Of a stretch of DNA of 60,729 bases, positions 1 to 60,729 are shown piece by piece. A model generated the notes under the pieces. It did no database searches, was not told the DNA's origin, and saw only the letters and a program-made list of their open reading frames with translations. Position numbers and translations under genes: made by a program. Origin of the DNA: a virus (lineage: Duplodnaviria > Caudoviricetes); IMG/VR virus record IMGVR_UViG_3300036760_000452, positions 1-60,729 of that record. One strand, given 5' to 3'. Numbering within the stretch: the first letter of the stretch is position 1; each line of letters opens with the position of its first letter.

Positions 1-127
1 CCCGTCCCGCCACACCCGCTCGTGTAGAACGCGTACGACACCAGCACGGCACCGAGGACGATCCCCGCCGCCATGCGCCACCTGTCCTGCTTGCGCCTCC
101 CGATCGTTCGTCTCGTCATGCTACCCC
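1..127 (+). repeat. Terminal overlap identical to 60603-60729 (assembly circularisation)
   Basis: Exact 127-nt identity; 127 is a common assembler k-mer; lies inside a CDS. Confidence 0.95.
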
Positions 128-628
128 TCTGGCCTTTTCGGCCTCTTCGCGCTCGCGTAGTTTCGCGAGATGCTCTATTGCCCTCGCAGAGAGCCTCTGC
201 ACGTAGGCGAGAAGATCCTCGCCCGGCTTGCGTGGGTGCGTCTCGACCGTCTCCTCGTACACGAGCCGTTCCGTCACGTCGGCGAACCTGTCGTCGCGCG
301 CCGGCATCAGCCCACGACCCTCGATACTGTCGAGGTACTCACGGAGCGAAACGTCCGGTTTCACGCCCCTGATGAACGCCTCGCCGATCTGGTTTCGGTT
401 CCGAAGCGTCTCGCGACTCAAGCGCAGGAGCAGCGATGGCGGAGGGAAGAGCGCCTCGTGCTCGAGCACGTACTCGCACGCCCACACGAAGCTAGCGTCG
501 TCGACGTGCCTCGCTAGGATCTTGTGGTAGGTCGAGATCATGTCCGTCGTGACCTTGCGCCGGAACACGGCGGCCAGGCCGTGAAGTTGGACGGAGACGG
601 TCTCGATCAGCATCGCCACCGATTTCAC
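116..628 (-). CDS. Putative helicase loader/inhibitor (G39P-like) replication protein
   Basis: Directly downstream of the initiator with GTGA overlap; helical N-terminal part ending FPPPSLL, as in phage loader proteins. Confidence 0.45.
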   Translation of the reverse strand: MKSVAMLIETVSVQLHGLAAVFRRKVTTDMISTYHKILARHVDDASFVWACEYVLEHEALFPPPSLLLRLSRETLRNRNQIGEAFIRGVKPDVSLREYLDSIEGRGLMPARDDRFADVTERLVYEETVETHPRKPGEDLLAYVQRLSARAIEHLAKLREREEAEKARGVA

Positions 629-1680
629 TCCTTGAGCCGCGGAAGTACCATAGCAAAGCCCACGTCAGCTTTCAAGTGCTTTTCTTCGACCGGGGTTTCA
701 TCCGGGTGTTCCTCGTAGTACCGGCGCACGGCCTCTTCGCCGGCGCGCTTGTTCTTGGCCTCGAGCTCGTCGCGCGGCGCCCCGGCGGCGCCCACGGGCG
801 GCCCGTCCTCGGAGAGCGCAGCGCGCTGGAGCTTCTCGATCCGATCCCGCCCCTTGTGGACGAACAGGTTCTCGAACCCGAGGTACGCAGTGCCCTTCTC
901 CGAGCCGTTGAACAGCGGGTCGCGCAGCGCGCCCTCGACCGCCAAGCACAGCCCGCGGACCTTGGACGCCATGTCTCCTGGCTCTTCCCGGAGTCTGGTT
1001 ATGAGACGCCTTCGGCGCTCCTCCGTCCACTGCGCCCGGACCTGGTTCGTCTTCAGGCGCCAGAAGTCGAAAACGAGGTGCGCACCCTGAGACTCGTTCA
1101 GGCTCCTTGCGGAAGCCGGTACGTCGGTCGCTCTGACGATCGCAGGCTGAACGACCGCTACCCCCGTCCCGACGTCAGTCGGGACAGATCCGTTGTTCGT
1201 TGTTTCCGTTGTTGTAGTAGGAGTAGAAGAAGGAGACGGAGAAGAAGGGGACCTACGGCCGTAGGTCCTTCGAGCGCTATCGATGGTATCCTTGCTACCG
1301 TCCTTGTCTTGAGCCTTTTTGCGAGGAACATTAGGGTTTCTCGCACTCATGGCTCCAAAAGCTCCGCGCTTTTCCCTCAAGGTTTCATCACGAACCTGAC
1401 GCCTGCTGAAGATAATTCCTTCGGAATTTTTTGAAAAAACGTTGTGATTTTCCAGCTCTGCCAGTAGCCTCCCGACGATCGTTTTGGAGCTTCCGACCAT
1501 CTTCGCTAGCTCCTCCGTGGAGATGCCGTGGCCATTCGTGGCGAGGTGCCCGTAGGGATCGCCCTGGTGTGTGAAGCACAGGATGTCGGCCCACAGACCG
1601 CGGGCGGCGAGGGACGACGCGCGCAGGCCGATGTCCTCGAGCCAGTCCCCGGGGTAAAACTGGAAGGACGGGCGCTTCAC
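625..1680 (-). CDS. Phage replication initiator (DUF1376/YdaU-like N-terminus)
   Basis: Begins KRPSFQFYPGDWL..SLAARGLW; central SPSPSS/TTTT low-complexity linker typical of lambda-O-type initiators. Confidence 0.75.
   Translation of the reverse strand: MKRPSFQFYPGDWLEDIGLRASSLAARGLWADILCFTHQGDPYGHLATNGHGISTEELAKMVGSSKTIVGRLLAELENHNVFSKNSEGIIFSRRQVRDETLREKRGAFGAMSARNPNVPRKKAQDKDGSKDTIDSARRTYGRRSPSSPSPSSTPTTTTETTNNGSVPTDVGTGVAVVQPAIVRATDVPASARSLNESQGAHLVFDFWRLKTNQVRAQWTEERRRRLITRLREEPGDMASKVRGLCLAVEGALRDPLFNGSEKGTAYLGFENLFVHKGRDRIEKLQRAALSEDGPPVGAAGAPRDELEAKNKRAGEEAVRRYYEEHPDETPVEEKHLKADVGFAMVLPRLKE
647..675 (-). promoter_or_regulatory. sigma70-like promoter TTGAAA-17-TATGGT with 14-bp box at 657-670
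   Basis: Inside the 3' end of rep, upstream of the AAGGA RBS of 116..628; box AGCCCACGTCAGCT on the plus strand. Confidence 0.6.
1200..1330. other. Putative replication origin inside the initiator gene
   Basis: Perfect 20-bp palindrome GGACCTACGGCCGTAGGTCC (1249-1268), repeated AAGGAY on the minus strand, purine tract, locally lower GC. Confidence 0.4.
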
Positions 1681-1979
1681 TCGGCCACCTTCGCGAGCCC
1701 AGCGCGCTCGAGAGATGCCAGTGCGGCTGGTAGGGCGTCATCGCGCAGCGTGAGCGCCCAGGCGAGTTCTTTGGGCCCAGACGCCTTTACGACGCCGTCT
1801 CCGCCCTCCGTCGCGTTGTCCGTGGCGAGCAGCAGCAGGCCGACGTAGGCCATGCGCGCCTCGAGCGGCAGGTCTCGGAAGTGAAAGTCCTGGATCAGGC
1901 TCCGCGGCAGCTTCACCCACGGTGGCCGACGGTCTCCGTAGTGCTGGAACCTTTCGAACCCTTGCAGGAGGATCTTCAT
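1677..1979 (-). CDS. Stand-alone replication-initiator-like N-terminal (wHTH) domain protein
   Basis: FERFQHYGDRRPPWVKL..LIQDFHFRDLP resembles the FQHYKDR.PPWIKL start of phage replisome organisers. Confidence 0.55.
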   Translation of the reverse strand: MKILLQGFERFQHYGDRRPPWVKLPRSLIQDFHFRDLPLEARMAYVGLLLLATDNATEGGDGVVKASGPKELAWALTLRDDALPAALASLERAGLAKVAE

Positions 1980-1983
1980 GGTG

Positions 1984-2110
1984 CTAGCTCTCAGCTAGCG
2001 TCCCCAGAGAAGGCCCGACGAGGCGGCAGCCGGTGGTGAGCCGGCGTTTCCTCGGGCGTGGACCGAGGGGAGGCACCTCCCCGCCGGGCCATCTCTGGGG
2101 ACGCCGGCTC
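1984..2110 (-). ncRNA. Structured intergenic RNA between recT-like and replication genes
   Basis: 13-bp perfect stem 2092-2104/1998-2010 extended by GGCCCGGCG/CGUCGGGCC; alternative 10-bp pairing 2101-2110/2038-2047. Confidence 0.45.
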
Positions 2111-3175
2111 CTACGCTCCTGGCTCCGCCCCAGGCCAGTTGCACGCCGGACAGGTCCCGAACACGTCGAAATCCTCTCCTCCGCACCGCGGGCACTTCGT
2201 CGGCTTCTCTGCCGGTGGTGTCTCCTTGCGCTTCTCGATGAGCGCACCGGTGAGGTTTGGATGCGCAGGCCTTGCGGTCCTGCGCTCTTTCTGCGGCTCC
2301 GAACCTTGCGCAACGGTGGGTGGCGAGGTCGCCTCCGGCGTCCCGTTGGGCGCCTCGGCACCCCCCTCGTCTTTGGGTTTCTGTGGCTGTGGCTCCACGA
2401 CCACAGCGGCGGTCTCGATGACCTCGGATTTGGCTGGAACGCCCAGGTTGCCCAGGATCGGGTCAGAGACGGCAGGGCCGGGTCCTACGAAGCGCTGCCC
2501 CCGTAGAGGCCCCGTGGCGGCCTGCGTCTCGGCGGAGGGGCCATCCTGCGGGCCAACGCCTCCCGCCAGGACGTCCTCGGCGATCGGCACGCCGCCGAGA
2601 GGCTCCGGAAAGTGGAACCTGGCCATGTCGCCGACCGCGCGCCACTCGAGCATGTTCGTCGGCCGGGTCTGCCACGGCCCGTCCTTCTTCCACAGCCCAG
2701 CCTTCTTCGCGTCGTCGATCGAGAACGTGCGGACGAAGCTCTGCGCGTAACCCTTGCGCTGGGCGACGCACACCCCGCGCGCAGTTCCTTCGTCGACGCT
2801 GCCCTCGCAGTAGCTCTTGAAGGTCCCCGGCACAACGAGGCCGCTGTTCTGGATGAAGCCGATCGCTGCCCAGCCGCGCCACGAGAGCACGCCGTTCACC
2901 ACGACGCAGGCCTGCAGGCCGCCCATGAGCCCCATCCCGCGCTCGAGCCCTGCCTGGATGGCGAGCGCCGCCTGCCCTTCGTTCATCCCGCGCGGCGCCA
3001 CGTTGTTCTTGACCGCGGTGCGCGCGAAGTTCATGAGGTCCTGGAGGTTCTCGAGCTCGATCCCGCGCCTACCGAGCGCGACCGACTGCGCGCGCGTGGC
3101 GACCGCCTTCACCTCGGACGGGCTCTGGACCACGATCTCCTGCGGCGTCTCTGTCTGCGGCTGTTCTTCCGACAT
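2111..3175 (-). CDS. recT: RecT/Redbeta-like ssDNA annealing protein with C-terminal Zn ribbon
   Basis: AIQAGLERGM..VVNGVLSW..FSIDDAKKAGLW.KDGPWQTRPTNML.WRA..RFHFPE.LGG; adjacent to exonuclease; CPRC/CPAC tail. Confidence 0.8.
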   Translation of the reverse strand: MSEEQPQTETPQEIVVQSPSEVKAVATRAQSVALGRRGIELENLQDLMNFARTAVKNNVAPRGMNEGQAALAIQAGLERGMGLMGGLQACVVVNGVLSWRGWAAIGFIQNSGLVVPGTFKSYCEGSVDEGTARGVCVAQRKGYAQSFVRTFSIDDAKKAGLWKKDGPWQTRPTNMLEWRAVGDMARFHFPEPLGGVPIAEDVLAGGVGPQDGPSAETQAATGPLRGQRFVGPGPAVSDPILGNLGVPAKSEVIETAAVVVEPQPQKPKDEGGAEAPNGTPEATSPPTVAQGSEPQKERRTARPAHPNLTGALIEKRKETPPAEKPTKCPRCGGEDFDVFGTCPACNWPGAEPGA

Positions 3176-3176
3176 T

Positions 3177-4064
3177 TCACCCCTCCTCTACGAACGTCCG
3201 CGTCACCCATCCCGGCAGGCCGAGGAGCTCTATCCCATCGCCCCACCCCGGCCATGAACCTGTCCGCTGCGCTTCCGCCCACGTCCGCATCGCCTTGCGG
3301 TACTGGATCCGACCCCACTCGAGCGGCTCGGAATCCGCCTCGAACACGCGGACGCAGTGCGGCGGGCTGACCTCGGCCACGATCCACACGAAGCGCCGGA
3401 ACGCCTCCCCGACCGTCGGGGCGACTGCGTCCAGGCCGTCCGAGTAGAACGCCGCCTGCAGCCAGTATCCGAGCTGGTGCGCCTGCCGCTCGAACGCGAA
3501 GCGCGTCGCGACGTTTCCGAACGACTTCAGGTCGGCGACGATCGGCCAGCTCTCCATGTGCGTGTAGCGGTCAGCGCGCCCCTTGCAGCGCACCTTGAAC
3601 TCCGGGTCGTCCCAGACGAACGTCATCTCGTTGACGCCCCTGTTCGTGAGCAGCTCGTTCACGGTCGCGTTGGCGCGCGCTGAGGCGCGGATCGCGTCGA
3701 TCGCCTCCATCTGCTCCTCGTCGAGGATCATCCTGCCCTTCGCGAGCTCCTCGTACTGCGCCCACGCCTTCTTGCCTTCCTTGAAGCGGCGGTCGACTTT
3801 CGGTGCCACGACCGTCTCCGCGTCGAGACGGTGCGGCTCGAAGATCGCCAGGTGGAGCGCGAGACCGAAGCTCTTCGCGTCGGATTCCTTCTCGTGCGTG
3901 AGCGCGTAGCGCGCGTGCGCCGGCGTCGCGCCGCCGTGAAAGTGCTTCAGCTTCGAGTAGTTGAGAAACGGCAGCATGGCGTACTCGGGGAACGGCACGC
4001 CCGAGTAGACGCCAGGCGGAATCTCAGCGGGGGGTATCCCCTTGATGCTCGCCCACGTTTGCAT
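3177..4064 (-). CDS. RecE/exonuclease VIII-like PD-(D/E)XK nuclease (DUF3799-like)
   Basis: LNYSKLK..FGLALHLAIFEP..CKGRAD..IVADLKS..YWLQAAFY motifs. Confidence 0.85.
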   Translation of the reverse strand: MQTWASIKGIPPAEIPPGVYSGVPFPEYAMLPFLNYSKLKHFHGGATPAHARYALTHEKESDAKSFGLALHLAIFEPHRLDAETVVAPKVDRRFKEGKKAWAQYEELAKGRMILDEEQMEAIDAIRASARANATVNELLTNRGVNEMTFVWDDPEFKVRCKGRADRYTHMESWPIVADLKSFGNVATRFAFERQAHQLGYWLQAAFYSDGLDAVAPTVGEAFRRFVWIVAEVSPPHCVRVFEADSEPLEWGRIQYRKAMRTWAEAQRTGSWPGWGDGIELLGLPGWVTRTFVEEG

Positions 4065-4190
4065 TCACCACCTCCTGATCCGGCCAGTTCCACGGCTCTT
4101 CCGCCTCTGTCTTGCGCCGCTCTCCGCGCCCGATCGCCTTCATGTTGAGAGCCTCGTCCTCGGGCAGGAAAAGGTTCGGCAGCAGCCGCA

Positions 4191-4427
4191 CTAGACCTTC
4201 GTCTCGTCGAGCTTGTGGTCGCCACACCAGTCGTTTTCGAACACGGCCGGATAGCCGCTCATCGTCGGCGCGTGGCGGCGACATCGTCCGAGGTTCAGCC
4301 CGGTCCGGTTCGGTGGGGCTCCAGTAGTCGGCGCCGCGCCCGGGACCTTCACCACGAACCACATGCACGAGGCGCAGCGCATCCCTACGGAGCGGTGCGC
4401 CCACGGATCAGCAGCCATCTCAGGCAT
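4191..4427 (-). CDS. Small Cys/His metal-binding phage protein
   Basis: CASC..GRCRRHAP..WCGDH; GGAGG RBS. Confidence 0.65.
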   Translation of the reverse strand: MPEMAADPWAHRSVGMRCASCMWFVVKVPGAAPTTGAPPNRTGLNLGRCRRHAPTMSGYPAVFENDWCGDHKLDETKV

Positions 4428-4659
4428 TCGGTCCTCCAATGGCGCGGTTCGCGAGCCGTACCTGGCCGCGCCGCGCGATGAGTTCGGTCGCCTCACGCAG
4501 CGGCACGAAGAAGCGCCGGCGCCCGTGCCACTTCCGGACCTCGACCCCGTGCTTGTCGAGCCGGATCCAGCAGAGGAAGCGCGCGCCGTCACCGCCGCCC
4601 AGGTCCACGCCTCTCACGAGGATCGTCTTGCCCGTGCCCTGCTTCTCGGGAGTAGCCAC
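4420..4659 (-). CDS. Hypothetical protein
   Basis: Tiles between neighbours with RBS. Confidence 0.55.
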   Translation of the reverse strand: MATPEKQGTGKTILVRGVDLGGGDGARFLCWIRLDKHGVEVRKWHGRRRFFVPLREATELIARRGQVRLANRAIGGPNA

Positions 4660-4660
4660 C

Positions 4661-5188
4661 TCAGTCCTCGAGCCCGACGTATCGAGCGATGCGCGTGTAG
4701 GGCACGCGCCGGAAGACCTCGTTGTCGGTCTCCCATATCGCGCGTCCGTGCTCCTTCACGTTGCCCGACGAGCAGTGGATCACCGACTTGTCGCCGGTGA
4801 CGATTCCGACGTGGCCGATCGTCGGCCCCCGCTTGTCGCCTCGCTCCGCGAGCCCTGTGCGCTGAGCGTAGTTGTACGACGGGTAGACGATCAGGTCGCC
4901 CGGCCGCGCAGCTTCGACTGGGGGAAAAAACAGGCCGGCCGGATGGCGGGTGTCGGCCACGATCGCGTCGGTGTTCATCCAGCGGTGGCCGATGGCCGCC
5001 TGCAGAAAGGCCAGCGTCGGCTGGTAGCGAACGATGCCGAGCGCCCAGCACACGAACCCGGAGCAGTCGCACGCGCCGCTCAGGTCGTACGGGCTGAGCG
5101 CATCGTGCGGGGCGCCGGCCCCGAGGCGGTACGTGCCGATCAGCGGCTTCGCGGAACGGGCGCGTGCGAGGAGCTCAGCGCGCAGCAC
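4661..5188 (-). CDS. NlpC/P60-like peptidoglycan peptidase (candidate endolysin)
   Basis: DCSGFVCWALG catalytic Cys, PGDLIVY, GHVGIV catalytic His, VIHCSS. Confidence 0.8.
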   Translation of the reverse strand: MLRAELLARARSAKPLIGTYRLGAGAPHDALSPYDLSGACDCSGFVCWALGIVRYQPTLAFLQAAIGHRWMNTDAIVADTRHPAGLFFPPVEAARPGDLIVYPSYNYAQRTGLAERGDKRGPTIGHVGIVTGDKSVIHCSSGNVKEHGRAIWETDNEVFRRVPYTRIARYVGLED

Positions 5189-5375
5189 GGGAGCCTTTTC
5201 CAGCCAGGCGCCGCTTCATTTCCTTCTTCCGCTCTGCCACGGTCAGGTGCTCCCACGGGCTCGACGCGGCGTGCGACGCGGCTTGGCTCCGCTCTTCTGG
5301 CGTCATCTTCGCGTAGCGCTTTCCGACCAGGATCGACGCCGCCTTGCTCGCCTGGGCGTTCGTTGTTTTCTTCAA
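5175..5375 (-). CDS. Small basic putative nucleic-acid-binding protein
   Basis: TTG start after GGAGGAG; KMTPEERSQAA..LTVAERKKE helical repeats. Confidence 0.55.
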   Translation of the reverse strand: MKKTTNAQASKAASILVGKRYAKMTPEERSQAASHAASSPWEHLTVAERKKEMKRRLAGKGSRAAR

Positions 5376-5395
5376 CTCTCCTCCGAGGTCAGTAG

Positions 5396-5492
5396 GTCCC
5401 CGAGCACCAGCCCCGGTCAAGCCTCGGGAGCGCCAGGGGGACAGTGCCGGACGGCCCCTTCTCAAAACCGCCGGCTCCGGGCGCCCGGGGAC
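5396..5492 (-). ncRNA. Structured 5' leader RNA
   Basis: 13-bp closing stem GUCCCCGGGCGCC/GGUGCUCGGGGAC with G-U pairs only on the minus strand, enclosing two internal hairpins; starts just after a promoter. Confidence 0.5.
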
Positions 5493-5498
5493 GAGACG

Positions 5499-5528
5499 AA
5501 GATACTAATGCTCGCGTAGGCTTGTCAA
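5499..5528 (-). promoter_or_regulatory. sigma70-like promoter TTGACA-18-TATCTT with box AGCCTACGCGAGCA
   Basis: Consensus -35; intergenic; box at 5509-5522. Confidence 0.7.
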
Positions 5529-5531
5529 GGA

Positions 5532-6143
5532 CTACTCGTCGCCCGGCTCTCTCCCCTCCGCCGCGGCGATCTCCTCTGCCGCGCTCGCCGGGGTGCGCTT
5601 CTTGCGCACGACGACGGGCTTCCCGGTGGCCGGGTCCTTCTCGATCACGTCTCGGCCCTCGGAGTCGGTCTCGCCGGGGGCCCCAGCCACGAGAGCGATC
5701 GTGGCGGCGCGCGCCAGCGATTTGTCGGTGATTGGCTCTTGGGCCTCCTCTGGGAGCACCCGATCCTCGAGCGGGAGCTCACGCTGCAGCTCGTCCTTCG
5801 TCCCCGGGCGCTCGGCGATGATCTGCTCCGTGTCGATGCGCGTCGTGCTCACGGTGCTCGCGTGGATCGTGTCGACGACCACGACCTCGCGCTGCTCGTG
5901 TCCGTCGTTGACCGTGTTCGCGATCCGCAGCAGCTTCCCGCCCGCGGCCATGATCTCGGCCTCGTAGAGCTTCTTCTCGTCCTTGCGCGCGGCGTTCCAG
6001 GCCTCGAGCTTCAGCTCCAGGTCGGCCTTGTTCCGCGTCCACTCGACGAGCTCGCTCTGGAGCTTGTCGATCTCCTCTACCGTCAGGTTGCACTTCAGCA
6101 TCATCGAACGGCGGCCGATCTCGTCTCCGGCTGGTAGCGACAT
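5532..6143 (-). CDS. Conserved phage coiled-coil hypothetical protein
   Basis: AAGGAGGT RBS; LKCNLT..EQREV..RIDTEQII.ER pattern seen in phage early proteins. Confidence 0.7.
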   Translation of the reverse strand: MSLPAGDEIGRRSMMLKCNLTVEEIDKLQSELVEWTRNKADLELKLEAWNAARKDEKKLYEAEIMAAGGKLLRIANTVNDGHEQREVVVVDTIHASTVSTTRIDTEQIIAERPGTKDELQRELPLEDRVLPEEAQEPITDKSLARAATIALVAGAPGETDSEGRDVIEKDPATGKPVVVRKKRTPASAAEEIAAAEGREPGDE

Positions 6144-6154
6144 CTAGACCTCCT

Positions 6155-6538
6155 TCAGTTTGAATCGCCGAGCTTCACGTCGATCTTGAGGTTCCACTTA
6201 GCAGTGGCGGTATCAGCGACCGAAGCGACGAGGCGCGTGGCGATGTCTCGTGTCTGTTTCGTGAGCTGGCGTGCCACCTCACGCTGGAGCACGTCTTTCT
6301 TGGTCGCGACCCACTCGCGTACTGACGCTTCAATGACCGCCTGGAGCTCGTTTCGGCAGACGAACTCCAAGAACGGGTAGTCCTTGTAGGACTTCGAGTC
6401 GCGGACCTTCTGCGTCAGCAGAAACTCGACCATCTCGCGGATCAAGCGCTCCTGACCCTGGAGCGCTGCCACGACCTGCGCCTGGATGATCGGCTTCAGC
6501 ACGCCCTCCGGAAGCGACACTTGCATCTCGTCTGCCAT
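6155..6538 (-). CDS. Hypothetical protein
   Basis: ORF tiling and natural composition. Confidence 0.65.
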   Translation of the reverse strand: MADEMQVSLPEGVLKPIIQAQVVAALQGQERLIREMVEFLLTQKVRDSKSYKDYPFLEFVCRNELQAVIEASVREWVATKKDVLQREVARQLTKQTRDIATRLVASVADTATAKWNLKIDVKLGDSN

Positions 6539-6554
6539 CTCAATCCCCCGATCT

Positions 6555-6812
6555 TTAGGAAACGTCTCCGCTTCCGCGCTTTTTCGAGAAGTCGCTCGCC
6601 TTAGGGCACGTCTGAAAGTGGCTCGTGTAGCGCGGGCCCGTGTAGGCCGGGTCGGTCACGCGGTAGGTCGTCGGGTTCGACGTGTCTTCGTTCTCGAGCA
6701 CGTACGTCCCGGCAGACGACGGTTCCGAGTCGAGCGGGATCTTCGCGCCGCGCCCGGTGCGGGCGAACACCATCGGGGCCCCGCAGCCGCGGCACTCGAC
6801 GGTGCGGCTCAC
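6555..6812 (-). CDS. Zn-binding phage protein
   Basis: CRGCGAPM..IPLD..SHFQTCP; GTGA overlap with upstream ORF. Confidence 0.7.
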   Translation of the reverse strand: MSRTVECRGCGAPMVFARTGRGAKIPLDSEPSSAGTYVLENEDTSNPTTYRVTDPAYTGPRYTSHFQTCPKASDFSKKRGSGDVS

Positions 6813-6928
6813 GGACGATACCCGCAGTCGAAGCACTCGACCCCGTTCCAGCCGTAGTACCCGCACGTCGGGCAGCGCGAGAAACGCGCGTGCACGAGCT
6901 TGCCCCTGCAGTAGACGAGGACGGCCAT
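6809..6928 (-). CDS. 39-aa Zn-finger microprotein (below ORF track cutoff)
   Basis: MAVLVYCRGKLVHARFSRCPTCGYYGWNGVECFDCGYRP; fills the gap with a GTGA overlap. Confidence 0.55.
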   Translation of the reverse strand: MAVLVYCRGKLVHARFSRCPTCGYYGWNGVECFDCGYRP

Positions 6929-6944
6929 CACGCGCTTCGCCACG

Positions 6945-7781
6945 CTACACCTCCCACGGGAGACGGTTCACGTCGAAGCCAGCCGCCTGCGCGTGGCCGC
7001 CACCGCCGTACCACTGCGCGACTGCGGATACGTCGAAGGGCGCCTTTGAACGCAGCGAGAACTGCCAGCGTCCGTCACCGCGGCGGAAGTAGCCGGCGGC
7101 GAAGGCCGCGTCGGGGTGCTCCTTCAGCAGCTCGCCGACGTGCTCGCTGCAGTTCATGTACGGCAGGTTGATGCACGGGACCTTGTACCCGCCGACCGTC
7201 TCGAACGTGACCTCGGCACGCGCTTTCCTACCGTACTGCTCGATGTAGGCGAGCACCGCGGCGCCCTTCTGGGCAGCGATCCCGCACGCGATTTCCTCGG
7301 CGAGTAGGTCCCAGCTCTCGAAGTCCATCCTGACGGCCGACATCCAGGCCGCGACCTCGTGCGTCTTCGGGAGCGCCTGCGTCCAGAGGTCACGGTCCTG
7401 GACGTAGTCGACGATCGGGGGGCGCGGCTCGCCGCCAGTGAGCACGTCCCACGCGATCGCGGCGCCCGAGCGCTTCATGTCGAAGAGCGCGTAGTCGAGG
7501 CCCTCGAGCTCAGCCTCAGCCGTCTTGTGATGGTCGAGGACGATGAACGACTCCGCCGCGGCAGCCATCGCCTCGACGACGGCGCGCGGGTAGGAGAAGT
7601 CGACCATGAGCACGTGACGCCCGCGGATGTCCGAGATCAGCGGCGCCGGCTTCCCGTAGGTCGCGAAGAAGTGCTCTGGGCGCGCGTCGTGGCCGCCTGG
7701 ACGCCAGTGCTTGTCCGCGATCCACGACGCGGTGAAGCCATCGAAGCAACCCGCATGTGACACGACGAGAGGTTTACTCAC
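6945..7781 (-). CDS. DHH/DHHA1 phosphoesterase (nanoRNase-like)
   Basis: HAGCFDG, DFSY, LDHHKT, SGA, QDRDLW, SLRS, GGGGHAQAAGF. Confidence 0.9.
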   Translation of the reverse strand: MSKPLVVSHAGCFDGFTASWIADKHWRPGGHDARPEHFFATYGKPAPLISDIRGRHVLMVDFSYPRAVVEAMAAAAESFIVLDHHKTAEAELEGLDYALFDMKRSGAAIAWDVLTGGEPRPPIVDYVQDRDLWTQALPKTHEVAAWMSAVRMDFESWDLLAEEIACGIAAQKGAAVLAYIEQYGRKARAEVTFETVGGYKVPCINLPYMNCSEHVGELLKEHPDAAFAAGYFRRGDGRWQFSLRSKAPFDVSAVAQWYGGGGHAQAAGFDVNRLPWEV

Positions 7782-8206
7782 GGATTCACCTTTGTCCTTT
7801 TCCAGAGGCGCTGGCGCTCGCGCCACTCGTAGTCCGTTAGGCCGTTCCTGCCCGGATAGCGCATTAGCGCCTGAAACTCGATGCAAGCTCTTGCTGGACG
7901 CGCCTTCACAATCAGGTAGGGTGCGAGCTGCTTCAGCAGTGTCGCGGCTTGGCGACTCCACACGGTCCATACCCACGCAGGTTTGCGCAGATAACCCACC
8001 TTCCTCGAGTTGACCTGTCCAAGGCCAGAGACGCGTCGCGCGTAGTCCAGCGGAGAGCGATCAGTCATGGAGACCACGATCATGACTCGGTAGCAGACGC
8101 CACGTTTGCACTGTTTCGCGTTCGAGTTAGAAATGGCCCGCGTGACGCCAACGTATGCTTCCCCGTCGATCAGTCCGGCCAGATAGGCTCGTTCTGTAGG
8201 TTTCAT
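7778..8206 (-). CDS. Free-standing LAGLIDADG homing endonuclease
   Basis: AYLAGLIDGEAYV..LAPYLIVK; lower GC than flanks; 4-nt overlaps on both sides. Confidence 0.85.
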   Translation of the reverse strand: MKPTERAYLAGLIDGEAYVGVTRAISNSNAKQCKRGVCYRVMIVVSMTDRSPLDYARRVSGLGQVNSRKVGYLRKPAWVWTVWSRQAATLLKQLAPYLIVKARPARACIEFQALMRYPGRNGLTDYEWRERQRLWKRTKVNP

Positions 8207-8412
8207 TCCTCCCCGCACGTGATCGCGTTCGTCGCGCGGTTCACGACGAGGTCGTCGCACAGCACGTCGCCCTCGTACGTGAAGACCCAGCCCCGCAGCG
8301 TCCCCGAGCCGTTGATCTCCGCGATCGGCACGCCAGGGCGCCCCGCGTCGTACGCCACGACCGACCCGCCCGCGAGCGCGAGCACCACCACCACCAGTAC
8401 CAGTTTTCTCAC
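8203..8412 (-). CDS. Small secreted/membrane protein
   Basis: RKLVLVVVVLALAGGSVVA signal-like N-terminus; GGAGG RBS. Confidence 0.6.
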   Translation of the reverse strand: MRKLVLVVVVLALAGGSVVAYDAGRPGVPIAEINGSGTLRGWVFTYEGDVLCDDLVVNRATNAITCGEE

Positions 8413-8432
8413 CACCGTCCTCCAGTGTCCTG

Positions 8433-8462
8433 AACATAAGCCCACGATGGCTAGGATGTCAA
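8433..8462 (-). promoter_or_regulatory. sigma70-like promoter TTGACA-18-TATGTT with box AGCCCACGATGGCT
   Basis: Consensus -35; box at 8439-8452 in the spacer. Confidence 0.7.
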
Positions 8463-8657
8463 CCCCCGAGCTCGGCGCTGCTCGCTACGCCTCTTCACGG
8501 CCTCGAGGCGGCGCTTCAGCGGAACGAATGCGACCGCGGCGAAGCGCCTGCACGCGGCGAGCACCAGAGACTCCGGCACCTCGGCGCCGCGCAGGTAGAG
8601 AGCCGCATCGTTGGGGACGTGGAGCGCCTGCAGCTCAGCGAGGTCGAACGGTTCCAT
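8451..8657 (-). CDS. Hypothetical protein
   Basis: AAGGAG RBS. Confidence 0.5.
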   Translation of the reverse strand: MEPFDLAELQALHVPNDAALYLRGAEVPESLVLAACRRFAAVAFVPLKRRLEAVKRRSEQRRARGLTS

Positions 8658-8907
8658 CGGTTCTCCTTCGCAGCGGCATCCCGTACCCGAGCAGCTTCAC
8701 CGTGGCGCGGTCCTCCTGGAAGGACACGAGCCTCGCGTGGCGCGCGCAGGCATCGACGGTGGTGTAGTCGAACTGCGCGCCTGGCGGATAGTCGCCGTAC
8801 GATGTTGAGCCAACCCTCAAACGGCCGTTCGAGATGGTGCACGTCGCTGTCTGGCGGCAAGGCCGCGTCTTCCCGTCCTGCAGCAGCGCGATGAACTGGC
8901 AGCGCAC
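8635..8907 (-). CDS. Hypothetical Cys-containing protein
   Basis: GTG start after AGGAGG. Confidence 0.5.
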   Translation of the reverse strand: MRCQFIALLQDGKTRPCRQTATCTISNGRLRVGSTSYGDYPPGAQFDYTTVDACARHARLVSFQEDRATVKLLGYGMPLRRRTDGTVRPR

Positions 8908-8908
8908 G

Positions 8909-9121
8909 TCACCCCTCCTGTCCAAAGAGCTTCTCCCAGCACTCCGGGCAGATCCCGGTGAGCAGACGCTCGCGCTCGTCGTGAGTGAGTCCGCTGAGCG
9001 CGCGCTGGATGTACTCCCCGCGCTGCCAGCGGTCGTACCCGTCGCGGGGGACGGTGAGCGTGTGGTCACGCCCGCAACTGTGGCAGCGCGTGGGGACGTC
9101 AACGGTCGGCTCGACGCTCAC
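8909..9121 (-). CDS. Zn-binding phage microprotein
   Basis: CHSC..IQRAL..LT.DERE.LLTGICPECW. Confidence 0.7.
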   Translation of the reverse strand: MSVEPTVDVPTRCHSCGRDHTLTVPRDGYDRWQRGEYIQRALSGLTHDERERLLTGICPECWEKLFGQEG

Positions 9122-9411
9122 GGCTCGAGCGCCTTTCTCATCGCGCTGGCGTGGAACGCGCGCCAGCGAAGCATGGACTCGAAGCGCGCACGCTCTGCGG
9201 CGTGCGAGTTCGCAAGCTCGACTGCATCGCGAGCCGGGTCACAGAAGTCGGGGAGTGGCTGCAGCGACGGGACCACCCGGTTCCCGTCGATCGCCAGCCA
9301 CCAGCGAGGCGGGTCGTCGGGGCATGGCGCCGCGGCGAGGAGCTGCTGCAGCTCCTCGAGCTTGTCCCCGATCCGCAGGAGTTCGACCTCGACGCCGCCG
9401 GCAGCCCTCAT
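9118..9411 (-). CDS. Hypothetical protein
   Basis: RBS and GTGA overlap. Confidence 0.5.
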   Translation of the reverse strand: MRAAGGVEVELLRIGDKLEELQQLLAAAPCPDDPPRWWLAIDGNRVVPSLQPLPDFCDPARDAVELANSHAAERARFESMLRWRAFHASAMRKALEP

Positions 9412-9412
9412 C

Positions 9413-9667
9413 CTAGGCCTCCTTGGCCTTCTTCCAGGTTCGCTTCTGCTCGAGAGTGCGCTCCTCGCAGAAGAGAGCGAGGTCCGTCAGGCACTCCGCA
9501 TCGAAAGACGCCCCGCCTTCCGGGAAGAAGCAGTACCTCCGCCACCACGGGAGCCACCGGATAGTGCCGAGCGGTGCCTCCGCCAGCGTCTCCACCCGCC
9601 AGGGCCGGGTCTTCATCCGCGGCGGCGCCGGCAAGGGAATGATTCGGATCCATCGCGTCTCGATCAC
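9413..9667 (-). CDS. Hypothetical phage protein
   Basis: KTRPW.V..LGTIRW..WRRYCFFP..FDAECL pattern. Confidence 0.6.
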   Translation of the reverse strand: MIETRWIRIIPLPAPPRMKTRPWRVETLAEAPLGTIRWLPWWRRYCFFPEGGASFDAECLTDLALFCEERTLEQKRTWKKAKEA

Positions 9668-9990
9668 TGCGCCACTTCGACTACGTCGATCCGCAGGTAC
9701 TTCTCGTCCACCTCGAGCTCGCGACCGCGAACCTGCGCCTCGTACTCGTCCTCGAAGTCGCCGATCACGACCTCCGCGGCGCTCGGAATCGCCAGCGTCA
9801 GACGGTGGCGCTTCACCATTTCCGGTGGCGCCGGGATCGAAATCTCGAGCGCCGTGTACACCGACCCGCTGTCGATCACCACCCCGTCGATCACGACGCG
9901 GTTGACCCCGTTCTGGCGCGACTCGATCGTCCACCCACGCGCGACCGCCTCACGCTCGATTCCCTTGACGTCCAGCCTGATCAACCTCAT
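9664..9990 (-). CDS. Hypothetical protein
   Basis: AAGGAGG RBS. Confidence 0.6.
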   Translation of the reverse strand: MRLIRLDVKGIEREAVARGWTIESRQNGVNRVVIDGVVIDSGSVYTALEISIPAPPEMVKRHRLTLAIPSAAEVVIGDFEDEYEAQVRGRELEVDEKYLRIDVVEVAQ

Positions 9991-10060
9991 GCCAGCCTCC
10001 TTGCTGAAACTCCGCCTTTCACCGACCCCCACTCCCGCACCGGGGGCCCCTTCTGGCGGG

Positions 10061-10522
10061 TCAGGCCCGATGCCTCCGGTACGTCCTATCCCGGTGGCAA
10101 TTCGCGCACACCAGGTCGCACTTCGCGATCTCGGCCTCAACCGCCTCTAGCGTCGGCCCAATCTGCCTCGCGTGCGATAGCGCGAAGAGCTTGGCCCCGC
10201 GCCCCGGCACGTGGTCGAACTCCATAACGTGGGTCGGAAACTCGCCGCCGCAGTCCAAGCACGGTCGGCCAGCTTTCGCTGCCGCAACCGCTGCCCCCGC
10301 AACCGCCCTGGCGTCCAGCATCCCCGGCGTCGGGCGCTTCCTTGCCACCGCCACCCTAGCCACCTTCGGCCTTGCTGGCTCCACCAGCAAAGCCACGAGC
10401 TCGGCGCACTCCTGTCGGATCTTGGACATCACCCCACGAAGCCGGCGTTGGTCCTCTCGCTCCTTCTCGTCTTCTAGCCCAGCTAACTCGAACTCCAGCA
10501 ACGTCGGGCGCCTATCCTTCAT
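10061..10522 (-). CDS. HNH endonuclease
   Basis: CLDCG..MEFDH..EIAKCDLVCANCHRDRT. Confidence 0.8.
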   Translation of the reverse strand: MKDRRPTLLEFELAGLEDEKEREDQRRLRGVMSKIRQECAELVALLVEPARPKVARVAVARKRPTPGMLDARAVAGAAVAAAKAGRPCLDCGGEFPTHVMEFDHVPGRGAKLFALSHARQIGPTLEAVEAEIAKCDLVCANCHRDRTYRRHRA

Positions 10523-10595
10523 GGCTGGACTCTGGCCCAGGCGCGAATCCGCCGCACCCAAGAGCCTAAAACCTGATCGCAAATCGCCACAAACC

Positions 10596-10859
10596 TCACC
10601 CGCGGGGCGCCCGAGCGCGAAGAGGATCGTCCGCCAGCCTCAACCGCTTCGTCTCCCGATCAAACGACGCCCTGCACGCGTCCTCCCACCGAACAGCCTC
10701 CCACTGCTCTCGCGCCCGTCGACGACCCTCCACAGCAGGATCGCTCGGTGGCCCATCCGCCACCCGCGGAAACACAGGGCCCCTGGCCACCCACCCAGTC
10801 ACCACCCCAACCAGCAGCAGCAACAGCCCCCGCACAGCGTCCCACCCACCCAAGTCCAT
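10596..10859 (-). CDS. Putative membrane protein
   Basis: Hydrophobic GLLLLLVGVVTGWV. Confidence 0.4.
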   Translation of the reverse strand: MDLGGWDAVRGLLLLLVGVVTGWVARGPVFPRVADGPPSDPAVEGRRRAREQWEAVRWEDACRASFDRETKRLRLADDPLRARAPRG

Positions 10860-11064
10860 GACCCGCAATATACGCCACCTTGCCCACGATGGCAAGGCCG
10901 AAAAGTGGCAGCGGGCAGAGAGGGGGGGGCCCCCGGTAGGTGGATGGGGGGCCGGCCTCCAGGAACCGATAGGGTGCCCGCCTGGCGCTCGAGGCGCGCA
11001 GCCGAATGGGCTGACCGATAACGCCGCGGATAACCTAACTCCTTTAGAATCAATGACAGTAACA

Positions 11065-11092
11065 AGGGGACATAAGTTTCATTATCGGAAGC
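11065..11092 (-). other. dif-like XerC/XerD recombination site
   Basis: GCTTCCGATAA-TGAAAC-TTATGTCCCCT: 11-6-11 layout with ATAA/TTAT inner dyad and TTATGT XerD core; AT-rich non-coding island. Confidence 0.65.
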
Positions 11093-11262
11093 TGCTGACA
11101 GGTCAATGACTTACAACCCTCAGATGTGACTCGAGTACGGCAGCAGCCCCCCTGCTCTCCTCTCATCCAGGCCGCCGGCAGCGCATTCGGGAGGCCACGG
11201 GCGCCGAGCTGCCGCCGGCGAATCGCGGTCGATTGCGCCCTGGGCCGCATCTTTCGCGCTCT

Positions 11263-11301
11263 ACCTGTTACCTTTGGTAACGAAGTGCACCATTTGGTGC
11301 A
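11263..11301 (+). promoter_or_regulatory. Paired palindromes GTTAC-N5-GTAAC and TGCACC-ATTT-GGTGCA
   Basis: Dyads at 11267-11281 and 11286-11301 in the divergent control region; the first recurs at 48190-48204. Confidence 0.5.
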
Positions 11302-11440
11302 GTCGATGTTTTCGGCTGCCTCGGCGAACGGACGGCGGCCGTGGGGTTTGCGGTCTCTCCCTGTTCCCATGAGGACTGGTCTCTTGGGGTTGTCTCGCTT
11401 CCGGCTGGCGTTGGCGAAGTGGGGGGTGCAGATTGGAGGC

Positions 11441-11794
11441 ATGATCGAACGAGCAGAGCCGACGCGGCCCGGGTGTCCTGCCATCCCGGCAGGCTACGGG
11501 ACGAACCCGCAGGATTGCGCGTGCGGCGCGTGCGAGACGGTCTACAGCGACGAACGGCAAGCGGCCGAGGCCGAGGCCTCACTGCGGCGGGTGAGCACGG
11601 CGACGGCCTACGACTACGAGGCGCAGTGCTGGGTCAGGGGCCCGGCGGCCGAGCGGCTCATCCGGCAACAGGCGAGGGACACGCTCGCCGTCATCGACCG
11701 GCCGAGCTACCGTCGCATGATGGGCTACACCGACGCCGAGGCCGTTCGGATCAAAACGCGGGCCCTAGAGCTCGCAGGGGAGAACAAGTCATGA
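11441..11794 (+). CDS. Hypothetical early protein
   Basis: GGAGG RBS; ATGA overlap with next gene. Confidence 0.6.
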   Translation: MIERAEPTRPGCPAIPAGYGTNPQDCACGACETVYSDERQAAEAEASLRRVSTATAYDYEAQCWVRGPAAERLIRQQARDTLAVIDRPSYRRMMGYTDAEAVRIKTRALELAGENKS

Positions 11795-12123
11795 GCAGCA
11801 GTCCGGTTACGTCCGTTCGAGACGCATCGGTCAGCGTCGTCTTCGTCTACCGCCCGAACAGCCCCAGGAGGCTGGTGTGCGAGGCCGAGGTCGTCTTCTC
11901 GGACGGCCCGCTGGGGGGCATGAAGCTGGTCGGCTTCTCGCTGTGGCGCTCGCCCGAGGGCGAGGTCTACGTCACCTTCCCGTCCCGTGCGGTCGGGGCC
12001 TCGACCGATCGGCGCTTCTTCGACTACCTCCGATCGGTCGAGGGGAACGGAGCGGACGCGAAGCGGGTCAAGGCGTGGATCGTCGACGCCTACAGGCGCG
12101 AGCGCGAGCCCGAGCAGGCGTAG
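11791..12123 (+). CDS. SpoVG-like nucleic-acid-binding protein
   Basis: LVCEAEVVF..KLVGFSLW..GEVYVTFPSR..RFFDY parallels the SpoVG strand pattern and FV.MPS motif. Confidence 0.6.
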   Translation: MSSSPVTSVRDASVSVVFVYRPNSPRRLVCEAEVVFSDGPLGGMKLVGFSLWRSPEGEVYVTFPSRAVGASTDRRFFDYLRSVEGNGADAKRVKAWIVDAYRREREPEQA

Positions 12124-12129
12124 GCGAGC

Positions 12130-12161
12130 CTCGCGGCCCGGGCTTCGGCCTGGACCGCGAG
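12130..12161 (+). other. Stable C(UUCG)G hairpin followed by a second G-U-rich stem
   Basis: CTCGCGG-CCCGGGC-TTCG-GCCTGGA-CCGCGAG in an intergenic gap; no U tract. Confidence 0.5.
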
Positions 12162-12243
12162 ACGCGCACACGCTGGGGTTGTTGCTCCCGGGTTTCGTGG
12201 CGTTCCGGACGGCGACGGCCGACCTTGTGAGTGGAGGCGAGAC

Positions 12244-12501
12244 ATGAGGGCATTCTTGAGCACGCCAGACGACGGGCCGGCCTTCCTCGACGGGCTGTAC
12301 CCGGGGGAGCTGGACGGGCCCACGATCGGCATGATGGGCGAGTGGGCCGTGAAAGAGGCACTCATGGTGCTGCGCGTGGCCGAGCCGGGGCCGATTGAGC
12401 TGGCGCGACACGTGGCCATCGGTGCCGCGGTCTACCAGTTCGAGATCGAGATTCAGGCGGCGCTCGCGGGGCGCCTCGCGGCTTTCGTGGGTGGTGCGTG
12501 A
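12244..12501 (+). CDS. Hypothetical protein
   Basis: GGAGG RBS. Confidence 0.6.
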   Translation: MRAFLSTPDDGPAFLDGLYPGELDGPTIGMMGEWAVKEALMVLRVAEPGPIELARHVAIGAAVYQFEIEIQAALAGRLAAFVGGA

Positions 12502-12716
12502 TGCTGAGAACCGAGACGAACACGCCCGCGATGGACAAGCGCATCCGGCGAGCTGCGCGCGAGAGGTTCCGCACCCGCTTGATACAGACGGACTTCGAAC
12601 ACGGGCAGTGGTGGGTCACGCTGCGCAACGGCTCTCAGTGGTCCGTGTGCGACGCCGAGGGCTACGGCTCATTTTCGGGTTTCTCGTTCGAGCAAGTCAC
12701 GGGGGGCGACGAATGA
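12498..12716 (+). CDS. Hypothetical protein
   Basis: Overlapping tiling; FEHGQWWV..WSVCDAEG. Confidence 0.6.
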   Translation: MMLRTETNTPAMDKRIRRAARERFRTRLIQTDFEHGQWWVTLRNGSQWSVCDAEGYGSFSGFSFEQVTGGDE

Positions 12717-12934
12717 CGCGCAAGCCTATCAGCGTGAGACAGCATGCGGCGCTTTTGGACGCGCTAGACGACCTGCGGGCGGTCCGTGGCCGGCTTCGGT
12801 TCGCGGGGGCCACACGCGCGGCAGACTACGTGGCGCGCGCGCTCAAGAGCGTCGAGGGGGCCGCGAGGCACGCCGAGAATCGCCCGAAGCGTGAGCCGTG
12901 GGGCGCCGATGCGGGCACGGAGTTGCCGCGATGA
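12713..12934 (+). CDS. Hypothetical protein
   Basis: ATGA overlaps at both ends. Confidence 0.55.
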   Translation: MTRKPISVRQHAALLDALDDLRAVRGRLRFAGATRAADYVARALKSVEGAARHAENRPKREPWGADAGTELPR

Positions 12935-13269
12935 CGCGCGACCGGGCGGACGATTTCGGAGTGGCCGGCGTGTGTGGCGTCGAGGCACGACCAACGCGCG
13001 ACCGGAAGGGCCAAGTGTTCGTGCCTGGCTTCCTGAGCGCGGCCGCGGGCACGCCGATCATGACAGCCGGCGAACTGCCGGGCGGGGGCGCCTTGTTCTC
13101 GCAGCGCGCGCGGGCGGTCGAGCGCGAGCAGCTCTCGCTCATGGCGCTCGAATCGCTTCTGACGCCGATTGTGAACCGGTGCGGGCGGTGCGGGATGGCC
13201 GAGGCCGCGGGCGCGGCTGGCCTGTGCTCGGCGTGCAACGAGCTCGCGGACGAGCGAGGCGAGGCGTGA
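12931..13269 (+). CDS. Hypothetical protein with CGRC/CSAC
   Basis: ATGA overlap. Confidence 0.5.
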   Translation: MTRDRADDFGVAGVCGVEARPTRDRKGQVFVPGFLSAAAGTPIMTAGELPGGGALFSQRARAVEREQLSLMALESLLTPIVNRCGRCGMAEAAGAAGLCSACNELADERGEA

Positions 13270-13399
13270 GGCGCGCGCGGCTCACCCGGCTGTGCCCGTG
13301 CGGTCTACGCCCGCCGCGGCGCCCAGGGCAAGCTCACTGCGCGGCCTGCCACGTTCGGAACCTGCAGCGCCGAAGGGCGCGCAATCGGAGGGAAAGAGC

Positions 13400-13888
13400 A
13401 TGAATCGCTGGTACGTGCGGTGCGTCGACTGCCTGGCTGTGGGGGCCGTCGGCCTGGAAGACAGGAACGAGCGCGGCTTTCTGGCCGAGCCCGAGCGCGG
13501 CACCTGCCCGTGCGGGGGCCGAACGGAGAACATGGGGCGCGTGCGCAAGGCGCGGCTGGTCAAGGACGAGCTGCAGAGTCCCTGTGCCGCAGCCTGCACG
13601 AACGCCCGCGGGCCGGAGTGCGACTGCCCCTGTTCAGGGGCCAACCACGGCTCCCGGGCCCTCGTGGTGGTCACCCGGGACGTGGGGGCGGTGCCGAGGT
13701 ACGAACTCAAGGCGTCGCTCGCGCGGGCGGCCGAGTACCGCGAGGCATTCGCAGCCGCAGAGGCGCGACTCCGGGCCGGCGGCTCGGCGTCGTGGAAGCT
13801 GCGCAAGGCGCAGCGCGCGCGCACGCACAAGGGGCGCCTGACGATCCTGGCCGGCATCCTGCCGGCTCCTGCCGTGGTCGTCCAGTGA
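13400..13888 (+). CDS. Cys-rich phage protein
   Basis: CVDC..CPCGG..CAAACTNARGPECDCPCSGANHG. Confidence 0.7.
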   Translation: MNRWYVRCVDCLAVGAVGLEDRNERGFLAEPERGTCPCGGRTENMGRVRKARLVKDELQSPCAAACTNARGPECDCPCSGANHGSRALVVVTRDVGAVPRYELKASLARAAEYREAFAAAEARLRAGGSASWKLRKAQRARTHKGRLTILAGILPAPAVVVQ

Positions 13889-14059
13889 GCGGCAACCTGA
13901 CGGCTCGAGAGCGGCGCCTACTGGCTGCTCTTCGGTTCATCGAGGCGTGCCCAGCGATTTACGCCCGGCGCGGCCCCGACTACGTGGTGGGCGCGATGGC
14001 CGAAGTAGCCCGGGAGACGGTGCAGCGCGAGACGCGCGACGCCTCGCCCCTGCGCGCGG

Positions 14060-14088
14060 TTGACAGCGAGCCCACGAGAGCATAGCTT
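14060..14088 (+). promoter_or_regulatory. sigma70-like promoter TTGACA-17-TAGCTT with box AGCCCACGAGAGCA
   Basis: Consensus -35 and spacing; box at 14069-14082; GAGGT RBS downstream. Confidence 0.75.
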
Positions 14089-14111
14089 AGATGCTGAGGC
14101 GAGAGGTGATT

Positions 14112-14345
14112 GTGGGAAAACCGAGAGCGACGAAAGCCGAGATCGCGGCGGCGATGATGGCGCGGGCCGAGCGCTACGCCAAGGTGCGCGCGGTCGTGGC
14201 CACCGGGGTATGCCCGCTGTGCGGGGGCAAGCTCAAGCGGAACCTGTCCTTGACCGGCTGGTGGCAGTGCGAGCAGCTCGGCTCGCCAGTCTTCCGCAAG
14301 GACCCGGACAAGGCGTCGTGCACATGGCAGGGGTTCACTGAATGA
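14112..14345 (+). CDS. Zn-ribbon microprotein
   Basis: CPLCG..NLSLTGWWQC..C.WQGF. Confidence 0.65.
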   Translation: MGKPRATKAEIAAAMMARAERYAKVRAVVATGVCPLCGGKLKRNLSLTGWWQCEQLGSPVFRKDPDKASCTWQGFTE

Positions 14346-14542
14346 CCACGAACGAGCAGGCGAGGTCGGACGCGATGGCGGATGCAGAGACGCTATTCCG
14401 GTTTGCCTTTCAGGCGACCGAAGGTCGACGCTGGTTAGAGCCGTCTGCATCGAAGGTCAGAACGGCCTACCGCGCGGCGGTGAGTGATCCGGCGACAGTT
14501 GCCCATGCCGCGTTTCGCGCCGTCCCTGGACTGAGAGGCTGA
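14342..14542 (+). CDS. Hypothetical protein
   Basis: ATGA overlap. Confidence 0.5.
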   Translation: MTTNEQARSDAMADAETLFRFAFQATEGRRWLEPSASKVRTAYRAAVSDPATVAHAAFRAVPGLRG

Positions 14543-14546
14543 GCCG

Positions 14547-14885
14547 ATGAAACGAGCGATCGTCGTTGCTGGCGTGCTGGTGGCGCTCTCGAGCCCGGTT
14601 CGCGCGGACGTGTTCGACGCCTTGGCGATCGGCGCGGCCACGGGCGACGTGGTGACGACTGAGATCGCGTTGCGCCGTGGGTTCGTAGAGCAGAACCTCG
14701 GCAACCGCGGCGCCCGCGTGGGTGCTAACGTGCTGCTGACCGGCGGGACACTCCTCGCGGCCCGCGAGCTCAAGAAGGCGGGGCATCCGGGCTGGGCCAA
14801 GGTCGTCAAGATCGCCACGGCCGCCGGCTGGGGGTACATCGCGGCCCGGAACGTGCGGACCATGAGGGGAGGGCTCGCGAGGTGA
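14547..14885 (+). CDS. Membrane protein with signal peptide
   Basis: MKRAIVVAGVLVALSSPVRA-D; further hydrophobic helices. Confidence 0.7.
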   Translation: MKRAIVVAGVLVALSSPVRADVFDALAIGAATGDVVTTEIALRRGFVEQNLGNRGARVGANVLLTGGTLLAARELKKAGHPGWAKVVKIATAAGWGYIAARNVRTMRGGLAR

Positions 14886-15238
14886 CCGGTGCCCAGGCGC
14901 TCGCCTACTTCACGCTGGAAGTGGCCCGAGCATCAGGCCAGCTCGGCCTCGAACACCCTCCGAAGGTGCAGCCGGTGACGGTCGCGGAGCGCGACCCGCG
15001 CGCGACGGTCAACGCGGTCGCCTACGTGACACCGGACCGGGGCGAGGTGCACATCCTGTGGTGGGCTCTCTGGAAATACGAGAAACGGACCCTGCGCTGT
15101 GTGGCACGACACGAGGCGATCCACCTTGCATTAGCCCACGAGGCGCCGAAGGATCCAGCTCGCGCCGAGCGCCAGCACCAGGATGTAGACGAAGTGCTGC
15201 GGATCAGGTGGCACGAGCCCGCCAGGTGTGGCCTGTGA
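14882..15238 (+). CDS. Small zincin-like metallopeptidase
   Basis: VARHEAIH (HExxH) with a downstream His. Confidence 0.5.
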   Translation: MTGAQALAYFTLEVARASGQLGLEHPPKVQPVTVAERDPRATVNAVAYVTPDRGEVHILWWALWKYEKRTLRCVARHEAIHLALAHEAPKDPARAERQHQDVDEVLRIRWHEPARCGL

Positions 15239-15498
15239 GCGCCCCGCGCGTCGTGTCGGTCGGGGCGCTTGAGGCCAACTACGCGCGGCGTGGGGTGCAG
15301 ACGAGACTTCGCCACGCGCTGATGCTAGACGGCCAGGGCCGGAAGTTGCTGTTGCTCTGCGGCAAGATCAAGCTGGACAACCTGGCGGACGACTACGACG
15401 CCAAGCCGGTCGACTGCCCGCGGTGCCTGTGTGGCATGCGAGGGTTACGAAAGGTAGCAGAACTCGCTAGCGGACCGCTGGCTGGTGGACAGCCATGA
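15235..15498 (+). CDS. Zn-binding hypothetical protein
   Basis: H..LC..CPRC; overlaps neighbours. Confidence 0.5.
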   Translation: MSAPRVVSVGALEANYARRGVQTRLRHALMLDGQGRKLLLLCGKIKLDNLADDYDAKPVDCPRCLCGMRGLRKVAELASGPLAGGQP

Positions 15499-17300
15499 AG
15501 ATGACAGGAACTTACTCCCCGGAAGACAACAAGCTCAGGCTCTACGCCTCAACGCGCCTGGACGCAGAGACTTACGCTCGCGTGAAGGCCGCCGGGTTCG
15601 GCTGGGCTCCGAAGCAAGACCTCTTCGTCGCGCCGGCATGGACGCCGCAGCGCGAGGACCTATTGCTGGAGCTCTGCGGGGAGATCGGCGACGAGGATAT
15701 GAGCCTTGCCGAGCGCGCCGAGGAGCGCGCCGAGCGCTTCGACGACTACAGCGAAGCCCGGGCCGACGACGCTACAGCGGCACAGTCGGCCGTGGCCAGG
15801 ATCGCTGACGGCATCCCCCTCGGGCAGCCGATCCTTGTTGGCCACCACTCCGAGCGCCACGCGCGGAAGGACGCCGCGCGCATCGAGAACGGCATGCGGC
15901 GCGCGGTCCGGATGTGGGACACCTCGAAATACTGGCAAGCGCGCGCCGCTGGAGCGATCCGAAACGCCAAGTACAAGGAGCTTCCGAGCGTGCGAGCCAG
16001 GCGGATCAAGGGGCTCGAGGCCGAAGAGCGGAAGTGCCTGCGCTCGAAGGCTCACGCCGAGAGCGACATCCGCGCTTGGAAAGCGATCGACGACCCGGCG
16101 CAGTTCAAGCGCAAGGACGGCCAGCCGACGACCCTTCACGAGCGCGCGCGCTTCGTGGCGAACGTCTGCCACGTGTCGCGCTGCTTCCCTCTCGCCGACT
16201 TCCCGCGCGTGGCCCCTGCGTGCCAGTACGAGGGCAGCATGGGCCTCTGGAGCGCACTCGGGGACACCTCGGCAGAGGCCATCATCACGCCCGAGCAGGC
16301 GCAGGCGTTCGCCGTCGAGGCCAACGAGCGCAGCGTGGCGTGGGCTCAGCGGTGGCTCGACCACCTGGCCAACCGGCTGGAGTACGAACGCACGATGCTC
16401 GCCGGCCAGGGCGGCACGGTAGCGGACAAGACCGGGCCCGCAGTCGGGGGCGCCGTGCGCTGTTGGGCGTCGCATCGCGGGGGCTGGTCGTACGTGCGCA
16501 AGGTCAACAAGGTGTCAGTGACGGTCGAGGACAACTGGGGAAACGGCGGGCGGAACTTCACGCGGACCGTACCCTTCGACAAGCTGGCCGCCGTCATGAG
16601 CCCCGATGCCGTCACCGCCGCGCGCGAGTCCGGGCAGCTCGTCGAGATCGAGGACAAGACGGGGTTTCTGCTGCGCAGCGCCCCAGTGCCGCCCCCGCTA
16701 CCACCGAAGGCTCCAGAGCCGGAGGCCGCGCCATTCGAGGCGATGCGTGAGCAGCTCCGGGCCGGCGTCCAGGTGATTGCGGCGCCGCAGCTCTTTCCGA
16801 CCCCGGTGGAGCTCGCGCGGCGGATGATTGAGGCCGCGCGCCTGAAGCCCGGGCATAGGATCCTCGAGCCGAGCGCTGGCACCGGGCGCCTGATCGACGC
16901 CGCGGCGCTGTCGGCATGGGAATGGTCCGGAGAACTCGTCGCCGTGGAGCACTCCGCAGCGCTGGCGGCCGGCCTGCGTGCGAAGTACCGACCCGAGCAC
17001 GTTCGGGTCGTCGAGGGAGACTTCATGGCCTGCAACGGAGAGCTGGGCACGTTCGACCGGATCCTGATGAACCCGCCATTCGCCAAGGCGGCCGACGTCG
17101 AGCACATCACCCACGCGCTCAAGTTCCTGAAGCCGGGGGGTCGGCTCGTGGCGATCTGCTCCGGGGGCCCGCGGCAGCAGGCGATGCTCGGCCAGCTCGT
17201 GCGGAAGCGCGGCGGCACCTGGAAAGAGCTCCCCTCGGGGACCTTCGAAGGGACCGGCGTGCGCTCCGTGCTCCTCTCCATCCAGGCGGTGGAGTCCTGA
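15495..17300 (+). CDS. DUF3560 domain fused to N6-adenine DNA methyltransferase
   Basis: TYSPEDNKLRLY..IPLGQPILVGHHSE (DUF3560); QLFPTP, LEPSAGTG (SAM motif), MNPPF (catalytic motif). Confidence 0.9.
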   Translation: MKMTGTYSPEDNKLRLYASTRLDAETYARVKAAGFGWAPKQDLFVAPAWTPQREDLLLELCGEIGDEDMSLAERAEERAERFDDYSEARADDATAAQSAVARIADGIPLGQPILVGHHSERHARKDAARIENGMRRAVRMWDTSKYWQARAAGAIRNAKYKELPSVRARRIKGLEAEERKCLRSKAHAESDIRAWKAIDDPAQFKRKDGQPTTLHERARFVANVCHVSRCFPLADFPRVAPACQYEGSMGLWSALGDTSAEAIITPEQAQAFAVEANERSVAWAQRWLDHLANRLEYERTMLAGQGGTVADKTGPAVGGAVRCWASHRGGWSYVRKVNKVSVTVEDNWGNGGRNFTRTVPFDKLAAVMSPDAVTAARESGQLVEIEDKTGFLLRSAPVPPPLPPKAPEPEAAPFEAMREQLRAGVQVIAAPQLFPTPVELARRMIEAARLKPGHRILEPSAGTGRLIDAAALSAWEWSGELVAVEHSAALAAGLRAKYRPEHVRVVEGDFMACNGELGTFDRILMNPPFAKAADVEHITHALKFLKPGGRLVAICSGGPRQQAMLGQLVRKRGGTWKELPSGTFEGTGVRSVLLSIQAVES

Positions 17301-17466
17301 GCGTCAAGTTCGTCGAGGGGTCGGAGCACCGGAGGGACGCGATCGAGTATCGCGTACGCGTCGAGGTCGTGGCCGAGATCGTGGACCGGCGCACGGGGGA
17401 GGTGGTCGTGGCAGGGAGCGAGGCCGAGGTGAAAGACCTGTATCGGACCCTGAAGCGGCGGGCTGC

Positions 17467-17658
17467 ATGACGCGCGCGGCTAAGGCTCTTGCTGAGCACG
17501 TGCGCGCGATCGACGTGCGGCAGGAGATGGATAAGGAGCCGGTGGAGCGGCGCGAGCCGTGGCCTGGCCTGCTACGCGACGAGCCGTCGGCGCCGGCGGT
17601 CGTTCGGCTCGAGGACCTGGCTGAGCAGCGTCGCTTTTATTGGAGGGTCGACGCATGA
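17467..17658 (+). CDS. Hypothetical protein
   Basis: ATGA overlaps. Confidence 0.45.
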   Translation: MTRAAKALAEHVRAIDVRQEMDKEPVERREPWPGLLRDEPSAPAVVRLEDLAEQRRFYWRVDA

Positions 17659-17802
17659 TCCCGCCCGACACCGGCCTCTACCGAACGGACGTGGTCTGGC
17701 ATCTCGTGATCTCCGGACACCACGCCTGCTGGCTCGTGGGCTTGGCAATCGGGTGCTTCGTCGCCTGGCACCTAGCGCGGATCCTGAACGAGCCGAAGCG
17801 GC

Positions 17803-17831
17803 TTGACGATTAGCCCACGATAGCTTATATT
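17803..17831 (+). promoter_or_regulatory. sigma70-like promoter TTGACG-17-TATATT with box AGCCCACGATAGCT
   Basis: Near-consensus promoter; box at 17812-17825. Confidence 0.75.
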
Positions 17832-17849
17832 GACCGAGGGGGTGGTGAG

Positions 17850-18275
17850 ATGGCGCAGCGGAGGTTGATGCTCGGCGAGGTCTACCGCGTCGTACGCGTG
17901 ACGGATGACGGAGCGTTGCTCAAGCAGCAGCTACCGGGCGCGGCCAGCGCCCCCGACTTCTGGGCGTTCCAGGGCGGAGCCGAGGTCTCCGTCTCCCCGC
18001 CTCTGTGCGAGAGCCAGGAGGTCGCCACCTTCAACCTGTCGCAACTCGTGCGCGAGATCAATCCCGAGGGCTTGGGCGTCGTCCCCGTCATCGCTCGCCA
18101 GCTCGGCCTCCCCGAGCCGCTCGTGGTCTTCATCCGCGACGATGGCTGGAGCGTCGGTGCTGCGGGGGACAGAGCAGAGCGAGTCGCGCTCGAGTACTGG
18201 GGCCATCGCTACGTGACGTTCGCTCGACGCGGGGAGGGCTGGAAGCTGCGGCCCATCATGGAGTATCACAAGTGA
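17850..18275 (+). CDS. Hypothetical protein
   Basis: First ORF after the promoter. Confidence 0.65.
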   Translation: MAQRRLMLGEVYRVVRVTDDGALLKQQLPGAASAPDFWAFQGGAEVSVSPPLCESQEVATFNLSQLVREINPEGLGVVPVIARQLGLPEPLVVFIRDDGWSVGAAGDRAERVALEYWGHRYVTFARRGEGWKLRPIMEYHK

Positions 18276-18416
18276 GGCGCTTCTTCGCCGACCGCATCCT
18301 CACTGCGAGTGGACTGCACTGGGCCTGCTTCGACGGCGGCCGCGTCGAGCGGATCTTCGTCGGAGACGACGCGGAGCAGCGGGCCAAGGACTACACGGAG
18401 ATGACGGAGAGATCAG

Positions 18417-18659
18417 ATGTCACAGCCCACGCTGCGGAGTGATCGCCGCGAGCGCTGCCCGCACTGTGGCGCGGTCATGCACACGATCAAAGGCGTGGCC
18501 CGGCACTACGGAGCTGAGGGCGCGTGTCTCCGGATCCGCGAGCTCGAGGCGGCGCTCACCGACCTGTGCGTGGCTTTTGAGACGGGCATCTTCATGAAGC
18601 GTCGAATCGTGGAGCTGCGCCTCTTGCTGGCAAAAGGAGTCTCCCATGCCGGATCCTGA
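18417..18659 (+). CDS. Zn-finger hypothetical protein
   Basis: CPHC..H..C. Confidence 0.55.
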   Translation: MSQPTLRSDRRERCPHCGAVMHTIKGVARHYGAEGACLRIRELEAALTDLCVAFETGIFMKRRIVELRLLLAKGVSHAGS

Positions 18660-18939
18660 CCTGACGCTCCCTGTCATGTTTGGCGACCCTCAGTTTGAGC
18701 GCTTCATCGAGTCGAGGCTCGACGAAGAGTTTGGCGAGCAGGCCGACGCGCGGATACACTCCTGCCTCGAAGGCTGTCGTTACGTCTTGGAGCACGGCAG
18801 GAAGGGGCACCCAGGCGCAGAGGAACTCGCCTTCAACCTGGCTAAAGCCGCAGCGCACTGGCGCCGCCTCTCCGAGGACCGCAGGACAGGCCAAGAGCTC
18901 GTGCTCGTCGATGACGTCGAGCTGGTGGAGGCGCCATGA
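18646..18939 (+). CDS. Hypothetical protein
   Basis: AAGGAG RBS. Confidence 0.6.
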   Translation: MPDPDLTLPVMFGDPQFERFIESRLDEEFGEQADARIHSCLEGCRYVLEHGRKGHPGAEELAFNLAKAAAHWRRLSEDRRTGQELVLVDDVELVEAP

Positions 18940-19190
18940 CGGAGCAGCCCACGAAGACGCTTCCGACGTTCCGACTGACGGAGCAGCAGCGCGCGATGGC
19001 GGCCCGGCACGGGGCGAAGTTCTGCAGCGTGTGCGGGAGGCCCTTCTGGTCCAAGACCGGGCCCGACTGTGACGAGCATGTGCACTGGGCTGCGACGCTG
19101 CTGGCTCCCAAGGCGACTCACGTACCGGGCGAGACGGCCGCGCAGCGAGCCGCCAGAACAGAACCGCTCGACAAGGCCTCGGGAGCATAA
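18936..19190 (+). CDS. Zn-finger hypothetical protein
   Basis: CSVC..CDEH; GGAGG RBS. Confidence 0.55.
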   Translation: MTEQPTKTLPTFRLTEQQRAMAARHGAKFCSVCGRPFWSKTGPDCDEHVHWAATLLAPKATHVPGETAAQRAARTEPLDKASGA

Positions 19191-19460
19191 GTGGGCCGGC
19201 GCCGCATCCTGAAACCGATACGGCCGTGGCGCCCAGGCCTCTGCTCCGTCTGCCACCGTGCTCCGCGGCCGACGAGGAAGGAGGAGGAGCGAGGCGTCAG
19301 CCCAGGGCTGCGGAAGGGTATGTGCCTCGCCTGCTACCAGCTCTTGCGGCGCCGCCGCATCCGCGAGAAGAACGCGCCGCCCAAGGTGCTGACATTCACC
19401 CCTCCTCCGGCTCCGAAGCCTGCAGGCCCTCCGCTCAAGCCGTGGGATCGGTTCCGATGA
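19191..19460 (+). CDS. Basic Zn-finger hypothetical protein
   Basis: CSVC..KGMCLACY. Confidence 0.5.
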   Translation: MGRRRILKPIRPWRPGLCSVCHRAPRPTRKEEERGVSPGLRKGMCLACYQLLRRRRIREKNAPPKVLTFTPPPAPKPAGPPLKPWDRFR

Positions 19461-19786
19461 TTCTAGCGAAGCCGTCGAAGCGAGAGCCGCGTCAGAAGCG
19501 GAGCATCCGGAGGCGCACAACGCCGGCGATGAAGCGGCACCAGGCGAAGGCCGCCGGCTGGGTGGACCCTGACTCGTGGGCCGAGGTCATTCGATTCTAC
19601 GGTGGGCGATGCGCGTACGACTGCCTCCGACCATGGCAGCAGCAGGACCACTGCAAGCCGCTGAGCCGCGGCGGAGAGCACACCATCGGAAATGTGGTCC
19701 CATCGTGCTCTCGGCACAACATGGAGAAGGGAACCCGTACGCTGTTTCCAAGGAGGCGCCATCCGTTCATGCGCGGTGCGAATTGA
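19457..19786 (+). CDS. HNH endonuclease
   Basis: RCAY..DH.KPLSRGGEHTIGNVVPSC..HN..KG. Confidence 0.8.
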   Translation: MILAKPSKREPRQKRSIRRRTTPAMKRHQAKAAGWVDPDSWAEVIRFYGGRCAYDCLRPWQQQDHCKPLSRGGEHTIGNVVPSCSRHNMEKGTRTLFPRRRHPFMRGAN

Positions 19787-19817
19787 GCCGGCCGTGTCAG
19801 AGGAGACTGGGGGGACA

Positions 19818-20384
19818 ATGAGACGAAGCGAAGAGATCGCTGAGATGGCCGCCCTCCGCGCCCAGGTCGAGGAGCTGGAACGCACGACCCATCTACTCAG
19901 CGTGTGCCTAGAGCCAACGTTCAGGGCCGAGCGCGATCAGGCGCGGCGCGACCGGGACCGGCTCGACCACGAGAAGGCGCAACTCAAGGCAGAGGTCGAG
20001 GAGCTGACGCGGGATCTGGACCAAGTACAGCGCTGGGCCGATGGACTCGTGACGGAGACGCAGCGACTACAGGGGATCGAGCAGGCCGGTCAATTGGCAG
20101 AGGAGAAGCTCGCGGAGGCGCAGGCCGGGATTGAGCACTGGCGCGCTTTCTACGAGGAGACACGAGCGAAGCTCACCGAGGCCGAGGCCGATGTGCAGAG
20201 CATCTCGGCTGACTTCAGGAATGAGCACGCGAAGGTTCTCGACCTTCAGGCCAAGCTCGCGGCGGTGGTGGAGGCTGGAAACGCGCTGCGAGAGGCTCTG
20301 AGATTGATTCCGACATCGTGGGGTGGGGCGCATGAGATCGCCTTGTGGGTGCGGCGCATCGTCTTCGGAGAGGCCGATGCCTGA
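19818..20384 (+). CDS. Coiled-coil protein
   Basis: Heptad-rich; shares an 86-bp block with the next gene. Confidence 0.7.
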   Translation: MRRSEEIAEMAALRAQVEELERTTHLLSVCLEPTFRAERDQARRDRDRLDHEKAQLKAEVEELTRDLDQVQRWADGLVTETQRLQGIEQAGQLAEEKLAEAQAGIEHWRAFYEETRAKLTEAEADVQSISADFRNEHAKVLDLQAKLAAVVEAGNALREALRLIPTSWGGAHEIALWVRRIVFGEADA

Positions 20385-20987
20385 GCCGAAGACGCTAGAC
20401 GAAATCGCTGACAGGCTGCGAGCACAGCTTCGACGTGGAGACTACCTACTAGACCGTGGTCAATCCACCTTCGCCATTCGTATCCCTGACGCCCTCCGGC
20501 AAGCCTACGACCTGGGGCGGGCCGAGGGCTACGAAGCCGCCGCTCGCGACGTGCAGGATCTGTACTCCGGGGACTATGCACGAGGGCGGGCCGAGGAGCG
20601 AGTGGCCGTCTGCCTACGCGTGAACGAGGACATGACCAAGGAGCTGGAGCAGGCCGAGGCTCGGCTCGCGGAGGCAACCATCAAACTCCGTCCCCTGCCC
20701 AGCGAGGCAGCATGGCAGGAGGGGGCGAGGATGCTGCACGAGGCGGATCAAGCGCGGCGCAAGGCCGAGGCCAAGCTCGCGGAGTCAGAGCAAATCTTCA
20801 ACGCGGAACTACTTCGCGCTGAACAGGGCTTGCGTGCATCGTGGGATCTAACGTGCCAAGAGCGGGATCAACTCAGGGCCAAGCTCGCGGCTGTACAGAT
20901 CGACGTGCAGAACATCTCTGCTGACTTCGGATATGAGCACGCGAAGGTTCTCGACCTTCAGGCCAAGCTCGCGGCGGTGGTGAAGGC
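20190..20987 (+). repeat. 86-bp direct repeat (20190-20275 and 20902-20987)
   Basis: 7 mismatches by hand alignment; encodes DVQ.ISADF..EHAKVLDLQAKLAAVV. Confidence 0.85.
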
Positions 20988-21246
20988 GCTAGCGGGGCTC
21001 ATCAAAGTCAACGACGAGTGGAACGAGAGTGTGCAGCAGATCATCGGGCGCGTGCCGGGATGGTCCGGCCAGTACCTCGACGAAGCCCGCGCCGCGCTCG
21101 CAGCCGCCCGCGAGCAGCCGACGCAGGAGGAGCGGCCGCTCGGGCACAAGTATCAATACACCGTTGCGAACGACTGTCGCAAGTGCGGCCAACCCGAGAG
21201 CGCCCACCAGCCGACGCAGGACAAGGGGGAGAAGGCCGATGACTGA
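20377..21246 (+). CDS. Coiled-coil protein with C-terminal H..CRKC..H finger
   Basis: Heptads; RBS. Confidence 0.7.
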   Translation: MPEPKTLDEIADRLRAQLRRGDYLLDRGQSTFAIRIPDALRQAYDLGRAEGYEAAARDVQDLYSGDYARGRAEERVAVCLRVNEDMTKELEQAEARLAEATIKLRPLPSEAAWQEGARMLHEADQARRKAEAKLAESEQIFNAELLRAEQGLRASWDLTCQERDQLRAKLAAVQIDVQNISADFGYEHAKVLDLQAKLAAVVKALAGLIKVNDEWNESVQQIIGRVPGWSGQYLDEARAALAAAREQPTQEERPLGHKYQYTVANDCRKCGQPESAHQPTQDKGEKADD

Positions 21247-21475
21247 GCGCAAGCCGGAAGCCCTGTAAGACGCGATCACGGCAGGGCTTGACTGTCCGTG
21301 CTGCGGTGAGGACGTGCTGCTGCGGGTTGAGCCGATCTGGTACGAAGACGAGTTTGAGGTCTGCTCCGACTGTGGCTGTACGGTTGGCGTGCGAGTGGAC
21401 GACGGAGAGGACCCGCCGACTGCCTACACCAAGATCGTCAAGGGCTGCACCGACTACGGAGACGCCGATGACTGA
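21239..21475 (+). pseudogene. Zn-ribbon gene interrupted by in-frame TAA at codon 10
   Basis: MTERKPEAL*DAITAGLDCPCCG..CSDCGC..GDADD*; same junction motif as neighbours at both ends. Confidence 0.65.
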
Positions 21476-21602
21476 GCCCTGCCGTTGCATCCACTACGAG
21501 TCGGAAGACGGGCAGCCGTACTCGCCATGTGTGTGTGGGCATGCCCCCGAGGACCACGCCGAGAAGTGGCCTGCATGCTCTGGAGAGGTGGCCGATGACT
21601 GA
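21468..21602 (+). CDS. Cys/His microprotein
   Basis: MTEPCRC..CVCGHAPEDH..C. Confidence 0.55.
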   Translation: MTEPCRCIHYESEDGQPYSPCVCGHAPEDHAEKWPACSGEVADD

Positions 21603-21885
21603 GCCCAAGCCGGACCCGCTGGACGAAATCGCGGCCCGAGCATTTCCCGAGGCCGACCATCGCGCCGCCCGATGCCGCGCCGCCCTCCAGCAAGCCCGCG
21701 ACCCGGGGCGGGCCGAGAGGGACAAGAAGATCAACGCCCTTGAAGCGGTGGTGCTTGGACTGGAGGGCCTGCTCGCAGCGTATCGTCTAGGAAGCTCATC
21801 TCGTGCAGATGCCGCGCTGACGAAGCTGGAGAAAGCGCGTGCTGCCCTCGCCGCCCTCGCCGCCAGGGAGAAGGAGAGTCGATGA
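21595..21885 (+). CDS. Hypothetical protein, paralogous N-terminus to 20377..21246
   Basis: PLDEIA..ALQQARDPGRAE versus TLDEIA..ALRQAYDLGRAE. Confidence 0.6.
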   Translation: MTEPKPDPLDEIAARAFPEADHRAARCRAALQQARDPGRAERDKKINALEAVVLGLEGLLAAYRLGSSSRADAALTKLEKARAALAALAAREKESR

Positions 21886-21946
21886 AGAAAGCAAAGAAGC
21901 GTTGGGCCGGCCAGAGCGCATGGTGGCGCTGGATGGTGAGGTTGGG

Positions 21947-22201
21947 ATGACCCTCAACGTGCCGGAAGCGGAGAAGAAGGCTCGCGTTGCGCTCGCAACA
22001 GTCGAGTTCCGCGCGGACGCGATGCTGGAGGACTTCCTCGCCCTCGCCGCGTTGGCGCGGAAGCTCGCCAAGCACGCAGACGAGAACACAGGACATGAGC
22101 CGTCCGTGTCGCTGCTCGCGCGGACGCTGGACGAGGCCCGAGCCGCCGGTCTGCTCCCCGCCCGCGAGACCGCCCCCGCAGAGCCGAAGGAGGAAGCATG
22201 A
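21947..22201 (+). CDS. Hypothetical protein
   Basis: GAGG RBS; start uncertain. Confidence 0.45.
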   Translation: MTLNVPEAEKKARVALATVEFRADAMLEDFLALAALARKLAKHADENTGHEPSVSLLARTLDEARAAGLLPARETAPAEPKEEA

Positions 22202-22548
22202 GGCGCTGGCTCGTTGGAATTATCGTTGAAGCTCTGACGCAGTTCTACGAACGGACGATCCGCCCGGACGTGAGGCTATGTGGGCACGGCTACATCGGAG
22301 CAACGTGCGAACTCTGCATGGGGCGTGGCCGATGAAACGCCACTCGCGCTACGTGGTGACGCTCACCTATCTCGTGGTGCTGCCAGAGCCAGAGACGCAG
22401 GACGCACGTGATGCCACGGACTACGCACTGAAGCATTTTGCGAAGGAGCCTCCGGCTGCATACCACGTGCGGCCAGCAGCGAAGCGCGACTTCTTGAAAT
22501 GGCCAGAGGACCCCCGATGACCCGCCCCGCCCCCGAGAGGAGTGAGCC

Positions 22549-22908
22549 ATGCACAGCCGAGTGATGTACTCCTGCGGGCTGCACGTCGAAATGCAGTGCC
22601 TCTGCCTTGGGCACGACAAGGAAACGATTTTTGGAAAGCGTGCGTGTCCTCAGTGCGTCAGCGTGCCTGCTCCCGAGAGCGACGTGGAGCAGGCGGCCGC
22701 AAAAGCCATGAACATCACCGGGGCTCGTCGAATTGTCAGCTTGGACCTGATTGGCCGCCGCGCACTTGAGCGCACAGCAATGGAAATCCTGCTCTCCTCG
22801 CACGAGCGCCTGACCCGTGAGGTCGAGCTGCTGACGAAGGCTGGGATCAAGGTGCGCTGCTGCTTCGCTGGTGTGGCTCAAGCCTGTCCTATACACGAGT
22901 CCGCTTGA
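22549..22908 (+). CDS. Cys-rich hypothetical protein, last gene of the plus arm
   Basis: GAGGAG RBS. Confidence 0.55.
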   Translation: MHSRVMYSCGLHVEMQCLCLGHDKETIFGKRACPQCVSVPAPESDVEQAAAKAMNITGARRIVSLDLIGRRALERTAMEILLSSHERLTREVELLTKAGIKVRCCFAGVAQACPIHESA

Positions 22909-22950
22909 GCGACCGCCCCATCCCGCCGGAGGTGCTGCGCGAGTTGAGCC

Positions 22951-23349
22951 CTACGGTTGCTGTAGCTGTGGCGCCGCGGCTGGTGGAGCTTCTATGCCAA
23001 GCCGCGTCTCGAGGCGCGTGAGCCGGCGCTCGAGATAGCGCTCTGAGTCGCGCGTATCGCGCTCGATCTGGGCGTGGTCTGCGTCGGCCCGTGCTCGGCT
23101 CTCCCGCTGGCGCTCGTAGTAGCTCGTGCGGAACTTCTCGAAGTCGGCCTTGACCTGCGCGAGCTCCGTCTTCGCTGCAGCAAGCTGCGCGACGTCTTGC
23201 GCATCGCTCACCTGGCGTGTCGCCATCGAGGCCCCGCCGCCGACGACTGCCACGGCCAGCCAGGTGACGAGTTTCTCAAGCAGCCCGCTCTTGACGATCT
23301 TCCGGATGATGAGCGACGTCGAAGGGTCCAGCGGCTCCGGCTCAGGCAT
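22951..23349 (-). CDS. Membrane-anchored coiled-coil protein (possible lysis accessory)
   Basis: One TM segment then a coiled coil; end of late operon. Confidence 0.6.
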   Translation of the reverse strand: MPEPEPLDPSTSLIIRKIVKSGLLEKLVTWLAVAVVGGGASMATRQVSDAQDVAQLAAAKTELAQVKADFEKFRTSYYERQRESRARADADHAQIERDTRDSERYLERRLTRLETRLGIEAPPAAAPQLQQP

Positions 23350-23617
23350 TGTCTACCTCACCACGTCCAAGGCTGCGACGGTCGGTCTTTCGCGTGCGCC
23401 GGGTCGGATCGCGCTTGAGAGCGTCGAGAATCCGGCGCTCCTCACCGGCGATGTGCGTTTCGATCGAGGTCTTCAGTTCGTCGACCGTGGTGCTGAGCCC
23501 GTTCTCCATGAGCGTCTTCAGCCGCACGAGCTCCTTCCCGTTCGAGACGGTCTCGCGCAGGTTCCACGCGATGAGCCCGGTCCAGCCGATCTTGACGAGT
23601 GCGTCGAGGTCGATCAT
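23342..23617 (-). CDS. Small membrane protein (holin/antiholin-like)
   Basis: N-terminal hydrophobic helix, basic tail. Confidence 0.55.
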   Translation of the reverse strand: MIDLDALVKIGWTGLIAWNLRETVSNGKELVRLKTLMENGLSTTVDELKTSIETHIAGEERRILDALKRDPTRRTRKTDRRSLGRGEVDNA

Positions 23618-23635
23618 GGCTCGGTCCGGCCTCCC

Positions 23636-23938
23636 TCAGGCTTCCGTCACGAAAACGATCACGCCCTGTGCGCCGCCGCCGATCGAAACGAGGCTCAGCG
23701 CGTCGCCCACGGCAGACTCCGCGTAGGGTAGAGCACTCGTCGGCCAGGTGATCGCGTCGTCTTTGAGCCCGCGGATGTCCCCGGTCAGGTTGGCTGCGCC
23801 CGTGAGGCGGAAGCTCCCCGTCGCGGCCAGCGACAACGAGAGACCGAGGACCTTGTGCTTCTGCCCCACGATAGCGGCGGCCACGACTACCGTTCCGGCG
23901 GCGCCCTGGGCGACGGGAAAATACTTGAGGAGTGCCAT
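23636..23938 (-). CDS. Small beta-rich virion protein
   Basis: G/A/V-rich; in tail region. Confidence 0.6.
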   Translation of the reverse strand: MALLKYFPVAQGAAGTVVVAAAIVGQKHKVLGLSLSLAATGSFRLTGAANLTGDIRGLKDDAITWPTSALPYAESAVGDALSLVSIGGGAQGVIVFVTEA

Positions 23939-23945
23939 CAGCGGG

Positions 23946-25226
23946 CTACCTGGATTCTTTCCACGACATCGCCCCGGCAGCGTTCGCCGTGCCGCTCATC
24001 GACGTGATGACGAGGCTGAAGGCCCGCGGATTTGCTCCGGCCATGTCGAGGGTCGCTCTCAGCTTGTTCAAGAGCGATACCTGCGCGATGGCTCCTGCAG
24101 CCACGCCCACACCAGCGACAGCGTAGCCGCTATTCAGCTTGAGACCTCCGGTGATCGCGCCGGCGGCAGCATCACCGTGAACACTGTACTCGACGGCGGT
24201 GTGGGTCCCCGGGTCGATCCAGACAGGGGTGCCAGTGAAGGTCGGAGCGAAGACAATCTCCCACTTCGCATTGTTCGTAGAGACGAGCAGACCGAAGGTC
24301 TGCACCTCGATCGGGACGCGGTTGACCTTCGAGGCCGGCCCGAAGACCGCCTTCGGTCGGATGCTGAGGATCGCTCGCCGTGTCGTCACCGCGATCGTGG
24401 TCGTATCGTTGTCGGCCGACCAGAAGAGCCCAAACTCATCCTGGTCGCCGTCCTCGGTTATGACCGAGGAGCAGCCCTGGCGCAGCGTGTGCGAGACGCC
24501 TTGCGCGGCGAGGTTCGTAATCTCGAAGCGGATCGGCAGGCTCGCGGTCTCCATGTACGGCACGTCGATCACGTTCGCCGCGTTGAACTCGTGGACGTAG
24601 ACGATCGTGGCTCCGATCTTGAAGCCGATTCGCACGCGGCCCTCGCTGAGCCACTGCAGGTCGGTCACGAGGATCTGAGCCTTCGTCAGGTCGAGAGTGA
24701 GTCTGCTCGGGTTCGGGGCCGTCGCCGAGAGCGTGTCCAGGTTCCAGTTCGCTTGCGTCGCCCGCGTGTCGACGGCCACCCCAGTCACGAAGCTCCGGCG
24801 CACGACGGCGACGTCGGTCGTCCCGTTCTGCTCGAGGAAGATGCCGTTGTTCGCGTCGAAGTAGCCGCCGCGGCGACGTAGATCCGCGACCGCGGCACCT
24901 AACGTGAACGTGAGCGGGATGAGATGGCTCTTCCATGGTCGGTAATGGTGGTAATCGCGTGTTTGCCGGATCACGCTGTCCGTGGCGCCCGTGCCGGCGG
25001 TGAGCGTCACGCTCGAGCGATTGGCGTTGTAGGCCACCGAGCTGCCGCCGCCGACGATCGTCTCGTTCCAGAAGAGTTCCGCGAGATCCCACTCGAACGT
25101 CTGGTCGAAGAGCGTGAGCGGGAGGCTCACGCGCCAGCGCCCGGAGGCGTCGACGCTTGGCGAATCGGAAGCCAGGATCGAAAGGGGATCCGGCGGGTAG
25201 TAGGGCCCGCCCGGGACGTGGATCAT
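23946..25226 (-). CDS. Virion structural protein (lectin/jelly-roll-like)
   Basis: DASGRWRVS.P.TLFD..RQT..YHHY..KS..GYFD.NNGIF..DLQWL..GRVR pattern of a recurrent phage family. Confidence 0.7.
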   Translation of the reverse strand: MIHVPGGPYYPPDPLSILASDSPSVDASGRWRVSLPLTLFDQTFEWDLAELFWNETIVGGGSSVAYNANRSSVTLTAGTGATDSVIRQTRDYHHYRPWKSHLIPLTFTLGAAVADLRRRGGYFDANNGIFLEQNGTTDVAVVRRSFVTGVAVDTRATQANWNLDTLSATAPNPSRLTLDLTKAQILVTDLQWLSEGRVRIGFKIGATIVYVHEFNAANVIDVPYMETASLPIRFEITNLAAQGVSHTLRQGCSSVITEDGDQDEFGLFWSADNDTTTIAVTTRRAILSIRPKAVFGPASKVNRVPIEVQTFGLLVSTNNAKWEIVFAPTFTGTPVWIDPGTHTAVEYSVHGDAAAGAITGGLKLNSGYAVAGVGVAAGAIAQVSLLNKLRATLDMAGANPRAFSLVITSMSGTANAAGAMSWKESR

Positions 25227-25232
25227 CGCCGC

Positions 25233-25586
25233 TTACTCGATCCTGTTCACGAAGCCGCTGAGGTTGAGCGCGCTCGCGACGTCGGAGAAGGCGCGCACCA
25301 CGACGCTGCCGTTGAGCGGGAGCCCCGTCACTACCGGGAACGGCGGGCTGTTCGGCGGGATGCTGTACTGCTTCGTCATGTGGTCGGTCGGATCGCCTAC
25401 GCCGCCCCATTCGAGCGTCAGGCGCGCCGCCGCCGCCGTGACGTTAGACACGAAGAGATACACCTCGTCGAAGCCGAGGGTGGCAGCGATCGCCGTGTGG
25501 ACGAGCGTGCCGGGTGTAGCCGTTGCGACAACGGGGATCATCCGGCCGTTTGCGCTGCCCGACAACAGTCGTTTCGTCACGGCCAT
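25233..25586 (-). CDS. Conserved small virion protein
   Basis: LSGSANGRMI.V.ATATPGTLVHTA..DEVYL..GFVNRI. Confidence 0.7.
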   Translation of the reverse strand: MAVTKRLLSGSANGRMIPVVATATPGTLVHTAIAATLGFDEVYLFVSNVTAAAARLTLEWGGVGDPTDHMTKQYSIPPNSPPFPVVTGLPLNGSVVVRAFSDVASALNLSGFVNRIE

Positions 25587-25595
25587 GAAGACCTC

Positions 25596-26006
25596 CTACG
25601 GGCCAAATATCTGGCCTGCGAGAATGACGTGCACGTCACCGAGCAGGCCGACTACCTGGTCGCTGCGGGTCGGGCTGCTACGGGCAAACGTCTGGCCAGA
25701 GAGGATCACTCCCCCGTCTCCTGGCAACCCCAGGACATCGGCTGGCTTGTGCGTGTGCGGCGTCGGCATGCGTGGCGACAGCGCGTCCTCCGTGGCCGTG
25801 ATCGTATCCTCGATCTCCGTCAGTGTCTCTTGCGTGATGTCGGTCGAGTCACGGAGCGACTCGAGATAACGCTGCAGCTCGAACATCGCGTCGTCCCACG
25901 CCTTGCGGATCGCCTCGCCATGTTCAGGCGAGAGGCCTGGGATGTCCTGGAGCCGCAGTCGGCCGACGAGGCGCGGAACGGCGAGGACGTGGCTGCGCGC
26001 AGGCAT
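25596..26006 (-). CDS. Hypothetical tail-associated protein
   Basis: HTH.PADV.GL repeat-like motif of fibre proteins. Confidence 0.55.
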   Translation of the reverse strand: MPARSHVLAVPRLVGRLRLQDIPGLSPEHGEAIRKAWDDAMFELQRYLESLRDSTDITQETLTEIEDTITATEDALSPRMPTPHTHKPADVLGLPGDGGVILSGQTFARSSPTRSDQVVGLLGDVHVILAGQIFGP

Positions 26007-29000
26007 CAGCTACGCTCCATCGCACGGCGCGCCACGACGGGGGCGACGCGCTCGCTCGCTGCGTCGCGAGCGTCGCGGTAGAGGTCCTTCAGCATCTTCT
26101 CCTGGCGTAGCGGGTCGAGTCGCTTGAAGCGCGGGTCGGAAGCGAGCCGGCGCGCGCGCTCCGTGGCGACCCTCATGAACCTGGCGTAGACCTCGCGCTC
26201 CTTCTGGTGGAGCTCGCCTTTGCGCCCGCCGGATCCGGGGATGGTGATCGTCTTCGGGGGCCGCGCCGGGAAGTACCCGACGTCGAGCATGAGCCGCTCG
26301 AGGTCTGCCTCCTTCCCGGCTTCGTGCCGGTAGCGCACCGGCGAGACGAAGCGCGAGAGCGCAGACTCCTCGCGCTTGAGCGGCTCGCCCGTCCCCTCGA
26401 GCTTCGCTGGCAGCAGCCGGGACACGCCGGGGATCCTGCTCGCGATCGTCGGCAGGATCAGGCGCGCGGCGCCAGGCATGTCCTCGTCGCCGCCCGTCTC
26501 CCGCACGTACGGGTCGGTGGCGCGCGCCGCCGCGGCGACGAGGTTCGGCACGGCGAGTGCGCCGGCGAACTTCTTCACGTACGTGCTGCCGAAGCGCTCC
26601 GGATCGTGGACCGCCTCGATCATGCCTGAGATCCCTTCGAGGTAGCTCTTCGACATGATGTTGTTCGTGGCGGTGGCCACGAGCTTGTCCGCGACGTCGC
26701 CAGCCTTCTTCGCGTTCTTCGTCTCGGAGAGGTCGGCCGCGAGACCCAGCACCGTGGCGAGCGGCTCGAGGCGCGCCATCGACACCCACGTGTCTCCGAT
26801 GCGCACGGAGTACGGCTCCTTGCCCGTCTTCTTCCAGGCCGCGAGTTCCTTCGGGTCGGTGGGCCCGGAGCCGGTGAGCACGCCCGCCTCGGCCATGCCG
26901 TAGAGCCCGGCCGAGATCATGGTCCCCCAGATCCCCTTCGCGAGCTCGTCGGCAGACCGGCCGCCCTTGATCTCTCCCTTCGCCGTCCGGCTGATCGCTC
27001 GCGCCAGGCCGAACGGGGTGCGCGCGAGCGCCTGCGACAGGATGCGGCTCGGAGTTGAGATGAACGGCACGAAGAGCGTGAGCCACGGGTGCGTCCCGCG
27101 CAGGCGCAGCGCGGCCTGCGTGAAGGCGCCGGGGAGATCCTGGAACGTCGACTCGCGCGCTGCGTCCTCGGCAGCCTTGCCGATGCGGTTGAGGCGGGCG
27201 TTGTAGTACGTCGCCTTCTGCGCATCGGAGAGTGCCTTCTCCCCGTTGATGCTGCGCAGCACGTCGACCTCGCGCCAGGTCTGCAGGTCCTTCAGGAGCG
27301 CGGCCGTGTGCTGCTCCATGTGGCCCTTGAGCTCGGGCCCTTCGAATCCTTTGGCCCGGCCGGTGTTGAAGGCCTCGCGGTAGACCTCGCCGGCGATCTG
27401 GGCCTCGTAGGCGCTCGAACGCGCGGCCATGTCGAGCGAGCGAAGCAGGCGGCTCGGCGTGCGCCACACCTTGCCCAGCGTCCCGCCGAGCGCGGCCGGC
27501 CGGAACTCGCCCTTGAGGCCTGCGCCCTCCGGGTCCCACGGATCCTCGTGCAGCGTGCGGCGGACGATCTCCTTGACCGAGCCCTTCGTGAAGCCGAGGC
27601 CGTGCTTCCAGTTCGCCTTGAACGCCTCGAACGCCTCCTCCGGCAGGCGCTCCGGAGCACGGCCCTCGCTGGCGGCGCGGCCCTTCTCGATGAGCCCGGC
27701 GATGTACCGCTCCGGCGTGCGCATCAGCAGCTCGTGGCCGGCGTTGCCGAGCACGTTCGCCGCCGGCGTCGGGATCGACGAGAGGATGTTGTTGATGAAG
27801 TACTCGTTCACCTTGTCGATGAGCGTCGGCTTCATGACCTGGCGGCCGAGCTCCGTCAGCTTCGCGTGGTCCTTCGCCAGGACCGCCTCGGCGAGCTTGT
27901 CCATGAGCGCTGGGTCGACGGCCTTCTTCATGTTGAACTTCACCGCCTGCTGGTAGAGCCGCTCCTCGGGGCTGAGGGTCTCCGAGAACTTCCGCAGGAT
28001 GGCGAGGGCGCGCGCGGTCTCGGCGCCGGCTGCGGTCGTGTGTGCGGTGATCGAGCCCCAGCGCGCGGCGGCGGCGAGCATCTCCTCTTCGGCCGCGGCC
28101 AACTCCTCCGGCTTCGCCGTCTCGGACTGCTTCAGAGCGTCTGCCACCTTGCGCTTCGAGACGAACGACTCCGCCGCCTGCTCTCGCAGAATACGGCCGC
28201 CTTCCATCTCCGCATCGGTGACGACCCCGCGCTCCTTGACCAAGCGCTCGAAGGTGGCCTTGTCGAGGCCGGCGGAGACGGCCTGCTTCCGAGCCTCTTC
28301 CCAACCGCGGTACTCGCGGTTCTTGTTCAGCGTGTCCTTCACCGCCTCGGTCATCCGGTGCTGCGCCTCGCGCATGTCGGCGTCGGTCGTCAGGCGCTCA
28401 ACGTTCACCGGGAAGTTGGTCGCCTTCGGCTTCTCGCCGGGGCGGAGCGGTCCCTCGAAGGCTGCCATGCGCGCGGCGTCCTCGGCGGTCGGAACTGTGA
28501 CTCGCTCCTGCATCCCGAGCGCTGGCTTGCGCGGGCGCGGAGCGGACGGCGCCACGGCGGCAGCGGGTGGTTCAACGCGCGGTGGGGGAGGTGCGGCCGG
28601 ACCGGCATCCGACCTCGGTCCCTCGGCGCTGACCCAGCCCCACAGGTTCCGAAGGCCCTTCCATCCGCTCCCGATCTGGCGACCCATCTCGCTCGCCCAG
28701 CGATCGAAGGTGGTGAACCCCTGGCGCAGCGCACGGGCGCCGAGCACGACGGCGTCGCGGACCACGTGATACGGCGCCAGCAGCAGGTCGAGTGACACGG
28801 CGCCGCGCTCACTGCCTCGCTTCAGAGATCGCCTCGTCGCCTCTGTGCGTGCCTCTGCCATGCGGATCTTGGCCCCGGCCTCGAACGCCTCGAGCTCCGG
28901 CCCGGCGGACGGGACGTCGGCGAGACCCATCTCCCTGGCCGCGGTCTCCCTGAGCGTTTGGATCGCCTCAGCAACTCCTGGATCGACCGGCTCCTTGCTC

Positions 29001-32000
29001 TGCCTGGCTGCCTCGGCCTTTCGCTCGAACGCGTCCCATGCACGGAATGCGTTGCCTTTGTAGGACTCGAGCGCCTGATCGAGCATGCTACGCCCGCGAC
29101 GGTAGCTTGCGTCCCGGTTCGCGATGTCCACCGCCTCGTGCACCTCGAGCTCAAGCGGATTGCCCTTGTCCTTCTTGAGCGCCGCGGCCATCTCCTTCGG
29201 CGAGGCGGCGATGTCCTCGAGCGGAGTGCCGCGCTTCGCCGAGTTGACCCCGTACCAGCCGGCCGCAGCACCGCCCTCGCGGGCCACGTCGAAGCCGACC
29301 TTCCCGGCCTCGTCCAAGATCGGGAACTGCCCGGTCGGCTGGGCACGCTCGGAAGCTGCCGCCTCGTCGACGACGCTCTTCGCCGCGGCGTGCGCCTCCG
29401 CCCGGCGCGCTGGTGTCCAGTCCTCCTGACCCGGCAGGATCGGGTTGCCCTCGGCGTCGCGCGGGGGCTCGGGGACCTTGTTCCACCGCACCCGCCCCTT
29501 GGCATCCTTCGCCGCCTCGATCGCCGCCTCGTGTGCTTCTACGGCCGCGCGCGGCTCAAGGAGTTGGGGCGCCTTCTTCCCCGTCTTGAGCGGCGAGACG
29601 ACGGCGAGCGGCAGGTTGCCGGGGCTCTCGATGGCGCCACGGTAGGCGACGGCCGGGAGCTTTCTGTCGATGAACCACGTGACCGGGCTCTTGCCGGCTG
29701 CACGGACCACGTGTCCGTAGTAGCGCGCGTCAATCGCGGCGTCCGGGACACCCTGCCCCACGAGCCAGACGTAGTCCTGTCCGCCGGCTGTCTCGACGCT
29801 CTGGACGGTGGCCTTCGTGGAGGCTTCCTTCGCCCGGGAAATGAAGCTCTCGAGCGCCTCGGGGCTGATGGGCTCGACGTTCGCTGCCTTCGGCGCCTTG
29901 CCGGCAACGAGCATGTTCCCGTCCGAGTACCACTCCGCCCCGCGCGCCTCGCCAGAGGCGATCTTGTTTCGGGTGCTCTGGAGCTGGCGTGCCGTCAGGC
30001 TCTTCGGCTTGAAACTCTCGATCGACCGCGCGGCCCGCTCGGCGGTAGGCTCCGGCGATGGACCTGCCGGCGCTGGAGCGGTCGGCGCTTCCGCTGGGGC
30101 CGCTACTCGCTCTCCTGCAGGTTCTCCAGAAACTCCGCGTGTATCGCGTCCGCGTACAGGTCCAGGTCCTTCTCCGGATCGGGAAGTGAGCGCGCCGCGG
30201 TAGACGGCTTCGGAGATCCGCCCTTCGGCGCGGGCGGCCTCGAGTTCGGTGCGGAGCTGGTCGGTGAGCTGTTCACGGGTCAAAGATACATCCTCGACCC
30301 CCCTTACGTCCATCGCCTTCGCTTCGCCTTTCGGCCCGCTGTTGTCGGTGACGCGGATCCTGATCCTCGGGTCGCCGGCGTACTCCTCGGCCAGGCGGCG
30401 GATCATCGGACGCGACTTCAGGTGCCCGTCGACGACATCGTCCATCGGAACGATCCGGCCGCGCTTCATGGCGCGCTGGAGCACAGACTTCCACGCCTCG
30501 AGCGGCTCGCGGTAGACGTACTCGACCACCACCTTCCGGCCCGCAGCGAGCGCTTCGTCGATCCGACCCTTGGCGCTCTCGTAGTTCGCAAGAGTCGAGT
30601 CGAGAACCACGTTCGCCTTGCTGAGCAGGCGGTCCATCCTCCGCGAACTCAGACCCGAGGTCTTGCCTGTACCGGATGCCCCGGCGGTGAAGACCACCAC
30701 CGCGCTCTCGCCCTCTGGCACCGGCTCCTTCAGGATCTTGGAGAACACCATCCTGGCGAGCGTCGAGGACGGCTCGTGGACAGCAGCCGAGAGCGCGGCG
30801 CGCGCCTCGTTCGACTTGGCGTAGTCGGGCGAGAGCTCCTTGTAGTCGTCGGCCGAGATGTTCTTCCCGAACCGGCGGCGGGCTTCGGCGATGGCGCGGC
30901 GTGGGCTCTCCTCGATCCAGGACGCGAAGCGCTCCTGGGCATCGCCCTCCAGGCCCTCGAGCGGGGAGCGCTCTACCGTGACTTCAGGCTCGGCGACAGC
31001 CTCGGCTCGCTTCCTGCCCTCGGGGGTAAGCTTGTAGTGCTCCCCCCTTCGACTGTACTGGACGAGGCCTCCCTCCTCCATGAGCCGCAGCGTCCGGATC
31101 GCCTTCTTCTTCTCGACACCACGCTCCCCGAGCATCGTGCTCGTGACGCGGCCTCCGGGCGAATCGTAGGCGGTGCGCAGCGCCTCGCTCTCGAAGTCCT
31201 CGAGTTCCCTCTCTCGGCTCGCGCCAGGAGCCACCTCCCGCTTTCTGGCGGCTCTGGGAATCCGGACGGGAGCCGGCGGAGCGAGCTCGACGAAAGCCGG
31301 TGCCGGCATGGGTACGGGGACCTCGGGCGCGAGCGGTGGCGGGGGAGGGCCTGTGACCGCAGCAGGAGGTATGTCGGCTCGCGCCGCGAGGTCCCTAGTC
31401 GGGCCCTCGACGACCACTGGAGGGGCGGGGCCACCGACGTCCTGGCCGGCCACCCGGTCTCTCGCCGCCTGGATGAGCGCGGCCGTCTTCTCCCCGACCG
31501 ACGCCCCGGGAGGCAGCTCGGGCGTCGCCCCTGCCGGCCCGATGCCGGCTCCGGCCATGGTCGCGGCGCTCTGGGCCACTTCGGCCTGTGGCGCCACGCC
31601 GGGGGCGGGGGGAGGAAGCGCTGGAGGTCCTGGAGCCATGGCGCCCGCAGGAGCCTCTGGAGCGATCGGCTGCGGCGGGATGGGCGGCGGGGGCGCCGCG
31701 GCGGCCTGTGGCGCGCCAGGCGGCAGCGCGGGCGGCATCGTAGGAGCCGGCAGGGACGGCATCGGGTTCTGCCGAAGCTGGGCGTCGAGCGAGCCGACCG
31801 CCGTCCTGAGCTTCGCCCGCTGCAGCGGGTTCTGCTCGTCGGCCAGCATCCGGACAAGGCCGGACCGGATTGCGAGCATGCGGGGGCGGTTCTGTGGCTG
31901 CTGTACCACATCAACCGACACGCCCGGTGTGGCGTACGGCTCGCGGAGCGATGCGGCCGCACCCGGCTGGGACTGCCAGGCGGCTTCCCGCACCCCCTCA

Positions 32001-33115
32001 CGAAGCTTGATGAGCTGGGCGGCAGTGTGGGTGTCGTTCTCGGCGATGGCCAGGCGCAAGCGGTTGTCGATCTCGCCGACGACGGAGGCGTGCGCCCGGA
32101 TGTTGAGTTCCTCCGGCACGCGGGCCACGTTCGCCGGCGACGGTCGGGCGGGTGCCGGGAGTGCTGGACCGGACCCGGGCGGCAGGCGAGGCATGGGCGG
32201 CCTGAGTAGGCGCGCCTCGATCGGCTGGGCCAGCTCGAGCGCACTCGGCTCAGGAGGCGGAGCCTCTGGAGGCACCATGCCGACAGGCCCGCGTCGTGCA
32301 ACCGCCGTCCCACCGCCACGGCCAGCGAACTCTGGGGCCATCTCGAAGCCGCGCTCGCGTGCCGCGCGCTCCGCCATGAGCTCGGGGTGGAGGTAGAATC
32401 CTGTCTCCTCGGGCGGCGCGGTCGCAGAGGGTTCGACAGGTCGTCCACCACCCGCCGTCACGCCCGGCCGTTCGGCCACCCGAACTGGTTCCACCGTGCG
32501 CCGCCCGATGGTCCGCGCGAGCAGCGGCCAGGTGAGCAGGCCTGCGTCAACGCCGACCTTGGCGAGTTCCTCGGCAACGGACGGGGTGAAGCCCTGCGCA
32601 CGGAACTTCTGGTACGCGCCCTTCCCTCCCTCGTACATCCCGTGGGTCATCATGGCCATGAAGCCCGCGTGCATCGCCTTGCCGGCGAGCCCTGGAACCT
32701 TCGCGGACATGAGCGTCATCGCGAGCGGGTCGGTGAGGATCCTGGTGGCGCCCTCGGTCAGGCCGCGGCCAATGGCGCGTGAGTACTTCTCTCCCGAGCT
32801 CATGCCATCCTCGGGTGGCCCGATGAGCCCCTCCTTGGCGAGCACCTCCGAGGGGACCGGGTCGGCCCCGGAGAGCACACGGTCGCGCAAGTACGGGTTC
32901 GAGTAGTAGTTCGTCGCGATGTCCACGCGCTCCTTCGCGGCGCCGAGGACGGAGCCGATCGCGCTGCCGGCTCGAGAGGGTAGCCCCGGCTCTGGCTCTT
33001 TCGGGGGCCGCGCCTTGGGGATCGTGAGCGGACGGCGCTTTCGCTTCGGCAGGAGCTCGGCCGGCTCGTCTGCCGCGATCAGCGCGTCCGCGTATTCCTG
33101 GAAGTTCACAGGCAC
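26006..33115 (-). CDS. Giant internal virion/ejection (polyvalent) protein with wHTH and zeta-toxin-like P-loop domain
   Basis: 2369 aa; C-terminal LTGSGP.D..W...G.EPYSVRIGDTWVS..RLEP..LG.AAD typical of podovirus large internal proteins; FTAGASGTGKT..VLDSTL..RGRIVP..DNSG. Confidence 0.75.
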   Translation of the reverse strand: MPVNFQEYADALIAADEPAELLPKRKRRPLTIPKARPPKEPEPGLPSRAGSAIGSVLGAAKERVDIATNYYSNPYLRDRVLSGADPVPSEVLAKEGLIGPPEDGMSSGEKYSRAIGRGLTEGATRILTDPLAMTLMSAKVPGLAGKAMHAGFMAMMTHGMYEGGKGAYQKFRAQGFTPSVAEELAKVGVDAGLLTWPLLARTIGRRTVEPVRVAERPGVTAGGGRPVEPSATAPPEETGFYLHPELMAERAARERGFEMAPEFAGRGGGTAVARRGPVGMVPPEAPPPEPSALELAQPIEARLLRPPMPRLPPGSGPALPAPARPSPANVARVPEELNIRAHASVVGEIDNRLRLAIAENDTHTAAQLIKLREGVREAAWQSQPGAAASLREPYATPGVSVDVVQQPQNRPRMLAIRSGLVRMLADEQNPLQRAKLRTAVGSLDAQLRQNPMPSLPAPTMPPALPPGAPQAAAAPPPPIPPQPIAPEAPAGAMAPGPPALPPPAPGVAPQAEVAQSAATMAGAGIGPAGATPELPPGASVGEKTAALIQAARDRVAGQDVGGPAPPVVVEGPTRDLAARADIPPAAVTGPPPPPLAPEVPVPMPAPAFVELAPPAPVRIPRAARKREVAPGASRERELEDFESEALRTAYDSPGGRVTSTMLGERGVEKKKAIRTLRLMEEGGLVQYSRRGEHYKLTPEGRKRAEAVAEPEVTVERSPLEGLEGDAQERFASWIEESPRRAIAEARRRFGKNISADDYKELSPDYAKSNEARAALSAAVHEPSSTLARMVFSKILKEPVPEGESAVVVFTAGASGTGKTSGLSSRRMDRLLSKANVVLDSTLANYESAKGRIDEALAAGRKVVVEYVYREPLEAWKSVLQRAMKRGRIVPMDDVVDGHLKSRPMIRRLAEEYAGDPRIRIRVTDNSGPKGEAKAMDVRGVEDVSLTREQLTDQLRTELEAARAEGRISEAVYRGALTSRSGEGPGPVRGRDTRGVSGEPAGERVAAPAEAPTAPAPAGPSPEPTAERAARSIESFKPKSLTARQLQSTRNKIASGEARGAEWYSDGNMLVAGKAPKAANVEPISPEALESFISRAKEASTKATVQSVETAGGQDYVWLVGQGVPDAAIDARYYGHVVRAAGKSPVTWFIDRKLPAVAYRGAIESPGNLPLAVVSPLKTGKKAPQLLEPRAAVEAHEAAIEAAKDAKGRVRWNKVPEPPRDAEGNPILPGQEDWTPARRAEAHAAAKSVVDEAAASERAQPTGQFPILDEAGKVGFDVAREGGAAAGWYGVNSAKRGTPLEDIAASPKEMAAALKKDKGNPLELEVHEAVDIANRDASYRRGRSMLDQALESYKGNAFRAWDAFERKAEAARQSKEPVDPGVAEAIQTLRETAAREMGLADVPSAGPELEAFEAGAKIRMAEARTEATRRSLKRGSERGAVSLDLLLAPYHVVRDAVVLGARALRQGFTTFDRWASEMGRQIGSGWKGLRNLWGWVSAEGPRSDAGPAAPPPPRVEPPAAAVAPSAPRPRKPALGMQERVTVPTAEDAARMAAFEGPLRPGEKPKATNFPVNVERLTTDADMREAQHRMTEAVKDTLNKNREYRGWEEARKQAVSAGLDKATFERLVKERGVVTDAEMEGGRILREQAAESFVSKRKVADALKQSETAKPEELAAAEEEMLAAAARWGSITAHTTAAGAETARALAILRKFSETLSPEERLYQQAVKFNMKKAVDPALMDKLAEAVLAKDHAKLTELGRQVMKPTLIDKVNEYFINNILSSIPTPAANVLGNAGHELLMRTPERYIAGLIEKGRAASEGRAPERLPEEAFEAFKANWKHGLGFTKGSVKEIVRRTLHEDPWDPEGAGLKGEFRPAALGGTLGKVWRTPSRLLRSLDMAARSSAYEAQIAGEVYREAFNTGRAKGFEGPELKGHMEQHTAALLKDLQTWREVDVLRSINGEKALSDAQKATYYNARLNRIGKAAEDAARESTFQDLPGAFTQAALRLRGTHPWLTLFVPFISTPSRILSQALARTPFGLARAISRTAKGEIKGGRSADELAKGIWGTMISAGLYGMAEAGVLTGSGPTDPKELAAWKKTGKEPYSVRIGDTWVSMARLEPLATVLGLAADLSETKNAKKAGDVADKLVATATNNIMSKSYLEGISGMIEAVHDPERFGSTYVKKFAGALAVPNLVAAAARATDPYVRETGGDEDMPGAARLILPTIASRIPGVSRLLPAKLEGTGEPLKREESALSRFVSPVRYRHEAGKEADLERLMLDVGYFPARPPKTITIPGSGGRKGELHQKEREVYARFMRVATERARRLASDPRFKRLDPLRQEKMLKDLYRDARDAASERVAPVVARRAMERS

Positions 33116-33145
33116 TTGCTTAGCCCACGTATGCTGTGCTAGGAT
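33116..33145 (+). promoter_or_regulatory. Promoter TTGCTT-18-TAGGAT (extended -10) with box AGCCCACGTATGCT
   Basis: Followed by GGAGGT RBS of the antisense gene; box at 33122-33135. Confidence 0.6.
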
Positions 33146-33163
33146 GCTGCCCGGAGGTGGTCA

Positions 33164-33598
33164 TTGGCACAACAGCCTACAGCAGTTCGAGAGGTTTCCT
33201 TCCTGCGTCAGGGAGATCAGGTCGTCTGGATCACGACGGAGAACGGGAAGACGACGGTCAGGGCGGAGACGAGCCCGCTTCAGGCTCCACAGCACAGGAG
33301 TAGCGACTTCTTGGCCTACACCAGAGAGCTCATGGACGATCCTGCCCACGAGATGCGCCTCGCAATCCCACGCCGGAAACCGCTCGCTCTGCAGCAGGCC
33401 CCCGTGGTCGAAGCGACGCCGCTCCCCCCGCGCACTACGGTCGTCACTCACGAGGCGCTGCGGCCAGGGAAGGTTCAGAAGATAGTCCAGAGCGGGCCGC
33501 CCTTCGGCTTCGAGGAGCTCGTCGCGTTCCTGCTCGTGGCGGCGTTCGTCATCGGGGGACTGACCGCCTTTCTCCGGCGCACTACTCGGCCGGCGTAG
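33164..33598 (+). CDS. Antisense moron-like tail-anchored membrane protein
   Basis: Own promoter and RBS; C-terminal TM LVAFLLVAAFVIGGLTAFL then RR. Confidence 0.65.
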   Translation: MAQQPTAVREVSFLRQGDQVVWITTENGKTTVRAETSPLQAPQHRSSDFLAYTRELMDDPAHEMRLAIPRRKPLALQQAPVVEATPLPPRTTVVTHEALRPGKVQKIVQSGPPFGFEELVAFLLVAAFVIGGLTAFLRRTTRPA

Positions 33599-34577
33599 CA
33601 GCTTCCTCCGGAGGCAGCGCAAACGGGTCGGCCTTCGGCAGACGGAACCCGGGGACGAACGCGAGCAGGCCGTTGTGGTAGCGGCGCTCCGCTTCGTCGC
33701 GCATCTTTGACGCCGTCGGCGTGTCGATCTTCCCACCCTTCTCGAGCTGGTCGACTTCGTCGACGTCCCCGAGGTAGTCCTGGAGCAGCGTGGCTGCAGC
33801 CATCTGACGGCTCTGGACCGGCGCGGCCTTCGCGCGCTCAGACGTCACGCGGCCAGCGACCGCCGCCTGCTCCGGAGCGAATGGCTGCTTTTCGAGTTCT
33901 CTCGACCGCGCGATGCTCGCGGCTGCTGCGGCAGCCTCGGCGTCGAGCCGCGCGATGTCGGCGCCCTCGGCGGCCTGGCGAGCTTTCGTCTCGCGGCTGT
34001 AGCGAGCGGCGTCGTACCGCTGCTCCTGCGAGCTCGGCGTGCGCAGCGTCCAGGCGTGACCACCCCCTACTGTCCGGGGGCCATATTGGGTGCTCGCCTC
34101 CGTCTCGCCCATCGGCCGCCGGAACGCGAACCCGCCCGGACGAGTGGCTGGATCCGGGGCAGTGGAGAGAACCGAGACCTGGCCGAACTTCCCGAAGGCA
34201 GGCTCACGCGTGCCATCGTCGCCTTGGCCTGGCGGGGCCGCGGAAGGGTTCTTCCGCTGATCGTAGGTTTCCAACGCCTTGGCTGCTGCTACGGCATCGG
34301 CATCAGCTCGCAGCTTGCCCGCTGACGGCGGCGCGGGAGGCGCGGTCGGAGTGGGAGGCGCCATCGGCTGACGAGGCGCCGCGAGTGACGGGTCGTACTC
34401 CTCGCGCTTGAAACCGCCCTGTGGCGGAGAGGGCAGGATTGCCTCGAGCCCACGCCTCATCCCACCGAGCACGTCGATCTCCGGCTGGTCGGCGTCGGCT
34501 CCGGCGATGCCGGGAATCCCGCGCTTGTCGCGGAGGTACTGACTTCCTACGGCCTGACGCGGAGGAACGAGGGCCAT
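33582..34577 (-). CDS. Putative internal virion protein
   Basis: A/P/Q-rich; in ejection cluster; AAGGAG RBS. Confidence 0.65.
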   Translation of the reverse strand: MALVPPRQAVGSQYLRDKRGIPGIAGADADQPEIDVLGGMRRGLEAILPSPPQGGFKREEYDPSLAAPRQPMAPPTPTAPPAPPSAGKLRADADAVAAAKALETYDQRKNPSAAPPGQGDDGTREPAFGKFGQVSVLSTAPDPATRPGGFAFRRPMGETEASTQYGPRTVGGGHAWTLRTPSSQEQRYDAARYSRETKARQAAEGADIARLDAEAAAAAASIARSRELEKQPFAPEQAAVAGRVTSERAKAAPVQSRQMAAATLLQDYLGDVDEVDQLEKGGKIDTPTASKMRDEAERRYHNGLLAFVPGFRLPKADPFALPPEEAATPAE

Positions 34578-34778
34578 CTACGTCTCCTTCCTGGGTGTGC
34601 GCGTGAGCGCCTCGAACGCGTCTTTCGCCTTCGCACGGATCGTGTGCTTCTTGCGTCGGGGCGAGACGCCGTCGATGTAGGTAGCCTTGATCTCCGCGCC
34701 GTACGGCTCCGACCGGAGAAACGTGTCCATCGGCTCGAAGGGCCGATGAAAGTTCTTCCAGTTGGAGATGCTGCTCAC
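34578..34778 (-). CDS. Small basic protein with AKDAFEAL tail
   Basis: Fills the gap; motif resembles that of the 48.5-49.2 kb proteins. Confidence 0.55.
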   Translation of the reverse strand: MSSISNWKNFHRPFEPMDTFLRSEPYGAEIKATYIDGVSPRRKKHTIRAKAKDAFEALTRTPRKET

Positions 34779-34787
34779 CGGGGTCCC

Positions 34788-35354
34788 TCAGTAGCCGGCA
34801 CGCTGGCGCGCGCGGTCCTGCTCCATCTGCGCCTGGAACAGCGCGTCTGAGCGCGAACGGTTGATATCGCTCGGAGCGAGCCCGCCCTCCATCGTGTTCC
34901 CGCCAGGGAGGAAGCGCGCTCGCTGCGCACCCGTCATCTTCAGCGGGTCGGGCGTCGCGAACGTCTGCATGCCTATGGTGGACATGCGCGTCGGCACGCG
35001 CCCGGTCGCGGCCTGCGTCTCGGCCACGTCTCGGGCGAGGGCGTTTTCCTTCATCCTCTTGGTGAACGGGTCCTCTGTGGCATAGGGGCTAACCCTGGCT
35101 CCCCGCGACTTTTTCTTCTTCTCGGCCAAGTCGAATTTCGCGTTCTCACGCGCGAGCCGCGACATCGCGAGCTTCTCCTCCGCCGCACCCTGCGCGAGCG
35201 GAAAGAGCGCTGCGAACATCGCGTTCGGATCAGCGGCGAACCCCCCGCCACCTGCGCCCGCCGCGGTGCCCCCGCCGCCCATCGTTCCGTCCGCGTCGAC
35301 AGACGCCACGTGAGCCCCGCTCGGCCCCCAGCCGCTACGCCCCATGATCGCCAT
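34788..35354 (-). CDS. Putative internal virion protein
   Basis: Gly-rich N-terminus, helical. Confidence 0.65.
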   Translation of the reverse strand: MAIMGRSGWGPSGAHVASVDADGTMGGGGTAAGAGGGGFAADPNAMFAALFPLAQGAAEEKLAMSRLARENAKFDLAEKKKKSRGARVSPYATEDPFTKRMKENALARDVAETQAATGRVPTRMSTIGMQTFATPDPLKMTGAQRARFLPGGNTMEGGLAPSDINRSRSDALFQAQMEQDRARQRAGY

Positions 35355-35364
35355 TGCGCCCTCC

Positions 35365-36186
35365 TCAGAACCCGACGTTGACGTTGAGCATGTTCGAGAG
35401 CATGCCCATCCAGGCGTTCTGCGCCGCCTGGTTCGCAGCCATCCGGCTGGTCTCCGCTCCGTAGCTGCCGAGCCAGTAGTTCATGAGCTGGCCTTCCTCG
35501 TTGGAACTCTGCGCACGCTGCGCGAGAGCGGTCTGGCTTGGCGCCTGCACGATCCCAGTCCCCGACGTGTACGCCCCGGCTCGAGCGCCGAGCGTCTCGT
35601 CGATCTTGCCCTCAGCGAACTTCTTGCCCTCGGCGCGTCCGCCGGCCTCGATCTTGGCGATTTCACGCATCGCGGCCGCTTCGTCGAACGGCACGCCTGC
35701 CTCGCGAGCGCGTTGACGTGCCTCTTGGAGCCTGGCCGTGGTGGACTCGCGCGCCTGGCGCTGCTCCTCCTCCATGAACTGCCCGCCCTTGGTCTTCAGG
35801 TCGGACAGACGCTCGTCGTACCCGCCAAGCACCTTGGCCTGGTAGTCGGCCGAGTACTTTGTGAGCTCGGGCGGCGGCTCTGCTGTGGTCCTGCTCGCGG
35901 TCACGACCGGGAGGCCGGACGCTCCGGACGCGCCACCGGCTGCTCCGGCGCCACCTCCGGCGGGGGCGCCGATCGGCGGTCGAAGCGCCGCTGTACCGCC
36001 ACCGACGGCCGCTGTGCCACCGCTGTAGCCCACCCCGCTTGAACCTCCAACACCACCACCGCCGATGCTGCCAGGCCTCGAGAGCTTGCCTGACGCGTTC
36101 GTGGAAAGTGCGGTGCCGCCAGACAGACGGGACCTCTCGGCCTGGGGCAGCGCGTTCCACTCTTCCTGTCGGACTCCGTAAGGCAT
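35365..36186 (-). CDS. Putative internal virion (ejected) protein
   Basis: Gly-rich, coiled coil, amphipathic C-terminus typical of pilot/ejection proteins. Confidence 0.65.
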   Translation of the reverse strand: MPYGVRQEEWNALPQAERSRLSGGTALSTNASGKLSRPGSIGGGGVGGSSGVGYSGGTAAVGGGTAALRPPIGAPAGGGAGAAGGASGASGLPVVTASRTTAEPPPELTKYSADYQAKVLGGYDERLSDLKTKGGQFMEEEQRQARESTTARLQEARQRAREAGVPFDEAAAMREIAKIEAGGRAEGKKFAEGKIDETLGARAGAYTSGTGIVQAPSQTALAQRAQSSNEEGQLMNYWLGSYGAETSRMAANQAAQNAWMGMLSNMLNVNVGF

Positions 36187-36218
36187 CCGCAGCCCCCTTC
36201 TCCTGGGAGATTCTACTC

Positions 36219-38309
36219 CTACACGACCTCAACCGTGCTGGTGCCGGAACCACGCAGTTCGTTCGTGCCGATCGCGTAGCCGTTGACGGTGTGATCGCCA
36301 ACCTCCGCGAAGGTGAACGTGAGCGCTTGGGTGAGGTTTGGGGCAGCGTCGCTCCACGCTTCGAGTCTCACGTTCTGCCTCACCACCGCCCCGCTGGGCG
36401 CGACAACTTCGACGGTGACGTAGACCGGTGCCACGACTCCGGCATTCACGATACTCAAGCGCAGGTCGCGCGAGCCGCCTACGAACACGAACGGCAGCGC
36501 TGCCCAGACACCGGCACCTACAGCCGACTGCTCGATCGTGACGGCGATGTCTCCAGACGGAACCGACGCCATGAGCTCCTGCGGCCTCGACGTCGGCCCG
36601 GGGCCGTACATCCCTCCGTATCCGCGAATCTTCATCCCGACGGCGCTGTCAGCGTCGAAGCGAGTGGTGAGGCCACGACCGGCGACCCTCGAGCTCTGGA
36701 TGAAGTGAACCGAGCGCGCAATCGCTTTCGCCATGTACGTTGTCCCGTCCACTACGAGCGGGCCCCACGACTGGCTCGCCGCGACGGTCTTCTTGAACCA
36801 GAACAGGCTGTTGTCAGGGAGCTTCTGTTGCCCCGCGGCCTCGTCTCCGCCGAGGTAGGACACGACCCAGTCGTTGAGCTCGGCTTCCACGTAGGCCCAG
36901 AGCGGAGAAAACTCGTGCGCGCTCTCTGAGTCGTCGCCCTCGTCGAGGAAGCACTGGTGTGGCGAAACCGCCGTCAGGTGCTTGAGCAGTGCGTCGTCGT
37001 CGTCGTCAGCGTCGCTCGCGTCCTCAATCCTGATCTCTCCATCGGTCCACGCGATGAGAACCTCGGAGAGCGACGAGTAGTAGGCGGCCGAGGCAACGCG
37101 GTCGTAGATGTCGATGCTCCAGTCCGGCTGAGCGTTCTGCCCGCCGATGCTCTGCTCGGAGTTGAGGTAATTGCCCACGTAGGCCACCGTCCCGGGGGCC
37201 GAGCCCTGGAAGGTCGGCTTCAGTGGGCGCGGCGTGAAAAGCACGTACTGCTTCGCCTCGCGGTGATCGATCGCGAAGCTGTCGAGGAACGGCTGCCGGT
37301 CGGCCTGGTAGTCTGCGCGCCAGAAGTTCCGGATGTCGCTGCCGATGAACCGGAAGCCACCGTCATAGATCCATGGCCCGTCCTCGAATGGGAAGTAGAC
37401 CTTGTTGTGGATGATCCTGATCCCGTGGTGTGAGGAGCACCCCACGGCCGAGTCGAGCTTCTGGAGCAGGAAGTCGAACTGCCCCTCCCCGGTCTTGCGC
37501 AGCAGGTAGGCCGACTGGGCGCAGAAGATGATGAACGCCTCGCGCGTGGCAGCGAGACCAGTGATCGCCTCGCGGTCGTCCGTGTCCAAGAAGTTCGTGG
37601 GCGGCACGTTCTGTGGCTCTCCGGGAAGTGAGCCCCAGAGGCGGAACGGGTGCTCGCTAGTGCGTGCGTACCACATGCGTGCCAGCGCCTTCTCCCCGAA
37701 CGAAGTGCCGAACGGTGGAAGGTTGTGGCCGTCGGGCGCTTCGACCGTGCGCAGGTTCGTCTTCACGTTCTCTGTGACACTCGCTGTTCCGTAAGGCACC
37801 TCGAAGACCTGACGGAACGCATCCCCGTTCATCGAGCGGTAGCCGCGGACCTTGTTGACTCTGGCCTCAGCGCCGGCGGTCTGCAACGTCCACACGTAGC
37901 CCGCGCCCGTTTGGCCGGGCAGGACTACCGTGCTCGACGGGTTGCTCTCGGCGAGGAGGAGGTCGCCTTGCTTGTGGCCAAACGTGATGATGCAAATGGC
38001 CTCGCCGGGAGAGCCGCCGGAGCCAGCTCCGGCCACAACAGCGAGTGGAGAATCCGGCGCCCGGATCCCGGACGGCAGCCACCGTGCATCGACGCGGTGC
38101 CGAACGAGTGGGCGCGAGTAGCCCCCGATGTTGTAGAGGTCCCCGCGGAACCAGACGAAGCACGGCCGCTTTCCTGTAGTGACCAGCCCGAAGTTCGTCG
38201 CGGCGGGATAGCCCAGGCTCACGGTCGCTGGCTTGCGCCAGAGCACCGCGTTCGGAGATCCAGCCGTCTCGGCCGACTGGTAGATGATTTGGGATTCCTG
38301 GTTTGCCAC
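36219..38309 (-). CDS. Tail nozzle/packaged-DNA stabilisation protein (P22 gp10/T7 gp12-like)
   Basis: RMW..RLWGS.PGEP..ITGL..FIIF..VGC.S..I...NKVYF beta-propeller pattern. Confidence 0.65.
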   Translation of the reverse strand: MANQESQIIYQSAETAGSPNAVLWRKPATVSLGYPAATNFGLVTTGKRPCFVWFRGDLYNIGGYSRPLVRHRVDARWLPSGIRAPDSPLAVVAGAGSGGSPGEAICIITFGHKQGDLLLAESNPSSTVVLPGQTGAGYVWTLQTAGAEARVNKVRGYRSMNGDAFRQVFEVPYGTASVTENVKTNLRTVEAPDGHNLPPFGTSFGEKALARMWYARTSEHPFRLWGSLPGEPQNVPPTNFLDTDDREAITGLAATREAFIIFCAQSAYLLRKTGEGQFDFLLQKLDSAVGCSSHHGIRIIHNKVYFPFEDGPWIYDGGFRFIGSDIRNFWRADYQADRQPFLDSFAIDHREAKQYVLFTPRPLKPTFQGSAPGTVAYVGNYLNSEQSIGGQNAQPDWSIDIYDRVASAAYYSSLSEVLIAWTDGEIRIEDASDADDDDDALLKHLTAVSPHQCFLDEGDDSESAHEFSPLWAYVEAELNDWVVSYLGGDEAAGQQKLPDNSLFWFKKTVAASQSWGPLVVDGTTYMAKAIARSVHFIQSSRVAGRGLTTRFDADSAVGMKIRGYGGMYGPGPTSRPQELMASVPSGDIAVTIEQSAVGAGVWAALPFVFVGGSRDLRLSIVNAGVVAPVYVTVEVVAPSGAVVRQNVRLEAWSDAAPNLTQALTFTFAEVGDHTVNGYAIGTNELRGSGTSTVEVV

Positions 38310-40238
38310 TTACGGCCCCACGAACGCCATCTCGCCGGACCTTAGAATACTGCCGAATCTGGTGATGAGCGTCGCGGTCGTCCCGTCGATTCGGAAGACG
38401 AGAAATGGGCCGTCGCACGCGTACACGGCACCTCCGGCGGCAACCAGATCACGCGGGCCATTCACTGATGGGGTGTCCGGGAAGAGAATGGCGTCGTCGT
38501 CGAAGGTGACGCCGTCGTAGGTTCCAACGTAGTGGCTGACGCCGTCAAACCAATGAGTCAGGTAATAGAGAAGCGAGCCGTTCGTCGCAAGCGAGAGCTG
38601 CACGAACGGGTTCCCGCCGATACCGTCGAACCCAAGGTCCTCCGGAGCGTTGAGGTTGTTGTCGGCTTGCTGAGCAAAAGCGTCTCCCGTACGAACGATG
38701 GTGATGGTCAGGGTCGCGGCGTTAAACCGACCGATCACTAGGCGGCCTGGTCGCTCGCTGTTGTAGCCGAACGTCACTCCGGAGCCGAAGGACCGTCCTC
38801 GGTCAATCCCGATCAGGAAGATGTCGCCCTGGAAGACGCACCTGGAATGCCAGAAGTAACCGGTTATCTCAGGCTCGAACAGATTCGGAGCCGATGGGGG
38901 TACGGTCGGCACTGGAGAGTAGGTCACGGGCTGCCACGCTGCGTTTTTCTCGACCTTGTATGCCGCCGTCGTCGCGCCGGCCGCCAGGACTCCGCCGCTC
39001 GGAGTAGAGGAGACGACGCACGCCTGACCTGCGTTGGTGAGCTCGAGCCGCCGGGTCGTCCCGTCCCAGGAGTAGACCTCCCCCTTCGTGGGATCGTTGA
39101 AGCCGCGGTTTCCACCACCGTAGGCTGCGCCGACAGCGACGCTCTTCACGTCCCCCCCGGCCGTCCCGATATAGAGCCGATCGCGGGTGTCGATGTCGGC
39201 CGTGAACGGATCGTCGTCCCTCTCCTTCACGACGACCATCGAACGCACCCACTTCGGAGATGGGAAATGCGCGGGATCTACAGCAGAGCCGGGCACGAGG
39301 TACTCGACTTGCTGCGCGCCTCGTTTGTACCCAGGTGACGGGAGCCTGAAGACCTCGGTCACGCCGCCAGCGAACGCTCGCACTATATCGCCAGGCACGA
39401 AGCCCGGGTCTGTCGCGTATCCGAGGCTCGCGAGCCGGTCGATCGGAGACTGCGTCGTGAAGTTGACTTCGACGATCTGCTGCCCGCCAGCCACAGCCGA
39501 GCCGACGGCCGGCTCGTTCGTCGGTCCAGGGAGCTGATAGAACGACGGCTCGAAGTCGCCGACCGGTGGCCACAGGCTCCCGCGGTAGTGGCCGGCCGCA
39601 AGCCAACGTCCGTTGAACAGCACCAGCGGGTCCATGCACACCGGCGTCTGGTAGAAGCAGAAGAAGTCCGTCCCGGCCAGGGCGAGTGGAGCCCATCCGT
39701 CCTGCATCTCGATCTCGGCGTCGGGGGGCAAGAAGTATGGCGACGATCCGCACGGCGAGAGTGGGCCCGCCTGGTAGAACTCTTTGAGATCCGCGTCCGG
39801 AAACTTCACCGCCATGATGAACGCGGCGGAACCGAGACCGAGCGCGTTAGCGTCTGAGGCGTCCGGGTCGAGCGCATCGAAGGACGGTGGCACTCGAGAC
39901 AGGTCTACCCGACAGTACCCCATGATCTGTGAAGCCGCCAGGACCGGGTTGTAGGCCTCATCGACGAATCTTGGGTATGGTCCGAAGAGGAGCGTCGCGG
40001 ACTGTACCTCGTCCGGGATCTCTGCAAACCCGAGCACGGTGGCCGCTGGGTTGTCGTAGGGGGCCAGCCCTGGGCGACTCGTGATCCCGTCCTGCCCGAG
40101 ACGCACGTTCTGCAGGTAGCGCCAGAAATTCGGAGGCGTGTTGACCGCGTCGGCCACGGTCCGCATGCCGCGGAACTGTTGGAAGCCGACGCCCACGCGG
40201 ACGTCGAATGGCTGCTTTCCTTCTGCTGTCTTCTTCAT
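38310..40238 (-). CDS. Tail protein with nozzle-like N-terminus
   Basis: FRGM..PPN...LQNVRL..GITSRPGL start; ATGA overlap with adaptor. Confidence 0.6.
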   Translation of the reverse strand: MKKTAEGKQPFDVRVGVGFQQFRGMRTVADAVNTPPNFWRYLQNVRLGQDGITSRPGLAPYDNPAATVLGFAEIPDEVQSATLLFGPYPRFVDEAYNPVLAASQIMGYCRVDLSRVPPSFDALDPDASDANALGLGSAAFIMAVKFPDADLKEFYQAGPLSPCGSSPYFLPPDAEIEMQDGWAPLALAGTDFFCFYQTPVCMDPLVLFNGRWLAAGHYRGSLWPPVGDFEPSFYQLPGPTNEPAVGSAVAGGQQIVEVNFTTQSPIDRLASLGYATDPGFVPGDIVRAFAGGVTEVFRLPSPGYKRGAQQVEYLVPGSAVDPAHFPSPKWVRSMVVVKERDDDPFTADIDTRDRLYIGTAGGDVKSVAVGAAYGGGNRGFNDPTKGEVYSWDGTTRRLELTNAGQACVVSSTPSGGVLAAGATTAAYKVEKNAAWQPVTYSPVPTVPPSAPNLFEPEITGYFWHSRCVFQGDIFLIGIDRGRSFGSGVTFGYNSERPGRLVIGRFNAATLTITIVRTGDAFAQQADNNLNAPEDLGFDGIGGNPFVQLSLATNGSLLYYLTHWFDGVSHYVGTYDGVTFDDDAILFPDTPSVNGPRDLVAAGGAVYACDGPFLVFRIDGTTATLITRFGSILRSGEMAFVGP

Positions 40239-40915
40239 CGCCCGAAGAATCCGGGGAGTTGCCAGATCGTCCCCTGACGCCGCCGGAACTTCCCACGCAT
40301 CCTCTTCAGGCCGGCCAAGTAGGCAGCCTGGTGGTTCTGCCAGCGCGCGTCGCCCTTCGACTCGAGCGACTTCGCACGAATCCCGGGGAGTAGAACGCGC
40401 TGGTGCCACTCCTCGGGAATCAGCTTGATGTTGTTCACGTTCGCAACGGTCTCGTCGATGTCCGGAACCTTGAGCAGGTAGTCGACCGCGACGTTGTAGG
40501 CGCCAGTGTTCAGCGGGAAGTTGAGGCGCTTAGCGAACGTGATCGGATCCTCTCCGAAGATCGAGAACATCCCGGGCGTGTCGGTGCGGACGCCGCTCAT
40601 CTGGGCCTGCCGGATCTCGTGCTCGGGCACGTGCTCGAGCGGATCCCCACTCTGCTGCGAGAGCAAGTACACGCCGCCGTAGTCGCCGAGCTGGCCGAAC
40701 GTGACCGGGAGGTTCACGTAGCCCGTGCCGGCAGCGACGGTGAGCGGGGTGGCCACCTTGCGCAGCCACGTCCACTCGCCGTCGGTGATGACGTCCGCCG
40801 CCACCTCGCGAAGGAGGTAGAGGATTCGAACGCGCCGGTCCGCGTAGTCGCTGTCGGTCGGGTTGATGTTGTCCGTGTACGCGAGCTCTTGGCTGACGAT
40901 CTCCGTCGCGTTCAT
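40235..40915 (-). CDS. Head-tail adaptor (tail tubular protein A-like)
   Basis: WTWLRK..AGTGYVNLP..LNFP..IPEEWH pattern; position. Confidence 0.7.
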   Translation of the reverse strand: MNATEIVSQELAYTDNINPTDSDYADRRVRILYLLREVAADVITDGEWTWLRKVATPLTVAAGTGYVNLPVTFGQLGDYGGVYLLSQQSGDPLEHVPEHEIRQAQMSGVRTDTPGMFSIFGEDPITFAKRLNFPLNTGAYNVAVDYLLKVPDIDETVANVNNIKLIPEEWHQRVLLPGIRAKSLESKGDARWQNHQAAYLAGLKRMRGKFRRRQGTIWQLPGFFGR

Positions 40916-40937
40916 CCCCCACCTCCCTGGGTGTGGG

Positions 40938-41744
40938 TTAGGCCGGTGTCGGGACGCCTTCCTGCTTCGCCGCGATCTGCTTCAGCAGATGGTCGCGGTA
41001 CTCGAGGTCGTTCCGTAGGAGCTTGCCCATCTCGGCCTTCGTGAGCGTGATCCCCGCGGACTCGGCCAGATCGAAGAGCTCGCCGGGCGCGCGCTCGGCG
41101 TCGTTCACCTCGGGCGCAGCGTCGGAGTCGGAGGCCGCGATCTGCGCGCCGACCTTCGGACGCTCCACGACCGTCCCGCCTCCGAGCACACGCCGGATCG
41201 CATCGTCGCTCATCGCGGGCGCCTGCTTCGCTCGGTTCTCGAGGTGCTGCGCCGCCCAGAGGACCTTGTGCTCCGAGGACGACTGCGGAGCCGGGATTCC
41301 CTTCTGGTCCCACTTCTTCCGACGCTCGAGCTCCTGCTGCAGGATCGTGCGTGCGTAGTCGTCTTGCGAGCGCTCGTACTTCGGCCGGCCGACCGCCATG
41401 GCCTGAGCAACCTCGTCCGTGCTGTCGACGATCCCGAGGCCCTGGTTGATGAGGTCCTCGCGATTGGACTCGAGCCAGTCGCAGAACTCGACCACGTCGA
41501 AGAGCTTCACGCGACCTCCGGTCGGCGTGTCCTGGATCCGGTCCTTGACGACCATCGTGCCCGGGATCTTCCTGCCTGTGGCTGGATCGTGCACGCTCTC
41601 GTAGCGGTACGGCATGCCGGGGCCAACCTCGGCCACTTGGTCGTGGGGCGGCATGACGAACAACTCGCCGTCGTACATGACCGGCTTGGCCTCGTCGCCC
41701 GGCCAGACGAGGATGAACTCTTGAAGGCGGTGGAACTTTTTCAC
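40938..41744 (-). CDS. Hypothetical head-associated protein
   Basis: GTG after AAGGAGAGG. Confidence 0.7.
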   Translation of the reverse strand: MKKFHRLQEFILVWPGDEAKPVMYDGELFVMPPHDQVAEVGPGMPYRYESVHDPATGRKIPGTMVVKDRIQDTPTGGRVKLFDVVEFCDWLESNREDLINQGLGIVDSTDEVAQAMAVGRPKYERSQDDYARTILQQELERRKKWDQKGIPAPQSSSEHKVLWAAQHLENRAKQAPAMSDDAIRRVLGGGTVVERPKVGAQIAASDSDAAPEVNDAERAPGELFDLAESAGITLTKAEMGKLLRNDLEYRDHLLKQIAAKQEGVPTPA

Positions 41745-41775
41745 GGTCCTCTCCTTGCTGGGTGCGGCCCAGCGT

Positions 41776-42471
41776 TTATACAGTGACGCCTCGTCCTCGT
41801 GCCGGGGCCCATGCCCCACTCCTGCGCGCTCGCTTGGCGCCGTAAGCCATGAGGCGCTGGTACTCGGCCCAGTCCCCGTCGCTCACGGACTCCTCGATCT
41901 TACGCAGGATCCACGGTTCGATCCACCTCTTCACGTACTCGATCTGCGCCTGATGGTCGGCGCGCATCTTCTCCTCGCGCTTCTTCCGGAGCTCGATGTT
42001 CCGGTTGAATCGCGCGACGGTGAGCCGCTCGCGCTCCCACTTCCGTCGGCAGAAGCCGTACACGCCCCAGTCCCACGGCAGCACTTCGCCTGGACCGTTC
42101 GGCGCGAGCGGGTCGCCCTCGAAGAACTTGTCGAGGTAGTTCGGTGCGGGATGCTTCGCGCCCTGCGGCATCTCGACGTAGAAGCCGGCGCGCGAGTAGC
42201 GAGGGTCCGGGTAGTGCCGGCCGATGCCGACGTGGGCGACGAGGCGCACGCCGGAGTGGCCCGGTACCCTCCACGCCTGCACGCGCCACATGACGATCGC
42301 CCCGGCGTCGAACTCGTGCAGCGCCGCGGTGACGGCCGGGTCAGCAGCGAAGTTCGGCGGCGCGACGCACGTGTAGTGATCCTCGCCGACCTGCTCCCAG
42401 GCCTGCGGGAGCGACTCGGAAACCGCTGCGCGGCGCTCGTCGACGACCTTCAGCCAGTCGCGGTAGCTCAT
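41776..42471 (-). CDS. Hypothetical protein
   Basis: ATGA overlap; Trp-rich. Confidence 0.7.
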   Translation of the reverse strand: MSYRDWLKVVDERRAAVSESLPQAWEQVGEDHYTCVAPPNFAADPAVTAALHEFDAGAIVMWRVQAWRVPGHSGVRLVAHVGIGRHYPDPRYSRAGFYVEMPQGAKHPAPNYLDKFFEGDPLAPNGPGEVLPWDWGVYGFCRRKWERERLTVARFNRNIELRKKREEKMRADHQAQIEYVKRWIEPWILRKIEESVSDGDWAEYQRLMAYGAKRARRSGAWAPARGRGVTV

Positions 42472-44393
42472 GGTGTGCAAACCGGCGTGCCGGCAAACGC
42501 AGTCGTGATCCACACCGCGCCACTGCCGCCCGTGGCCGCCACTACGGTCACGCTGTCCCCGATGCCTGTGGCTACCCCGCCAATCACGAACGAAGTCCCA
42601 CAGGTGGTGTTTCCGAACATGATCGACTCCCCAGCGGCAGGAGCCAGCGTGATGTCCTGAGCGACGGTCGCTACGACGAGATACTGCGTCCCAATAGTGG
42701 GGTCGTTCGGCAGGTTGATGATCGAGCCGTCCGCATCGCCGGTGTTCGTATACAGCTCGCCGCTTTCCGTGATCGCTGGAGCCTTCGTAGTGGTGTTCGC
42801 TTCGACTGCCTGCCCAGGCAAAAAATAGCCCAGTCCGGCACCACCATTAGACACGCGAAGCTGTCCCAGCGCGTTTCGCACGAGGCCTACGTCGGCTCCT
42901 GTCGTACTCGGATCTCCAGAGGACCAGTTCACCTGAGCGTCGCTCTTCATCCGCTGAGCTGCGGTGTCCAAGTTCCACACTGCCGAGTTGGCTACGGACG
43001 CTGCGAGGTTCGAGGCACCGTTCAGCCACAAGCCCGTGTCGGGATCCGCCACAAAGCTATAGCTCGGGTCACCAACCGTGCCGCTCGCAACGCGGATACT
43101 TCCATTGCCGGATCCGCCGTCTGTCACCTTCACGATCCCCGCGGAAACGCGCGCGAGGCCGGTGTCCATGGTGCCAGCGTCCGCCGTCGAGGCGCTCGTC
43201 CAGCCCCACTGCCCAGTGTTGAACGTATACGCGGCGTAGGCCGAAGCATTCAAGCCGATGACGAATCGCACTAAGCCGCCGGTCTTGACGCGAAGCCCCT
43301 GGTTGGACCCTTCGATCGTATTCACATCGAAGTTGACACCACCAGTCGTGACGCTGTTCGCTACCAGCGCCCCAGTGCCAGCACCCCCATCCGTCACCTT
43401 CACAATGCCTGCGGCGGAGCGGGCGAGGCCGGCGTCTGAAGCCGCCCCAACCGCCCCCGAAGAGAAGGCGTACTGCTGTGCCGACGCGATCTGCGTTCCC
43501 AGGACCCCGAGGATCTGCGGCGACGACGTCAGCGCCGTCGCACTCCACGTCCCGACCGAGGCACCGGCCACGGCGAACCCGATGCCGGGCGCGGCCGAGT
43601 ACAGGCCGGTCGTGGTGGCCCCGGTGAAGCCGACGCTCGGAGCAGCGGCCGTGCCAGCGGGGACGATGAACGGCACCGTCGAGGTGAGGAGCGAATCGGT
43701 AAGCGTTAGGTCTACCTCGGCAGCGGCCCCCACGTCGAACTCCGTCTTGTCCTTCGAGAGCACGACACGATTCGAGGAAGTCGCCGCGTCGATCACCTCG
43801 AAGTCGATGACGGGGCTGCCGAGCGTGAAGGAGTTGGCCCTGACTCTGGTTGAGGTTGTTCCGTTCTGCCCCCACAGGATTGACAGCGTCGGCTGCACGT
43901 TGACGTAGGACGAACCGCCGCCCTGCAGGAAAGAGCTTGTGGCGTTGATCGTGGCTACGTTCGTTCCGCCGGAAGAGATGCCCAGGCTGTTCTCGCCGAT
44001 ACGGTAGAGGCCGGTATCGTTGCTCGTGTCGGTGCTGAACGTGAAGCTCGGCGCACCGACGGTTCCCGATGGCCCCAGGACCGGCAGGGTCGACGTGATC
44101 GCGGTCGTGGAGATGCTAAGCCGGTTCGCTCCAGACGTCCTGACGACCACGACCGCCGTCGCCGAAGAGCAGACCCCACTGGTCGCGTCCCCGGTGAAGC
44201 TGTACGGAGGCGCAAGGCAGTTGTCTGCGGCAGGCCCCAAAATCGGCGCCGTGATCGCCCCGCCCGTGAAGCTCGTCCCGCCTCCTGAGCCAGGGCCCGG
44301 TGGGTAGGCGGAGCCCTGCGCCAGCACCGTCACTGGAGTCGCCGTGAACGCGACCATCAGCCACAGCAGCAATCGCTTCCGGTCGAACCGCAT
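42468..44393 (-). CDS. Fibre-like repeat protein with N-terminal signal peptide
   Basis: MRFDRKRLLLWLMVAFTATPVTVLA-Q; four GT..(A/D)PS..F..D/T.(T)GL(Y/W)-type repeats and three D.GL.R...G..KV.(D/N)GG.G repeats. Confidence 0.75.
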   Translation of the reverse strand: MRFDRKRLLLWLMVAFTATPVTVLAQGSAYPPGPGSGGGTSFTGGAITAPILGPAADNCLAPPYSFTGDATSGVCSSATAVVVVRTSGANRLSISTTAITSTLPVLGPSGTVGAPSFTFSTDTSNDTGLYRIGENSLGISSGGTNVATINATSSFLQGGGSSYVNVQPTLSILWGQNGTTSTRVRANSFTLGSPVIDFEVIDAATSSNRVVLSKDKTEFDVGAAAEVDLTLTDSLLTSTVPFIVPAGTAAAPSVGFTGATTTGLYSAAPGIGFAVAGASVGTWSATALTSSPQILGVLGTQIASAQQYAFSSGAVGAASDAGLARSAAGIVKVTDGGAGTGALVANSVTTGGVNFDVNTIEGSNQGLRVKTGGLVRFVIGLNASAYAAYTFNTGQWGWTSASTADAGTMDTGLARVSAGIVKVTDGGSGNGSIRVASGTVGDPSYSFVADPDTGLWLNGASNLAASVANSAVWNLDTAAQRMKSDAQVNWSSGDPSTTGADVGLVRNALGQLRVSNGGAGLGYFLPGQAVEANTTTKAPAITESGELYTNTGDADGSIINLPNDPTIGTQYLVVATVAQDITLAPAAGESIMFGNTTCGTSFVIGGVATGIGDSVTVVAATGGSGAVWITTAFAGTPVCTP

Positions 44394-44406
44394 CGCGACC
44401 TCCTCG

Positions 44407-44456
44407 AGAAGAGAAACACTCGCGGGGCGCCGGTCTGGATGGCGGCACCCCGCGAG
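44407..44456 (-). terminator. Intrinsic terminator-like hairpin
   Basis: 14-bp stem CUCGCGGGGUGCCG/CGGCGCCCCGCGAG followed by UGUUUCUCUU. Confidence 0.65.
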
Positions 44457-44464
44457 CAACGATA

Positions 44465-44800
44465 CTACGTCTGCAGCGGGATGCGGCGACCGTGCGCCGT
44501 GATCGCGTTGACGTAGCACACCTGGCTCGCGGCCGAGCCCACGATGTAGAGCGCCGCCAGATCCATCTGGAAGCTGCCCTGGTGATAGGGCCCGAAGCGC
44601 TTCGAAGCCCCCGCGTTGAGCTGCATCGTCGCGGCGACACCGTTGAGGTCCACCGTGACGGGCCCCAGGTAGACCTTCCCGCTGTTGTCCGGATCGGCGA
44701 CGAACTCGATCTCGAAGAGGTCCTGGCGGGTGTAGCTGATGACCGTGCTCACCTTCGCCCTCGTCGTCCCGCCGTTGAACTGCCCTGCCTTCAGAGCCAT
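44465..44800 (-). CDS. Small beta-sandwich virion protein
   Basis: ADPDNSGKVYLG motif; AAGGAGG RBS. Confidence 0.7.
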   Translation of the reverse strand: MALKAGQFNGGTTRAKVSTVISYTRQDLFEIEFVADPDNSGKVYLGPVTVDLNGVAATMQLNAGASKRFGPYHQGSFQMDLAALYIVGSAASQVCYVNAITAHGRRIPLQT

Positions 44801-44857
44801 GTGGCCCTCCTTTTGCCCCCGGTCGTCTCTTCACGCCGGAGGACTTGGCGCGCGTTG

Positions 44858-45586
44858 TCAGTCTACGGGAGCTCCAGAGAAAAGCTGAATGTACCTCACC
44901 TGGCCCCCGACCAAAATCTTGAGGTAGCCATCGGGGGTTGTGGGCTCTGTCCCTGGCGTTGCGTTCCAGACGCCGGGCTGAGTGCTGGTGAGGTTCATGA
45001 GCGCGGTCCAGCTCTTGCTGTTCGTCTGGACCTCGGACTTCTCGATCTTGAACGGCACGAAGTTGCCGGTCACCGTACCGGAGAACGCCGTGCGGAAGCG
45101 CAGCCCGACAACGTCGCCGGAAACGGTGCGGGTCCCGGCGTCGTCGGTGACGAGCTCGATCTGCTGGCCGCGGACGTCCCCGGCGATGTTGCCGGTCGTG
45201 CCCTTCAGAAAGGCGTCGACGTGCGCGCCGATGAGCGATCCCGTCCCGGTCAGGGCGAACGTGTCGTTGACCCTCGGGCTCACCTCGAACCCGATCACGT
45301 TGTTCGCCATGCTCGCGCCCTGGGCCGGCTTCGACTGGAAGCCGATCCAGGAGTTGGCCGTCCCGGTGTTCGTGATGCTGTTGATCCGGACGGTTTCCCC
45401 GGCCTGGTCGGTGTTGGTAGGCCCGGCGTTGAGCTGCAAGTGCGTGCCAACGGTCGGGGTGATCGGACCCGTGAACGACGTCGGCGGAGCGGTGTAGCCG
45501 GACGACTGCCCGTACTGCGCCATCGCGACCGACGCGAGCATGAGCAGGGCCAGCAGCGCCATCCCGTACTTCTCGTACTTCCTCAT
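44858..45586 (-). CDS. Capsid decoration/head-fibre-like protein with signal peptide
   Basis: Immediately after the capsid gene; MRKYEKYGMALLALLMLASVAMA-Q; T/G/N-rich; ends GYLKILVGGQVRYIQLF. Confidence 0.7.
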   Translation of the reverse strand: MRKYEKYGMALLALLMLASVAMAQYGQSSGYTAPPTSFTGPITPTVGTHLQLNAGPTNTDQAGETVRINSITNTGTANSWIGFQSKPAQGASMANNVIGFEVSPRVNDTFALTGTGSLIGAHVDAFLKGTTGNIAGDVRGQQIELVTDDAGTRTVSGDVVGLRFRTAFSGTVTGNFVPFKIEKSEVQTNSKSWTALMNLTSTQPGVWNATPGTEPTTPDGYLKILVGGQVRYIQLFSGAPVD

Positions 45587-45626
45587 TTTCGGTCTCCCTT
45601 CGTGGTCTGCTGTCTCAAGGCCGGAT

Positions 45627-45666
45627 GCTGTCCGGGATGGACACCTTCTAGCCCACCCCGGACAGC
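45627..45666 (-). other. 16-bp stem hairpin downstream of the capsid gene
   Basis: GCUGUCCGGGGUGGGC/GUCCAUCCCGGACAGC with G-U pairs on the minus strand; no U tract. Confidence 0.6.
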
Positions 45667-45694
45667 TTTGCTAGGCTCCTAAGCCCACGCGGGC

Positions 45695-46960
45695 TCAGTC
45701 CCCGAGCACGGGATCGTTGAGGTCCTCGAGACGCGAATTGGACCTCGGCATAACGTTGATCTGGTTCTCGACGGAACCGACGTACGACAGGAAGCCGGCC
45801 TTGTGACCGTCCGCGTCGGAGCGGGGGATCATCTTCAGCAGGCTGTCGTCGTCGATCCAATCCAGAGGAAGGGCCTCGTACAGCCCGAAGGTCTCCCAGC
45901 ACAGGAAGAAGATCGCCCTCGGCTGGATGTCGAAGTCGACCTCGAGACGGACGTTGACGCCGGGCGCGAGGATCTGGAGGGACTCCTCGTCGTAGCCGAC
46001 GGTGTACGTCGGAGCGGATCCGGTGGGGCCGGGGTAGCGGCGCTCGGCCTGGATCATCTCGACGTACTTCCGCGCCTGGCCGTCGTTCGAGATGGCGCGG
46101 GTGATGCGCTTGCCGGTCTCCCGGCGGGGCTTGGAGATCGCGTCCAGGATGAGCTGCTCCGTGACGTCACGGAGTCCGCCGGAGCCGCGGAGCACGAACG
46201 CCTTGAGCTCCGGGTTGGTGCTGCGCGACTGGCCGAAGATCGTGACCACGTCGGTCCCGTCGTCGACGATGGCCGGCAGCGTCCAGTGGTTGCGGCCGTA
46301 GCTGCCGGTGATGAACACGCTGTCGCCGGGGGCGATCGTTGCGTCGTCGGCGCCGGCGTACGTGTAGCTGAAGGTGTCGCGGTTGAGGACCGTGATCTCG
46401 CGGTTCACCGCGACGCGGGCTGCGCCGCCCGTGAGGGCGGAGAAGTGGTCGATCCGCATGCGTCGGTTCAGCAGCTCCGTGCGCAGCGGGTCGGCCGTGG
46501 TGATGTTGGACGCGCCGTTGTTCGTCAGGACCACGGCCAGCCGGCCGAACAGCGAGCCGGCGTAGACCTTGTTGATGTACTTCCCGAGGTCCGACACGGT
46601 CCCCTCGACGCGGTCGGACAGGATGCCGCCCGAGGAGAAGGTCCCGATGTTGTTCTTCGCCGTCACCTTCGTCTTGAGGCCGATCTGGAAGGATCCGACG
46701 AACAGCTCCGGTGTGACCTCGCCCTGCACGCGCACGGGGTCGACCGGGGTGGGCATGTTGCCGACGTCGGCGATGGACGTGACGTTCCATGCGCTCGAGA
46801 TGCCGAGCGGGAACCTGGCGATGCCGTCGTGCATCTTCAGGTTCACGCGCTGGAGGCTCTTGCGGTACGGCGCCTCCTTGTTGACCGGGTCCTGGAAGGC
46901 GCCCGGGGGGTACGCGTTCTTCAGCTCCGTGGTGATGTCTTCGAATGCGCCTGTCGCCAT
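45695..46960 (-). CDS. Major capsid protein
   Basis: 421 aa after scaffold; MAT...ITTELKNAY start and ..PRSNSRLEDL end; strong GC3 bias. Confidence 0.8.
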   Translation of the reverse strand: MATGAFEDITTELKNAYPPGAFQDPVNKEAPYRKSLQRVNLKMHDGIARFPLGISSAWNVTSIADVGNMPTPVDPVRVQGEVTPELFVGSFQIGLKTKVTAKNNIGTFSSGGILSDRVEGTVSDLGKYINKVYAGSLFGRLAVVLTNNGASNITTADPLRTELLNRRMRIDHFSALTGGAARVAVNREITVLNRDTFSYTYAGADDATIAPGDSVFITGSYGRNHWTLPAIVDDGTDVVTIFGQSRSTNPELKAFVLRGSGGLRDVTEQLILDAISKPRRETGKRITRAISNDGQARKYVEMIQAERRYPGPTGSAPTYTVGYDEESLQILAPGVNVRLEVDFDIQPRAIFFLCWETFGLYEALPLDWIDDDSLLKMIPRSDADGHKAGFLSYVGSVENQINVMPRSNSRLEDLNDPVLGD

Positions 46961-46985
46961 TTGGCGACTCCTCTCAACGCAGAGA

Positions 46986-48140
46986 TCACAGCCCCTTTGC
47001 CGCGAGCTTTTCGCGAGCTCGAAGCATCGAGGGGGCAATGTCCTGCAAGCCAAGAGCGGTGATGTTCTTCGGCGTGGCCGACGGCGTCGGGGGCCCAGGC
47101 CTACGTGGGGCCGCCGGAGCTGCAGGCTTCGCCGGAGCCGGGCTCGCACCCGGGGCTTGAAGTCTTCGCGTGGACTCGTCTCGGAAAGCGGCTCGCTTGG
47201 CCAGGTCACGCGACTTCGCGTAACGCCCGACCTCGGTTGCGATCAGGGCCTTTACGTCGACGTCTCCGATGTCGTCGCTCTGGCCCAACTTCCAGAACTT
47301 CATGGTCAGGCGAGGAATCACGGTGTCCTTGAGGTCCTGGAGGATCGCCTTGTCCTTGATCTGGAATGCCGAGGCGGCCTCGTCGATACCGGCCACCACT
47401 TCCTTCGGAAAGTCCTGCTCGAACTCCAGCCTTTCCCGCTCGGTTACTTCTTGACGTTGACCCTGCTTCGTGACGAGGTCCTCGGTCCAGGCCTTCTCGG
47501 ATGTGAGCCGATCGGCCTCGAACTTCAGACCGTCGCGCCGGTCGTTCAGGTCGTCGAACTTCTCGTGGAGCTCGGTCTTGCGACCTTCGAGATCCTCGAG
47601 ACGTTGCTCGAGCTGGGCGCGCGCGGATTCGTCGGCGTCGGTCAGCAAATGCTTCGCGACGGCGATCTTTCCGTTGACCTCCCCGATGGCCACCAAGCAC
47701 TTCTGCTGGCTACCGTAGAGCCTCTCGTCCGTCTGGGTCAGGGTCGTGATGCGGGCGTCGATCTGCACGACGTCCGGATGTGGCTTGGCGGGGTCGGTCT
47801 TCGGTGCGCGTTCGGCGCGCAGCCGCTCGTTCTCCGCCTCGAGCTTCTCGTTTTCCTGACGGACCTGGGAAGCGAAACGCGTCTTCTCCAGGAACGTCCG
47901 GCCGATCGCTGCTTTTCGCTCCTTCTCGTCCGTGATGGTCTTGAAGCGATCGGCGAGGAACTTCCACTCGTCCGGGTCGTCGTCGGCGCCTTCCGTCCGC
48001 GCCGCGGGGGCTGCTCCGTCGGCGGGCGGGTCGGTGGCTTCCCCCGGTTCGGCCGGAGGTGTGTCGAGGGGTGCGTCCCCCGGTTCGTCTACCTGGACAG
48101 GTTCGTCGAGGACGTCGCTGCCAGGGAGGTCGTCGGGCAT
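46986..48140 (-). CDS. Scaffolding protein
   Basis: Acidic Pro-rich N-terminus, long coiled coil, basic C-terminal helix; just before capsid gene. Confidence 0.7.
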   Translation of the reverse strand: MPDDLPGSDVLDEPVQVDEPGDAPLDTPPAEPGEATDPPADGAAPAARTEGADDDPDEWKFLADRFKTITDEKERKAAIGRTFLEKTRFASQVRQENEKLEAENERLRAERAPKTDPAKPHPDVVQIDARITTLTQTDERLYGSQQKCLVAIGEVNGKIAVAKHLLTDADESARAQLEQRLEDLEGRKTELHEKFDDLNDRRDGLKFEADRLTSEKAWTEDLVTKQGQRQEVTERERLEFEQDFPKEVVAGIDEAASAFQIKDKAILQDLKDTVIPRLTMKFWKLGQSDDIGDVDVKALIATEVGRYAKSRDLAKRAAFRDESTRRLQAPGASPAPAKPAAPAAPRRPGPPTPSATPKNITALGLQDIAPSMLRAREKLAAKGL

Positions 48141-48182
48141 CTCTTGCTCCTCTGCGAGGTGCGGCCTCGCCTATTGGAGCGA

Positions 48183-48211
48183 AGGATGCGTTACTTTCGG
48201 TAACAGGTCAA
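48183..48211 (-). promoter_or_regulatory. Promoter TTGACC-17-CATCCT with GTTAC-N5-GTAAC palindrome in the spacer
   Basis: Upstream of scaffold/capsid; palindrome at 48190-48204. Confidence 0.55.
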
Positions 48212-48531
48212 GCGGCTTGTGGCTCTACAGCCACAGCCTGGTCCTGCTTCGACACCATGAGGACTTCATCCTCGCGGAGCAGCACCAGCAGCGGATCGAG
48301 CTCGGGAAGCTCCACGCCGCTGAAGTGGCCGAACATGACCTCGTCGCCGACTCCCACAGTGAGAGAGACGAGGCTGCCCGTCTCGAGGCACAGGCGCCCG
48401 GGTCCGGCTGCGACCACGACGCCGATGCGCTGCGGCTTCTCGGAGCCTTCGGGGATTGCGATGCCGCCCCTTTCCTTCTCCGGGTCGCGCCTGCGAACGA
48501 GAAGCTTGTCGAACATCGGTTGCCAGTTCAT
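48208..48531 (-). CDS. groES: Co-chaperonin GroES (Cpn10)
   Basis: PMFDKLLV..GGIAIP..EKP..GVVVAAGPGR..VGDEVMF..SGVE..LREDEVL. Confidence 0.92.
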   Translation of the reverse strand: MNWQPMFDKLLVRRRDPEKERGGIAIPEGSEKPQRIGVVVAAGPGRLCLETGSLVSLTVGVGDEVMFGHFSGVELPELDPLLVLLREDEVLMVSKQDQAVAVEPQAA

Positions 48532-48534
48532 GCC

Positions 48535-48831
48535 TTACTTCTTCTCCTCGGAGCTCTTCGCGAGCGCGTCGCCGGCGTCCTTGGCCGTGATCCCTTCCCG
48601 CTTCTTCTTGCGCATCGCCCTGTACGCCTCGAGCCCGGACTTGTACTCGGGCTTCGCGCGCTTGCCGGCGCCGGCGATGCCGGTGGCGCCCTGCTCCTTC
48701 GCGTAGTCCTGCTCGTCGGCTTCGGCCATGAGCTGCTCGTTGCTCTTGTAGTTCGTCGCGTTGGGCGCGTACTTTCCTTGCTTGAGGCGTCGGTCCTCGG
48801 CGTCGGTCGACTGCCGAAACTCCTGCGGCAT
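48535..48831 (-). CDS. Small basic protein with C-terminal TAKDAGDALAKS
   Basis: AAGGAGGAG RBS. Confidence 0.7.
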   Translation of the reverse strand: MPQEFRQSTDAEDRRLKQGKYAPNATNYKSNEQLMAEADEQDYAKEQGATGIAGAGKRAKPEYKSGLEAYRAMRKKKREGITAKDAGDALAKSSEEKK

Positions 48832-48840
48832 GGCTCCTCC

Positions 48841-49014
48841 TTAGTAGCTCTTCGCGAGCGCGTCGCCTGCGGCCTTGGCGGAATGGCCGCGCTCTCGCTT
48901 CGGCTTCCAGCCCTTCTTCCGCATGGTGCCGTAGACGTACGCCCCAGCACGCTCCTTCGAGTACCCGCGCTTCCGGGCGGTGGCCTTCAGATCGCGCTCC
49001 ATCGCTTCCGGCAT
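48841..49014 (-). CDS. 57-aa basic protein with C-terminal SAKAAGDALAKS (below track cutoff)
   Basis: MPEAMERDLKATARKRGYSKERAGAYVYGTMRKKGWKPKRERGHSAKAAGDALAKSY. Confidence 0.7.
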   Translation of the reverse strand: MPEAMERDLKATARKRGYSKERAGAYVYGTMRKKGWKPKRERGHSAKAAGDALAKSY

Positions 49015-49017
49015 GGT

Positions 49018-49236
49018 TCAGTACCCGGCACCCTTGCCGGCGCTCGTGAAGGATGCGAGCGCGTCGCCAGCGTCCTTCGCGGAGAAGTACCCGCCCTTCT
49101 TGCGCTTCTTGTCGACGTGAGCCTCGCACGCCTTGATGCCTCGGCGCGCGACAGGGCCGGGCTTCATGATGTCGCTCGGCACGTCGTCCATGTTCCCGTC
49201 CTGGAGCCGAAGTGCGCTGCCCTTGCCGTCTTCCAT
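49018..49236 (-). CDS. Small basic protein with SAKDAGDALAS
   Basis: GGAGG RBS right after portal stop. Confidence 0.7.
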   Translation of the reverse strand: MEDGKGSALRLQDGNMDDVPSDIMKPGPVARRGIKACEAHVDKKRKKGGYFSAKDAGDALASFTSAGKGAGY

Positions 49237-49240
49237 TCGA

Positions 49241-51928
49241 CTACCCTCCCGCCGGAGTTGGTGCCGCGGCTGGGGCCGGGGCCGCGGCCGGCGCCGCGGC
49301 GGCTTGCATGCGCTGCTCGGCGAGCATCTTGGCCGCCTCGATCACGGCCCGCATCTGAAGCAGCAGGTCCACCGTCTTCGCGTCCTCCAGGCCTGGCGTC
49401 TCGATGTCGGCTTCTGCTGCGGCCTTCGTGAGCGCCTCGACCGCCTGCAGCGCCGGAAGCATCCTCTTCCAGACCGTGTAGATTCTACGCGGAAGCGACT
49501 TCGGCAGGAAGCCGTCGACCGGCGGCGGCTGCGTGGCTGGCTCCTGCGGTGCGGGCTGGCCTGCGGACTGCATGGCTTCCGCTGTGGCCGTCCACGCCGC
49601 CTTGTCGACCGCTGCAGTCTGCTCGTAGATTTGTGGCCACTGCTCGGGCGGGAAGGCCTCGTAGAGCATCCTCTGCTGCTGGTCCTGCAGGTCCATCGTC
49701 TGCATGACCTGCTGCCAGCCGACTAGGCGCTCGAGGATCTGAGGGAAGCCCACCGACTCCGTGAGCATGGCTGTCTCGTCCTGCATCCACCGCTTCGAGA
49801 GCACCCCGAACCAGATGTCTGGGGCGAAGAGCGACTCGTCGTAGACGACGATCTTCCGGTCCTTCCGGAACTCGCTCCACGCAGACTCGGCGCGCTTGAC
49901 CTGGTTGTTCTGGTCCTCGTTCAGGTCCGAGGGCAGGCGCATGATCTCCATGAGCCTTTCCTTGACGACGGGGTCGCCCACGTTCACGAGCCCGAGCTGC
50001 ATCGCCTCGCCGGCGGCTTCCTTGTTGTAGAGCATGTTGTCGTACCCTGCGCGAGCGTCGATCTTCACGCGGATGCTGCCGAGCAAGTCCTCGCCACGGT
50101 AGCTCTTGAGCTGGTAGACGCTCTCGGCTGCGAGAACCTCGATCTCCCCCTTGTTTCGCTGGAGCGCCCACGTCATGTCGAGGTGCTGCTGCCAGAGCGT
50201 CTCGTACATGCCCGCGAGACCACGCTCGCGCGGGCCGCGCTTTTGCGCCGCCTCCTCGCTCAAGAGCATGAGGCCGGATGTCGTCTTCACCCCGCCACTG
50301 CCGCGGCCCATCTCGATGTCCTGCGCGGAGCCGACCATCTGGGCGTCGGTGAAGCAGTTTGCTCGCTCCTGCGAGTACTCCTGTCCCGAGAGGGGCATGC
50401 CCGGGAACATCCCGTCCCTGGGGTTCCACGTCGGGTCTGGGCCTTCGACGTACACCACCACCATGCTGCCCTGTGACTCTGCCTTCGTGCGGAATTCCGT
50501 CTCGGGTGGGGCGAAGATCGTAGGCTTCCCCCGCTCGCGCAGGTCAACCCACTGCGCGTCGATCTCGTTCAGGCGGCGGTTGATCGGGACGAGGTCGTCG
50601 ACGAACGTGCGGCCGTAGAAGTAGCCGGGCACGCGCTTGAAGCGGGCGAAGGCGTACTTCACGCGCGCGACCTTCCTTGGCCCGTCCTGAGAATCTACCG
50701 AGACCCTGAGCGGCTGCGCAAGGATCTGGTCGTTGACCTGGACGATCCAGCCGCCGTCCTCGAGCCCCTTGATCCCCGGCATGGGGTCGACGACGACCTC
50801 TCGCACGCGTACGTGCCGATCGTAGGTCTCGATCGAAGACGAGTAGTCGTCGCTCTGTCCGGCGCCGGCGAGCTGTCCGAAGACCGGCTCGCTGAACAGT
50901 GGATTGAGGCGTAGCAGCGTCGACGGCTCCTCCGGGAAAATCTTGTCGGCGATGTCGGGGAATCGGCTCGCGACGTTCTCGAGCGTCTCCACCGTCATCT
51001 GATGGTGGATCTGGCACTCGTGCGGCTCGATCCCGATGCCGGTGTTCTGCGGGTAGTACTCGTGCGTCTGGAGTACCTGGATGTTCGGCTGGCCCTTGTT
51101 GGTCGCGACGCCGAGCGAGCGGTTGAAGAGATCGGCCCCGGTTTTCGCCTCCTCCTCCGAAACCATGTAGGGCTCGAGGCGCTGCGGGTCCGTGCACATC
51201 GGGCAGTGCTGCATGCGCACGCGCTCGATCCCGTCCGGATGCATCGCCGACGCCTCTCCCTCCTCCTGGAACGGAGCGAGGCTGTCCTTGTGCATCATCT
51301 CGCGCGGCTCGTTCTGAACTGGCATCGCGAGCGTGGCAAACGACCGCGGTACGACCGGGCTCGAGAAGATGGCCCTGCAGGAAGGACACTGCACCGCGTC
51401 GAGCGCGGCGTTGAAGACGACGTCGTACTGGTTCTCGTGCCAGTAGGAGCGTGCAATCGCGGTGCCCTCGAGCGTCAGGTTCATCGCGATCTGCTCGCGC
51501 TTGTCGCCCCAGAGGACCTTTCCGAGCTCCCACTTCAGAATCTCTCGCGCGAGTTTCGCGGCTTCGATCCAGTCCGGTTCGCTACGGCCAGCTCGCGTGT
51601 CCGGCACGAGCTCCTTCCGCGTGAGACGCGCGACCTCGTTGTCGACGGCCGCTCCAATGATGTTCGTCACCGGCCGCGGGAAGGTGCCCTTGCTGTCCCT
51701 GAAGAGCTCGCGGAAGTGGAAGGTGCCGGCGCCGGGAACGAGCTCGCCTACCGGCTCGATCCACTGCCTCCCGAGGTACATCCAGGTGTTGAGCGCCGCG
51801 CGCTGCGTGTTCCAGCGGCGACGAGGGGACCACGGGTTCAGGTGCCGGGCGATGTAGTCCTTGAGGCTCTGCGGGCTATGGTCGGGGATTGGAAGGCGCT
51901 CGAGCCATTGGCTGTTGAGCTCCTTCAC
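49241..51928 (-). CDS. Portal protein (large, with CxxC..CxxC insertion)
   Basis: Between terminase and head genes; YLGRQW..VTNII..G.AI...W..YGRTFVDDLVPINRRLN..TTSG..LL.E pattern; Q/P/A tail. Confidence 0.8.
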   Translation of the reverse strand: MKELNSQWLERLPIPDHSPQSLKDYIARHLNPWSPRRRWNTQRAALNTWMYLGRQWIEPVGELVPGAGTFHFRELFRDSKGTFPRPVTNIIGAAVDNEVARLTRKELVPDTRAGRSEPDWIEAAKLAREILKWELGKVLWGDKREQIAMNLTLEGTAIARSYWHENQYDVVFNAALDAVQCPSCRAIFSSPVVPRSFATLAMPVQNEPREMMHKDSLAPFQEEGEASAMHPDGIERVRMQHCPMCTDPQRLEPYMVSEEEAKTGADLFNRSLGVATNKGQPNIQVLQTHEYYPQNTGIGIEPHECQIHHQMTVETLENVASRFPDIADKIFPEEPSTLLRLNPLFSEPVFGQLAGAGQSDDYSSSIETYDRHVRVREVVVDPMPGIKGLEDGGWIVQVNDQILAQPLRVSVDSQDGPRKVARVKYAFARFKRVPGYFYGRTFVDDLVPINRRLNEIDAQWVDLRERGKPTIFAPPETEFRTKAESQGSMVVVYVEGPDPTWNPRDGMFPGMPLSGQEYSQERANCFTDAQMVGSAQDIEMGRGSGGVKTTSGLMLLSEEAAQKRGPRERGLAGMYETLWQQHLDMTWALQRNKGEIEVLAAESVYQLKSYRGEDLLGSIRVKIDARAGYDNMLYNKEAAGEAMQLGLVNVGDPVVKERLMEIMRLPSDLNEDQNNQVKRAESAWSEFRKDRKIVVYDESLFAPDIWFGVLSKRWMQDETAMLTESVGFPQILERLVGWQQVMQTMDLQDQQQRMLYEAFPPEQWPQIYEQTAAVDKAAWTATAEAMQSAGQPAPQEPATQPPPVDGFLPKSLPRRIYTVWKRMLPALQAVEALTKAAAEADIETPGLEDAKTVDLLLQMRAVIEAAKMLAEQRMQAAAAPAAAPAPAAAPTPAGG

Positions 51929-52179
51929 GTTACGTCCACCTCTTCACGCGGAGGGAGGGGCTCGTAGCCGGGGAACGTCAGTGGCACCGCACGGGCGGCT
52001 GAGGCATCCTTGCGCGGGAGGGGAGCGCTGTGCGGCTGCGGCGTCTCCACGCGACGGAGCACGCCAGGCTTGCGCTCCTCGGCGATGAGGCTCGTGAGTC
52101 TCTCGTTCTGTGCTCTGAGCCACGCGATCTCCTGCTCGTGAGCGACGCAGCCCGGGCACGGCTTGCTGCCGAACATCAC
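51925..52179 (-). CDS. Hypothetical protein
   Basis: CPGC..EIAWLR; overlaps. Confidence 0.55.
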   Translation of the reverse strand: MMFGSKPCPGCVAHEQEIAWLRAQNERLTSLIAEERKPGVLRRVETPQPHSAPLPRKDASAARAVPLTFPGYEPLPPREEVDVT

Positions 52180-52598
52180 GACTCTCCAGTGGGCGTGAGA
52201 CCGCCCCGACGCATGATCGTTCGAACCTCGTCGCTCAGCTCCAGGAGGTCCTGCTTCGCAGCCTTGCGCGGAACTCCGTGGTACTTCGAGGCGTGGCGGA
52301 TCAGCCTAGCACGAACGTGGCGCGACAGGATGCACTCGCTGATGATCGTTGCGAGCTGGACTTCGGTGAGCCCCTGCGGCGTCTGCTCACCCTGGAATGC
52401 CATCGTGGCCTTGACGCGGTGGGCGAGCTGGATCACGGAACCGGCGTTCATGATCCCGGAGGAGACGATCGTCTCGATCACGTCGGTGTTCCCGGGCCGA
52501 ACGGCGCAGCCGCCGGCCCAGTCCTTCAGGAGCTCAAGCATCGAAATGTGACGGTACGTCTTCCCGGTGGTCGCGTCGTAGAGCTCGGCTCCGAGCAT
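52176..52598 (-). CDS. Hypothetical protein
   Basis: ORF tiling. Confidence 0.6.
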   Translation of the reverse strand: MLGAELYDATTGKTYRHISMLELLKDWAGGCAVRPGNTDVIETIVSSGIMNAGSVIQLAHRVKATMAFQGEQTPQGLTEVQLATIISECILSRHVRARLIRHASKYHGVPRKAAKQDLLELSDEVRTIMRRGGLTPTGES

Positions 52599-52628
52599 CT
52601 CAGGCTCCGGAGAGGGAGGATAGCACCA

Positions 52629-54125
52629 CTACCGCGCTCCTGGCCAGACGTGCTGTGGGCTGACCTTCTCGCGCTCCTTCATCTTCGCCTTGATCTTCTT
52701 GTGCATGAGGCGGCTCTCGAGTTCGAGCTGGCTCTTCGGTGGAACCTCGGCTTGGGCCTCGCGTGCCTCGTAGCTCCACCCGCGCGGCTGCAGGTAGTTG
52801 AGGCCCTGCGTCGTCATGTCGACGTAGTCGTCGTTCGGCGCGAGCGGGAAGTCGCGGAACTCCTGCACGAGCTCCTTCGAGTAGCGCGCGGCGCGCGGGA
52901 GGTAGACGCGCTTGTCCTCGATGAGCCCGGCCACGGAGTTGACCTGCCAGTGGAGCCGCACCGTTTTGCTGCCGTGCGCCGGCATCGGCAGAATGTGCTT
53001 CAGCTCGTGGTGCAGGAGTTGGATGATCGCTGCGCCGTTGGCCGTCTCCTCAATCAGGATCTTCCTGGCCTGGCGCCACCGCGCGTTCATCGCGCGGATC
53101 TCCTTGATCGTAGCGGAGATCCCCATTCTCCGGTGAACGCAGTCGAGCAGGTAGTACTTGTTGCCCTTCCGGCCCCAGGCGCCGCCGCACACGAAGTCGG
53201 CCGTGGCCACGTCCTTGAACGTCGTGTCCCACGTGAGGATCACGTCGTCGAGCTCGTCGGGGACCTCGTCGTACCACTGCCACCACTCGGGGTTGATGGC
53301 GAAGCCCTCGATCGGAGTCGGCCGCTGCTGGATGAGCGCGTTCCCGGCAGCCGTGCCAAGCCGGCGGATCTCTCCAGAGAGAAAGTCCTCGTCGAACTTG
53401 CCCGGCCAGAGCGCCTCTCCGGGCGCGCGGCCCAGAGGATCGTCCTCCTCCGCTAGTCCTGGCAGTCGGAGCACGCGCCATTCGTTCGCGGTTTCGCTCG
53501 CGAGAATCGCGCCCGCCAGATCGTCGGTCGCCCAGCGCGTCATGATGAGCACGCAGATCGTGTCCGGGCTGTCGCGCCGGGTCATGAGCGTGGTGTTGAG
53601 CCACTCGTAGATGGCCTTCTTGATCGTCGGAGAGGCTGCCTCCTCGGCGTTCTTGATCGGGTCGTCGACGATCAGCACGTCCGCGCGGCGGCCCATGATC
53701 GGGCCCCCGACGCCGGCCGTGACCATGCCTCCGTGTTCCTTCGTCTCCCAGCGGTTGCCCGCCCGGCTGTCCTCCATGAGGCTCACGCCGATCGTCGGGA
53801 AGTGCTCCTCCACCGTGCGGCGCGCGTCGGTGCCCCACTTCTTCGCGAAGTCGGCTTCGTAGCTCGTCTCGATGATCCGCGTCGCCGGCTCGAGGGAGAG
53901 GTTCCAGACCGGGAACCAGTGCGAGCAGGTCTCGCTCTTGGCGTGGCCAGGAGGCATGAACACCATCAGGTTTCTTGGCCAGTCCTTCTCGCGCTTCCAG
54001 AGCTGCACAAGTTCGTCGTTGAGTAGCCGGAGGTGGGGAGGGGCGGAGTACGGCTTCGGCGTAGTCGCAGTCAGCGCGACGGCGAGGTGTAGCGGGCCGA
54101 GTAGGTGTTCATGCGCGCTCTGCAT
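52629..54125 (-). CDS. terL: Terminase large subunit
   Basis: MPPGHAKS (Walker A), IVDDPIKN (Walker B), MTRW, QQRP, WDT, NDDYVD nuclease motifs. Confidence 0.95.
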   Translation of the reverse strand: MQSAHEHLLGPLHLAVALTATTPKPYSAPPHLRLLNDELVQLWKREKDWPRNLMVFMPPGHAKSETCSHWFPVWNLSLEPATRIIETSYEADFAKKWGTDARRTVEEHFPTIGVSLMEDSRAGNRWETKEHGGMVTAGVGGPIMGRRADVLIVDDPIKNAEEAASPTIKKAIYEWLNTTLMTRRDSPDTICVLIMTRWATDDLAGAILASETANEWRVLRLPGLAEEDDPLGRAPGEALWPGKFDEDFLSGEIRRLGTAAGNALIQQRPTPIEGFAINPEWWQWYDEVPDELDDVILTWDTTFKDVATADFVCGGAWGRKGNKYYLLDCVHRRMGISATIKEIRAMNARWRQARKILIEETANGAAIIQLLHHELKHILPMPAHGSKTVRLHWQVNSVAGLIEDKRVYLPRAARYSKELVQEFRDFPLAPNDDYVDMTTQGLNYLQPRGWSYEAREAQAEVPPKSQLELESRLMHKKIKAKMKEREKVSPQHVWPGAR

Positions 54126-54549
54126 CTATCGTGACCATATCCCCCTCGTCGTCGCCGGCGACGAGCTGACGCTGTGGCGACGACCTAGGGAGCGTGTGCC
54201 GGAGCCTCAGCCCCTTGAGCGCCTTCAGTGCGGCCTCGCGCACTTCGAGGGTCCGCTTGTCAGCCGCTACGGTGTCTCGGCTCTCGTGCGGCTTGCCGTA
54301 GGCGAAGAGCCACAGCAGGTTCTCGATCGGGCCCGCGTCGCCACTGCGCAGCCGCGCCATGAGGTTCTTCCGGTACGCGGGGTCAGCGATGATCTTGAGC
54401 GCGGTCGCGCGGCCGTCGCGCTTCTCCGCATTCGTCATGCGGTTCTTCGAACCCTTCGGCCGGCCCGCGCCCCTCTTCAGGTTGTCTGGATTCCCGGTCG
54501 CGTTCGGGTTGGTGACGGTGCCCGGTCCCGTCCCGGGATAGACCGACAC
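54109..54549 (-). CDS. terS: Terminase small subunit (putative)
   Basis: GAGRPKGSKN motif; AYGKP; overlaps terL. Confidence 0.65.
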   Translation of the reverse strand: MSVYPGTGPGTVTNPNATGNPDNLKRGAGRPKGSKNRMTNAEKRDGRATALKIIADPAYRKNLMARLRSGDAGPIENLLWLFAYGKPHESRDTVAADKRTLEVREAALKALKGLRLRHTLPRSSPQRQLVAGDDEGDMVTIDAERA

Positions 54550-54552
54550 GAA

Positions 54553-54837
54553 TCAGACCTCGGTCTCGCCCGCGACCTCGCGAACCTGGTAGGTCTGGCC
54601 GTCCATGCCGAACGCCGTGATCGCCTGCCGCCACTTCCCGGGCTCGCAGAGGAACACGATGCGCTCTGACGGCTGCCTGCGCCACGCCGGCTGCCAACCC
54701 GCTTCTCTAATCGCCTTCGAGAGCCCCAGCATGTCGGAGTCCGACAGCAGCTTCGCGCCGTAGGCTTCGGCGTTGTTCGGCAGCTCTCGGACTTCCGCTC
54801 CCCAGCCGTACGTCCGATCGCCGACCTTGACCAGCAT
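54553..54837 (-). CDS. Hypothetical protein
   Basis: AGGAGG RBS; TATACT upstream. Confidence 0.6.
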   Translation of the reverse strand: MLVKVGDRTYGWGAEVRELPNNAEAYGAKLLSDSDMLGLSKAIREAGWQPAWRRQPSERIVFLCEPGKWRQAITAFGMDGQTYQVREVAGETEV

Positions 54838-54863
54838 GGCTCCCCTCCTGCCCGAGTATAGCG

Positions 54864-55208
54864 CTAGAGCCGGATGACGGCCCCGACTTCCTTGCGCGTG
54901 TTGCCTGTGCCGAGGTCGTGCGTCAGCACGCCTACGAACGTGAAGTCAATCTTCCGCCTGAAGAGCGTGCCGACGTCCTTGCGCACCATCACGGCGCCGC
55001 GGATCGAGCCCTTGCTCCCGTCTCCGGGGTCCTGGTACGTCACAACGACCGCAGCGTTTTGGTCGACCTTCAGGTTCGCCGACGCGATGGCCGCGTCGAT
55101 GTTCCTCGCTACCTGGTCGTCTCCGAACTTCCGGATCTCGGAGCCGTCACGGGCGGTGCCGACGACCTTGTAGCTGTAGGGACTAGCGATCTGGGCAGGC
55201 GTGCTCAT
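54864..55208 (-). CDS. Hypothetical protein
   Basis: ATGA overlap. Confidence 0.6.
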   Translation of the reverse strand: MSTPAQIASPYSYKVVGTARDGSEIRKFGDDQVARNIDAAIASANLKVDQNAAVVVTYQDPGDGSKGSIRGAVMVRKDVGTLFRRKIDFTFVGVLTHDLGTGNTRKEVGAVIRL

Positions 55209-55576
55209 CCGTTGAGGCCGTGCTGGTCGAAGGTGCTCTTCGCCTCGCGAAGAGCGATGGCCACGAGGCCAAGTGCGAAGCCCTTCCAGCCGCCGGGGGC
55301 TGCGCTGCCACCGTACGTGCCGAGCCAGCCGAGCAACGACCCCAACAGCGGCGGGATGGCCCACACCGCCATCCTGGGCAGGCCAGGAGCGAAGTGGCGG
55401 ATTGCCTGAGTCATGAACGGAAGGCCGGCGGCGAAGAGGGCGGCGACGAGCGCCTGCGGGTCGAGAAACGAGGCTGCCGCAGGGACGGCGTCTTGGGCCC
55501 AGACGAGAACCGGGCTAAGGACTGCACTGAAAAGCACGAGCGCCAGGAACGCCCAGTTCCGGAGAATGGTCTTCAT
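55205..55576 (-). CDS. Multi-TM membrane protein (holin-like) with signal peptide
   Basis: MKTILRNWAFLALVLFSAVLSPVLVWA-Q then three hydrophobic helices. Confidence 0.6.
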   Translation of the reverse strand: MKTILRNWAFLALVLFSAVLSPVLVWAQDAVPAAASFLDPQALVAALFAAGLPFMTQAIRHFAPGLPRMAVWAIPPLLGSLLGWLGTYGGSAAPGGWKGFALGLVAIALREAKSTFDQHGLNG

Positions 55577-55578
55577 CT

Positions 55579-57294
55579 CTACCTCTCGATCTTCAGCGGT
55601 TGCTGCCCGCCCGCGAGACACAGGTTGTCCCCGTTGCTCGAGGGAGTCGTGCACGTGACGACGCCGGAGCCCGAGCCGATCACGCGAAACTGGAAGACGT
55701 TCTCCGTTGTCACCAGCTCCAGCGCGCTGCCCGGCTGTTGCGTCAGAAGGTACGCCGGCGGCGCCCCACCGCACGCCATGATCTCGCACGCGAGACGTTC
55801 GCTATCGCCCTCTGGCCTGATCGGCTGGCCGTGCGCCTTCGGCGTGCAGTCCCAGAGGCCCTGGCCGGCCTGGTGGAGCTTGCAGACGATCTCGTCGACC
55901 GTTGGAACGTCACCTACACAGATGCTCGGAGTCGGATTCGTTCCTTGGTAGGTCCAGGTGTTTTTCGGGAGCGCAAGCGGATCCTGAGCCCAGCACCCGG
56001 TCGCGAACGAGACCGCGTGGTACTCCTCCCACTTCCCGGCCGGCGTGAGGATCCCGAGAGCATCGGCCCAGGGCCCGCTCGCGCAGTAACCCTGCTTCCG
56101 TAGCTCGGCGGCCAGTAGCCCCAGGGTAGCGAGTGATCCCTGGTGATCCGTCCCGCAGTGCTCACCCACGATCGTCTCCGCAGCAGCTACGACGCCCCGC
56201 ATCGCGCCGCCGCCTGCAACTGGAGGGGTTACCCAGAGCGGGTCCTCGGCTTCGGGAGCGAAGCAGCCGACGGGGATCGCGTCCTCACCCCGGAAGAGCT
56301 TGAGCGTCTGCTCCATCTGCTCGTCCGTCTGCTCCGCACGCCAGTACCAGTAATTGAGCCCGGCGTCGCGGGCCCGCCGGAAGTTGGAGAACTCCTGCTC
56401 CACTGAGAACTGCGGGTTGCGCTCGTTGTTCTCGGTGTGCTTCCCGGAGATCGCCGCCGTCAGCGACTCGCGCGCGTGCGTCGCGCAGTAGTCGAACGGC
56501 CCGTCGCAGAAGTCGGTGTTGTTCGTCCCCACCAAATGGATCACGGGGCCGCATGGGAGCTTCTGCTCTTCGTCGCGGATGACGCTCAGGTTCCACTCGT
56601 ACCACGCGCGCTTCGTGCCACGGATCTCTCCACCCTCGTTGTCGGTCAGCCAGATGACGTTCTGGTAGCAACCCAGCTCGGAGACGACCTTCCTGATGAA
56701 GCGTTCCTGCTCCGGGCTCGCGGAGATCCCGCAGGCGTCGATGTCGCTCTGCGGCCACGGCATCTTCTGGTCTCCCCAGTTCGACGCAGCGTGCTTGCAG
56801 TACCAGGTGTCGATGTCCACCACTTCGACTACTGCCTTCGCCTTGCCTGCGTGTTCGACCAGCTCGACGACCTTCTTCCAGAAGGCCGGATTGAAGTCCG
56901 GGCCGTCCCCGAGGTAGGGTCCACCAACGTCGTCCCACTCGTCTTCATCTTCCACGCCAGCTCTCGCGTAGAAGGGGCCCATTCGGAAATGGAAGAGATC
57001 GGCCTTCGTGTAGTCCATCCACGACTCGCTCGCGAGCGGCCAGCGCGAGTTGCCGACCTGCGGCGGGGCTGGCATGCAGCACTGCACCGCGCCGAACGGC
57101 TCCCAGGCCACGCCCCCGCGGGTTAGATGCGGCGGGCTCGGCTGGCGGACGAGTAGCTCGGGAAAGTAGTTGACAACGGGCGGCGGCGGGGGCGGCTGGG
57201 GTGGGGTGGGCGGCTGGGGTCTCGGATTGCCGCTGCAGGAGGTGACGCCGGCGAGCGCCAGCGCGACGGCTGTGCGGCGAATCATGTCGATCAT
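55579..57294 (-). CDS. Lipoprotein with glycoside-hydrolase-like (clan GH-A) TIM barrel and Cys-rich C-terminus
   Basis: Lipobox AGVTS-C, Pro linker, NPAFW..V..A, NVIWLTDNE acid/base motif, ENNE. Confidence 0.55.
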   Translation of the reverse strand: MIDMIRRTAVALALAGVTSCSGNPRPQPPTPPQPPPPPPVVNYFPELLVRQPSPPHLTRGGVAWEPFGAVQCCMPAPPQVGNSRWPLASESWMDYTKADLFHFRMGPFYARAGVEDEDEWDDVGGPYLGDGPDFNPAFWKKVVELVEHAGKAKAVVEVVDIDTWYCKHAASNWGDQKMPWPQSDIDACGISASPEQERFIRKVVSELGCYQNVIWLTDNEGGEIRGTKRAWYEWNLSVIRDEEQKLPCGPVIHLVGTNNTDFCDGPFDYCATHARESLTAAISGKHTENNERNPQFSVEQEFSNFRRARDAGLNYWYWRAEQTDEQMEQTLKLFRGEDAIPVGCFAPEAEDPLWVTPPVAGGGAMRGVVAAAETIVGEHCGTDHQGSLATLGLLAAELRKQGYCASGPWADALGILTPAGKWEEYHAVSFATGCWAQDPLALPKNTWTYQGTNPTPSICVGDVPTVDEIVCKLHQAGQGLWDCTPKAHGQPIRPEGDSERLACEIMACGGAPPAYLLTQQPGSALELVTTENVFQFRVIGSGSGVVTCTTPSSNGDNLCLAGGQQPLKIER

Positions 57295-57295
57295 G

Positions 57296-58090
57296 CTACC
57301 TCACGTAGGTTACGCCGACGGTCACGCGCTCGCGGTTTGCGCCGGCGTCGCTCGCGTCGGCGCCGGCCGTTCCGACCTTCAGCCCAACTCTGCAGGACGC
57401 GAATCCGCTCTGTGGCGAGAGCTGGTAGATGAAGCGCGAGTTGACTCCGGCGGTCGCGAAGCGGCAGATGTCCGTCGAGAGCGTGCCGAAGCCACATGTC
57501 GCTCCGGGGCCAGGGTAGACCACCGTCGGCGCGGCGCCGAGGAAGTTGCCCTTGCACTGGATCTGCGCGTCGAGACCGACCGTGAGGTCGCCCTGGTCGT
57601 ACTGGACCCAGAAGAGCACGCTCCCATCGGGAGACGGTACGAGCGGGACCCAGCCGTCGTTGACGGTGGTGCCGCTCGAGAACTTCTTCCAGCCGAAGGT
57701 GACCCCGGTCGTTGGCAACGTCCAGACCGTGTCGACGGAGACCTGCACGGAGCTCGTGAAGACGTCGATCACGCGCTCGGGTCGCGTGCCGTCCGCCATG
57801 TTCGCGATGAGCACGTCGCCGACCGCGAGGCCAGCGAACGGCGTCCCGCTCACGGCGGTCGTCACCACGGTTGAGAGGCCGGCAGTCGTGATCGACGCGC
57901 TGCCGAGCATCGGGCCGCCGAAGACGCTGTTGTTGAGCCCGGTGAGCTTCGTGTAGGTCTGGGTCAGCGAGTCGACGTCGAAGGCGAAGGCAAGGTTGCC
58001 TGTCCCCGTGTCGGTCTGCTGTGCCTGCGTGGGAAGCGCGAGAAGCCCGATCACGAGCGCGGCAAGGAGCAGCGCGGAGCGGCGGAGCAT
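57296..58090 (-). CDS. Secreted beta-rich protein
   Basis: MLRRSALLLAALVIGLLALPTQA-Q; T/G/V-rich, F..LAVGD.L motif; AGGAGG RBS. Confidence 0.7.
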   Translation of the reverse strand: MLRRSALLLAALVIGLLALPTQAQQTDTGTGNLAFAFDVDSLTQTYTKLTGLNNSVFGGPMLGSASITTAGLSTVVTTAVSGTPFAGLAVGDVLIANMADGTRPERVIDVFTSSVQVSVDTVWTLPTTGVTFGWKKFSSGTTVNDGWVPLVPSPDGSVLFWVQYDQGDLTVGLDAQIQCKGNFLGAAPTVVYPGPGATCGFGTLSTDICRFATAGVNSRFIYQLSPQSGFASCRVGLKVGTAGADASDAGANRERVTVGVTYVR

Positions 58091-58111
58091 GTACCCTCCT
58101 GGTTCTCTGCG

Positions 58112-58141
58112 AGTTTGCTCCCGTTGGCTCGAGAGTGTCAA
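58112..58141 (-). promoter_or_regulatory. Promoter TTGACA-18-CAAACT with box AGCCAACGGGAGCA
   Basis: Intergenic; box at 58116-58129. Confidence 0.65.
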
Positions 58142-58145
58142 GCCG

Positions 58146-58595
58146 CTAGAGCTTTGCAATCTCGATCCAGACGCGCGGGACACCACGGTGAACGGGGTGC
58201 GTATCGTAGATCCCGTCGGGGTGACGCCCGCCGGCGTACATCTTCACCGTGCGGCCGTCGACGACCTGGCCATCGTCCTTCCAGATGCCAGAATTCGTAA
58301 GCGCGTCCATCACCGCACGCTCAAGTTTGTCGCGGTCCGGCCTCCCGGCCGGGTACTCGACGCTCTTCTTCGCGCTCTTCGGACGCGGCATGAAGAACGT
58401 CAGATTCACGCGCACGGGGCCCTCAATCGGAGACGCCATCCCGCGCGCCTGGATAGCCGCGGCGTACACGAGGTACTTCCACGGCCGCGTCTTCGGGTTG
58501 TCGGACGTGACTACGGGGTGCTGTCGTCCCTTCACGTTGAAGGCTCTCATTGAGCCTTGCGGCGCAGCGACTCCGCAGACTACGAAGGAGATCAT
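58146..58595 (-). CDS. rusA: RusA-like Holliday junction resolvase
   Basis: PQGS..F.MPRPKS..RPDRDKLERAVMDALT..IWKDDGQVV. Confidence 0.9.
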   Translation of the reverse strand: MISFVVCGVAAPQGSMRAFNVKGRQHPVVTSDNPKTRPWKYLVYAAAIQARGMASPIEGPVRVNLTFFMPRPKSAKKSVEYPAGRPDRDKLERAVMDALTNSGIWKDDGQVVDGRTVKMYAGGRHPDGIYDTHPVHRGVPRVWIEIAKL

Positions 58596-58933
58596 ACGAG
58601 CCCCGAGTTCTCTTCAGCTGCCTCCGGCACCTTGCCCGTCTTGCCTGACGCGATGTCGCAGAAGAGGCAACGCTCGCCGACTTCGTGCACGCGCAGGAGC
58701 CGCTGCCGCGTCTCGAAGACCTGCGTCTCTTCGGTGTGCGAGCGGTTCATCGCCTCGTTCCACACGGCCTTCGTATCGTTCGCCGGCAGCGCCGACTCGT
58801 AGCTCATGGCCCAGCCGACGAACGTGAAGCCGTGCGCCACGAGGCGCCTCGGCTCTTGTTGTCCGGCGTCGTTCCAGCACGCCGGATCGGAGCAGGGCGG
58901 GCCGCCGTGATTGCCGTCGCACACCTCATGCAT
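58592..58933 (-). CDS. Cys/His hypothetical protein
   Basis: CDGNH..C.DPACW..CLFC. Confidence 0.5.
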   Translation of the reverse strand: MHEVCDGNHGGPPCSDPACWNDAGQQEPRRLVAHGFTFVGWAMSYESALPANDTKAVWNEAMNRSHTEETQVFETRQRLLRVHEVGERCLFCDIASGKTGKVPEAAEENSGLV

Positions 58934-59405
58934 TCTTCGCCTCCTGCGCAAGCTGCACCTTCGCCATGATCTGCTCCGCGTGCTCGATCTTCTCCGAGAC
59001 CGCGTGGTAGCGCGCCTGCAGGTCCTCGACCGTGCTCGCGAGCATCTCGGACTCTTGGCCGAGCTTCGTGAGCTCGGAACTGGACTCGAACAGAATCACA
59101 CTCGCCTCGTCGATCAGGTTGCCGAGGTCGACGAGCTTCGCTTCGGGCGTCTCGTACGGCTCATCTCCGGAGGGGTCGTACGTCAGCGTGAAGATGTCCG
59201 GCTTGCATGGGTAGAACTCGCCCTTCACGCCGCGGATCACCCAGTCTCCTGGAGTCACCTCCATCGCGCCTTCGGACGTCTGGATCCGCGGCGTGTCGCC
59301 GAAGAAGCTCACCGGCTGCCCTGTGAACTCCACGATCGGCTGCACGTCCCCGCCGGTCCACTGCACGGCCTCGATCACTACCGGCTTCTTCCTGAATTTC
59401 GGCAT
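58926..59405 (-). CDS. Conserved phage protein (PGDYG-like) with coiled-coil tail
   Basis: KFRKKPVVIEAVQWTG..PGDWVIRGVKGEFYPCKPDIF..TY. Confidence 0.75.
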   Translation of the reverse strand: MPKFRKKPVVIEAVQWTGGDVQPIVEFTGQPVSFFGDTPRIQTSEGAMEVTPGDWVIRGVKGEFYPCKPDIFTLTYDPSGDEPYETPEAKLVDLGNLIDEASVILFESSSELTKLGQESEMLASTVEDLQARYHAVSEKIEHAEQIMAKVQLAQEAKNA

Positions 59406-59470
59406 GTCGCGCCTCCTAGGGAGCCGGCGGGAGGGACCGCCAGCTCGAACGAGGTACGAGTCTGGTTGGC

Positions 59471-60721
59471 TTAGTTGACGGCGCAGTAGAAGCGATACCG
59501 CGTCTGCTGACCCTGCTGATATCCCTGGATTCCGAGGATCTCGGCGAAGGCCGTCGCGTTGTTGCAGACTTGCCCGTTGATCGCCCAGAAGTCCTGCGGG
59601 CACTGGCCGTTGTTGGGCAGTCCATTCTGATCGGATGGCGTGAGGTGGTTGTTGTGGCCTGGGTTGCCCTCTGGGTAGAGGTAGTTGAACGTCGTCGTCT
59701 GGATCGAGATGGCCCCGAAGTCGTTCGCAGTGTCGGGAGTCCCGTTGGCCGCGACGTGGCAGAACGTGAGCTCGCAGCGATCGTACCCGGTGGTCGTCAC
59801 CGTGTCCGTCAGCTCCTCGGCCTCGGTGCACGAGTTCTGCGTGTAAGTCTTGACCGTCTTCGTCCTGGACTTCTGGCTGATGCCGTTCACGATCGCACAC
59901 GCCCCGTAGTCAGAGTAGGTCGTCGTCGTGCGAGTTGTGAACGTCGGCTCGCACGGTGGCGGCGTCGGACACGCCACGTTCCGGCAGAGATCGACCACGC
60001 GCTCACCGTCAGCCTGACAGGTGTAGTCGATCGCCCACTTCTGCGTGCCGGTCTGGTGGCAGTTCAGCGCCGGAGCGATGGCATCGATGACAACCGGCAG
60101 CACTTCCTGCTCACACTGGCCATCGAGGGTTTCGTAGTTCCACGAGTAGGCCCCGGGCGTCGTCGGTGTCTCACGCGGCTCGACGCACGGCCTCGCGTTG
60201 CAGGCCGTGCGGATCTCGTCGTTGATCCGCGAAACCCTCTTCCCGTTCTGGTCGTAGTATGCAGCCGCGATCGGCAGGCCTCCGGGCCCATACTGCGTGA
60301 TGTCGAGCTGCAAGCAGCCCCGGTCGAACGTGTCGATGAAGTGGTCACCGTTCTGGATGATCGCGTGTTTCACGTCGCGCGCCAGATCTTGGTTGTCGAA
60401 GTCGGTCCAATAGGCCCAGAACTCCGAAGTGAAACCGTTGTTGTTCGCGACGTCCCATGAGGCGTTGTTTCCGAACGTGACCGTGACGCCACCGCCCTCC
60501 CCTGGAGGCTGCACGACTGTCGGCGTCGACGGCACGGGCGTTGCGACGCTCGCGACCGGCGCTGGAGCCCCGGTCGTTGGATTCGTCGGTCCCGAGACCG
60601 TACCCGTCCCGCCACACCCGCTCGTGTAGAACGCGTACGACACCAGCACGGCACCGAGGACGATCCCCGCCGCCATGCGCCACCTGTCCTGCTTGCGCCT
60701 CCCGATCGTTCGTCTCGTCAT
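59471..60721 (-). CDS. Cys-rich lipoprotein
   Basis: Hydrophobic leader ending YTSG-C, Pro/Thr linker, many Cys. Confidence 0.65.
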   Translation of the reverse strand: MTRRTIGRRKQDRWRMAAGIVLGAVLVSYAFYTSGCGGTGTVSGPTNPTTGAPAPVASVATPVPSTPTVVQPPGEGGGVTVTFGNNASWDVANNNGFTSEFWAYWTDFDNQDLARDVKHAIIQNGDHFIDTFDRGCLQLDITQYGPGGLPIAAAYYDQNGKRVSRINDEIRTACNARPCVEPRETPTTPGAYSWNYETLDGQCEQEVLPVVIDAIAPALNCHQTGTQKWAIDYTCQADGERVVDLCRNVACPTPPPCEPTFTTRTTTTYSDYGACAIVNGISQKSRTKTVKTYTQNSCTEAEELTDTVTTTGYDRCELTFCHVAANGTPDTANDFGAISIQTTTFNYLYPEGNPGHNNHLTPSDQNGLPNNGQCPQDFWAINGQVCNNATAFAEILGIQGYQQGQQTRYRFYCAVN

Positions 60722-60729
60722 GCTACCCC

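Follow-up and report, generated by a model that had tools for sequence, protein, structure and literature searches.

A dif-like 28-mer, possibly a substrate of host XerC/XerD, in a tailed phage with no recognised recombinase

A single dif-like 28-mer, GCTTCCGATAA-TGAAAC-TTATGTCCCCT, lies at 11065-11092 on the minus strand of the tailed-phage genome described here. We hold, with about as much belief as doubt, that this element is a substrate of the host's XerC and XerD recombinases that mimics the host dif site and is carried by a phage without a recombinase of its own. This sequence-based reading follows from the uniqueness of the site, the conservation of its arms, the freedom of its centre and its likeness to an element found in the probable host clade. 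The 28-mer has the layout of a Xer core site, with an 11-6-11 arrangement, an inner ATAA/TTAT dyad and a single copy per replicon. In the mechanism that we propose, XerC would bind the GCTTCCGATAA arm (11092-11082) and XerD the TTATGTCCCCT arm (11075-11065), and the pair would exchange strands across the central hexamer TGAAAC (11081-11076). The sequence and strand of the element, first given in a sequence-only reading of this DNA, were confirmed at these positions.

The window, that is the whole stretch of DNA analysed, is the complete IMG/VR record IMGVR_UViG_3300036760_000452, 60,729 nt in length and 67% GC. Its first and last 127 bases are exactly alike; since identical ends of this kind represent the overlap of a circular assembly, we take the genome to be a circle of ~60.6 kb. 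The earlier description of the virus as a tailed phage is borne out by a large terminase of the Terminase_6 type (Pfam) and by a full set of head and tail genes, whose capsid, portal-region and tail members are common to relatives. Among GenBank phages, megablast found no close DNA relative, and the best matches of the large terminase (TerL) were below 40% identity. Genes, called by a GC3-based method, form two transcription units. The leftward unit runs from 10859 round the circle to ~22.9 kb and carries genes for an HNH endonuclease, a DHH phosphoesterase, RecE-/RecT-like proteins, an O-like replication protein and RusA, followed by the packaging, head and tail genes. Its first gene (10596-10859, minus strand) encodes a small protein with no family match. 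The rightward unit, from 11441 to ~22.2 kb, consists of genes without a known family together with a DUF3560-methyltransferase, and is likewise headed by a gene with no family match (11441-11794, plus strand). The open reading frame at 26006-33115 on the minus strand (2369 aa) probably encodes a tape-measure or giant tail protein; its C-terminal ~930 aa are 54% identical to the homologue in the closest relative of the phage, G006.

Six-frame searches of the genome with the recombinase profiles PF00589 and PF00239 produced no match at E<=1, and no recombinase appeared among 40 phage proteins compared with PHROGs and 40 compared with Pfam (partly overlapping sets). As far as tested, the phage is therefore integrase-less, as had been claimed. 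No repressor or other lysogeny gene was recognised among the proteins scanned against Pfam and PHROGs, no tRNA or tmRNA was found in the 60,729 nt, and Rfam gave no match in 10500-11900 at E<=1.

The two transcription units are separated by the sole large divergent intergenic region of the genome (10896-11440, 545 bp), within which the GC skew changes sign. The 28-mer sits there in a low-GC island of about 100-150 bp (11000-11150), with 47-48% GC against 63-75% in the surrounding DNA. The first leftward gene can start without this island, because a canonical sigma-70-like promoter, TTGCCA-17-TATATT (10867-10895, minus strand), directly precedes its ATG at 10859; one such promoter was found, against a shuffle mean of 0.1. 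Two palindromes, GTTACC-TTT-GGTAAC and TGCACCA-T-TGGTGCA, adjoin each other at 11266-11300, in the interval from the dif-like site to the first gene of the rightward unit, and look like operators. Both this phage and G006 have long G-run/C-run palindromes (GGGGGGGGCCCCC-like) in their divergent intergenic regions, at 10923-10940 here and at ~35720 and ~35940 in G006.

The cumulative GC skew minimum and the AT-rich island coincide at ~10.9-11.1 kb, as they would if the island were a replication origin placed at the change of skew sign. We regard this explanation as highly improbable. The change of skew falls where transcription reverses direction, iterons are lacking, and the O-like gene (625-1680, minus strand) offers a better candidate: its positions 1200-1450 fall to 44-51% GC and contain a perfect 20-bp palindrome (1249-1268) as well as a run of A/T. 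The sole low-GC island of G006 lies in the homologous gene, and the stretch at 1200-1450 is the probable origin.

The inner dyad of the 28-mer is rare. ATAA-N6-TTAT occurs once in 60,729 bases and in none of 100 shuffled genomes; with the GT extension and up to one mismatch allowed, it again occurs once, and at least one match appears in 6 of 100 shuffles. These figures are subject to a look-elsewhere effect, as the 28-mer was picked from very many windows and a generic dif core could be a lucky find. A canonical promoter at the 28-mer itself is unlikely: the hexamer GATAAT is present, but the sole TTGAC-like hexamer lies 14 nt away. Both this phage and G006 have canonical promoters with 17-nt spacing elsewhere in the same intergenic regions.

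Relatives were sought by TerL and capsid searches of IMG/VR. The closest, G006, is a 56-kb record of the same architecture, with 61% identity in TerL, 71% in the capsid protein and roughly 40-70% across proteins overall. A more distant group comprises G009, G012, G013 and G017, with capsid identities of 61-66% and RecE/RecT genes divergent from the structural genes. G006 has a single ATAA-N6-TTAT, which lies inside its own sole large divergent gap (35267-36171) in the same orientation as in our phage. Around this dyad, an ungapped block corresponding to 11070-11113 is identical at 32 of 44 positions, and outside it the intergenic regions of the two phages do not align. The block takes in the inner part of the XerD arm as well as the XerC arm, and runs on for 21 nt past the latter. 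Of the 22 arm positions of the 28-mers, 17 are the same in both phages, as are 2 of the 6 central ones; the XerC arm reads TTCCGATAA in both phages, and the flank past the core of this arm is identical at 17 of 24 nt. The block is thus off-centre on the 28-mer, as the outer XerD side has not been kept. An accessory or activating protein may bind the 21 nt conserved past the XerC arm. IMG/VR classes G006 as a provirus, yet its site is intact in the interior of the record, whose ends lie within phage genes.

Conservation of the site in relatives, which had been named as a check, is found in part. It extends to G006, at the same position and orientation, and not to two complete genomes of the distant group. 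G009 has no CCGATAA-N6-TTAT even at two mismatches and no outlier on the weight matrix described below, and G012 has no exact copy, its one match at two mismatches not being an outlier on that matrix. Searches for PF00589 in G006, G009, G012, G013 and G017 gave nothing real, and the lone match (10.7 bits) falls on the site itself.

Further searches of viral contigs were made with neighbouring genes and with the site. The protein of 11441-11794 has no relative there, and a RecE profile returned no new relatives. Contigs matching the HNH protein (10061-10582) are unrelated phages with only the C-terminal domain in common, and TerL was present in none of the five records tested. A small conserved protein encoded at 11791-12123, which has no family in Pfam or PHROGs, retrieved G009, a true distant relative, along with G010 and G011, which are not relatives. 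The pattern AGCA-N2-TTCCGATAAT-N5-TTAT has seven loci in viral contigs: G006 and six unrelated ones (five low-GC, four of one family; one of 55% GC). The pattern TCCGATAATG-N3-CTTATGT has 21, among which L120, L133 and L139 include the XerC arm but lie within open reading frames of unrelated phages.

The conserved 44-nt block could instead be the binding site of a phage or host protein other than Xer, an operator or an unusual early promoter, whose likeness to dif is coincidental and was inherited by both phages. The block lies in the sole divergent control region, between the two early operons, and the GATAAT on the minus strand, present in both phages, matches five of the six bases of a -10 hexamer. 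The off-centre position of the block and the further palindromes at 11266-11300 also point this way, and since the two phages are related, their shared likeness to dif counts as one coincidence rather than two, in a 28-mer that was in any case chosen from many windows. Conversely, there is no -35 hexamer at a distance of 16-18 nt, the block is present as a single copy, unlike operators, which usually come in sets, and the dyad is limited to ATAA/TTAT. Furthermore, the weight-matrix score of the site is a far outlier in both genomes, and its arms are kept while its centre is free, as in recombinase core sites. We consider a non-Xer binding site possible, though on the doubtful side, and retain a host-Xer core site as the preferred reading.

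The sequence-only reading had also proposed two TCAATGAC boxes flanking the 28-mer as accessory-protein sites. The boxes are present on the plus strand at 11050-11057 and 11103-11110, with the spacing of 53 bp that had been given, but a role as accessory sites is not upheld. TCAATGAC occurs three times in the genome (the third copy at 6330) against a shuffle mean of 0.72, a count reached by 3 of 100 shuffles and so marginally above chance. In X2, a near-identical strain found in a different sample, three substitutions fall in the left box (11054 T>C, 11056 A>C and 11057 C>T), and nothing recognisable corresponds to this box in G006. The right box falls inside the conserved flank on the XerC side; it reads TCAGCGAC in G006, with five of eight bases kept.

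The probable host is a planctomycete. When a capsid profile was run over one genome per species, the only matches were two contigs of 4-5 kb, both binned in MAGs of Planctomycetota, one of which belongs to the Thermoguttaceae, order Pirellulales. We scanned 81 genomes of Pirellulales for CGATAA-N6-TTATGT, a pattern taken from the phage, and nearly all exact matches fell on one element. The 20 copies fetched read ACGTCCGATAA-TGT[C/T]TC-TTATGTTCGGT with minor variants and have unrelated flanks, with inverted repeats of at least 5 nt in only 7 of the 20. A second scan of 151 genomes of the order, with the 22 arm bases ACGTCCGATAA-N6-TTATGTTCGGT and up to three mismatches, found the element in 141, as a single copy in 136 and as two copies in 5; the reversed control pattern matched once. 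The arms are almost invariant, and the centres include TGTTTC, TGTCTC, TGTCTG, TCGCTC, TCACTC and TCTTTC, among others. A XerD equivalog above the NCBIfam curated cut-off and a close paralogue were detected in all six order genomes tested.

On these sequence grounds, we propose the 28-mer ACGTCCGATAA-TGTYTC-TTATGTTCGGT as a candidate dif of Pirellulales. It has a CCGATAATG...TTATGT core in common with the dif of Frankia alni given in the available part of Kono et al. (PMC3025954), a text which also records the failure of dif prediction in Planctomycetes. In G069, a complete genome, the element (L099; G069:C1:97596-97623, strand not given) lies between convergent accA and cvpA-like genes, and these neighbours dismiss the idea that it accompanies a recombinase gene. 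Position does not confirm it as the terminus dif, since it lies 134 kb from dnaA and away from any GC-skew switch, in a single genome with noisy skew sampling. Two of the MAGs with two copies, G101 and G056, were considered as possible carriers of an IMEX, an integrative element that exploits Xer, and were rejected because the flanks of their copies are shared, which identifies the copies as strain duplicates.

Compared with the host consensus, the phage site agrees at 20 of 28 positions (9/11 + 3/6 + 8/11, in the order XerC arm, centre, XerD arm) and the G006 site at 18 of 28 (9/11 + 1/6 + 8/11). On a position weight matrix (PWM) built from 20 host sites, the phage site scores +15.9 bits and the next best site in the genome +0.5; this score was reached in 1 of 1000 shuffles of the genome, 3 of 20000 of the intergenic region and 1 of 20000 of the island. 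The G006 site scores +9.6 bits against -0.5 for the next best, a value that 10 of 1000 shuffled genomes and 1 of 20000 shuffled intergenic regions attain, while the best scores in six control high-GC phage records (G009-G013 and G017) were all <= -1.2 bits. The phage-derived search pattern had set 12 of the 28 positions in advance, and at the other 16 the phage site matches the host at 8, modestly above chance. G006 provides independent support, because it had no part in the design of the pattern. With this outlying score, and with a version of the site at the same position in G006, the term dif-like is supported in a specific sense, that of likeness to the candidate element of a probable host order, including by the matrix check that had been suggested for it. 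The phage site also agrees at 18 of 28 positions, by the author's count, with the Frankia alni dif as quoted in the available part of PMC3025954.

The phage and host elements differ at specific positions. The central hexamers, TGAAAC in the phage and TGTYTC in the host, share their first two bases and their last, and the site of the true host may differ from the consensus. Centres of TGAAAC or TGAAGC were found in 0 of 151 order genomes, among the sites listed, and in 0 of 401 phylum genomes, where the sole match to a degenerate pattern was TCAACG. In the XerC arm both phages have TTCC where all listed order genomes have GTCC, and TTCC-type (TTCCGATAA-type) sites occur in only 10 of the 401 phylum genomes. 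The host may therefore belong to another planctomycete clade.

A match of 8 in 16 host-specific positions outside the generic core could arise by chance, or could mark the decaying relic of a host dif acquired by an ancestor and now without function. The same 17 specified bases do occur inside the open reading frames of L120, L133 and L139, and the site is absent from G009 and G012. Nonetheless, G006 keeps the place and orientation of the site amid intergenic DNA that cannot otherwise be aligned and with proteins only ~40-70% identical, and the matrix scores are seldom reached by shuffles, so that we think chance or decay quite improbable.

If the site is indeed a Xer substrate, it may be used for integration and excision at the host dif, in analogy with IMEX elements. 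We put this forward tentatively and regard it as doubtful, with a slight lean towards integration because no partition or plasmid-maintenance gene was seen. The absence of an integrase, and the TG beside the XerC arm that is common to the host sites, speak for it. The failure to recognise a repressor among the scanned proteins, and a centre that no sampled host has, count against it. Integration at the host element would leave hybrid sites of the form ACGTCC...TTATGTCCCCT or GCTTCC...TTATGTTCGG.

Integrated forms were sought in several collections. No integrated copy or hybrid junction was found in the species representatives, in 401 genomes of the order or in the sample contigs, and the capsid profile run over the 401 genomes gave one match, the 4-kb MAG contig already known. 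Given the thin sampling, this absence lowers the IMEX claim without excluding it. Two pattern scans of metagenomes gave no matches and were uninformative, as the free phage itself is absent from them. The phage is present in two sediment runs from different studies, X1 and X2, whose contigs cross the site unbroken (9500-11712 and 9500-11776, respectively), with no joint reported at 11076-11081, though contigs can hide rare forms. A third run, X3, holds only short pieces of ~90-95% similarity, none spanning 11043-11264, and is likewise uninformative. The earlier proposal, of integration at host dif or resolution of plasmid-prophage dimers, thus keeps its two premises, the missing integrase and the likeness to dif, while integration itself is unproven, with neither prophage nor junction seen in the species representatives, the 401 genomes or X1 and X2.

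The X2 strain differs from the phage by 10 substitutions over 2277 nt, nine of which are concentrated within 10996-11077. The last substitution of this patch, at 11077, lies in the central hexamer and changes it to TGAAGC; neither arm is altered, and no change occurs further rightward. A crossover at the site would produce such a patch of divergence ending in the centre; this is a single case. The unchanged 11-nt XerD arm alone is not significant.

Alternatively, the 28-mer may be a Xer substrate that serves solely to resolve dimers or multimers, either of a plasmid-like prophage or of replicative circles made through RecE/RecT, and never to integrate. We rate resolution of multimers of the circular phage DNA as about as likely as integration, or slightly less so, and its exclusive form likewise as unlikely. 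A centre that is unlike that of every sampled host and varies by strain (TGAAAC/TGAAGC) would be harmless between two identical phage sites, and resolution alone would also account for the lack of any integrated copy. Assembly yields a circular genome whose ends overlap exactly over 127 bp, RecE/RecT-like and RusA genes are present, and the conserved stretch lies on the XerC side, where cer and psi carry their accessory sequences. On the other hand, the scanned phage proteins, many of which have no match of any kind, included none recognisable as a ParA/ParB/ParM-like partition protein or a plasmid-type replication protein, and a lytic phage with headful packaging has no obvious need of dimer resolution. 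The plasmid prophages described in the available part of PMC8026635 mostly have their own recombinase and a partition system.

Dif-like sites were also observed in other viral records. The record G819, an unrelated 52.8-kb tailed phage with TerL and portal genes (PHROGs) and no PF00589 match, carries TGGTCCGATAA-TGTTTC-TTATGTTCGGT at positions 102-129 on the minus strand (L182; G819:C1), 110 nt from the record end. This site agrees with the Pirellulales element at 26 of 28 positions, including the centre, and its outer XerC-arm bases are not those of the host. The contig ends in a tandem repeat, and the site could be an attP or a joint between prophage and host. Given G819, the use of Xer sites may not be confined to one phage lineage. 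Dif-like 28-mers were further noted on the unrelated IMG/VR contigs L122, L125, L126, L127, L132, L135 and L136, in some cases a few hundred bases from the locus end; these may represent proviruses next to dif, or further elements that exploit Xer. The broadest form of our proposal would be that integrase-less tailed phages of Planctomycetota lysogenise through host XerC/XerD at the chromosomal dif, that this phage is the first tailed-phage IMEX and G819 a second such phage, and that ACGTCCGATAA-TGTYTC-TTATGTTCGGT is the long-missing dif of Pirellulales. Taken as a whole, we think this rather unlikely.

If the site works, the lack of an integrase in tailed phages recovered from metagenomes could no longer be equated with the lack of a temperate lifestyle. 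As by-products, the analysis provides a candidate dif, open to experimental test, for an order whose phylum had defeated an earlier genome-wide prediction (PMC3025954), and a simple recombination substrate for planctomycete genetics.

In full-text literature searches, assessed from listings, abstracts and parts of papers, no account emerged of a tailed phage dependent on host Xer, or of a dif site in Planctomycetota. The available part of PMC5357621 names filamentous phages, satellites and genomic islands as the known exploiters of Xer. The attP sites of the IMEX elements that it describes (VGJ-phi, TLC-phi and difGGI) resemble the phage site in several respects: the elements have no integrase of their own and a single 28-bp dif-like site, the XerC arm is well kept and the outer XerD arm poorer, and the phage centre agrees with that of the host in its TG, next to the XerC side, and in its final base. 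Sites of the VGJ type, according to the same part of that source, agree with the dif centre on the XerC side only. The present case differs in that the carrier is a 60-kb tailed dsDNA phage rather than a filamentous phage, satellite or genomic island, it probably infects a planctomycete, integrated forms have not been observed, and three of the six central bases are unlike those of the commonest host site.

The plasmid sites cer and psi offer a second comparison, as they too place a dif-like core on an extrachromosomal circle, use host XerCD (here predicted) and have conserved DNA by the XerC arm. Their accessory sequences lie on the XerC side and form a region much longer than 21 nt, whereas the conserved phage flank extends for only ~21 nt and no plasmid-maintenance genes were seen. 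PepA, ArgR and ArcA act at psi and cer in the available text of 10.64898/2026.02.23.706985. Cre-lox in phage P1, and likewise the Xer-like recombinases that plasmid prophages encode, as described in the available parts of PMC5357621 and PMC8026635, share with our phage the setting of a tailed phage in which one site keeps circles monomeric, or in our case would do so; they differ in encoding their own recombinase, of which none is detectable here. The chromosomal dif itself has the same 11-6-11 layout and the CCGATAATG...TTATGT core, while the present site is borne by a phage, has other outer arm bases and has a centre not seen in the sampled hosts. With IMEX attP sites, cer/psi and Cre-lox as its nearest known counterparts, this system differs from them in its carrier, a 60-kb tailed phage without a recombinase, and in the phylum of its probable host.
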